Positions 1 through 43,563 of a stretch of DNA of 43,563 bases are shown here, one piece after another. The notes beneath the pieces were generated by a model. The model was not told where the DNA came from. It saw nothing but the letters and a program-made list of their open reading frames with translations, and made no database searches. Numbering within the stretch: the first letter of the stretch is position 1; the number at the start of each line of letters is the position of its first letter. The DNA lies in the UHGV virus genome UHGV-0327455. One strand, given 5' to 3'. Source of the stretch: a virus. The position numbers were made by a program, and so were the translations under genes.

Positions 1-309
1 CTGTTACATATCCATGGCTTGCTTTCAACGCTGCCAGTGACTTTGACATGGTTTCCTGACTGCTGCAGTCTATTTCGTCTTCAACGATACCTTTTACAGC
101 CAGATCCTTTCCCTGGGTAAACGTAAGTGGATTGCAAAGACTTTCCAGCGGGATTACCAGAAGAACTGACGCTGCATCACGCTGGCCTGTTTTTAGAAAA
201 GTAGACTGCCTCACATCTTCCCAATAAACATCTTCAACCGGTATCCGGATGTATCGCATATCCTTGCCGCATTTGTGGTATAAATACAAGGTTACATCTG
301 CATTAGTAA
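1..309 (-). CDS. head-tail adaptor/head closure protein, N-terminal part (ORF runs off left edge; ATG at 313..311 overlaps upstream stop as TGATG)
   Basis: Own translation of minus strand 311->2 gives 104 codons with no stop (MFTNADVTLYLYHKCGKDMRYIRIPVEDVYWEDVRQ...ASHGYVT). It lies between a connector-like gene and the tail genes. It joins in frame with the partial ORF at the right window edge. Confidence 0.5.
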
Positions 310-312
310 ACA

Positions 313-684
313 TCAGCACACCCCCTGATAGCATAAACCGGTATTTTCCAGCCATTTCTTAACGATCTGGTTTTGCTTCCTTATGGCAGCTTCTGTTAAT
401 TCCTGCGAAGATCCATAGGAAGCCGAATAAGTTCCGATCTTTTCAGAAGTCTTTCCGGATGCATTTTTTTCCGTCTTTTCCTGCCGACAGATAACCTCTG
501 CCAGTTCACAGCAGCATAATTTTGCTTCTTCCGGAACATCTTCCATAATCGTCAGCCGTCCGAATGTATACTGATCCATGATCTGGCTTGCCTGTCTGGC
601 ATAAAAAGGAAAACCGGAGCTGATGGCCGCTTTCCTTCCAAGAAGATATTCATTTTTATAAAACTCTTCATCTGCATAAACCAT
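313..684 (-). CDS. head-tail connector / DNA-packaging (gp6/gp15-like) structural protein
   Basis: 123-aa ORF directly downstream of the major capsid gene, in late-operon synteny. The assignment is by position only. Confidence 0.45.
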   Translation of the reverse strand: MVYADEEFYKNEYLLGRKAAISSGFPFYARQASQIMDQYTFGRLTIMEDVPEEAKLCCCELAEVICRQEKTEKNASGKTSEKIGTYSASYGSSQELTEAAIRKQNQIVKKWLENTGLCYQGVC

Positions 685-705
685 CAGCTTTTTTCCTTTC
701 TTTTA

Positions 706-1899
706 TCACGCATTTTTGATAAGGGTTACATCCTTCGTTACTGCAGATGCAACCACCGTTACGGTCTCAGTGATCTGACTGTATCCGGTCTTTTTGATCT
801 TTGCCGGATATGTACCAGGTCGCAGGTTAAATACTGCTTCGCCTGACGCATTGGTCTTTAATCTGGATCCATTTACATCTACAATAGCACCTTCAATTGC
901 TTCCGGACTTCCTGCGTTATCCTTTACAGTAAAGGTTACAGTCTGAGTAGTTACCGGTGTTGCCGGTTCCAGATAAGCAAACGGGCAGCCTACACGGTCC
1001 TCATCCATTCTGGTTGCCGGATTTGGAAGAGCCCAACCCATACGAAATACAATACGCAGAGCTACCATATCCTGCTGAGCCAGGTTATAAACGATATCCT
1101 TAGTGATCGGATCCTGGATAACTCCCTGGTCAAGGATCTTTACAGTAACGTCCTGACGAATTGCATATACCGCCTGCTTAAAATCACCTACGATCAGCTG
1201 AGCAATGCTGTTATCATAAGCACCGTTCTGCGGGAAATACATAGGCGCACCGTCCAGTGCGTAATTAGTGGATCCCTGCATGTCGCTCTTAAAAATCGGT
1301 GTTCCGTCCGTTGCCTTGATGCCTCTTAACTTTGCTCTCATACCCATGGCTGCCAGAGCGCCAGTTGCCATGTAACCATCCTCTTCAACTTTGGAGATCA
1401 CGCCATTCTCTCCCAGAAGCAGGTTGTAATAATCCGGAGTAGATCCAGGTGCTACGTTGTTGCCTGCCTGACGTGCCAGGGTGATGATATCGTTCTGCCA
1501 TACTCTCGGGCGATTTACACCGAAGATGATCGCAGAGTCTACTCTCTGGCCGATTGCTTCATTTACTCTTGGAGTGATCTCACCAAAAATATCAAACTCC
1601 GCATCATCTAATACTGCCTCTGGGATCGGCACGATAACAGCCAGCTCAGCTGCATCCAGATATACGTTATCCCAAGCCTGGCGGCTGGTCTGTTTCATAC
1701 CAGTGTCACCATCCACCCAGTACGCAGTTGGGAGGAAATCCAATACACGGATCCTGGTCTGGTCACTGGTCATGTTTGGCAGCTTTCGTGCCATGCTCAT
1801 AAATACGGACTGCTTCGGTGCGTCCTGAAAAATGGTAGATACTACCTGTTCGCGGATGATTGCCTCCGCATCAGATCTGCTTGTAATATGTACTGGCAT
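706..1899 (-). CDS. major capsid protein (HK97-fold) with C-terminal Ig-like/carboxypeptidase-regulatory-like extension
   Basis: 397 aa, directly downstream of a coiled-coil scaffold gene. The C-terminal ~90 aa are beta-rich and Thr/Val-rich (TVTFTVKDNAGSPEAIEGAIVDVNGS...TGYSQITETVTV), typical of decoration/Ig-like domains. Confidence 0.75.
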   Translation of the reverse strand: MPVHITSRSDAEAIIREQVVSTIFQDAPKQSVFMSMARKLPNMTSDQTRIRVLDFLPTAYWVDGDTGMKQTSRQAWDNVYLDAAELAVIVPIPEAVLDDAEFDIFGEITPRVNEAIGQRVDSAIIFGVNRPRVWQNDIITLARQAGNNVAPGSTPDYYNLLLGENGVISKVEEDGYMATGALAAMGMRAKLRGIKATDGTPIFKSDMQGSTNYALDGAPMYFPQNGAYDNSIAQLIVGDFKQAVYAIRQDVTVKILDQGVIQDPITKDIVYNLAQQDMVALRIVFRMGWALPNPATRMDEDRVGCPFAYLEPATPVTTQTVTFTVKDNAGSPEAIEGAIVDVNGSRLKTNASGEAVFNLRPGTYPAKIKKTGYSQITETVTVVASAVTKDVTLIKNA

Positions 1900-1914
1900 A
1901 AATCAATTACCTCC

Positions 1915-2448
1915 TTATTCTCTTCCAAAAATACTTCTTAAGGCTTCATTTGCCCTTGTCTTTGTGTCCTCAGTTCCTTTACCGCCCGATCCAGGAGTAT
2001 AAGAAACCACTTTGGGTATCTGTGTGTCCTGAAACAAATAGGCATTGTCTTTCTTGACTGCCTCCAGAGCAGTTTTAATATCCGCTTCCTGGTTCTTGCT
2101 GGCTTTCAGCTTCTCTACATCCATGAATGGCATTACCGCTTTCAGATCACGGGGCTTGTACCCTTCTGCAGTAGTCTTTAAAAGATCATTAAAGTCACGA
2201 TCCGCAATCTGCTTCTGGTACTCCGCATCCTTGGCTGCCAGATCTGCGGTCAGCTTGATGACTTTTCCCTGCAAGTCCTGAACATTGACGCCCTCAAAGC
2301 TTTTCAGGGTTGTCTGGGCTGTATCCAACTGAGTCTTATAGTTATCTCTTTCTGTCTTTATGGCTTCAATATCCCTGCCATTCTCAGCCATAATGTTGTC
2401 CACCTGTTCCTTTGACAGGCCCATGTCCTCTAAAAATTTTCTCTTCAT
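1915..2448 (-). CDS. capsid scaffolding protein
   Basis: 177 aa, K/E/D-rich and coiled-coil-like. It sits immediately upstream of the major capsid gene. RBS is GGGAAAGGAAGAAA-ATG. Confidence 0.65.
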   Translation of the reverse strand: MKRKFLEDMGLSKEQVDNIMAENGRDIEAIKTERDNYKTQLDTAQTTLKSFEGVNVQDLQGKVIKLTADLAAKDAEYQKQIADRDFNDLLKTTAEGYKPRDLKAVMPFMDVEKLKASKNQEADIKTALEAVKKDNAYLFQDTQIPKVVSYTPGSGGKGTEDTKTRANEALRSIFGRE

Positions 2449-2718
2449 TTTCTTCCTTTCCCACTACGCTTTTTACGGGGTTGCTTCCCTTGTGCTGGTA
2501 GTTTTACGTCATTCCGGACAATTTTCTGCATAAAAATAACACGCATCTCTGCGTGCCTACTGCTCGATCTTATTACATTTGGTACACCGTCTTACATAAC
2601 CGCCATAAGGACCGGAAGCCCGGCTCCAGTGCTTGCGGTAGTGATGGCAACATTCTTTTTTCTTGAAAAACCTCTGCCAGATCCATGATATAAGTCCCGT
2701 AAGATCACCTTCTTTCAT

Positions 2719-2732
2719 TTGCGACGTCGCAA
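2719..2732. repeat. 14-bp perfect palindrome TTGCGACGTCGCAA (copy 1 of 6), immediately after the stop of the DUF4406-like gene
   Basis: Exact palindrome read directly from the sequence. The same 14-mer, or a 1-mismatch variant, recurs at 14138, 14666, 22492, 29923 and 31226. Confidence 0.9.
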
Positions 2733-3056
2733 TTATTCTTCATAAATCACGTCTAACCCATAAGCTATTGCGGCATCGTGTTCAATCCGACACCCTCTAG
2801 CCTTTTCCCAACCCTTGCAGAAATAAGCTGCATGGCAAAGGGACATATTTTCCAGACTTTTAGCAAGGAAACAAAGAGGTATCTGTACCACTCCACGTTC
2901 TTTCATCTTTTCATTGCTATACCATTCATCAGTAAACAGGGTGTTTACAATTTCATAACCTTTAGCTTCCAGTATCTTAATCGCCTGTTCCCTGGTTGCA
3001 ATAATCTCTTCATCTGTTTTTCCAGCCATGGGCTGACTAAGCATTGCTTTCTTCAT
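2733..3056 (-). CDS. DUF4406-like (nucleoside 2-deoxyribosyltransferase-fold) moron protein
   Basis: The N-terminus MLSQPMAGKTDEEI...LEAKGYEIVN matches the DUF4406 pattern (I.GPMTG....N...F......L...G..V.NP). A bidirectional terminator lies upstream and a 284-bp non-coding gap downstream, suggesting an independent unit inside the head operon. Confidence 0.5.
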   Translation of the reverse strand: MKKAMLSQPMAGKTDEEIIATREQAIKILEAKGYEIVNTLFTDEWYSNEKMKERGVVQIPLCFLAKSLENMSLCHAAYFCKGWEKARGCRIEHDAAIAYGLDVIYEE

Positions 3057-3091
3057 CTTCTTATCCTCTCTTTCTTAAAAATGGGCACAAA

Positions 3092-3125
3092 AATACCACC
3101 GGCCTACTGACTGGTGGTATTTTTT
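3092..3125. terminator. bidirectional rho-independent terminator (aataccacc-ggcctactgac-tggtggtatt flanked by A/T runs)
   Basis: 9-10 bp perfect stem with T-runs on both strands, seen directly in the sequence. Confidence 0.6.
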
Positions 3126-3274
3126 AACTTATTTCTGATTTTTTCTTTATAATCCTCAATTCCATTGTACTCATCCCAATTATATGGCGGAAATGGTGTG
3201 ACAAAAGTCTCTTTCCACTTTGCCCGAAGATTTTTCATTTCATCATCCGTTTTTAAGTACTGAATTAAGTCCAT
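3104..3274 (-). CDS. small hypothetical protein (56 aa; MDLIQYLKTDDEMKNLRAKWKETFVTPFPPYNWDEYNGIEDYKEKIRNKLKNTTSQ)
   Basis: Own translation. GAAGGA RBS about 9 nt upstream. Below the 60-aa ORF-track cutoff. The 3' end overlaps the terminator stem. Confidence 0.3.
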   Translation of the reverse strand: MDLIQYLKTDDEMKNLRAKWKETFVTPFPPYNWDEYNGIEDYKEKIRNKLKNTTSQ

Positions 3275-3309
3275 CTGAAACATCCTTCATAATGTTTTAA
3301 CAAATGGTA

Positions 3310-3489
3310 TCAATAATTATGCCATTTGCATTTCTTACAAATTGTTTCCCAATCGTCTTTTTTCTTAAATCGATCAGGAAGCTTATCTGCTTTTAAACGC
3401 CCATCAACTGCATCTACATTTTCGATACAATCAATATCCTCAATCATTTCATCCACAAGAGGACATTTTACGAATCTATCATCTTCCAT
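3310..3489 (-). CDS. small Cys-rich (zinc-ribbon-like) protein, 59 aa, translationally coupled to minor head gene
   Basis: Own translation: MEDDRFVKCPLVDEMIEDIDCIENVDAVDGRLKADKLPDRFKKKDDWETICKKCKWHNY. The start ATG overlaps the minor-head stop (ATGGAAGATGA). It has CP..DC...CKKC spacing. Missed by the ORF track because it is under 60 aa. Confidence 0.4.
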   Translation of the reverse strand: MEDDRFVKCPLVDEMIEDIDCIENVDAVDGRLKADKLPDRFKKKDDWETICKKCKWHNY

Positions 3490-5029
3490 GTCTCACTATC
3501 TCCAATGCTTTCAAAATGTTGTCAGAATACTCTTCCCGCTTAAATGCAGTACGGATAAATGCATCCGATGTTCTTACGTATGCAGCTCCATCTTCACTGT
3601 AGTACCGCTCGAACTGCCCCTTCCAGACGGTCTCTGAAAATGATGCCCGGCGGATAAAACCTTTTGCTTCGTCAAAAGTTACTTCATGCTGCCGTTCATC
3701 GTTAATGTGTTCGCTGTCAAAGCTGAGTTTTTCAAAATCCACTTTGCTCGGTTCAAGATTAATCTTTCCTCGGAAACCCAATTCCTTTAACTCTGATTTT
3801 ATTATAGCAATTCTCTTCCGTTTTTCAATAGCTTCCAGTTCTTCCTTGGTCGGATTAGCCTCGCCAACCTTCAACCGCTCCCTCTGCTGCCGCAGGCCCA
3901 TAGCCTTTGAAAATTCCACATAGGTCTTTTCTGTTAATCGCTTCCTGCATCTGGCAGCAGTCAGGTCATCTTTATCAGCTCTGGCCTTTTCCAGGAGCTT
4001 AATGTCCTGTTTCTGCTTCCGGATCGTGCGTTCCAGCTTCCGCTGATACTGCAGCGCCGCATATGTATCATACTCTTTACCATGAAAGGACTTCTTTTCA
4101 TTCTCTTTCCTGTTCTGCTCCACAAGCCACTCATCTGTGTATTTACGTTTTGAAATACCAGGAATAAAAGGAAAACGGATGTGGTAGCAGTTGATCCCAG
4201 CAAATCCCAGCATCTCTCCCAAACCACAGACAGTACGCATTTCAGCGGAGCTATATACTTTACCCTGCCAGCTTTGGTGGTTCATGTATCCAGTTCCTGT
4301 ATTACGGGCTCCTAAATGCCATTCAACTTCCCAGTAGTCCGTTCCCAGCTCTTTTGCGTTATGCTCATTCACCTTATCGGTCATCTGCGCAATGCCTGTC
4401 ATAACAGCTCTCCTGGCCGCCACCTCAATACGGTCCGACCTTCCTGATGCATAATCAACCACCCGAACGCCACTGGATGTCATCTCATCGATCACATCAC
4501 CGATTGCCTGGCTGTATGTCTTAGCGCCAGTAGTGATCTTCATCATGGCTTCATCTAAGCTGCGTTCCAGATACTCAGACATAGGAGTAAACACTTTTTT
4601 CCCGTTTCCCATTGGCACATTAAAACCGGTTGTCTTTGTGATATTTTCCATAGGCCTAAGACTATCCGTTGTCTGATCCTTTACTGCCTGCACCACCTGT
4701 TTTAGCCAGTCATTATCCTCATACGGGATCGCATCCATGCCTACAGCTTTGTAGATCTCACTATTTCTCACATAATCAGATCTTGCTGCAGTTTCATAGA
4801 TCTCATCAATATCGATCCCTGCAGTTTTTACACCTTCCCGTAGGATCTCTTTGATCCGCTTCTTACTCATGCCTATGGCAGTCATACGATTAAGCAGCCA
4901 ATCTGTCACCGGCGTGATCTGGGAACATTCCCGGATCCGGTTTACGACCTCTAACATGATATCCATTTCCAATGCTGTCATGGTACGTTCTAATGGCTTC
5001 GGCAACTTTTCAAGTTCTTCCGGCGTCAA
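3479..5029 (-). CDS. minor head protein (phage head morphogenesis, SPP1 gp7 / Mu F-like)
   Basis: 516 aa, directly downstream of the portal gene in canonical TerL-portal-MuF order. The C-terminal half is highly charged, as in gp7-family proteins. Confidence 0.7.
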   Translation of the reverse strand: MTPEELEKLPKPLERTMTALEMDIMLEVVNRIRECSQITPVTDWLLNRMTAIGMSKKRIKEILREGVKTAGIDIDEIYETAARSDYVRNSEIYKAVGMDAIPYEDNDWLKQVVQAVKDQTTDSLRPMENITKTTGFNVPMGNGKKVFTPMSEYLERSLDEAMMKITTGAKTYSQAIGDVIDEMTSSGVRVVDYASGRSDRIEVAARRAVMTGIAQMTDKVNEHNAKELGTDYWEVEWHLGARNTGTGYMNHQSWQGKVYSSAEMRTVCGLGEMLGFAGINCYHIRFPFIPGISKRKYTDEWLVEQNRKENEKKSFHGKEYDTYAALQYQRKLERTIRKQKQDIKLLEKARADKDDLTAARCRKRLTEKTYVEFSKAMGLRQQRERLKVGEANPTKEELEAIEKRKRIAIIKSELKELGFRGKINLEPSKVDFEKLSFDSEHINDERQHEVTFDEAKGFIRRASFSETVWKGQFERYYSEDGAAYVRTSDAFIRTAFKREEYSDNILKALEIVRHGR

Positions 5030-5034
5030 TCAGA

Positions 5035-6423
5035 TCACTCCTCTACGTTTGCTGGTTCAGGAAGGTTCTTCTGGGCCTCTTCCATTGTCTCCCCATACCA
5101 CTTGCTTCTGTACTCTGCCAAGCTCATTACACCCATGGCAACATCCGCACGATCCGTCTGACGGTCTGCCTCTGCATCCACTACAATGCTGTCATCCCAG
5201 TCAAAGGAAACCTGATAGTCATTGCCCGGTGGTACCAGACCGTACAAGGAAGCCCAAAAATTCATGGCATATACCAAATCTTCCAGAGCAGTCTGTAAAG
5301 CAAGCTGTGTATCTGACACAAAGGTATAGGAGCGCTGCTTGCTGGTCTTGATCTCCGTTGCTGTCTTATCCACATTCTGAGGATCCGAAAGCGTTCCATA
5401 AGCCAGACAGCAGGCAAACTCTATCAACTTCAACTGATTATTAAATCCATTGAATAATGCTGTATCCCGGATCTCCGGAGAAAATGTGTCTATAAAAGGC
5501 TTGTCTGATGCACCGGTGTTATACTCCACGTTGCGGTATAACCTGTCCTGGCCGCCTGGGTACTCAAACTTATCCAGGTCACGGTTATACTTAAGCATTG
5601 AAGTTGCCACATGCACTGCCAACTGCGTGCCCTCATACTCCCAGCAGATATTGGAATAACGCCTGTCTCCCTCTTTGATCAGCTCCACCGCTCTGGAATA
5701 TACGGATACTCCCAATGGGCTTCCCGTATCATCCGCATTTGCAAGTGGTACCTTAAAATACCCAAACAGAAGCCGATCGGCACCCTCCAGCACTGCTTCC
5801 GGCATTAATTCTGACCACCTATCCACTGCATTTACGCTGATCTCGCTTCCAAGGCTGTAGTCATTGGTTGCAACAAAGGCCCTGTTTGTGATCCGGATCT
5901 GTTCTCCCTGCAGCGTATGGACTTCCAATCTGGTATAGATCTTCTGTCCTTTCCGGAACTGCTCCGTAAACACACACTGTTGGATCTGGCCGGAGTCGTC
6001 AAAAGCAAGAGGGAAGAAACAGTCTGCCTGTACATACTGAATTGCAAGACCTGTTTTTGTAACATACGGTTTTAAAATCAAGCTGCCTTTCGCACATCCG
6101 TACTCCACATACCTGCGGATATTTTTCAGTACCTTTTTCTGATACTGATCATTCAGATAGGCTGCAGAAGAGCCTCCTGTTATCTCCGACTTCATTTCCA
6201 GGGTTACAAGCCTTGCAACTTCAGAGGCAATAGCCGCCGGCAGCTGCGCACTTTTCACTTTCTTCCGGTCTACCCATGGCGCATTATCCTCATACATGGC
6301 CGTCCATAACTCTATTCTTCGGGCCATTTCAGAAGTCATGCAAACATCAACCTGTGTATCCGAGTTCTGATTTAAAACCTGCGTGATCGCAGCCAGCATT
6401 TTAGAAAATTTCATTGTTATCAC
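5035..6423 (-). CDS. portal protein
   Basis: 462 aa, immediately downstream of TerL (ATGA overlap at 6423/6426). Size and position are typical of SPP1-type portals. Confidence 0.8.
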   Translation of the reverse strand: MITMKFSKMLAAITQVLNQNSDTQVDVCMTSEMARRIELWTAMYEDNAPWVDRKKVKSAQLPAAIASEVARLVTLEMKSEITGGSSAAYLNDQYQKKVLKNIRRYVEYGCAKGSLILKPYVTKTGLAIQYVQADCFFPLAFDDSGQIQQCVFTEQFRKGQKIYTRLEVHTLQGEQIRITNRAFVATNDYSLGSEISVNAVDRWSELMPEAVLEGADRLLFGYFKVPLANADDTGSPLGVSVYSRAVELIKEGDRRYSNICWEYEGTQLAVHVATSMLKYNRDLDKFEYPGGQDRLYRNVEYNTGASDKPFIDTFSPEIRDTALFNGFNNQLKLIEFACCLAYGTLSDPQNVDKTATEIKTSKQRSYTFVSDTQLALQTALEDLVYAMNFWASLYGLVPPGNDYQVSFDWDDSIVVDAEADRQTDRADVAMGVMSLAEYRSKWYGETMEEAQKNLPEPANVEE

Positions 6424-6425
6424 CT

Positions 6426-7691
6426 CTATTCGTACCGGATAAACCGGCTGATGTCCCGCTCAAATGTGTACTCAAAAGCATCCAGCGTATCAATATCACT
6501 GGTACCATCATCCAGTCGCACATCTTCCACAAGACTTTTCTTCTCGTCCCACAACGCCGTTGTCAGGGCATCTTCCAGGCTCTGGCACTGATCTTTTACA
6601 TAGAAAAAGCGGTGCTGGCTAAGCATCCGCTGCATAAATCGTATTCTGTCATTGATCGTTGTCTTCAAAGCATTCTCGATCCGGATCCACCCAAGCCCCG
6701 CCTTTCTGACTGCTGTTCTCAGGCCTGCGATCAACGTTTGTTCGGCACTATCACAGTAAACAACTGTAATAAATCCATACAGATTGATGATCTTCAGACA
6801 AAAGTCTACAAATAGTTCTCCCAGCTTATCCGGATCAATGCTGCCATTTACACTTATATGGCGTTCACTGGCAAGTACCGCAATGCTTTGATAAGCTCTG
6901 GAATATGCAGTGGCAACAAAGGCATGTCCTGATCCTGAACCACCAAAGTCAACGCCAATATTAATCTGTAAAAGGCTTTTGGGCTTCTCATAAATTGCAT
7001 ATGGGTTAATGCCTCCACTGGATGTCGCGTCACACATCAGTTTATACACAGAGCCTTCCGCAGCTACCCACAAACCACGGATGTACCGATCATACAGGAC
7101 CGTTCCTCTGTATTCCTTGCAAAGTTCATCCACAAATACCCGGCTAAGAAATGGATTATCGAAGATCTCATATTTCTGACAGTAAATGTCCGCATCAGAG
7201 TCTAGGAACTTTTTAAACCAATGCTGCGGAGCATCCGGGTTACAGGCCCCGTCAAAACAGGAATACGGCTTATCCAGACGGGATTTAAGCATGTTAAAGA
7301 CATCCGGGTTCCAGTCTACAACCTCATCACCATAACAATACTTTAGTGAAGAGCCTCTGATTTTAGATACCTGACTGACTTTCTCAGCACCCAGGCAGTA
7401 AACATCTTCTCCAAACATAGGGCAGATGTTTTGAGAATTAATATCACCTACCAGGTTGGCTCCCCAAATACGCTGCAACGGTTCAATGATGTTTCGCTGA
7501 ATCGTGCCCTTAGAAACGCCCAGGATCGCCACTAGACCCTCTTTTCCTCTCCTGGCACGAATTCTCTTAGGGATTACATAATAGTCCATATAGGTCTTTC
7601 CGGAACGTGTCGCACCAACCTTAACATTCCAACGGTGGTTTGCATTCTGGAAAAACTCCTGCTGTTTATCAGAAAATGGCATACTATACAA
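6426..7691 (-). CDS. terL: terminase large subunit
   Basis: 421 aa with an N-terminal Walker A (GATRSGKTY) and a C-terminal RNaseH-like nuclease region. It overlaps the TerS stop by 8 nt. Confidence 0.9.
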   Translation of the reverse strand: MYSMPFSDKQQEFFQNANHRWNVKVGATRSGKTYMDYYVIPKRIRARRGKEGLVAILGVSKGTIQRNIIEPLQRIWGANLVGDINSQNICPMFGEDVYCLGAEKVSQVSKIRGSSLKYCYGDEVVDWNPDVFNMLKSRLDKPYSCFDGACNPDAPQHWFKKFLDSDADIYCQKYEIFDNPFLSRVFVDELCKEYRGTVLYDRYIRGLWVAAEGSVYKLMCDATSSGGINPYAIYEKPKSLLQINIGVDFGGSGSGHAFVATAYSRAYQSIAVLASERHISVNGSIDPDKLGELFVDFCLKIINLYGFITVVYCDSAEQTLIAGLRTAVRKAGLGWIRIENALKTTINDRIRFMQRMLSQHRFFYVKDQCQSLEDALTTALWDEKKSLVEDVRLDDGTSDIDTLDAFEYTFERDISRFIRYE

Positions 7692-8391
7692 CCCCTTTGA
7701 TCTCGCTAAGAACCTGATCCAGACGGCTCAGCTCCTCTTCGTTGTCGGTCCCCTTAAGTTTATCCGTCTGGGCCTTGATCTGAGCTATGCGGGCTTTCTG
7801 TTCATCACTGGCAAGATCCCAGCGTTTGTGCAATAACTCATCATACTGTTTAACCAGGCTGCGAAGCTCCGACTGTGCCCTAGCCTGGGCCTGTAGGAAT
7901 TTTCCCTGCTTGTCCCAGGCATGCTGTACCTCCCAGCGTTCTCCGATTATGTTGCCGTCCTTATGCTCAATCTTTTCGATTGTCTTATCATCCCGGTCAC
8001 GCACATACATAATTTGTTGCGCCCGGATAATAGCAGCATAAGCAATCTGGATCTGATCCCAGAGGACATCCAGCGGATCTGTCGGCATCTCCTGGATAAT
8101 AGAAACGGTCTCCTCAGGCAAATACTTGCTGAAGAAACCGAATTTTTCTGCTTTCTTATTTCCCGGAGGTCCGCCAGAACTATTATGGTTTCCTGGCTGA
8201 GCGCCCCGTTTACGTTTTTGTGAACGCTCGTTTTTCTTATCCGAACGTTCGTTATCCCATTTATGCGTACACTTCCAACGACGGACCGTCCCTTCCGGCA
8301 GATTTAGTTGACTTGCAATCTCAACCAATTTCTCCCCTTCCAGATACATGGCCTTCGCCTGTTCTATTCTTGGATCCGGCGCTCTGGCCAT
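7684..8391 (-). CDS. terS: terminase small subunit (HTH N-terminus)
   Basis: 235 aa with an N-terminal HTH (LVEIASQLNLPEGTVRRW). It lies directly upstream of TerL. RBS is AAAGAGAGGTGATCGGAC-ATG. Confidence 0.75.
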   Translation of the reverse strand: MARAPDPRIEQAKAMYLEGEKLVEIASQLNLPEGTVRRWKCTHKWDNERSDKKNERSQKRKRGAQPGNHNSSGGPPGNKKAEKFGFFSKYLPEETVSIIQEMPTDPLDVLWDQIQIAYAAIIRAQQIMYVRDRDDKTIEKIEHKDGNIIGERWEVQHAWDKQGKFLQAQARAQSELRSLVKQYDELLHKRWDLASDEQKARIAQIKAQTDKLKGTDNEEELSRLDQVLSEIKGVV

Positions 8392-8447
8392 GTCCGATCA
8401 CCTCTCTTTCGTCGGTTTTGGGTATAGAAAAGGGATGAACATATCTT

Positions 8448-8909
8448 CTATGTATTTCCCATATGCGCTTCATCAATAACAGAATACAATTCTGATATCA
8501 TTTTGTGAATTTCTAAAAACACCCCAGCTTGTTCTTCTGGTTCCAAATTTCTATTTCCACAATTCATTATATAATCTTCTATTTTTTGAGTTATCTCTTT
8601 TAACTTATTATAAAATGACTTATTGGAGTACTTAAAATAAAGAGCGTCTCTCCTCATATCAGTTAACACATTAACCAGTTCATTTGTATCAACTAATCGA
8701 TCATTCTGAAATCGGATATATTTTCTAGCTGCTGGTATCTTTTCAATAAGGTACGCATCAAAAATTTTATTATAATAGTTAGATTTTAATGTTATCTCGC
8801 TTATTCTTTTAGCCTGATTATAGTTTAATCTAAAAATAACAACTGTAACAAGCATAGAAATAACGGCAATTACTGCTGATGCTAATGTGATTTTTTCCTG
8901 TATAGTCAA
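8448..8909 (-). CDS. small membrane protein (N-terminal TM helix), third gene of AT-rich cassette
   Basis: 153 aa with a TTG start 10 nt after a GGAGG RBS. It has a hydrophobic helix (LASAVIAVISMLVTVVIF) and then a soluble K/N/Y-rich domain. Very low GC, unlike the flanks. Confidence 0.55.
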   Translation of the reverse strand: MTIQEKITLASAVIAVISMLVTVVIFRLNYNQAKRISEITLKSNYYNKIFDAYLIEKIPAARKYIRFQNDRLVDTNELVNVLTDMRRDALYFKYSNKSFYNKLKEITQKIEDYIMNCGNRNLEPEEQAGVFLEIHKMISELYSVIDEAHMGNT

Positions 8910-8925
8910 TTATTTTTTCCTCCAT

Positions 8926-9210
8926 CTATTCTAATTTTTTTAATATACTTTGTGATAATGCACTATTTGCCGTTTTTACCTTAGCGTGTTTTTCAGTTTG
9001 TAATAATCCAATTTGACCTACGATTTCAGAAAAAAAGCCTTGCACAAACGAAGAAGCTATTCCAATTATATGGTCCGGAAAAATTATCTCAAAATCTCTT
9101 GATAAATCTAGTCTTCCTTTTACTTGCTTATCATAAATTTCAATTCCAAATTCATACCCTGCTAAATTAGAAATATCCATTTTTAAGTTTAATATGACTT
9201 TATTTTCCAT
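8926..9210 (-). CDS. STAS-like (DUF4325-type) small protein, second gene of AT-rich cassette
   Basis: 94 aa. The motif GRLDLSRDFEIIFPDHIIGIASSFVQGFFSEIVGQIG resembles the STAS/DUF4325 pattern (DLSGV.FI.SSFL..L.G.L). It starts 5 nt after the stop of the GHKL gene with an AAGGGA RBS. Confidence 0.5.
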   Translation of the reverse strand: MENKVILNLKMDISNLAGYEFGIEIYDKQVKGRLDLSRDFEIIFPDHIIGIASSFVQGFFSEIVGQIGLLQTEKHAKVKTANSALSQSILKKLE

Positions 9211-9215
9211 AGTCT

Positions 9216-10382
9216 TTATTCCCTTCTTAATGCAAAATTTAAGTTATATGCTGTTCCAGGCAATTTCGTGGAAATTGTTTGAAAAATATTAAAATCAGGA
9301 ACATTTTCTATAAAATTATGGCTTTCATTAAATCCTATCCATTTGTCATTATCATATTTCATATACTCTGGTTTAAAAAGCATTACTCTATTTCCTGTTA
9401 AAATATAGCACCAATGACCATCTGATTTTTCTTCAAGTGACTTAATAAGTGAAGTCAGTCCCGTTCCACCTGTATGTTTCTTTTTTATACTCCCGGAAAT
9501 TTTATGCTGAAAAGATGCAATAGTAAAAAAATCATTTTCTGAATAATCCTTACCAAAATATTTTGAATGATTTTCTTTTGCTATTAATAAGCTTTTATAA
9601 CGCTCAGATAACTGATTTTGCAATAAAACTTTATTTTTTAAGGATTCATAAAAAAGTTTATCTGAAAAATTAACTATACAAGCATTTAAACCAAAACAGC
9701 TATTTTTAGTTTCTGTATTTAGATATTGCTTGGTAATATCTAAATCCACCAAACATTCCGACTCAGCATGTTCATTAGCATTACCGATTAACTCTACCAT
9801 TACTTCTGCTAATTCTTCACATGCAGACCTTTCAATTTCATTATTTTGTAAGAAGCATCGAATATCTGTCATCAATATAGATAGATACTCTTTTTTCTTA
9901 GATGGTTTTATAATTTTTCTATAATGATTTTGATTTATATCAAATGCAAATCTTTGTTTATAACGTTCTATTTTTTCTTCATTACCATCTAGTAATATCA
10001 GTGGCGAAAATCGTATTCCTTCTGACCATATCGTATGTTCCGCTGTAAAAAAAATTGCAATTTGTTGTTTACGTTCGGATAATAAATAATTACAAATACA
10101 CTCAAGTAAAACATACACTAGTTTATCATGAAAATAAAATCGTCCTAGATAGATCTCGATTGGAATTTTAATATTTGGATACTTATCTATTACATAATCA
10201 ATAAAATAAATAATTTGTTTTAGTTCATTTCCTGTAAATACTTCTGAACTAATTCTAAAAATAGCTTTGCCATTTTTAAAGCATATTTTATGTTTATTGA
10301 AATTATGTGAATTTTTATTATTATCAATTAATAATCTTTGATTAAGCATAATATCCCCTTTTTTCTTTTCATCATACTCCAA
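9216..10382 (-). CDS. GHKL (histidine-kinase-like) ATPase with ~200-aa N-terminal domain of unknown function; first gene of AT-rich cassette
   Basis: N-box ELIGNANEHAES and G2-box HTGGTGLTSL...ILTGNRVML are read from the translation. The ORF track starts at TTG 10382; the first ATG with an AAGGGG RBS is at 10349. GC is far below that of flanking phage genes. Confidence 0.6.
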   Translation of the reverse strand: MEYDEKKKGDIMLNQRLLIDNNKNSHNFNKHKICFKNGKAIFRISSEVFTGNELKQIIYFIDYVIDKYPNIKIPIEIYLGRFYFHDKLVYVLLECICNYLLSERKQQIAIFFTAEHTIWSEGIRFSPLILLDGNEEKIERYKQRFAFDINQNHYRKIIKPSKKKEYLSILMTDIRCFLQNNEIERSACEELAEVMVELIGNANEHAESECLVDLDITKQYLNTETKNSCFGLNACIVNFSDKLFYESLKNKVLLQNQLSERYKSLLIAKENHSKYFGKDYSENDFFTIASFQHKISGSIKKKHTGGTGLTSLIKSLEEKSDGHWCYILTGNRVMLFKPEYMKYDNDKWIGFNESHNFIENVPDFNIFQTISTKLPGTAYNLNFALRRE

Positions 10383-10397
10383 AATACGACAAAAAGG

Positions 10398-10426
10398 AAG
10401 TCCCTGCGTCTAACAGAGGCTTCCAA
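10398..10426 (-). terminator. hairpin (ggaagtccctgcgtctaacagaggcttcc) followed by T-run on minus strand, downstream of tRNA
   Basis: Imperfect 9-11 bp stem, with ttttgtcgtatttt after it on the minus strand. It could terminate the tRNA/late-regulator transcript just before the cassette. Confidence 0.35.
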
Positions 10427-10461
10427 GAAAAAGGGGAAGTACAAAATAGCAACTAAAATCA

Positions 10462-10533
10462 TCGGAACGGAAGGAATTGAACCCTCAACACGCTGTTTAA
10501 AAGCCAGCTGCTCTACCACTGAGCTACGTTCCA
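10462..10533 (-). tRNA. tRNA-Lys (anticodon UUU)
   Basis: Hand-folded cloverleaf: acceptor UGGAACG/CGUUCCG with discriminator A73; U8; D-arm GCUC-AGUGGUA-GAGC; anticodon stem GCUGG/ACAGC (G31-A39 mismatch) with loop CUUUUAA (U33, anticodon UUU, A37); variable loop 5 nt; T-arm GAGGG-UUCAAUU-CCUUC. No CCA is encoded. Confidence 0.75.
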
Positions 10534-10660
10534 AGGGGGAGGCAACAAGCTTTCACCTGCTGCCTAGTGGGGTTTGACGTAAGCCGTTGGCTGTATGCCT
10601 TTGGCTTCATGGTACACTATAGCATATTGAAAACGAAAAATGCGAAATATACGAAATAAC

Positions 10661-11095
10661 TTATTTTTCTTTCATAAAATTTGTGTATTCCATTCTTACT
10701 CCGTCTGCAGTAGCTTTTCTCCCCATTCTCACCGCCACTTCACTCCAGGTAAGTTCCTCAAAAATCTTATACCTGATAATTCGTTGCATCCTCTGTGGAA
10801 TAGTGTTTAACCATGCCTCCACATCATGTTTGATCCGTTCCGCATTCTGCAGCCGCTCTTTCAAGATTTCTTCCAGCCGATCCAGTTCATCCGGATCCTT
10901 TACTACAGGATACGCCAGTCCCTCAATGTGGAATGTCTGTGCTGTATAAGGAAACTCATGTGAAGAGCCCTTTACCGTATCCTGTACAATTTTCTTTCTG
11001 GCTTTCTTAAGCTTCAGGATTTCCTTTTTGGTATCTTCCACCTGAGCGCATGCATCTATGTATTGTACTAATATCTGCTTGTCCAATGGTATCAC
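10661..11095 (-). CDS. late gene transcriptional activator, sigma-70 region-4-like (ArpU/RinA/DUF1492 family)
   Basis: 144 aa. The C-terminal HTH LTWSEVAVRMGRKATADGVRMEY resembles sigma region 4. It sits upstream of terS at the early/late boundary. Confidence 0.65.
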   Translation of the reverse strand: MIPLDKQILVQYIDACAQVEDTKKEILKLKKARKKIVQDTVKGSSHEFPYTAQTFHIEGLAYPVVKDPDELDRLEEILKERLQNAERIKHDVEAWLNTIPQRMQRIIRYKIFEELTWSEVAVRMGRKATADGVRMEYTNFMKEK

Positions 11096-11469
11096 CTCAT
11101 TCCTGCTCTTGGTTTGTATGTACGTTCTCCCAGAAGATATTCCTCTTCCTTCCTCTGCTGCCCCAGAAGCTGTCTCAATCGGTTTAAGGTATCCCTATTC
11201 TTCTGATCCTCAAAAAACTTCACCAGCTTCTCATCCATCTTTGCCATATCTTTATTTATCCGTCTGGTTCTCCTGCTCTGTTGAAGGCTTGCTGCGATCC
11301 GGTTCCTTTCGTTCCGATCCTTGGCAAATTCCATTTCATGAAGGAAGTCCTGGAGACGTTTGTCCTCTTCAACAACTTTATCGCAAGCATACCTGTATTC
11401 TAACGTACATTCATCGTAGTAGCTTAGAAACTCTTCCAAGGCCTGCGCTGGTGTCTTTCTCTTACTCAT
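11092..11469 (-). CDS. hypothetical protein (charged, coiled-coil-like)
   Basis: 125-aa ORF overlapping the downstream gene start by 4 nt. No recognisable motifs. Confidence 0.45.
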   Translation of the reverse strand: MSKRKTPAQALEEFLSYYDECTLEYRYACDKVVEEDKRLQDFLHEMEFAKDRNERNRIAASLQQSRRTRRINKDMAKMDEKLVKFFEDQKNRDTLNRLRQLLGQQRKEEEYLLGERTYKPRAGMR

Positions 11470-11656
11470 CTGGTACTCTCCTTAACTCCGGATCCGGGCA
11501 GAGGCTTGTCCCTGCATAAGCTGGCATCCTAGCTGACCAGGTTGTAGGCTTCGGTCCATTGATTATATCCTTATCAGCTGCGGCTATGGCACTTCGTCTT
11601 TGCAGCTGGTTTGCTTTTCTCTGGGCATCTGACTTTACTAATCCCATTCTTCGCAT
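11462..11656 (-). CDS. hypothetical small basic protein
   Basis: 64-aa ORF overlapping the next gene by 8 nt. Composition is plausible and no better-supported ORF covers the region. Confidence 0.3.
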   Translation of the reverse strand: MRRMGLVKSDAQRKANQLQRRSAIAAADKDIINGPKPTTWSARMPAYAGTSLCPDPELRRVPDE

Positions 11657-11732
11657 CCTCTCCCTTCTTGCGCATGGCAGCTATCACATACTCCACATTG
11701 GGATTTACTCGTTTCCACATGGCTGGCCTCTC

Positions 11733-11942
11733 TCAATTCCAGTTTTTCCCATCTTCATATGCTGCTTTCAAATTTTCAAAATCACATGACTCCATAATAT
11801 TTGCCATTACTGCAATGGTCATTGTGTTTATTTCGTGCATAGTTTTTCCGAGTTTGATGCCATGTGGCATTACTGAACTATTACGAATTACCGCAAATAA
11901 TGCCAGTTTATATTTTTCTTCTTGTGTCATTTTATCCTCCAA
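11733..11942 (-). CDS. hypothetical protein
   Basis: 69-aa ORF in the AT-rich early/late boundary region. Confidence 0.4.
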   Translation of the reverse strand: MEDKMTQEEKYKLALFAVIRNSSVMPHGIKLGKTMHEINTMTIAVMANIMESCDFENLKAAYEDGKNWN

Positions 11943-11955
11943 ATCTTAATATCTC

Positions 11956-12102
11956 CTACAACAATAAGATATTTAAAAGCTCCAGCAATGTAATACTTAA
12001 TGCAGCTATACGGGTGCTTTTAGCCACACCAGTCTCCAAAGCAACACTAAGTGATGCTAAGCCAAATAAGATATCTAAAACCCAAACAATCAATTTTACC
12101 AT
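11956..12102 (-). CDS. small hydrophobic two-TM peptide (48 aa; MVKLIVWVLDILFGLASLSVALETGVAKSTRIAALSITLLELLNILLL)
   Basis: Own translation with an AAGGA-like RBS. Below the ORF-track size cutoff. Strongly hydrophobic. Confidence 0.3.
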   Translation of the reverse strand: MVKLIVWVLDILFGLASLSVALETGVAKSTRIAALSITLLELLNILLL

Positions 12103-12164
12103 CTTGCATTCTATCCTTTCTTTACTGACATCATGCCCTCATTCAACGAATTTTCCACTACGAT

Positions 12165-12350
12165 CTATATTTTCTTCTTCTGCGGCTCCTTTACTCCTGT
12201 CATGCATTCTCTGATATATCTATGCGGTACATCACACCCTACTGCATTCATGGCCATTTCATACTGCACAGCCTGCTTCATCAATTTATAAAAGTCTGAA
12301 AACTTCATCTGTACCCGGTCTTCGGCACCAAACGTATCTGCTAATCCCAT
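12165..12350 (-). CDS. hypothetical protein
   Basis: 61-aa ORF; no motifs recognised. Confidence 0.35.
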   Translation of the reverse strand: MGLADTFGAEDRVQMKFSDFYKLMKQAVQYEMAMNAVGCDVPHRYIRECMTGVKEPQKKKI

Positions 12351-12432
12351 TTCATTTTCCTCCGTATCTCAATTTTAATTTCTGCCAGTAACTCAACTAA
12401 TAATTCAAAAATCAACCGAAAACTCAATTGCT

Positions 12433-12948
12433 TTATTCAACTTTCTCAAATCGATCCATGTAATGATCTTGCCAGTCGGCATAGGCATCTGGCCTTTCTT
12501 CTACCTCTGCCTTGTATGGCTCTGGAAGCGGCATCCAGGCAGTTACTGTTGCCTCCAGATTCGGCCGTCCCATGCTATACCAGCCAATCTCCTTACTATA
12601 TGTTGCAAGCACAAACGCATCTATAAGCCTTATGCTTCCATCTTTTCCATTACACTGCACCAACACTTCTTCATCTTCAGATTCTGGCAGCCGTTCTGTC
12701 GCTGGAATCCACCTATGCTCTTCCTTTGAAGCGGCTAAAAGCGTCATAACCATAGCATAGTTCTTTATTAAATCCGCTATGCACTCCGGATTACCTCCTG
12801 TGTTTTCATAGTCCTTAAGTTTGCACAGCGCACCATACAGCCTTTCACTTACTTCTTTGGTGATTACCTGGCCTGCTCGCAACTGCTCCCACCTGACACC
12901 CTTCAGGCACCAGTTACCCAGCTCATCCTTTTCTGTTAATCTCTGCAT
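12433..12948 (-). CDS. DUF551-like phage protein
   Basis: 171 aa. The motif HRWIPATERLPESEDEEVLVQCNGKDG resembles the DUF551 W-I...LP...VLV core seen in many phage early proteins. Confidence 0.45.
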   Translation of the reverse strand: MQRLTEKDELGNWCLKGVRWEQLRAGQVITKEVSERLYGALCKLKDYENTGGNPECIADLIKNYAMVMTLLAASKEEHRWIPATERLPESEDEEVLVQCNGKDGSIRLIDAFVLATYSKEIGWYSMGRPNLEATVTAWMPLPEPYKAEVEERPDAYADWQDHYMDRFEKVE

Positions 12949-13387
12949 TTCCTTCCTCCATCTTCTTCAAATACCCGCATACTGTACTTGGTGCAAGCTG
13001 CAGTTCCTCAGCGATCTGCTTCATACTCCATCCAGCATTGCGAAGCGCCTTCATTTTTCCAAAATCAATCTGCTTTTTGTTTGTTGCTTCTGACTTTGGT
13101 GACTCTGGCTTTTCCTTGGTTTCCGCAGCTGTCTCTGTTGGCTTCTCTTCCACTACCTTTGGCTTTGCTACTTCTCCCAGTTCCTTCTCAGCTGGCTCTG
13201 TCTCTCTTTTTTCTTCCTCCAGCACGATCCGGAAGAACTCACAGCCAGCCAGGATCTTCTTCAATGTCAGGAACTCATAATCATCCAGGTTCTTAGGTTC
13301 CGGCACTACCGGCTGGAGCACTCCCACCATCAGCCCTCTTTTGTGCAGTTCCAGTGCCTCATCTATTGCAATTTGTTTTATGATCAT
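12923..13387 (-). CDS. HTH DNA-binding protein (C-terminal sigma-r4/resolvase-like HTH) with P/E/K-rich linker
   Basis: The C-terminus GWSMKQIAEELQLAPSTVCGYLKK is a clear HTH. The low-complexity linker is EKPTETAAETKEKPESPK. Confidence 0.5.
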   Translation of the reverse strand: MIIKQIAIDEALELHKRGLMVGVLQPVVPEPKNLDDYEFLTLKKILAGCEFFRIVLEEEKRETEPAEKELGEVAKPKVVEEKPTETAAETKEKPESPKSEATNKKQIDFGKMKALRNAGWSMKQIAEELQLAPSTVCGYLKKMEEGNAEINRKG

Positions 13388-13592
13388 TGCCCTTCTCCTT
13401 TTTATTCAACGGACACCATCTCGGTGCGGTTTTAATAGTTAATTTATCATCATGTCTTTCTGTTCTGCAGATTATAGGATGAGGCTCACATTCACTCCGT
13501 GTAAACTTGGCTTCATCATGAAGGCAGTAATAACGCCCTGGCCTTCCGTTCATGTCATAAAATTTTTTATAGCTGCAGTCTTTACAGTTCAT
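13359..13592 (-). CDS. small Cys-rich (zinc-finger-like) protein
   Basis: 77 aa containing CKDCSYKK...C, CEPHPIIC and WCP... motifs. Confidence 0.4.
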   Translation of the reverse strand: MNCKDCSYKKFYDMNGRPGRYYCLHDEAKFTRSECEPHPIICRTERHDDKLTIKTAPRWCPLNKKEKGNDHKTNCNR

Positions 13593-15322
13593 TTCTTTTC
13601 CCCTCTCTGTATCTCTTTCAGCTTTTCAATCAACGTTGTCCTGTTTGCCCGGCAGTCCCTAAAGAACTTTCCAGACTCCAGAAGATACTCCTCATTTGCT
13701 CCATACCCTTCCTTGTACCTCATGGCAACATCAGCTTTCCAGTCATAAAGCATGGAGTGATACGTCTTGATAACGAAGCTTGTCCCATCCGGAAGATCAT
13801 ACCGGTGATACCGCTCACCTGTCTCCTGGTTATCGATCCAGAGTGGCCAGGCCTCATACGCATCAATAAAGGCTGCTCTTTGATCGTTGTTTTTAAGCGG
13901 TGGAAGCTCTGGCTGCTTCGGTTTATCCTTTTTCGCTTCCATGTCTTCCAGATCACACAGCATGGAAGCCAAAGCACCTACTTCCAGTTTTTGCCTTCTT
14001 ATATGCTCATCTGATTTATCAATGCCAGGAGCTTCCAGGCATTTAGCAAGAAGCTGCTTCTTTCTCTCTAGCAGTTCTCTCAGGAGTTCTATGTCTGTAC
14101 GTTCTTTCGCTTCATTTGTGGAAGCTTCTGTATCTATTTGCGACGTCGCAATTTCTTCTCCTGTTCCCGTCACATACAGCCAACCACATCTACAATTGCA
14201 GTCTTCCTTGCATTCAGCACAGCATTTCACTCCATTAGCACCGCAGCAGTTGCAGTTTCCATACTTGCTTTTCCCAGTTATGCATGTCTTCGGCCAGCGC
14301 TGCCCTTCGGTAGCATCTACAGGTTCATCCTGCTGCTCGTTGATAATATCCGGCTCTTTCTCAAATTCCGATGACCATGGATCATACATACACAACAGCT
14401 CACTGGCAAGCTGACCATATTTAAGGTGGATTTTTTCATTTCTCACCCGCCAGTCCATTCCACCTGCAAAAGAGTGAAAATCAAAACTATATTCTGAATA
14501 ACCAACGCAATGACATCCGTACGGTGCCAGCTCCTCCTGGATCTGTTTTGCTTTCTCCCCAGTGTTCTGCCCAGTACGCATAGCTCTCATTGCCCGTTTA
14601 AAATCACCAAGCTGATATTCCTTCCAGGCTTTGATAAACTCTCGGATCGTCATACTGTCCTGAGGTTGCGATGTCGCAACCTCCGCATCTTCCTCTTCCA
14701 TCAGCTCTGCAACCGGTATTTCCTGGCTAATAGGCTTACCTGCCACCGGCCGGATCATATTTTCATCCTCTTCCACATCAAACAGCTCCGCTGTTGATGT
14801 TTCAAAGCTTCCCGTTTTCTCTTCCGGCATAACCCCCGGGATATCTTTTAACTCTGTCTGCCCCGGTATCTCTATGTAAGGTATTTCCTTCGGTCTTGCC
14901 ATGCTCCGGATCTCCCGGACCGTCATATCCGGTGTTACCTGCTCCAGCTGCTCATCACTCATGCCAAGCATCTCCTGCAGCTGGCTCTTGCTGAAGTCCT
15001 TAAACCTATCATCTATGAGCGGACTGTTCCCGCCCCTGGAAAACCTTGTGTTCCTGGTAATGTATCTGGATGTGGCAGAGGCACTGAGACCAAACCTGTC
15101 CATGGCATACTCATTGATGTTCTTATATCCTGCTTCCAGATACAGTTCATTGTCCCTGATATGTTTCAGGTAAAATCCCGTTGCGATCACACTGCGTACA
15201 GCTGACTGCAGGTTGGACCGGATAAATACCTCTGCATCTTCCAGTGATACATCCCGGTACCACTCCGTGTCTGTATGTTTTATCACTTCTGGAGTTTCCA
15301 GAACTGCTGCATTCTCTTCCAT
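13589..15322 (-). CDS. large hypothetical protein with N-terminal HTH-like region and central Cys-cluster (CNCCGANGVKCCAECKEDCNCRCGW)
   Basis: The ORF track gives 603 aa; the likely true start is ATG at 15322, after a GGGGGGAAAGGAAA RBS (578 aa). It contains two copies of the 14-bp palindrome (14138, 14666), each encoding E-[IV]-A-T-S-Q. Confidence 0.55.
   Translation of the reverse strand: MEENAAVLETPEVIKHTDTEWYRDVSLEDAEVFIRSNLQSAVRSVIATGFYLKHIRDNELYLEAGYKNINEYAMDRFGLSASATSRYITRNTRFSRGGNSPLIDDRFKDFSKSQLQEMLGMSDEQLEQVTPDMTVREIRSMARPKEIPYIEIPGQTELKDIPGVMPEEKTGSFETSTAELFDVEEDENMIRPVAGKPISQEIPVAELMEEEDAEVATSQPQDSMTIREFIKAWKEYQLGDFKRAMRAMRTGQNTGEKAKQIQEELAPYGCHCVGYSEYSFDFHSFAGGMDWRVRNEKIHLKYGQLASELLCMYDPWSSEFEKEPDIINEQQDEPVDATEGQRWPKTCITGKSKYGNCNCCGANGVKCCAECKEDCNCRCGWLYVTGTGEEIATSQIDTEASTNEAKERTDIELLRELLERKKQLLAKCLEAPGIDKSDEHIRRQKLEVGALASMLCDLEDMEAKKDKPKQPELPPLKNNDQRAAFIDAYEAWPLWIDNQETGERYHRYDLPDGTSFVIKTYHSMLYDWKADVAMRYKEGYGANEEYLLESGKFFRDCRANRTTLIEKLKEIQRGEKK
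14138..14151. repeat. palindrome TTGCGACGTCGCAA (copy 2), inside the large Cys-rich protein gene
   Basis: Exact match to copy 1. Confidence 0.9.
14666..14679. repeat. palindrome variant TTGCGATGTCGCAA (copy 3), arms extend to GAGGTTGCGA/TCGCAACCTC
   Basis: One central mismatch. In frame with copy 2 (528 bp apart, same reading frame). Confidence 0.85.
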
Positions 15323-15338
15323 TTTCCTTTCCCCCCTT

Positions 15339-15605
15339 TTATCTGCGGTCGATCCGCAGGATGAACTCCCTGTTATCCGTATCTTCCACGATAAAATCAT
15401 CTCCTGCCTTGCACAGCCTCATGTTGTCCAGCTGTGCATTGCTCATCGTGCACCAGAAGAAGCTCACACGTAAGATGCTCCTCATATAGGCTCTCCTGGC
15501 TATGATCTGGTCCTTGTCCATGATTTTTGCGTAATAGCCGCCGGCTCCCTGGTCAACTCTATGCCTTGCCAGCTCCGCCGCCTGCATTTCTTCCATCTTC
15601 TCCAT
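15339..15605 (-). CDS. hypothetical protein
   Basis: 88-aa ORF upstream of the large Cys-rich protein gene. Confidence 0.4.
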   Translation of the reverse strand: MEKMEEMQAAELARHRVDQGAGGYYAKIMDKDQIIARRAYMRSILRVSFFWCTMSNAQLDNMRLCKAGDDFIVEDTDNREFILRIDRR

Positions 15606-16146
15606 CTGTACCGTCGCCTAACTGCAGCCTTCCTGCTGCCATTCTGATCTGATCATCCAATCTCTGTCTGTTTTCCTGCCGGATCCCTGGTGGAAGCATT
15701 CCTACACGCTTCATCTCCTGGAGCTTAGGACCATAGGAGTCACGGAAAAATGCACGTTCCGCCATGATGTTCTCGCTCCTGCAGATGTTCTGCCAGCCAA
15801 TGTTCTTCACCACGCTCCTGCATGGTTCCGGCAGGCTTTCCAGGGCTTCTGCTTCCTGCATGTACCCATAAGCCCTTACCGCTTTCAAAACCATTCCCCA
15901 GGCATCATCTATGCTTAAGGCTTCCGGATGTTCTATCTGGGTGCATAACTTTCTGATCTCAGCAGCAGAAGGAAAGAAATTACTTGTAGCCATCAACTGC
16001 CTTACTGCGTTCTTGCACTGCTCATAGGGGATATCCCCGATCAGCTCATACCAGATATCCATGGATGCCGCGCTCTTTGTGATCTGGTTCCTGCCATAAT
16101 ACTCTTCCATGGTAGCTGCTAGTGTTGCAAACTCCCTCTTATCCAT
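15559..16146 (-). CDS. replication-associated protein (DnaD/replisome-organizer C-terminal-like), start revised to MDKREF
   Basis: The ORF track extends to 16389 inside the upstream gene. The internal ATG at 16146 has a GGAGGTGGGCGGAGA RBS and overlaps the upstream stop (ATGGATAA). Confidence 0.45.
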   Translation of the reverse strand: MDKREFATLAATMEEYYGRNQITKSAASMDIWYELIGDIPYEQCKNAVRQLMATSNFFPSAAEIRKLCTQIEHPEALSIDDAWGMVLKAVRAYGYMQEAEALESLPEPCRSVVKNIGWQNICRSENIMAERAFFRDSYGPKLQEMKRVGMLPPGIRQENRQRLDDQIRMAAGRLQLGDGTDGEDGRNAGGGAGKA

Positions 16147-17059
16147 TCTCCGCCCACCTCCTGAGCCGTTCTGCCTTATCATCGGTTGCTCTTGCCGCTG
16201 TCCTTCCCGACTGGGATTGCATATAAAGAGTTTCAAACTTTTCCCGAAACTTCTTGGTGCTCCGGATATTTGCTTTCCAGAACTGGTTTGTAACCGCATA
16301 TTCCAATGCAGCACGGATCTGCTCCGGTGTCCTGTGGTCAATGCGGAGCATCCTTTCAATATGGACACACCACTGGGATTTTTCTTCATCCGTTACCGGA
16401 ACTCTGGATCCTGGGAATCCTTCCAGACAGGAATGGATCAGGGTATTTACACAGATCATCTCAAAAGAATCCGGAGTAAACATGGTTGCTGCTTCTGCTG
16501 CAACGCCACTCTCTTTATTTACTTTTATTTCTTTTTCTTTACTTTTCTTTTCTTTACTTTTCTTTGTGTCATTTTTCCGAGAATTATCGTTATTTTTCCG
16601 GGAATTATCCTCATTTTTCCGGGAAGAATGAAAAGAAGGGTTCACTTTAATAAAGGGTTCCGTTTCATCCGCTTCCAAAAGCCAGAAACCCTTTATTACC
16701 ACCGGTGTCTTTTTGGCGCGTTCCTTGACTGCCAGCTGATACCGTTTCTGTATTCCGGGTGAGGTGAGGATAGTGTCCGACTTGAAAAGTGTGCTGTCCA
16801 GTAGTGACCGTTCAAGCAAGAATGTCAGCACCTGCTCTATGAACCCATCTGAGAGATTCAGGTCTGCTGCCAGGATGAACTTAAAATCATCGTTCCATTC
16901 CATGTAGTAGCCTTTTTTGTAGATCTCGCAGAGTAAATAGATATATACCGCGATCCCGTTATTGCCAAACCTGGCGCGCAGGATCCGGATCTTATTATCC
17001 GTGAAAAAATCGACATCAAGAGGAAAGTAACTAAGACCTGGCTTCTGCTGTCTTGGCAT
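16139..17059 (-). CDS. phage replisome organizer / replication initiator (DUF4373, Lin1244-like N-terminal domain)
   Basis: The N-terminus LSYFPLDVDFFTDNKIRILRARFGNNGIAVYIYLLCEIYKKGYYMEW matches DUF4373. An internal low-complexity linker (SRKNEDNSRKNNDNSRKND, KKSKEKKSKEKE) is encoded by tandem DNA repeats. Confidence 0.65.
   Translation of the reverse strand: MPRQQKPGLSYFPLDVDFFTDNKIRILRARFGNNGIAVYIYLLCEIYKKGYYMEWNDDFKFILAADLNLSDGFIEQVLTFLLERSLLDSTLFKSDTILTSPGIQKRYQLAVKERAKKTPVVIKGFWLLEADETEPFIKVNPSFHSSRKNEDNSRKNNDNSRKNDTKKSKEKKSKEKEIKVNKESGVAAEAATMFTPDSFEMICVNTLIHSCLEGFPGSRVPVTDEEKSQWCVHIERMLRIDHRTPEQIRAALEYAVTNQFWKANIRSTKKFREKFETLYMQSQSGRTAARATDDKAERLRRWAENG
16501..16630. repeat. tandem direct repeats (iteron-like): 3x ATTTTTCCG(G)GAAttATC ~20-22 bp units plus 2x TCTTTACTTTTCTTT inside the replication initiator gene
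   Basis: Read directly: catttttccgagaattatcg / ttatttttccgggaattatcc / tcatttttccgggaagaatg. The core TTCCGGGAA is palindromic. Confidence 0.6.
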
Positions 17060-17417
17060 TTTCCTTTCCTTCCGTTATCTGCTGTCCAGCCTCCCACTCT
17101 TTGTAGAGCTGGATCCAGTCTTCTAATCTCATGGTGACCAGCCATTCTGACCGGTCCCTGCGGTGGAATACACAAGGCTTTTCCCCGGTCCTGGTGTCCC
17201 TTTTTGACTGTTCCATGGCTTCCTGGAGGTTGAGCCGTTCCACTCTCTTACATTCTATATGGATGCCTGGGAGACCGATCACATCCGCGTCACCGCTGAT
17301 CCCGCAGAACTGCTGCCCTCTGCGGCAGTCATAGCCGTGATCTCTTAACTTTCCGGCCAGTTCTCTTTCTCCGCGTTTTCCTTTTTCCCGTTGTGATTTT
17401 CCCATAACGATCCTCAT
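17031..17417 (-). CDS. Holliday junction resolvase, Hjc/RecU-like PD-(D/E)xK nuclease
   Basis: GKRGERELAGKLRDHGYDCRR...GDADVIG...IHIECKRVE matches the Hjc-type G-x-ERE / D-x-D / E-x-K motif arrangement. Confidence 0.55.
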   Translation of the reverse strand: MRIVMGKSQREKGKRGERELAGKLRDHGYDCRRGQQFCGISGDADVIGLPGIHIECKRVERLNLQEAMEQSKRDTRTGEKPCVFHRRDRSEWLVTMRLEDWIQLYKEWEAGQQITEGKENAKTAEARS

Positions 17418-17557
17418 CTTTCTTTAAAAAGGGGCGGCGGTCAGCGAATTGGGTTCATGGTCCGCCCCTTCAGGTACAACACCTCTGGTCATTTAATATC
17501 GTGACATATAAAACTGACCTTCAAGGTAATAAAACAAGCTTTTTCAAACACAACGGA

Positions 17558-18310
17558 TTATCCGATGATAGTAATGCGGTTTCTGAGTTCCATATCCTGT
17601 TCTGACAGGACTAACTCCAGATAATCTTTGATCTTTCTTACTGCTTCTGTCTTCCAGATGCCGCCCTCTGCCTCCACCAGCTTAAATTCTGGTGTGCCTC
17701 TGTCTCCAATACGGAATACAAACTGGCTGACCGGCTGTTCTACTTCCTGGAAGGTACGGTAAGGTCTTAACTGGACCGGGTTTGGTACGATCGCATCTGC
17801 CTTGGCTGCTACTCCCACAGTCATAGTTGCCACCTGGGTACAACCGTCATCGGAATAGGTCTGTTCATTCTTTCTTTCAATATTTCCGGCAAGCAGGAGC
17901 ACTGCATCCAGATCCGCTGTTTTTGCAAAGTTAGCCTGCAGGCTGATCATAAAGTTTTCCTGGTCGTACCACTGGTCAAAGTGGAAGCCGGAAACCTGGG
18001 CATCTGTTTCAAACAGGACCTCTCTTTTACGTTCCCCATCCAGGGCAGACATCAGCCTGACTTTTGTAGGACTTACTACATGGATGATCATCCTTCTGCC
18101 TTCCGTAAACTCTTCCCTGCAGTTTACGATGTAATCTGCCAGTGCTGAAAGGGTCGTGGCCTTTACAGGATCGGCATAATTAGCCGTATCATATCTTCTC
18201 AGTGTCTTGTTGGCATATGTATGGCCGCAGATCTCCACTACTTCTGTTTTCTCATTTTCCCTGGCAAGATCTTCCACATGCTCCAGGGCATCTTTTAAAC
18301 CTTCTAACAT
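17558..18310 (-). CDS. hypothetical protein
   Basis: 250-aa ORF in the recombination/replication module. Confidence 0.45.
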   Translation of the reverse strand: MLEGLKDALEHVEDLARENEKTEVVEICGHTYANKTLRRYDTANYADPVKATTLSALADYIVNCREEFTEGRRMIIHVVSPTKVRLMSALDGERKREVLFETDAQVSGFHFDQWYDQENFMISLQANFAKTADLDAVLLLAGNIERKNEQTYSDDGCTQVATMTVGVAAKADAIVPNPVQLRPYRTFQEVEQPVSQFVFRIGDRGTPEFKLVEAEGGIWKTEAVRKIKDYLELVLSEQDMELRNRITIIG

Positions 18311-18344
18311 CGATCATCTCTCCTTTACTCATTTATCTTTTTTA

Positions 18345-18770
18345 TCATGCCTGCTGTCTTCTTAAGTCGATCGGCCCGTTCCTTCTGTCCTCAAAGATCT
18401 CACCGGTCTCCGGATCCACCCTTCTGCCGGGGCTGACCTCTTCATAAGCAGCTGCAGGGATCTCCTGTACCGGATTGACCTGTGGAAGCCTGCTTCCCGG
18501 CTCTGACATATCAATACGGCCCGTACTGGAGTCCTGTCCCACCAGGAACATGGTCTCCGCTTTCTTAAATCCGGCCAGTTTCGGCTTCACGTTATACTCT
18601 ACCTTCAGGTTCCCACGCCCGGCCGGTTTGAACTTGATATTGATCGTCATTTCCCTGGCAGCTTCCGGATCCATGTTCGGATCCAGGATGTTCCTTCCGA
18701 TCTGTCTCAGGGCCATGTTGAACTTCTCCTGCAGCCCGCCATTGCCAATGCTATCAAATGTTATCGCCAT
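18345..18770 (-). CDS. hypothetical protein
   Basis: 141-aa ORF downstream of RecT. Confidence 0.45.
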   Translation of the reverse strand: MAITFDSIGNGGLQEKFNMALRQIGRNILDPNMDPEAAREMTINIKFKPAGRGNLKVEYNVKPKLAGFKKAETMFLVGQDSSTGRIDMSEPGSRLPQVNPVQEIPAAAYEEVSPGRRVDPETGEIFEDRRNGPIDLRRQQA

Positions 18771-18800
18771 GCCTTGATCACCTCCTTTCTATCATGCTTT

Positions 18801-19550
18801 CTAATTGAAAAAGTCATCAGCTGCATCCATCTGTGGCTGTGGCATTGAAGGAACAGGCTGCTGCACATCTGCTTTTTCTTCAATAACCGGCTGTGTCTGC
18901 GGATCAATCACATCTCCTGCTGCATACTCCGGCTCTGCAGCTCCCATTTCTTCCGCTACATACATGCCTGCAAATGACTGCGGAAAAGCTTCCCTTAATG
19001 CCTGCACTGCTGCAACTTTCCGGATCATGGTTGCAGGCTTCTTGGACCACTGCGAATTAAGGCTTCCGTCTTTCTTCTTACCTGCATACTCATCAAAAGA
19101 AACCTCCATGCGGAAACTGTGACTTCTGTCTTTGCGAAATACTTCTGCATAGCCTCCCACTAATATTTCACCGGAAAGCTTCAACGTTCCCTGTCTGTAA
19201 CTAATCTCACCTGTTTCTTCGTTCTGGACAATGATACCTGCTTCCATGCCGTCATAGCTTGCATGTGCCTCTGCCCTCTTGAAATATGCGTCCTTTCCAA
19301 CTACCAGAGTAGCAGGCTCATTTCCATACTTGATGCAGTACGCTTCACGAAGCCATGGATTAAGACCGGTAAAGCGGCACAGATTAATAAACATTGCTAC
19401 TTCCTGATCAGATACTCTGTCCTTATCCCCACTGATCAGATAATTCTTTACTGTTCCAGGAGTAAGCGTTACCTGCATACCGTTTGCCATATACTTTGTA
19501 GTCTCTACCTTCTGTACCGGCTTATTAACCAACTTATTTGCTACTGCCAT
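18801..19550 (-). CDS. recT: RecT-family single-strand annealing recombinase
   Basis: QEVAMFINLCRFTGLNPWLREAYCIKYGNEPATLVVGKDAYFKRAE is the typical RecT core. The C-terminal tail is acidic/Pro-rich. Confidence 0.8.
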   Translation of the reverse strand: MAVANKLVNKPVQKVETTKYMANGMQVTLTPGTVKNYLISGDKDRVSDQEVAMFINLCRFTGLNPWLREAYCIKYGNEPATLVVGKDAYFKRAEAHASYDGMEAGIIVQNEETGEISYRQGTLKLSGEILVGGYAEVFRKDRSHSFRMEVSFDEYAGKKKDGSLNSQWSKKPATMIRKVAAVQALREAFPQSFAGMYVAEEMGAAEPEYAAGDVIDPQTQPVIEEKADVQQPVPSMPQPQMDAADDFFN

Positions 19551-19565
19551 TTCTATATCCTCCTC

Positions 19566-20462
19566 CTACTGTTTTGGAACCGGTTCAAACCGGATGCTAT
19601 TTTCTTTTAAAAATCCTTTTAACTTCATCAGCTGCTCCCTGGTGGCATAGACCCTAAAATCGATCACATTGACCGGCTCTTCCACAGTCTCCATTTTTGG
19701 CTCTTCTGTCTTAACCGGTTCTGCTGGAGCTGCCTGTACCGGCTCCTGTCTTCCGGCTGCCATTACCTTCTCAGCTGCAGCTTTCCGCTGTGCCTCCTGC
19801 TCTGCCTTTCTTCTTGCCAGATCTTCCTGATACAGCCTGCGGTTCTGTTCCTCTGCTTCCAGCTGGTTCCTTTTCGCCATGGCAGCACCAATATCATAAG
19901 TCTCTAAAAAGACTTTCTTCATATCACCGGCATAAGGGCTGTCCACTTCATTTAAGATAGCCAGGCCCTCATCTACCTTCTGGATCAGCGCCAGGATCTC
20001 TTCCTTAATGGATTTCATGGAAGTAGAAACAAGGGAATATCTTGGCTGCATCACACGTTCAAACGGAAGATACTTGCCAATGTCATGGATGTTATCCTCA
20101 TAGAATTCCCTGACCTTGGCTGTCTTTTCCTCACATAAGCGCTCTTCATAGCCTTTGACCTGGCCGTCAATGTTATCGATCGCTTTTTTGATAATTGCTG
20201 TAAGATCATCAACTTCTAAACGGAAGGTCTCATAAGGCTCCATAACCTTTTTGCGTACTCTGGATTTCTCTGCTTCCAACGCATCTTTAAACTTATTTAA
20301 CTTTGTTCTGTCTTCTTTAGCCTTTTTGATCATGTCATCTGTATAAACAGATGCTGCATATTCCGCAGAAATAGGCTCTATATAGCTTTTAAGCTCTTCA
20401 TAATTCCACTCGATCCGCTTTAAGAAGCTGTCTTCCGGGTTATAAACTTTCAATTCCAACAT
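19566..20462 (-). CDS. DUF1351 phage protein (RecT-associated)
   Basis: Positioned between YqaJ and RecT as in many Firmicute siphophages. The likely start is MLELKVY (ATG 20462, after an AAAGGAGAACAGAC RBS), not the ORF-track start at 20534. Confidence 0.55.
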   Translation of the reverse strand: MLELKVYNPEDSFLKRIEWNYEELKSYIEPISAEYAASVYTDDMIKKAKEDRTKLNKFKDALEAEKSRVRKKVMEPYETFRLEVDDLTAIIKKAIDNIDGQVKGYEERLCEEKTAKVREFYEDNIHDIGKYLPFERVMQPRYSLVSTSMKSIKEEILALIQKVDEGLAILNEVDSPYAGDMKKVFLETYDIGAAMAKRNQLEAEEQNRRLYQEDLARRKAEQEAQRKAAAEKVMAAGRQEPVQAAPAEPVKTEEPKMETVEEPVNVIDFRVYATREQLMKLKGFLKENSIRFEPVPKQ

Positions 20463-20476
20463 GTCTGTTCTCCTTT

Positions 20477-21130
20477 TTACTGTAATGGTGGAAGGACTCT
20501 GTTTGGGCTTGTCCCTGTAACTACACAGTTCCAAAGCCTGCGTTCTGCATCTACCAGAAAACAGATATCATCTTCCACCTCTTCGCGCTCTATAAATCGT
20601 TCTATCGTTTCAAGGCGCATTTCTTCTCCATACCAGCTCTTCAGCTGGGCTTTTAATACTACAAAGTCATATTCTGTTACCGCCAGATAATGAAGGACTT
20701 GGCAGTAATAGTTATCCGGGATCCCTTTTCTCCATTTCTCCCACTGGGAAGACCGCAGGATATTGGATGTTTTGATCTCCAGGATCCCATGTCGTCCGGT
20801 ACTGTCCAGAAGTTCTCCATCCAGAGAAGCGTGCATCCAGGGATATTTTGAATTGATAAACATGTTATTTTCATCATAGGAAACTTTGTATTCCGGATGA
20901 TCCAGTACAAACAATGCTCTGAGATACTTCTCCGCCTCAGTTCCATACTGGACGTAATCTTTATCAGAAATATCTTCCGGAAGCACCAGTCCAACCTTTT
21001 CTTCCCATAACTGCACGTTGTTCTTATATGGATTTCTTCCAACACAGGCAGCCGCATCCGAACCGCCTATATGGTTCTTTCTTCCCTGCAGCCACTCTTC
21101 CCGGCTGTTAAACAGCTTTTTAGTCACCAT
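20477..21130 (-). CDS. YqaJ-like exonuclease (lambda-Exo-like PD-(D/E)xK)
   Basis: HIGGSDAAACVGRNPYKN..LWEEK and LEIKT match the YqaJ viral recombinase domain. Confidence 0.75.
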   Translation of the reverse strand: MVTKKLFNSREEWLQGRKNHIGGSDAAACVGRNPYKNNVQLWEEKVGLVLPEDISDKDYVQYGTEAEKYLRALFVLDHPEYKVSYDENNMFINSKYPWMHASLDGELLDSTGRHGILEIKTSNILRSSQWEKWRKGIPDNYYCQVLHYLAVTEYDFVVLKAQLKSWYGEEMRLETIERFIEREEVEDDICFLVDAERRLWNCVVTGTSPNRVLPPLQ

Positions 21131-21190
21131 TCGTAAGCCTTTCTAACATCTTTGCTTTGCAGCTTTCCCCAACTTTTTCCATAAAAGTTG

Positions 21191-21439
21191 TCAACATAGC
21201 AATTGCATGATAATCGTCTTCTGCAAGAGTATTAATCGCATCTTTGCTACTGCCATTACCGTAGCATCTGCTAAACCTTGAATCATCGCAGAACTTCTTA
21301 ATCCTTTGCCACCCATTACAGCTAACTGAATCTGCTGCTCTTCTTTCTTGGAGCCCAAACCGATTGCCACAACCAGTTCACAGTCTTCAATTTTTCTTAC
21401 TCTTCCGTCATCCAGTGTAATCTTCGTTTTTACCATCTT
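21191..21439 (-). CDS. hypothetical protein (start revised to MVKTKITLDDG)
   Basis: GGAGAAGGAGAAAAGCAAG-ATG RBS at the internal Met. The ORF track extends 13 codons upstream without an RBS. Confidence 0.4.
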   Translation of the reverse strand, partial: KMVKTKITLDDGRVRKIEDCELVVAIGLGSKKEEQQIQLAVMGGKGLRSSAMIQGLADATVMAVAKMRLILLQKTIIMQLLC

Positions 21440-21614
21440 GCTTTTCTCCTTCTCCCTCCGTATAATGAGGGTGTACAATTTTTTCTTTTGGACCTATCGC
21501 AGTTGCCGCTGCCTGGGTCCTTTTTTATGTAATCTCTGCATGCCTGTAAGCGGCTTCTTTCCATACACCGATTCTTCTTGATGCAAGTACCGCACTGGTC
21601 TTTCCACACAACCA

Positions 21615-21833
21615 TCACAGCACCTGGACCACAAGCGCAGCCCCAAGCATCATGAAGACTATCACCCACATGCCACCGACTATAAATGTCTCCGTGATGC
21701 CTACCCAGTCCACAGTTTTCTTCTTTGGCCTGGTTGCCTGCACTGCCACATAAGACAGCTCCATGCCTGTCCGACCGTCATAGTTCTTGATCTTTGCCAT
21801 TGCTTCTCTCTCCTTTCCAAGCTTGTCCACCAA
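21615..21833 (-). CDS. small membrane protein (C-terminal TM)
   Basis: 72 aa with a hydrophobic C-terminus (FIVGGMWVIVFMMLGAALVVQVL). It overlaps an alternative Cys-rich ORF (21430..21669), which I consider less likely. Confidence 0.35.
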   Translation of the reverse strand: MVDKLGKEREAMAKIKNYDGRTGMELSYVAVQATRPKKKTVDWVGITETFIVGGMWVIVFMMLGAALVVQVL

Positions 21834-21841
21834 GGCCGCTC

Positions 21842-21997
21842 TCAGGCGGTCTGGATCACTTCTGTATTAGGAATTGTCAAAAGCGATCTGTAGCAGATGC
21901 TATTAACAATATCTCTTCTCTGTTCCTCTGGAAGTTCATCCAGAAGCAATCTCTGTTCTCCAATCCTTACATGATTGGTAAAGGTAATCTCTTTCAA
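21842..21997 (-). CDS. small hypothetical protein (51 aa, TTG start)
   Basis: Own translation with a strong GAGAGGGGTGGTG RBS before the TTG. Below the ORF-track cutoff. Confidence 0.25.
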   Translation of the reverse strand: MKEITFTNHVRIGEQRLLLDELPEEQRRDIVNSICYRSLLTIPNTEVIQTA

Positions 21998-22051
21998 TAT
22001 CACCACCCCTCTCTCTTGATCTGTATGCCCTGAAGCATGTACTTGTTGCTA

Positions 22052-22555
22052 TTAATCTGGCTCCAATGGCAAATCTTCCGTAGTTCTCTTTTTAAACTTA
22101 TTTTGAATTTCCTGCTTTGAAACCGGAACCCCAACGAGTTTTACATAAAACCGCTCTCGGCCACTGGTATAGGTTACTCCACATTCTTTAAACTTCTTGT
22201 CATATCGTAAAAAGGCCATTCTTTTACTTGGTGCATTCATATAAAGCTTGAAATCTGGTAAAGAATCAGGCCAGACTAAATACCGACAATCCTTTCCGCC
22301 ATAATCCAATTCAGCATCAATCAACCAGTCGACCGTTCTTTCAAAAACCTTTGAAAGCTTCTCTAAATCGTCCAGATCAATTCTGACCTTCACGTTCTCA
22401 ATTCCAACCAGCCGATGTTCCTTAATGCCAGCAAGCTTAGCAAGTTCCTTCTGCGTTATGCCCTTTTCTTTTCGGGCTTTGACAATGTTATTTGCGATGT
22501 CGCAATAAAAATCAAAGCCAATATGTTCCAAACTATCTGACTCATAAAAACACAT
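22052..22555 (-). CDS. XRE-family HTH protein with C-terminal domain (first early gene after cro-like gene)
   Basis: HTH NNIVKARKEKGITQKELAKLAGI. It contains palindrome copy 4, which encodes YCDIAN. Confidence 0.55.
   Translation of the reverse strand: MCFYESDSLEHIGFDFYCDIANNIVKARKEKGITQKELAKLAGIKEHRLVGIENVKVRIDLDDLEKLSKVFERTVDWLIDAELDYGGKDCRYLVWPDSLPDFKLYMNAPSKRMAFLRYDKKFKECGVTYTSGRERFYVKLVGVPVSKQEIQNKFKKRTTEDLPLEPD
22492..22505. repeat. palindrome variant TTGCGATGTCGCAA (copy 4)
   Basis: Same variant as copy 3. Confidence 0.85.
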
Positions 22556-22628
22556 CTATCTCACCCCTTTTCATTCCTAATTCTCCGTGTTACAATTTCT
22601 CTATCAAATTCACAATACGGAGGTGCTT

Positions 22629-22916
22629 ATGAGCAACAAAAACCACAAACCTATTATCACGCCTGATTTACTTCCTAAAATTTCTTCAGATATTACCGAT
22701 GATTCTTTAAAATACTTATCCAGCAAACAACAGCAAGCTGATTTTAAGAAATCTAATGCCTACAAAAAATATGTACAACCTGTTCTTGATCGTGAAAAAG
22801 TTCTTAAAAAGCAGCAGCGTTCTGAATGGTTTTGGAATAAATTTCTTCCTCTTTGTAATTTTTCTCTTGCTCTTATTGCCGCTGTTACCGGAATACTTGC
22901 ACTAATAATGAAATAA
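22629..22916 (+). CDS. membrane-anchored small protein (C-terminal TM); possible lysogeny-expressed moron
   Basis: Likely start ATG 22629 after a GGAGGTG RBS (the ORF-track start at 22587 lacks an RBS). The C-terminus is FLPLCNFSLALIAAVTGILALIMK. It is convergent with the cro-like gene. Confidence 0.45.
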   Translation: MSNKNHKPIITPDLLPKISSDITDDSLKYLSSKQQQADFKKSNAYKKYVQPVLDREKVLKKQQRSEWFWNKFLPLCNFSLALIAAVTGILALIMK

Positions 22917-23036
22917 TATTTATTCCCATAGACAACCCGACCATGATAATCAAGCAATGGGTTCTCCTAGCAGCTATTTCTGCCATTGCAGCTGCATATC
23001 CATTAATTTCATTTTTTTCATGCTCTTCCACTTCTC

Positions 23037-23237
23037 TCACCCCTCTCTTTCTTCTTCCGCAAAATACTCTACCGGCACATCAAAATACTTCGCCAGAATC
23101 ATGAGCTTGTCAAATTTAGGATTATATCTTCCATATTTCCAATTTGTTAATGTAGAAGTAGATACCCCTGTTTGCTTTGCTACTTCATAATCAGTGATAC
23201 CAGCTTTGTCTCTTAGTTCTGCATATTTCTTATACAA
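23037..23237 (-). CDS. Cro-like XRE-family HTH regulator (TTG start)
   Basis: HTH ITDYEVAKQTGVSTSTLTNW. A perfect AAGGAGGTG RBS lies 7 nt before TTG 23237. The ORF-track ATG at 23270 has no RBS and sits inside a consensus plus-strand promoter. Confidence 0.65.
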   Translation of the reverse strand: MYKKYAELRDKAGITDYEVAKQTGVSTSTLTNWKYGRYNPKFDKLMILAKYFDVPVEYFAEEEREG

Positions 23238-23263
23238 ATTTACACCTCCTTGGCTAAACTCTA

Positions 23264-23292
23264 TTGACATTAGCTAAGATTTCAAATATAAT
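23264..23292 (+). promoter_or_regulatory. consensus sigma-A promoter TTGACA-17-TATAAT directed toward CI-like repressor operon
   Basis: Exact hexamers are read at 23264..23269 and 23287..23292. The TTAGCTAA operator-like palindrome lies in the spacer. Confidence 0.6.
23270..23277. promoter_or_regulatory. operator-like palindrome TTAGCTAA (site 1; ACATTAGCTAAGAT)
   Basis: An 8-bp palindrome repeated at 23324..23331 (CCTTAGCTAATAT), 54 bp centre-to-centre (about 5 helical turns), in the cI/cro intergenic region. Confidence 0.45.
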
Positions 23293-23323
23293 CAAGGTGT
23301 CATTCAAAGTTATATGCGAAACC

Positions 23324-23331
23324 TTAGCTAA
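23324..23331. promoter_or_regulatory. operator-like palindrome TTAGCTAA (site 2)
   Basis: See site 1. Confidence 0.45.
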
Positions 23332-23442
23332 TATTTTGTTGCTTGCTTCTGTATCAAAGCTATGTCTGTATAATAGCATTGATTTCAATGTTTGTCAACT
23401 ACATATGGCTTCTTTTTCGTACTTATTTTTTAGAGGTGGCTT

Positions 23443-23871
23443 ATGTATGAAATTTTTGAACTATTATGCCGGAAAAATGGAGTAACCCCTTACCGTGTTT
23501 GCAAAGAAACTGGCCTCACTACTGCTACAATTAGTAACTGGAAAGCCGGTCGTTATGTTCCAAAAGCTGATAAAATGCAGAAAATTGCGGATTATTTTGG
23601 TGTTAGCATTGAATATCTAATGACCGGAAAAGAAAATGCTGTAACTGAAAAAGTCCCAGAACTGACATCACGGGATGAAAGAGACATTGCAAAAGATCTG
23701 GACCGAATCATGGGAGAAATTCAGAAAGGTGATGATGGCCCGCTATATTACAATGGTATTGAAATTGACAATGCATCTCTGAACCTACTCCAGAACGCCA
23801 TTGTATATGCCCTCAGAGAAACCAAGAAAGAAAACAAAGTTAAATACAATCCAAATAAGAATAAAAAGTAG
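23443..23871 (+). CDS. CI-like XRE-family repressor (ImmR-like)
   Basis: N-terminal HTH GVTPYRVCKETGLTTATISNWKAG. It is followed by an ImmA-like peptidase, as in ImmR/ImmA pairs. Confidence 0.75.
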   Translation: MYEIFELLCRKNGVTPYRVCKETGLTTATISNWKAGRYVPKADKMQKIADYFGVSIEYLMTGKENAVTEKVPELTSRDERDIAKDLDRIMGEIQKGDDGPLYYNGIEIDNASLNLLQNAIVYALRETKKENKVKYNPNKNKK

Positions 23872-24325
23872 GTGTCGCCGTTTGGAGACTGTAAACCATA
23901 AGATTCGTCGTTTAATCAGGTACTATGAACATCTAACCGGCAGCCGGGATCCTGTTACTATTGCACGGTACGCCGGGATCCAGATCGCAGTATTACCGTT
24001 AGGCAATATTTCTGGAAACTACAAACTTCTAAAAAGAAAATGTTGGATTTTTATAAATGAGGATATTCCATCTGACAGTTCACTTTTTCGGGTTGTTGTA
24101 GCACACGAATTAGGTCATGCTTTACTACATAGAAAAGAGAATTGTGCTTTTCTAAAAAATAAAACATTACTGCTTACATCTGGAATAGAAAGAGAAGCAA
24201 ATTTGTTTGCCGCTTCCCTTTTGATATCAGATGAAATGTTGCAAGATTATACTGTATACACTCAGGACCAGTTCTGTCAATGCACAGGATATCCTAAGGA
24301 ATTGCTTGAATTAAGGCTGAAATAA
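23801..24325 (+). CDS. immA: ImmA/IrrE-family zinc metallopeptidase (anti-repressor protease)
   Basis: HEXXH motif VVAHELGHALLH. The 5' end overlaps the repressor gene by about 70 nt, so the exact start is uncertain. Confidence 0.75.
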   Translation: MYMPSEKPRKKTKLNTIQIRIKSRCRRLETVNHKIRRLIRYYEHLTGSRDPVTIARYAGIQIAVLPLGNISGNYKLLKRKCWIFINEDIPSDSSLFRVVVAHELGHALLHRKENCAFLKNKTLLLTSGIEREANLFAASLLISDEMLQDYTVYTQDQFCQCTGYPKELLELRLK

Positions 24326-24354
24326 GCAAAAATACTACAGATAAGGAGTTTGTT

Positions 24355-24648
24355 ATGTTTACTCGTCTATATTTAGAAGATTTTAGAATTTTTAAGGATC
24401 AAACTATTCATATAGGGAATACTATTACCGCTATAGCTGGACATAATGCCACTGGAAAGTCTACAATTTTAGGAATTCTTGGAAATACCTGTGAACTTAA
24501 GAGTAAATTCGGAACAACTATTACTGATAAACAATTTAAAACTGAATTTTCTGAACTATTCAAGGGTTCAAAAGCTTTTGACAAACGAAGTGGAGATATC
24601 GGTACTCTTTTTTACCTCCCACAAGATAATGATAACGAGATTATTTGA
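24355..24648 (+). pseudogene. N-terminal fragment of OLD-family/ABC-type ATPase (Walker A GHNATGKST), terminated by frameshift/stop
   Basis: MFTRLYLEDFRIFKDQTIHIGNTITAIAGHNATGKSTILG is the typical OLD/AriA/AAA_15 N-terminus. The ORF is only 97 aa. The downstream ORF continues in the -1 frame. Confidence 0.5.
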
Positions 24649-25235
24649 CCAGTAATAATCGAAAGATAAATATTTATTCAGAAGACGCTGAAGCACGATA
24701 TTTCATAAGACATATGCTCGCTGACTATAAGGATCATTTTCGCCTTTTAGACATTAAATTAGGTGGAGAATCTCTTATGAATCTTTTATATAATGACCCT
24801 GATTACTTTAAAAATGTTCTATTTATATTAGACGGAGATAAAGATTTAGCAAAAACCAAATACGCCGAATTACCTGCTAAACATTGTAATGTTATTTTCT
24901 TACCTGGTAACGAAGGACCAGAAGCATTACTATACAATTATTTAATCAATCTCCCTCCAACTCACGAAATCTTACAGGAAAATTTCGACAAAGGTATATC
25001 CATTAGAATGTTTAAAGAAATGAATCCTCTGACTTCACCCAAATATGCTTCATATGAAAAAAATCGTGAGAAATACAAGCACTGGTTCATAGATAATCAA
25101 GCTATGTTTGATGATCTAAATATTATGCGATATTGGTGTGAAGATAACCAAACAGATCTTGATACATTCAAAAAAACATTTGTTAATCGATTTAATATTT
25201 TAGCTTCCAGAACCAAAATACCTAAAATCAATTAG
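24645..25235 (+). pseudogene. TOPRIM-like (OLD/AriB/DUF4435-like) C-terminal fragment, no independent ATG+RBS
   Basis: INIYSEDAEARYF (E motif) and VLFILDGDKD (DxD motif) resemble TOPRIM. The frame is open only from 24636 and starts at TTG. The first in-frame ATG (24714) lacks an RBS. Confidence 0.4.
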
Positions 25236-25288
25236 TTCTGGCCAAATATCTATAAATATGATAAGCTGACTAAAGGAGGTGAGATTAA

Positions 25289-26161
25289 ATGTCGATAAAA
25301 AATCCCTTACGCTATCCTGGTGCTAAATCTAAGTTATATGATTATATATGCAAATTACTTATTGCAGAGCAGCGAACCGGATGCACTTTTTACGAACCAT
25401 TCGCTGGCAGTGCTGCCATATCATTGCTACTTTTGGAAAACCAAGTTATCAGCAAGGCTGTTCTTAATGAACTTGATCCCTTGCTTTATAACTTTTGGTT
25501 CTCTGTGTTTAATCACACTGAAGAACTGATTACGCTTATTAGAAACACTGATATTACATTAGAAAATTGGCATGAGTTTTCTCTTTATAGAAATAATGAT
25601 TATCTTCAAGACAAAACATCTGTTCAAATAGGTTTTGCTGGTTTATTTTTAAATAGAACTAACTTCTCTGGCATACTAAAGGCCAATCCACTCGGTGGGC
25701 TAAATCAGCAATCTCAATACCCTATTAATTGTCGATTTAATAAAGATAAGATTATTAATTCCATTCAACAGCTTTCGCTATATGGAAATAAAATAACTCT
25801 TTACAATTTAGACGCTATTGACTTTATGAAGCAAGCACTACGATATAAACGGAACAGAAAAACTTTTGTATACATAGACCCTCCATACTATAAAGAAGGA
25901 GCTAATTTGTATAGATGCTATTATACACATGAGCAACATATGCTTTTATCTAAATTTATCCTATCCAAAACCTACCCATGGCTGATTAGTTATGATAATG
26001 CTGAAGAAATTCGGAAAATGTACAAACAATTGTCTCCATTAACCATACATATGGACTACTCCGTACATACCTCAAGAAACGCCGAAGAGTTACTCATATC
26101 TAATATAAAAATCCCACCCATGGAACCTTCATCTACAACTATTGAACCACTAATTGGTTAA
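25289..26161 (+). CDS. dam: Dam-family N6-adenine DNA methyltransferase (D12 class)
   Basis: Motif I FYEPFAGSAAI and motif IV YIDPPYY. RBS AAAGGAGGTGAG. Confidence 0.85.
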   Translation: MSIKNPLRYPGAKSKLYDYICKLLIAEQRTGCTFYEPFAGSAAISLLLLENQVISKAVLNELDPLLYNFWFSVFNHTEELITLIRNTDITLENWHEFSLYRNNDYLQDKTSVQIGFAGLFLNRTNFSGILKANPLGGLNQQSQYPINCRFNKDKIINSIQQLSLYGNKITLYNLDAIDFMKQALRYKRNRKTFVYIDPPYYKEGANLYRCYYTHEQHMLLSKFILSKTYPWLISYDNAEEIRKMYKQLSPLTIHMDYSVHTSRNAEELLISNIKIPPMEPSSTTIEPLIG

Positions 26162-26257
26162 TAGATTTTCTCTTACATTTATACGCTGAACTATTTCCGG
26201 TTTGGAAACACTTCAGAACTAACCATCTAGATTTTCATACGGTTAAGAAAGGAGCCT

Positions 26258-32995: not shown

Positions 32996-33565
32996 TTAAG
33001 CCGTACCAAAAATTATCATAGTTACCCATTTTTTTCCGGAAAATGTAGAACCAGCTGTTGCAATTTTTAAATTATTTCCGTCTTTTACTGCTGTAAAATT
33101 GTAAACACCGCTATCTTCAACTTTTGTTTGACATATACCGCTAGCATATGTAGGAATGCTTCCAAAAATAGATTGAAGTGTCTTAGTTGCTACTCCATTT
33201 GTAAAGGTAAACTCTTCGATAATTAAAACAATTGTTGTAGTTTTAACTTTTATTTTAAAATATCCCGAATCTAAATTACTATTTTGTTTAGCAATCGCAG
33301 TCACCACATCCGCTGCACTGTCTGGCAATTTCGATACATCACCGATCTTCTGATTTACAGAATACAACGCTGCCATACTGGCAATCTTATCCGGATCATT
33401 AACGATCTGGCTTACTACTGCTGCTGCAATGGCTTCAATGGCATCACTGTTTCCTTTTATTCCTTCCTCCATATGTGTCAGTCTTTCCGCTGATAATGGC
33501 GTACTGGTATCAGGCTTATTTTTCCAAAGCTGTTTTACATAAGCCGTAAAGCTGCTTAATTTCAT
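32996..33565 (-). CDS. putative receptor-binding / tail fibre tip protein (low-GC)
   Basis: 189 aa; the C-terminal half is beta-rich. GC is markedly lower than the neighbouring tail genes. Confidence 0.45.
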   Translation of the reverse strand: MKLSSFTAYVKQLWKNKPDTSTPLSAERLTHMEEGIKGNSDAIEAIAAAVVSQIVNDPDKIASMAALYSVNQKIGDVSKLPDSAADVVTAIAKQNSNLDSGYFKIKVKTTTIVLIIEEFTFTNGVATKTLQSIFGSIPTYASGICQTKVEDSGVYNFTAVKDGNNLKIATAGSTFSGKKWVTMIIFGTA

Positions 33566-33786
33566 GTTTCTATTCCTCCTTCAGTTGGATAAATATCTTT
33601 TGATGGATACAGGTCTGTATCTGGATGCAGGGTAAACAGATCCTCTCCAGGATAAAGCGTGGTTGCCGGATATAAGGTTGTCTGTGGATACAGGGTATAA
33701 ATTTCAACCTCGATCTTTATCTTCCCGCCTGCAGTCACCGGGTTTGGCGTGATCGATACTGATTGGATATAAATACTGTCTGCCAT
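33562..33786 (-). CDS. small repeat-containing tail protein (TLYP/DLYP repeats)
   Basis: 74 aa with repeated (T/D)LYP motifs. It overlaps the neighbouring genes by 4 and 1 nt. Confidence 0.4.
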   Translation of the reverse strand: MADSIYIQSVSITPNPVTAGGKIKIEVEIYTLYPQTTLYPATTLYPGEDLFTLHPDTDLYPSKDIYPTEGGIET

Positions 33787-34052
33787 TATTCAGCCACCAC
33801 CTCTATACATTCCATCAAAATCTCTTCTGCTACTTTATAGGTGAAATAAAGGCGATAGGTCACACGTTTTTGCGGAGCTATCATGGCACGGATCACATCC
33901 CCATTGATCTCACATTCACCCTGGGCTTCGGTTTCATAGTTGCCTTTAAGTTCCCAGGTGGCATCCCGGATCGTGAAGGGAGCCTGATCTCTTGCGTGTA
34001 TCCGAAGTCCAATGCTTTTATTTTCACCTACATAGAAATGGACCCGTTGCAT
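33786..34052 (-). CDS. hypothetical tail-associated protein
   Basis: 88-aa ORF coupled to its neighbours. Confidence 0.4.
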   Translation of the reverse strand: MQRVHFYVGENKSIGLRIHARDQAPFTIRDATWELKGNYETEAQGECEINGDVIRAMIAPQKRVTYRLYFTYKVAEEILMECIEVVAE

Positions 34053-34357
34053 CTTTTTCCTCCTTCCACTAACAGTTCCGTATAAATCTGCGGTGCTACA
34101 AGTTCAGCCTCCCATTCCGTTTCAAGAAGCTGTCCATAGTAAGGAACCGGCTCCACATGAGCACACAGCAATGCTGTATTGACTACAAACAACATCTTTG
34201 CTATATATGCCTGATTACCAGCCTCATCCTCTGCCAGGATCTCCACCACATATTCCCCGTCCGTATCAAAGGGGACCGGTACATTCCACCAGTCCCCTTC
34301 TGATCGGTTCAGCTCGACTTCACAGCCGTCTACACGGCCAAAAACACGTTTGACCAT
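34028..34357 (-). CDS. hypothetical tail-associated protein
   Basis: 109-aa ORF. Confidence 0.4.
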   Translation of the reverse strand: MVKRVFGRVDGCEVELNRSEGDWWNVPVPFDTDGEYVVEILAEDEAGNQAYIAKMLFVVNTALLCAHVEPVPYYGQLLETEWEAELVAPQIYTELLVEGGKRCNGSISM

Positions 34358-34369
34358 TATAGCCTCCTA

Positions 34370-35284
34370 TTAGTCGGTAACCTCCACGCTGATCACATAG
34401 GTCTTGCCACAGTCTACTGGGTTTGGATTGATCGTTACAGACTTGATCACAGGCGCTGTTGTATCTACTGTTACGGTTCTGGTAACGGTTGTAGTCTTAC
34501 CTGCAGAGTCTTTCGCAACAACTGTAATGGTATTTGTACCAGTAACCAGTGTCAGTGCCTTACTAAAGGTACCATCAGATCCGACTGTTACTGTTTCCGC
34601 AGTACCACTGTTCAGCTTGACTGTTACTGTAACAGGGCTGGAAGTTGCGTCATTGGTAGTACCGGTAACAGTAACCGCAGTCTTGTTGGTAACCAGTTTA
34701 TCTGCCGGAGCTGTGATAGAAAGTGTAGGTGGTACAGTATCGATCTTGAATGTAACGGTCTTCTGTGTAGCCGCATTTCCATCAAAGTCAGATGCATCGA
34801 TCTTAATTGTATGGCTGCCATCTGCCAGAGCTGTAGTTGGAGTATAAGTACACTCATATCCACCTGTAACAGCTGTTTTAGTAATGCTGTCACCTGTAAC
34901 CTTGCTGCCACTGTCAATGGTAATACCAATAGTTGCAGGATTAACACCAGAATCCGCATCTGTTACTTTCCACTTAATAGTTGGCTTATTGTTGGTGATA
35001 TAAGATCCTGCTGTTGGACTGGTAATGGTAATAGCCGGTGCAACTTTCTCTTTTACTTTTAATTTCAGACTGACTCCCAAGGTCGTATCTGAATCCGTCT
35101 TTGTCGTTGTATTTCCAGCCACATCCGTTGCCTTGACCGTTACCGGATAATAATGTCCGTCATTGATGGTATAACTGGACTTAGATGGAGCTGTGATCGT
35201 AGCTTCATATTTTCCTGTGCTGGAATTTAATGTTAATGTAGTTGTTACGCCATTAATGATGGCCTGTACTGTTTTTACTGCCAT
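34370..35284 (-). CDS. Ig-like (Big-type) domain tail fibre / host-specificity protein
   Basis: 304 aa, extremely Thr/Val/Ser-rich with repeated beta-sandwich-like units (TVTVKLNSGTAETVTVGSDGTFSK...). Confidence 0.55.
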   Translation of the reverse strand: MAVKTVQAIINGVTTTLTLNSSTGKYEATITAPSKSSYTINDGHYYPVTVKATDVAGNTTTKTDSDTTLGVSLKLKVKEKVAPAITITSPTAGSYITNNKPTIKWKVTDADSGVNPATIGITIDSGSKVTGDSITKTAVTGGYECTYTPTTALADGSHTIKIDASDFDGNAATQKTVTFKIDTVPPTLSITAPADKLVTNKTAVTVTGTTNDATSSPVTVTVKLNSGTAETVTVGSDGTFSKALTLVTGTNTITVVAKDSAGKTTTVTRTVTVDTTAPVIKSVTINPNPVDCGKTYVISVEVTD

Positions 35285-35428
35285 TATTTTATCTCCTTCT
35301 TTTTATCTGTTTTTTCTAACCCACGTACAACAACCGCTGCATTACTGAGCAGCGCCGCCTGATCCGGGCCGGTTACAATAAGATGATCAAAAATATAGAG
35401 CAACGTTGCCCGCTGCTCCTCTGATAAG

Positions 35429-37528
35429 TTATACATGTGCTTCCTTTCTGATCAGGCTTTTCAGCCTGTCAATTTCCTCCTGCTGGCTCTGCATAGCAGC
35501 TACCAGCAGGGGAATGTAATTGGTATACGGGATGGTAAAATATCTTCCACTATGTCCATACAGAGGAAGGTTTAACCCCTGTTTTCTGCATATCCTGCGG
35601 ACATCCTGAGCAATAAAACCTATACCTTCATGGTCTGTCCGTTTCATATTGTAGGATACCGGCTGGAGCTGTTTGATGATCTGAAGTGCTGTTCCTGTAT
35701 CTACTTTATGGATATTTTCCTTTAATCTTCGGTCTGAGTACTCATCTATTGTCCCAATGATCGTATTGGCTCTGAGCTTGTCACACCCAATGGTATTGGC
35801 GCCTATATCCGCCATGGACGCATAACAATCTACAGAAAAAGTATCCCTGCATGTAAATCTGGATGCAAGTACGGTTTCACCATAAATGGTAGCACCTGTA
35901 GCAGTGGTACCGATCTCTATATTTTTTGCAAGGACTTTACCATTCTGATCTACCGTAAACTGACCATCACCAACATTGATACTTCCCTTGAACAGACCTT
36001 CCACTACGGTCAGTTTCCCGTCTGCAGTCAAGGAAGAATAGGTGGACGTCCAGCTAAAGCGATTGCCTTTAATATCAATGCCGCCACTTTCAATGGATAA
36101 TTGAGCCGATACTTCTCCCTTTTTAACCATCAGTTTTATGTTCTCTGCCGTCATCGTGATTTGAGAAGATAATTCTCCTTCTGCAGCAGACGCTCGTTTT
36201 ACTTCTGCGGCGATCTGTTCTGCAGTGATCGTCAGTTTTGCCTCTGTCCGTTTTTCCAGATCTACCAGGTTTGCTGATACTTCATCTACATTTTTCTTTA
36301 AATATGCAGCCTTGCCTTTTAAGCGGATAATGTCCGCGTTGGTCCCCTGCTCTTCCTTTCGTATTTCTTCACCTGTTGCGCTATAGGTATCCTGTAAGGC
36401 ATGGATCCCTTTCATCGTCCTCTTAATGATGTAAGAAACAATTGTCCCTTCTTCCGACTTGATCAAGCCGGCATCTCCCAGTTCTAAATATGGCAAGCCT
36501 TTTAGCAGATCACATTCGTAAGGAACATAAGGCCGGCTGCTCACCATTCCATAAATCCCCGCTGCGATCTGCTGTAATTCATCTGCGCCCTTGCCGTATA
36601 GCAGGAAATTACCTTCTACTACCAGACAATTACCGGTTCCATAGATCGCACCAATATCCTCTTCTTCCTGGCGGATCTGTACCGCTTCAATTGCTTTTAC
36701 CGTGTAATCTTCAAAAACACAAGATTTATACAGATTTTGTGAAATTATTTCATCATAGACCTGCTCATTCATTTCACCTGGAACAAGAGGATATAATTCA
36801 TCTGACGGATACAGATTTTCAGCTGGTGCCAAAATATAATTCGGTTGCAATGCAATATGCTGTAAAATCCCTTCCCGGTCAAAATGGCCAAACACACCAT
36901 TCATCTGTTCACATGCAATCAAAGTATCCCGACCAGACAATTCTTCTACACTCATTGTCTTTTCAATCAAAATACTGTCATTTGGAAGATAAGATGGAAC
37001 CTTTTCCGTCACACCAACGTACTGACATAAACTGGATCTGAATTCTTTCAATGTCATTGGAAACAAAAGATTGTTATACCACTGTGCCACATTTACATCA
37101 AATAGAGACATCTGGTCCAGACCCACAATATCCAGGTATTTTCTATCTGTTTCTTTTTCTGCGGATTTAATGATATATACTCCTAAAGGCATCCGATATC
37201 CATTAGGATATATATCATCACCTGGAAACAGGCCTGCTTCTGGCCATATTCCCTCCAGGATCTGATAAACTTTCATTCTGGCTTCTTTTACAACTTCCGT
37301 AACATTAAGAAGTGTAATTTTTAACTGTGATGCCTCGCAGCTTCCAAATTCCAGATTTTCATTACTGGACAATGCCTCATCCAGTTCCATTGTTTCCGCT
37401 TTTATGTTACTGCTTGAAAGATGCAGGTAAGGTTCTTCTTCTCCTTTGTGATAAAAGTCCAGGATCAGCTGTTTATCTGTACTGTCTGCCCGATACAGTT
37501 CTTTTAATCGTTCATCCACATTTAACAT
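35429..37528 (-). CDS. tail-associated lysin/Tal-like protein with C-terminal peptidase S74 intramolecular chaperone domain
   Basis: The N-terminus is typical of siphovirus Tal (prophage tail endopeptidase). The C-terminal SDRRLKENIHKVDTGTALQIIKQLQPVSYNMKRTDHEGIGFIAQDV matches the S74 autoproteolytic chaperone. Confidence 0.7.
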   Translation of the reverse strand: MLNVDERLKELYRADSTDKQLILDFYHKGEEEPYLHLSSSNIKAETMELDEALSSNENLEFGSCEASQLKITLLNVTEVVKEARMKVYQILEGIWPEAGLFPGDDIYPNGYRMPLGVYIIKSAEKETDRKYLDIVGLDQMSLFDVNVAQWYNNLLFPMTLKEFRSSLCQYVGVTEKVPSYLPNDSILIEKTMSVEELSGRDTLIACEQMNGVFGHFDREGILQHIALQPNYILAPAENLYPSDELYPLVPGEMNEQVYDEIISQNLYKSCVFEDYTVKAIEAVQIRQEEEDIGAIYGTGNCLVVEGNFLLYGKGADELQQIAAGIYGMVSSRPYVPYECDLLKGLPYLELGDAGLIKSEEGTIVSYIIKRTMKGIHALQDTYSATGEEIRKEEQGTNADIIRLKGKAAYLKKNVDEVSANLVDLEKRTEAKLTITAEQIAAEVKRASAAEGELSSQITMTAENIKLMVKKGEVSAQLSIESGGIDIKGNRFSWTSTYSSLTADGKLTVVEGLFKGSINVGDGQFTVDQNGKVLAKNIEIGTTATGATIYGETVLASRFTCRDTFSVDCYASMADIGANTIGCDKLRANTIIGTIDEYSDRRLKENIHKVDTGTALQIIKQLQPVSYNMKRTDHEGIGFIAQDVRRICRKQGLNLPLYGHSGRYFTIPYTNYIPLLVAAMQSQQEEIDRLKSLIRKEAHV

Positions 37529-37539
37529 AAGCTGCCTCC

Positions 37540-37950
37540 CTAATATTCTGTCAACTGAATATCAAATGGCTCATAGACCATATCCAGTTTTCTTTCATTC
37601 ACATGAGAGATCGTATATTCAATATCTGCGATATAAAATACTCCTGACTTATAATCCATTTCCTCATCGTTCCAATACGTGACAGATACCTTTCTTTCCC
37701 GCTCTCCTCCTGACACGATCCCCGCATCTATGATCGCTTTAACGACTATCTTTTCACCCAGATACAGTTTCCGGATCGGTACTGTCAGGCTCGTCTTATA
37801 ATTCGGCGATGTCTGACGGTGGAGCAATGCCGTTGCATCACGGGATGCATCCAGTTCCAGTCTCTGATTGGGTGTACTTTTATATTTCTCCAGATACTTA
37901 TTCGGAAGGACGGTATTTCCAAACTTTATAAGCCATCCTTTAAAAGCCAT
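37540..37950 (-). CDS. distal tail protein (Dit)-like, small
   Basis: 136 aa, immediately after the tape measure gene (canonical Dit position), though shorter than a typical Dit. Confidence 0.45.
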   Translation of the reverse strand: MAFKGWLIKFGNTVLPNKYLEKYKSTPNQRLELDASRDATALLHRQTSPNYKTSLTVPIRKLYLGEKIVVKAIIDAGIVSGGERERKVSVTYWNDEEMDYKSGVFYIADIEYTISHVNERKLDMVYEPFDIQLTEY

Positions 37951-37962
37951 AGTCCTTTCTCC

Positions 37963-40900
37963 TTACATAAGCAGCGGATTTTTTCCCGTCTGCTTTCTTG
38001 CCAACCGGTTACGTTTTACCACATTTTCATACACTACCTTTCCATCCAGATTGATCATCAGCTGAATATCTCCACCCAGTCCAGCACCTGCCTCTTTCAA
38101 AGCTTCCAGCAATGCCTGCTTGATCGTAGACAATGGAGAGACAACTTCTGCTTCCCGGTTGTTGTCTCCAAGGATCGCCGCAAATTCTCCGGCCTGTCTT
38201 GGAACAACGGTTCCTGTAGCCAGTCTAGGAAGTTTCATCGATGAGACATTAAATCCAAAATGCTGACCACCGGCAAGGGGCACCCAGTCCGGTACATCAA
38301 AACTGATACCATTTAAACCTTCCACAATATGATTGATCGCAACTTCTACTGTGGAAATGATCCCGTTAAAAACACTCTTAAATATATCTTTTATACCATT
38401 TAAGGCCTTTTCCATATCTCCGGTAAATACGCCCTGTATAAACTCCAGGATGCCGTTTAAAGCGTCTGTTACACCTTGGGCTGCAGTGCTTACTACTGCA
38501 AGAAGCGCAGTAAAAAATCCTCCAACATTTTCAATGGCTGCACCAATAAGCGGGGCAAAACTCTGAACGATCCAGTTTAAAAGCGACTGCAGTACCTGGT
38601 TCCATAAGACGGTTAGGGTATCTGCAACGTTTCCGAATAATTCTACAAAACTTTTAATAAATGGCTGCAAATATTGGCTTTTGACTTCTGTAAATTTATC
38701 TGCCACTTTCTGAAGTGCCGGCAATATGTATGTTTCAAATGCTTCCAGAGCGCTTTTGTGGATTTCTGTAAGTCCCTCTGTAAATGCGTCAAACATAGGT
38801 GCTACATGCTCATCATATGTCTGGTTTATCTGATCAAACGCATCTGTAAACAGATCTTTAAGATCTCCCATTATCTGAGCAGCAACTCCCAGAAGCCCGT
38901 CAAATGCCTGTTTAAAACCGGCCGTATTATTTGTAAGAGGCGTCAGCAGGGCGTTTAAAAGATCCCACCCAAGCTTGGCAAACACTTCTGTCAAACCCAT
39001 GAAGGAGTTGGAAAAAAAGCCGATCAGATTTGCAGTAAATGTCTGCCCGTTTTCATCTGCAAAGACACTGAATACTTCTGCGAAAGCTGCGGAAAAATTT
39101 GCCACAATATCTGCTATGTCCCCGGTTATATCAAACATGTCTATGATATATTGCTTGATCCGTTCCCGGACTTCTTCCAGATACTTTGCAGTGCCACCGA
39201 CCAGGTTTGCTGCCAGCGTAATACCAACTGACGCAACAGAACCTGCAATCACGCCTAAATCATAGACCATTTTATTTCCCCAGGTACTTGCTGCAGCCTG
39301 GACTCGCGGATCTGAAAAAATATCAGCCAGGCTTTCCTTAATACTCTGAAGCCCTTTCTGGATCGTAGCGAACCGGGAAGTAGTATCTCCTAATCCTACC
39401 TTAAATCCTTTGGCAAACAGATTAGACAGATCACTCCATTTCTTTTTTAATGCATCCAGGGCTTTTGACAGTGAGCTGGATACTGCCACCGTTTCAAACA
39501 TCTGGGACGGATCTGTTCCGGAACCGCCGCCTCCGCCACCTGCATTATTTTGACTTAAGACATTTAATTTATCAAAAGCTGCCAGACTATTCTTTGCATC
39601 TTTTGCTGCGCTTCCTGTCTTTTTAAGACTTTTTGCATAATCTTCCTGGGTCTTCTTAGCCTTCACAAAGGTGGATTTCCCAGTTAATGCCGCTACCAGT
39701 TGCCCGATCCAGGCCAGTGCCTGGGCTATCGCATCAATCAATGCAGTGATTGCCGGTACCGCAACACTTAAAATGGGAGCAAAACCGGCTGCCAGGCTGT
39801 TCTTTAAATACAATAAAGAAGAGGACAGACCGGATAATGTCTGGTTTGCGCTTCCGGAATATCTTGCAAGGTTTTGAAAGCCTTCCTTTGTCGCGCTCAT
39901 CACTGCCATTACCGCCTGCATGACAAACCGCATCATCATCATGCGACTGATCCGGCCTAAGAGCTGCATCCCTTTCCCTGAGTTTTTCGCCGCTTTACCA
40001 GCGCCATTTACAGAGTCCCTTAATTTATCCGCAGATGCTTTTGCCTTTTTCTGTCCGGCATCTGCATTTAAAAGAGATTTTTTATATTCATTCTCTGCCT
40101 GGATCACCTGCTGCAGTTGAACATAGGTCTGATCATAATCTGCATCTCCAAGTGATATTCCCTGCTGCTCCATTCCCAGTAGTTTACTTCTGAGTGCTTC
40201 CTTCTGTCCTTCAAAAGAGTCTGCGTCAAACTGAACCGGGATTTTAACAGGAGTGGTAAGGTTCTTTTTATAAGTGTTCAATTCGGACTGTGCCTGGTTT
40301 AAAGCTTTATAGGTACTGTCATACAAGGCATCACCAAAGCTTTTTCCCTGGCTTTCCAGGTCTTTGAGTTCTTTCTTTAAACGATCAATCTTCCCCTGCA
40401 GGGAGTCCGCCGGAAAAATAACTGCGTCTGGCGTTGGATTAGTCAGTTCCTGCTTATAATCTTTTAAAGCCTGCTTGACTTTTTCCAACTTCAGATAAGC
40501 CTCATCATATTTTTCGTCACCAAAGTACATCCCCTGGCTTTCCAGGTCTTTGAGTTCTTGCTTCAATTCGCTGATCTTCTGTGCAAATTCATTGGTTGCC
40601 TTTTCCGCTTCCTCTTCTCCGGATACATACTTATCAATAAATTCTATTGCCGCAGGATCATAACCATATGCTGAAGGATCGTCTACCTTTACCCGTCTGG
40701 CAGGTGTCGGCTCCTGTTCCTGGTATTCCCCACGATCTACTTTGATGGCATCCATCTGTTCCTGCAGGCTTTTGGTCTGTCTTTCTGCCTGTTTAGCTGA
40801 CTCTGTTACCTGATCAATTCCCTCAGCTGCCTTGGAAGACTGGGCTGCTGCTGTTTCTGCCGCCTGGCCCACATTATTAAACACATTTGAAATATTGTCA

Positions 40901-41061
40901 GAAAGCCTGTCAACTGCTTTAGTGAGTCTGTCAAAAGCTTTTTCCAGTGTTCCGGTTCCTTTTTCCAGTCCAGAGGTATCAATTTTTGTATCAAATTTCA
41001 GACTGCCATCAGCTGCCATATCCTCACCTCTTTTCCAGGCATCAAAATAAGACGCTGTCAC
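37963..41061 (-). CDS. tape measure protein (1032 aa) with three tandem ~50-aa repeats
   Basis: Length, central hydrophobic segments and a Gly-rich stretch (NAGGGGGGSGTD). The repeats are ELKDLESQG.YFGD..YD..Y..L (protein 160-333; DNA about 40062..40581). Confidence 0.85.
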   Translation of the reverse strand: MTASYFDAWKRGEDMAADGSLKFDTKIDTSGLEKGTGTLEKAFDRLTKAVDRLSDNISNVFNNVGQAAETAAAQSSKAAEGIDQVTESAKQAERQTKSLQEQMDAIKVDRGEYQEQEPTPARRVKVDDPSAYGYDPAAIEFIDKYVSGEEEAEKATNEFAQKISELKQELKDLESQGMYFGDEKYDEAYLKLEKVKQALKDYKQELTNPTPDAVIFPADSLQGKIDRLKKELKDLESQGKSFGDALYDSTYKALNQAQSELNTYKKNLTTPVKIPVQFDADSFEGQKEALRSKLLGMEQQGISLGDADYDQTYVQLQQVIQAENEYKKSLLNADAGQKKAKASADKLRDSVNGAGKAAKNSGKGMQLLGRISRMMMMRFVMQAVMAVMSATKEGFQNLARYSGSANQTLSGLSSSLLYLKNSLAAGFAPILSVAVPAITALIDAIAQALAWIGQLVAALTGKSTFVKAKKTQEDYAKSLKKTGSAAKDAKNSLAAFDKLNVLSQNNAGGGGGGSGTDPSQMFETVAVSSSLSKALDALKKKWSDLSNLFAKGFKVGLGDTTSRFATIQKGLQSIKESLADIFSDPRVQAAASTWGNKMVYDLGVIAGSVASVGITLAANLVGGTAKYLEEVRERIKQYIIDMFDITGDIADIVANFSAAFAEVFSVFADENGQTFTANLIGFFSNSFMGLTEVFAKLGWDLLNALLTPLTNNTAGFKQAFDGLLGVAAQIMGDLKDLFTDAFDQINQTYDEHVAPMFDAFTEGLTEIHKSALEAFETYILPALQKVADKFTEVKSQYLQPFIKSFVELFGNVADTLTVLWNQVLQSLLNWIVQSFAPLIGAAIENVGGFFTALLAVVSTAAQGVTDALNGILEFIQGVFTGDMEKALNGIKDIFKSVFNGIISTVEVAINHIVEGLNGISFDVPDWVPLAGGQHFGFNVSSMKLPRLATGTVVPRQAGEFAAILGDNNREAEVVSPLSTIKQALLEALKEAGAGLGGDIQLMINLDGKVVYENVVKRNRLARKQTGKNPLLM

Positions 41062-41066
41062 GCGCC

Positions 41067-41633
41067 TCAGCCTAATAACTTATTCCAATAGTCAATTTCT
41101 TCCTGTTCTTCTTTCGTATACCGTTTCTTAAGGTCACAGATCTTTTTATTGTTTCTACGAAATTCTCTTTCCCATTTTTCCAGGTGCTTACCTTTTGCCA
41201 TTTTCTGCCGGATCCCCAGTACGGTGGAAAAGATACCTTCCCGGATTTCCATGAAATATCCCACAAAGGTCCACCAGTGAATATATGGGACGGATCTTAC
41301 TTCGCATCCGGCCACCTGGTTGATAGCCGGAAACAGGATCGGCTCATCCTGCTCCCAGTCCATCACCTTGACCGGCATTATATCCTCTTCATCTTCCTGG
41401 CCACAGTCCAGGAACCAGAGCGCCTTTTTAGCTGCCTCTTCATAAAGTTCCTTTGGCATATCTGTCCAGCCTTCATACAGGATCTTACACATAACCACGT
41501 GAGCTTCTTCTACCGTAAGCTCTGGATCATTAAACGCCTGCATGATCACCAGGATATCCCTGTAGTCCGTTCTGATCTTCCATTCCTTTTTGCCTACCTT
41601 AAGAGTGACAGGAAGCTGGCCTAACCGGATCAT
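41067..41633 (-). CDS. tail assembly chaperone (gp15/T-like)
   Basis: 188 aa, between the G-like chaperone and the tape measure gene. It overlaps the upstream gene by 4 nt (ATGA). Confidence 0.45.
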   Translation of the reverse strand: MIRLGQLPVTLKVGKKEWKIRTDYRDILVIMQAFNDPELTVEEAHVVMCKILYEGWTDMPKELYEEAAKKALWFLDCGQEDEEDIMPVKVMDWEQDEPILFPAINQVAGCEVRSVPYIHWWTFVGYFMEIREGIFSTVLGIRQKMAKGKHLEKWEREFRRNNKKICDLKKRYTKEEQEEIDYWNKLLG

Positions 41634-42076
41634 TTTGTATAGCCGGCCGTATACTTCTGGATCCGCTTATTGCTTGCCTCTACTCCGGCTTTCATGTTTT
41701 TCTTGATGATCGGCATCAGACCGTTCATAACGGACTCAAACAGGAGCTTTCCGCCTTTTACTGGTGAAAATGGAGACTGACCATTAAACAGCGTGTCATA
41801 AACGTCTGCGTTAAAAATAGCATTAAAACAGTCTTTTACGCCCTGCTCTGCTTTCTTCCACTCAATACTTGCATTTTCATCTGTTGGATCTACGGTACCG
41901 TCCTCCAAAAGCTTGACGTTGCCCTGAAGCTCATCTTTCACATGCCCCAGCTTCTCCATTTCATCCATGCAGCGCTGCCACATATTCAGATCAGAAGGAT
42001 TAATCCGGATCACACGGTCCGGATCATCATTTATCATGTACTCCTTATAACCTTCATCAAATTTAAGGCTTTCCAT
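41630..42076 (-). CDS. tail assembly chaperone (G-like)
   Basis: 148-aa acidic protein, directly after the major tail gene. Confidence 0.5.
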   Translation of the reverse strand: MESLKFDEGYKEYMINDDPDRVIRINPSDLNMWQRCMDEMEKLGHVKDELQGNVKLLEDGTVDPTDENASIEWKKAEQGVKDCFNAIFNADVYDTLFNGQSPFSPVKGGKLLFESVMNGLMPIIKKNMKAGVEASNKRIQKYTAGYTK

Positions 42077-42087
42077 ATATAGTCTCC

Positions 42088-42606
42088 TTATTCACTGTCA
42101 GGTGTAAACGTCTTTGTTTCTAAGGCAAAAGTTCCCTTTACTCTGTTGCCTGTATGATGTACATTAAACGGGATCTGATAACCGGTGGTATCTCCGCCAT
42201 AGCTTGACACTTCAATAATCACATCTTCGCGATAAGCCACATAAGAGCCTGCTGCTCCAGATGCCGACTCCCAAAGGTGTACTTCAACAACGGTAGTTTT
42301 TAAGTCATCTAGGGTCTGACGTTCATCAATGATCCCCTGAAGCCGTTCAAACATAGGATCACCCACAACCGCATAAAACGGATCTGCCGTAGCCTGTGGC
42401 TGGTAGCTGTCCAATGTAACGGATGTTTCACCCAGAATATTGTTCTTGGTATCCACATTGGCATTCATTTCTACGTTGTATTCTTCCAGGTCTTTTCCTA
42501 AACGGACATAAGCTGTTTCCTTTGTGCCCGGAAGAGCAGAGTCAATAAAGTTACCCATGAATTTTCTTTTGATCTTCTGTCCTGCAATAGGTGCTTTATC
42601 TGCCAT
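42088..42606 (-). CDS. major tail protein
   Basis: 172 aa, beta-rich, in canonical position before the chaperones and tape measure. Confidence 0.65.
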   Translation of the reverse strand: MADKAPIAGQKIKRKFMGNFIDSALPGTKETAYVRLGKDLEEYNVEMNANVDTKNNILGETSVTLDSYQPQATADPFYAVVGDPMFERLQGIIDERQTLDDLKTTVVEVHLWESASGAAGSYVAYREDVIIEVSSYGGDTTGYQIPFNVHHTGNRVKGTFALETKTFTPDSE

Positions 42607-43062
42607 TTATTCTTCCTCACTTTCTACTTTGTACTGGGCATAGATCTGCAGCTGATACATAACGCCCTGATCAACGGTATCTCCCATCAGGCCCATGCTC
42701 ATGGCATTGGCTGTGGTTGCCTTTAAAAATGTGGCCTCTTTCACTTCATCACCCACATTTACTTCTATTCCACTCTCTTCTGGAAGCTGCTCTAGCCAAT
42801 AGGCCAGTTCCAAAAGGAAATTGCTGTTTGCCAGCCGGTTGTAATCTGTAAAGGACTGTCCCACTGCATACATAACAAAGTTATGCCTGCGGATCTGATT
42901 ACCCAGGATATCTTCTTTCACCAGGCTGTCACCATTGCTGGACAGGCCGTAATTAACCGGATCCGGTTCTGTAAAATCAATGTGAATATCATCACCGGTC
43001 AGAAACTCGGATATCTTGGGATATTCCGTTAGTTTCTGACGCATATATTCAATGATCGTCAT
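42607..43062 (-). CDS. tail completion / tail terminator protein
   Basis: 151 aa, in synteny between the head-tail joining genes and the major tail gene. Confidence 0.45.
   Translation of the reverse strand: MTIIEYMRQKLTEYPKISEFLTGDDIHIDFTEPDPVNYGLSSNGDSLVKEDILGNQIRRHNFVMYAVGQSFTDYNRLANSNFLLELAYWLEQLPEESGIEVNVGDEVKEATFLKATTANAMSMGLMGDTVDQGVMYQLQIYAQYKVESEEE

Positions 43063-43563: not shown

What the first reader, a model, noticed from the sequence alone, without database searches (positions are those of the whole stretch)
8448..10382. AT-rich three-gene cassette (GHKL ATPase + STAS/DUF4325-like + small TM protein) inserted between tRNA-Lys/late activator and terS: candidate novel phage-borne defense or abortive-infection module
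Seen in sequence:
- GC collapses abruptly at 10382/10440 and returns at 8447; the rest of the phage is near 47% GC and this island is visibly around 25-30%.
- Three tightly coupled genes with gaps of 5 and 16 nt, each with its own RBS.
- Gene 1 carries an unmistakable Bergerat-fold N-box (ELIGNANEHAES) and G2 box (HTGGTGLTSL), behind an unknown ~200-aa N-terminal domain.
- Gene 2 is 94 aa with an SSF-containing STAS-like core (DLSRDFEIIFPDHIIGIASSFVQGFF).
- Gene 3 is a single-pass membrane protein.
Established knowledge: the late-regulator/terS junction is a recognised moron and defense hotspot in Firmicute siphophages, and tRNA genes are classic integration points for cargo. GHKL-kinase + STAS pairs are partner-switching modules (RsbW/RsbV, SpoIIAB/SpoIIAA).
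Inference: the GHKL ATPase acts as sensor/switch, the STAS-like protein as its partner, and the membrane protein as a putative effector. I do not recognise this trio as any named defense system (not Detocs, Septu, Gabija, PARIS, etc.), so it is a candidate undescribed system carried and expressed by a temperate phage.
Basis: partly seen in the sequence, partly recalled or inferred. Interest (0 to 1): 0.8.

Follow-up and report, generated by a model that had tools for sequence, protein, structure and literature searches.

The report
Kinase–STAS–membrane protein cassette on prophage
A gut prophage carries a foreign three-gene module: a protein kinase, its small predicted substrate and a membrane-anchored protein. 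It is built like the recently described VapKSC anti-phage toxin–antitoxin system but has a different, unknown effector, so it is a good untested candidate for a new defence variant.

Summary
Window 8434-10351 is a 27% GC cargo segment in a 44-50% GC temperate phage. It holds three tightly packed minus-strand genes.

**What the genes are:**
- g2 (94 aa) belongs to DUF4325, the same Pfam family as the characterised antitoxin VapS. It has a conserved Ser-Ser where VapS is phosphorylated.
- g3 (153 aa) has one N-terminal membrane helix and a four-helix bundle predicted to be cytoplasmic. It matches no known family.

**Distribution:** The trio keeps the same order in 40 of 44 species-level loci (Lachnospiraceae, Paenibacillus, Streptococcus, Enterococcus and others). 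Its neighbours are unrelated from one locus to the next. It is absent from phages whose terS is 98% identical; those carry other low-GC cargo in the same slot.

**Most likely function:** A VapKSC-like kinase-gated toxin–antitoxin or abortive-infection module with a membrane effector in place of the PIN nuclease.

**Limits:** It is not a VapKSC member. The effector differs, g2 has no C-terminal extension, and g1 shows no sequence homology to VapK. Function is untested. I rate it a new variant of a known kind.

The parts
9216..10349 (-). g1: 377-aa two-domain protein. The N-terminal ~170 aa is STAS-like. The C-terminal ~200 aa is an RsbW/SpoIIAB-like GHKL serine-kinase domain, with a ~90-aa helical insert between the degenerate G1 box and the G2 box.
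   Evidence: - Gene: ORF; ATG 10349 with ribosome-binding site. The 100% identical 377-aa database protein P0001 is seen on 528 contigs.
- Model: AF2 pLDDT 90.9, pTM 0.91.
- Residues invariant in 45 homologues: E182, E186, N190, H194 (N box); D202, D204; G294, G295, G297, L298, T299 (G2 box).
- Pfam: 12 of 45 homologues give weak HATPase_c_2 hits.
8926..9210 (-). g2: 94-aa DUF4325 (STAS-like) protein with a conserved Ser53-Ser54 at the predicted phospho-acceptor position. It is the presumed kinase substrate and switch subunit.
   Evidence: - Pfam DUF4325: E 0.0011 for the window copy. Orthologues score above the gathering threshold: L003 40.4 bits, L038 28.8, L053 27.8.
- VapS is also DUF4325 (E 2.7e-17).
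- In 41 orthologues G22, S54, F55, Q57 and G58 are invariant, and S53 is at least 90% conserved.
- hhalign places g2 A52-S53 opposite VapS A47-S48, but with low probability.
8448..8909 (-). g3: 153-aa protein with one N-terminal transmembrane helix (about residues 7-27), continuous with a stalk helix, followed by a four-helix bundle predicted to be cytoplasmic. It is the presumed effector.
   Evidence: - Hydropathy is 2.68 for residues 7-25.
- All 44 orthologues have exactly one hydrophobic segment. K+R counts are 0.5 in the N-flank and 2.73 in the C-flank.
- AF2 model pLDDT 88.5, with helix 3-62 and then a bundle.
- No Pfam, PADLOC or NCBIfam family matches.
- Start is TTG, with GGAGG 8 nt upstream.
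10350..10460 (-). Conserved 'slot leader' between tRNA-Lys and the cargo start codon. It holds a terminator-like hairpin (10402-10418), a conserved TATGAT box and the g1 ribosome-binding site. Relatives carrying other cargo share it.
   Evidence: - Terminator-like site found; sequence.
- The alignment with L062, L070, L072 and L068 is conserved up to the ribosome-binding site and start codon, then diverges.
- Promoter-like hits in the region are not above chance.
8392..8447 (-). Downstream junction between the g3 stop codon and the terS start. Homology to cassette-less relatives resumes at 8433.
   Evidence: BLAST boundaries; sequence.

Best explanation
The cassette is a self-contained, horizontally mobile three-gene switch that the prophage carries as cargo.

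**Proposed mechanism.** g1 is a sensor kinase: a STAS-like domain fused to an RsbW/SpoIIAB-type GHKL serine kinase. g2 is its DUF4325/STAS substrate. g3 is a membrane-anchored four-helix-bundle protein and the output. By analogy with VapKSC, unphosphorylated g2 holds g3 inactive. An infection or stress cue activates g1, perhaps through the groove between its STAS and kinase domains, as in CapK and VapK. g1 then phosphorylates g2 on the conserved Ser53/Ser54, g2 lets go, and g3 perturbs the membrane. That would arrest or kill the cell (abortive infection or superinfection exclusion), or at least act as a toxin-antitoxin-like module.

**Shown here:**
- the folds and family assignments of g1 and g2;
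- the topology of g3;
- strict co-occurrence and order of the three genes;
- mobility of the cassette;
- the cargo slot upstream of terS.

**Inferred:**
- kinase activity and the phospho-acceptor site;
- which partner binds g3;
- toxicity of g3;
- the trigger;
- any anti-phage effect.
For: **g1 is an RsbW-like kinase with a STAS-like front half.**
- The ATP-binding N box and G2 box are invariant.
- The only recurrent weak Pfam hit is HATPase_c_2, in 12 of 45 homologues.

**g2 shares a Pfam family with the characterised antitoxin.**
- g2 and VapS both match DUF4325.
- g2 carries an invariant Ser at the equivalent spot.
- VapS Ser48 phosphorylation by VapK releases the VapC toxin, and the operon protects against phage Bas42 (PMC13373217).

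**g3 is placed where it could meet g1 and g2.** It has a single N-terminal transmembrane helix, and its bundle is predicted to be cytoplasmic.

**The trio behaves as one unit.**
- g1-g2-g3 occur in order and adjacent in 40 of 44 species-level loci by tblastn. S. caprae (L050) has an adjacent 165-aa ORF of g3 length, and a 165-aa S. caprae protein (P0132) matches the g3 profile.
- Look-ups that start from g3 in Streptococcus also return the trio.
- No neighbour is conserved: 150 flanking proteins hit 148 Pfam families.

**The contexts are mobile or defence-like.**
- Four integrases flank the Paenibacillus copy.
- Abi_2 lies nearby on a Lachnospira plasmid.
- A C5 DNA methylase plus an unknown 526-aa gene lie next to the trio in streptococci.
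- A STAND-like 794-aa gene and an ImmA-like gene flank the L060 copy.
- The identical cassette sits in eight mosaic prophages.

**The cassette is dispensable cargo.**
- It is absent from all 80 IMG/VR relatives, including those with 98% identical terS.
- Those relatives carry other low-GC cargo at the same slot, including a SLATT_5 protein and an HTH-HATPase_c_2-DUF4325 fusion.
Against: - There is no functional data of any kind.
- g1 shows no significant sequence similarity to VapK beyond the N box (hhalign probability 8%).
- The G1 box is degenerate: D-L-D-I-T instead of DxGxG. Kinase activity is therefore assumed, not shown.
- g2 lacks the C-terminal helix that VapS needs to inhibit VapC (94 aa against 116 aa).
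- g3 has no recognisable toxin or pore domain. Its fold matches only generic helical bundles.
- No PADLOC model matches.
- Enrichment near defence genes was seen only anecdotally and was not quantified. Some loci have housekeeping neighbours such as valS and the atp operon.
Confidence: 0.55

Rival explanations
1. Classical partner switching. As an anti-sigma factor holds its sigma factor, g1 itself binds and sequesters g3, and unphosphorylated g2 competes g3 off the kinase. Here g2 would be the activator and g1 the inhibitor. g3 is still the output.
For: - The best structural matches of g1 are true anti-sigma factors (RsbW, SpoIIAB, UsfX) that work this way.
- g2 lacks the C-terminal inhibitory helix of VapS.
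- g1 has a large conserved insert between the G1 and G2 boxes, with invariant H261, Y269, D273, F274 and Q281. That insert could be a partner-binding surface.
Against: - The only characterised DUF4325 protein, VapS, binds the toxin directly through its STAS domain.
- The cassette has no phosphatase to reset the switch.
- g3 is not a sigma factor.
Confidence: 0.2
2. A kinase-gated toxin-antitoxin, addiction or general stress-response module. Its selective value would be stabilising mobile elements or responding to DNA damage, with no specific anti-phage role. g3 might even be a membrane scaffold rather than a toxin.
For: - The trio sits on plasmids, integrative elements and prophages.
- Some copies have housekeeping neighbours.
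- The VapKSC authors note that the line between defence and stress response is blurred.
- g3 has only a generic helical-bundle fold.
Against: - The cargo slot in related phages holds defence-type genes such as SLATT_5.
- Streptococcal copies abut a DNA methylase and a putative restriction gene.
- Abi_2 and STAND-like neighbours occur in other loci.
- VapKSC does protect against a phage.
Confidence: 0.18
3. A regulator of the phage's own development. An anti-sigma-like kinase and its antagonist would control the neighbouring sigma-like late activator, packaging or lysis timing.
For: - The cassette lies between a gene with weak Sigma70_r4 similarity and terS, and is co-oriented with the late genes.
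- g1 resembles anti-sigma factors.
Against: - Phages with 92-95% identical late-activator genes and 89-98% identical terS lack the cassette.
- The trio occurs in non-phage loci with no sigma-like neighbour.
- Its GC content is foreign to the phage.
Confidence: 0.05

Closest known systems
VapKSC (VapK kinase, VapS STAS antitoxin, VapC PIN toxin); Chambers et al., EMBO J 2026, PMC13373217
   Same: - Both are three-gene operons ordered kinase, small STAS protein, effector.
- Both kinases are built from a STAS domain plus an anti-sigma-type GHKL domain.
- Both small proteins are DUF4325 with a conserved Ser at the start of helix 2.
- Neither operon encodes a phosphatase.
- Both are mobile and sometimes sit near defence genes.
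   Different: - The effector is a membrane-anchored four-helix bundle, not a PIN nuclease.
- g2 is 94 aa and lacks the C-terminal inhibitory helix of VapS.
- g1 is 377 aa against 302 aa. It has a ~90-aa insert and a degenerate G1 box, and shows no significant sequence similarity to VapK.
- The hosts here are almost all Bacillota, with one Coriobacteriaceae (Actinomycetota) locus. The characterised VapKSC operon is from an Escherichia strain.
CapK/CapS (HTH-STAS-GHKL kinase plus STAS-wHTH repressor) controlling adjacent immune operons; same paper
   Same: Both pair a STAS+GHKL kinase with a STAS-domain substrate that is switched by serine phosphorylation.
   Different: - g1 has no HTH and g2 has no wHTH, so nothing here suggests DNA binding or transcriptional control.
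- No downstream immune operon is conserved next to the trio.
RsbW/RsbV and SpoIIAB/SpoIIAA partner-switching modules
   Same: - Both use a STAS partner with a serine acceptor.
   Different: - The trio has no sigma-factor target and no PP2C phosphatase.
- The kinase is fused to its own STAS-like domain.
- The partner is DUF4325 rather than a canonical STAS (PF01740).
- The trio is mobile cargo, not a core regulon.
Single-protein wHTH-HATPase_c_2-DUF4325 fusions (for example L095 4862-5902, in the same terS-upstream slot of a related phage)
   Same: - They combine the same two domain families, RsbW-type GHKL and DUF4325.
- This example occupies the same phage cargo slot.
   Different: - The domains are fused in one polypeptide with an HTH.
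- There is no membrane partner.
- Their function is also unknown.

Membership tests
VapKSC | Three-gene operon in the order kinase, STAS protein, effector | tested here: met
   - g1-g2-g3 are adjacent with gaps of 5 and 16 nt.
- The same order holds in 40 of 44 species-level loci.
- g3-based look-ups also return this order.
VapKSC | Kinase with STAS + GHKL (anti-sigma-type) domains, homologous to VapK/CapK | tested here: inconclusive
   - Sequence: hhalign of the g1 profile against VapK aligns only the N box, at probability 8%.
VapKSC | Small protein is a DUF4325/STAS domain with a conserved phospho-acceptor Ser | tested here: met
   - VapS matches DUF4325 at E 2.7e-17. g2 orthologues score 27.8-40.4 bits and the window copy 19.1 bits.
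- S54 is invariant and S53 at least 90% conserved.
- hhalign places S53 opposite VapS S48, with low probability.
VapKSC | STAS protein carries a C-terminal helix that blocks the toxin active site | tested here: not met
   g2 is 94 aa and ends with the STAS core. VapS is 116 aa, and its residues 94-116 are required.
VapKSC | Effector is a VapC-like PIN nuclease | tested here: not met
   [not shown]
VapKSC | Kinase activated by ssDNA through a conserved aromatic residue; operon protects against phage | not testable with these tools
   This needs biochemistry and phage challenge. Conserved aromatic and basic residues exist in the g1 N-terminal domain (F72, K76, H142, R144), but their position in three dimensions was not examined.
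RsbW/RsbV-type partner switching | HATPase_c_2 serine kinase with N box, G1 box and G2 box | tested here: inconclusive
   - The fold matches.
- The N box (ExxxNAxxH) and G2 box (GGTGLT) are invariant, but the G1 box is D-L-D-I-T rather than DxGxG.
- Pfam HATPase_c_2 hits are weak and occur in only 12 of 45 homologues.
RsbW/RsbV-type partner switching | A sigma-factor target and a PP2C phosphatase in the module | tested here: not met
   The conserved unit is only g1-g2-g3. Across 42 loci no sigma factor or phosphatase is a conserved neighbour.
Known defence systems in PADLOC-DB v2.0.0 | Any protein of the trio matches a PADLOC model | tested here: not met
   None of the three proteins matches any family at E <= 1. 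DefenseFinder and newer PADLOC releases could not be run.
Phage moron / accessory cargo at a fixed hotspot | Foreign composition, precise replacement between conserved flanks, and alternative cargo in relatives | tested here: met
   - GC is 0.27 against about 0.47 in the flanks.
- Boundaries lie at 8433 and 10352-10461, with a shared leader.
- None of 80 relatives has the trio. Many carry other low-GC ORFs in the slot.

The most novel reading that the evidence does not exclude
The trio is an undescribed anti-phage or superinfection-exclusion system of Bacillota and their prophages. A STAS-fused anti-sigma-type kinase of a sequence family unrelated to CapK/VapK would sense infection, possibly through a cue other than ssDNA. 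By phosphorylating a minimal DUF4325 protein, it would unleash a new class of membrane-anchored four-helix-bundle effector. That would make kinase/DUF4325 pairs a general, modular trigger for varied effectors: PIN nuclease, membrane protein or repressor.
Probability: 0.4. Interest if true: 0.72.

Novelty: new variant of a known kind. Interest (0 to 1): 0.62.

Why it matters
If it works as proposed, it extends the newly found CapK/VapK principle to Gram-positive gut bacteria and their prophages. In that principle, a serine kinase phosphorylates a STAS protein to release an immune output. It would also add a new, non-enzymatic membrane effector to that principle.

The g1 family is compact: 565 clusters at 50% identity have E <= 1e-3, and 323 have E <= 1e-30. 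The identical cassette is common in public assemblies; P0001 is listed on 528 contigs and in 937 index blocks.

It also offers a clean test of modularity, with the same switch driving different effectors. And it marks the terS-upstream slot of this phage group as a place to look for further cargo.

Tried and rejected
- **Phage BLAST.** BLASTN of the region against 50,697 deposited phage genomes found only the tRNA.
- **PDB by sequence.** Profile searches with g1 and g2 found nothing meaningful.
- **Family libraries.** PADLOC, NCBIfam and PHROGs gave nothing for the trio.
- **Streptococcal neighbours.** I guessed that an 882-aa gene plus 404- and 520-aa genes were a type I restriction-modification system. 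The 882-aa gene is valyl-tRNA synthetase, and the 406-aa gene is a C5 DNA methylase.
- **Local hhalign.** My run of the g1 N-terminal domain against g2, VapS and VapK used a bad flag and returned only junk alignments. It says nothing either way.
- **Viral structures.** The BFVD search with g1 gave no convincing match.
- **Literature.** No paper links DUF4325 or partner switching to phage defence except Chambers et al. 2026.
Full report
**1. The observation**

The composition break is real and sharp. GC is 0.23-0.30 in all 300-nt windows between 8450 and 10400, against 0.44-0.51 on both sides. The 9-10 kb bin (0.274) is the lowest of the whole 43.5-kb window.

Three minus-strand ORFs fill the island: 9216..10382, 8926..9210 and 8448..8909, separated by 5 and 16 nt. 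Each is preceded by a Shine-Dalgarno-like sequence.

tRNA-Lys(ttt) lies at 10461-10534. The downstream gene is a small terminase subunit (Pfam Phage_terminase, E 1.6e-10).

One correction is needed. g1 most likely starts at the ATG at 10349, giving 377 aa, not at the upstream TTG at 10382. The ATG has the ribosome-binding site. The identical database protein is 377 aa. Homology to relatives that lack the cassette runs as far as 10352-10360 in L062, L070 and L072.

The window is a temperate phage. It has a serine recombinase at 27274-28971 and an ImmA/IrrE-type peptidase at 23801-24325.

**2. What the three proteins are**

*g1.* No Pfam, NCBIfam or PADLOC model matches it, and a profile search of PDB sequences finds nothing. 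It belongs to a compact family of ~380-aa proteins. In 1.84 billion representatives, 565 clusters at 50% identity score E <= 1e-3 and 323 score E <= 1e-30, and the best 150 nearly all match over the whole ~380-aa profile, apart from a few truncated entries.

- A second, distinct set is made of STAS domains: SLC26A11 STAS (8.3), RsbR (7.7), RsbS (7.6), TM1081 (7.0) and SpoIIAA (6.4), each with about 90 aligned residues.

The secondary-structure order of residues 22-135 (beta-beta-alpha-beta-alpha-beta-alpha) is that of a STAS domain. So g1 is an N-terminal STAS-like domain fused to an RsbW/SpoIIAB-like GHKL domain. I could not obtain a residue-level superposition, so the N-terminal assignment is well supported but not exact.

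In the family alignment the N box (E186-x3-N190-A-x2-H194) and the G2 box (G294-G-x-G-L-T299) are invariant. The G1 box is D202-x-D204 rather than DxGxG. About 90 residues of conserved helices are inserted before G2. By sequence, the only recurrent weak Pfam hit among homologues is HATPase_c_2, the RsbW-type family: 12 of 45, best E 0.0055.

*g2.* The window copy gives a sub-threshold DUF4325 hit (E 0.0011, 19.1 bits). Orthologues from the same trio score above the gathering cut-off: 40.4, 28.8 and 27.8 bits. In 41 orthologues G22, S54, F55, Q57 and G58 are invariant, and S53 is at least 90% conserved.

**3. The trio is a conserved, mobile unit**

- A scan of one genome per species returned 44 loci. 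tblastn finds g1, g2 and g3 in the same order and adjacent in 40 of them.
- The four exceptions are as follows. In L043 the contig ends after g2. In S. caprae (L050) tblastn misses g3, but a 165-aa ORF follows g2, and a 165-aa S. caprae protein (P0132) matches the g3 profile. L055 is a decayed remnant. L035 has g1 followed by unrelated genes.
- The reciprocal test agrees. Starting from g3-family proteins of Streptococcus, every place shown has a 395-401-aa gene and a 94-96-aa DUF4325 gene directly upstream.
- Hosts include Lachnospiraceae, Oscillospiraceae, Ruminococcus, Paenibacillus, Lysinibacillus, Enterococcus, Streptococcus, a Veillonellaceae and a Coriobacteriaceae.
- The neighbours are not conserved. 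The 150 nearest flanking proteins hit 148 different Pfam families.

The neighbours do include mobile and defence-type genes:
- four tandem tyrosine recombinases in Paenibacillus;
- Abi_2 on a Lachnospira eligens plasmid;
- an HTH/Peptidase_M78 pair and a 794-aa STAND-like ATPase in L060;
- a C5 DNA methylase plus an unknown 526-aa gene directly after the trio, in a streptococcal island between valS and the atp operon;
- DNA methylases, nSTAND3 and AbiEii-type AAA_21 among the flanks.

Housekeeping neighbours also occur. I did not compute a formal enrichment.

**4. The phage slot**

The identical cassette (100% g1 and g2, 99% g3) sits upstream of terS in eight prophages. Their replication modules differ, and in two of them the terminase genes differ as well.

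Conversely, none of 80 IMG/VR relatives found through terS carries the trio, including five with 98% identical terS. Homology between the window and these relatives stops at 10352-10461 and resumes at 8433. The exchanged segment therefore runs from the g1 start codon to 14 nt past the g3 stop codon.

The ~110-nt leader after the tRNA contains a terminator-like hairpin, a TATGAT box and the ribosome-binding-site region. It is shared by relatives that carry different cargo.

The alternative cargo is also low in GC (0.27-0.35). It includes a SLATT_5 two-TM effector protein (L082) and a wHTH-HATPase_c_2-DUF4325 fusion (L095). The rest are unknowns.

The tRNA is present in relatives without the cassette, and no flanking repeats exist. 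The tRNA is therefore a neighbour, not an integration site. Exchange by recombination between conserved flanks is the simpler reading.

**5. Comparison with what is known**

A literature search found one directly relevant study: Chambers et al., EMBO J 2026 (PMC13373217).
- The same paper describes vapKSC, a three-gene operon. VapK (STAS+GHKL) is proposed to phosphorylate VapS Ser48. This releases the PIN toxin VapC, and the operon gives about 2-log protection against phage Bas42.

I took the VapS and VapK sequences from the paper's supplementary model file.
- VapS is a clear DUF4325 protein (E 2.7e-17), the same Pfam family as g2.
- hhalign places g2 A52-S53 opposite VapS A47-S48, although with low probability against a single-sequence template.
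- VapK and g1 share only the N box by hhalign (probability 8%).

The cassette therefore has the VapKSC design but fails three membership features:
- the effector is not a PIN nuclease;
- g2 lacks the C-terminal inhibitory helix;
- the kinase is not detectably homologous in sequence.

It also differs from RsbW/RsbV modules, because it has no sigma factor and no phosphatase. No PADLOC v2 model matches, and no other paper mentions such a trio.

**6. Mechanism, rivals and verdict**

*Most likely (about 0.55).* This is a kinase-gated toxin-antitoxin or abortive-infection module. g2 restrains g3 until g1 phosphorylates Ser53/54.

*Main rival (0.2).* The classical partner switch, in which g1 holds g3 and g2 displaces it.

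*Second rival (0.18).* A non-defence addiction or stress-response role, with g3 possibly a scaffold rather than a toxin.

*Unlikely (0.05).* A role in the phage's own late regulation. Near-identical phages lack the cassette, and most copies are not in phages.

Everything beyond fold, family, topology, synteny and mobility is inference.

I rate this a new variant of a known kind. It is interesting as a concrete, testable candidate, but it is neither categorically new nor functionally demonstrated.

Noticed in passing
L095 4862-5902 (IMG/VR relative, same terS-upstream slot): A 347-aa single protein combines an N-terminal winged-HTH-like region, HATPase_c_2 (E 5.5e-7) and a C-terminal DUF4325 (E 1.6e-14). 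This is a fused version of the kinase/STAS pair, sitting in the same cargo slot.
   Followed up: partly
L082 5206-5916 and other IMG/VR relatives (L062, L065, L068, L070, L099, L101, L129), just upstream of terS: The slot holds varied low-GC cargo (GC 0.27-0.35). L082 carries a SLATT_5 two-TM effector protein (Pfam E 7e-8; PADLOC RTasSLATT E 1.8e-12). The others have no family match and may be further unknown accessory or defence genes.
   Followed up: partly
window 23801-27259 (+ strand), next to the serine recombinase at 27274-28971: A second low-GC island (0.32-0.36) holds an ImmA/IrrE peptidase, an unknown 196-aa ORF, a D12 N6-adenine DNA methyltransferase and a RhuM-family protein.
   Followed up: partly
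L142-L150 (Streptococcus), about 3500-8450 in locus coordinates: In streptococci the trio sits in an island between valS and the atp operon. A C5 DNA methylase (406-410 aa) and an unannotated 524-526-aa gene follow it directly. The latter may be the cognate restriction enzyme. An ISL3 transposase is present in L142.
   Followed up: no
L035 9878-13217 (Ruminococcus MAG): A g1 homologue has no g2 or g3. Unrelated 369-aa (weak DUF4307) and 266-aa genes follow it. This could be a different output module or a decayed locus.
   Followed up: partly
L060 9127-11511 and 4724-5922: In one genome a 794-aa protein with faint AAA_16/TPR hits, suggestive of a STAND-type ATPase, follows the trio. An HTH gene and a 247-aa gene with a faint Peptidase_M78 hit lie upstream, and an integrase is nearby.
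   Followed up: no
L001 3542-3793 and 8806-13137 (Paenibacillus): Four consecutive tyrosine-recombinase genes lie downstream of the trio. A small 'Cytotoxic' domain protein (E 4e-6) lies upstream.
   Followed up: no
window 10350-10460: The leader after tRNA-Lys is conserved among phages with different cargo. It has a hairpin plus T-run and a TATGAT box. It may supply the expression signals for whatever gene occupies the slot.
   Followed up: partly
The label is plausible but not established.
   Followed up: partly
L045 10001-11800 and L055 421-1060: These are decayed copies of the trio: a disrupted g1 in Lacrimispora xylanisolvens and a short remnant in a Subdoligranulum MAG. They show that the module can be lost by erosion.
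   Followed up: no
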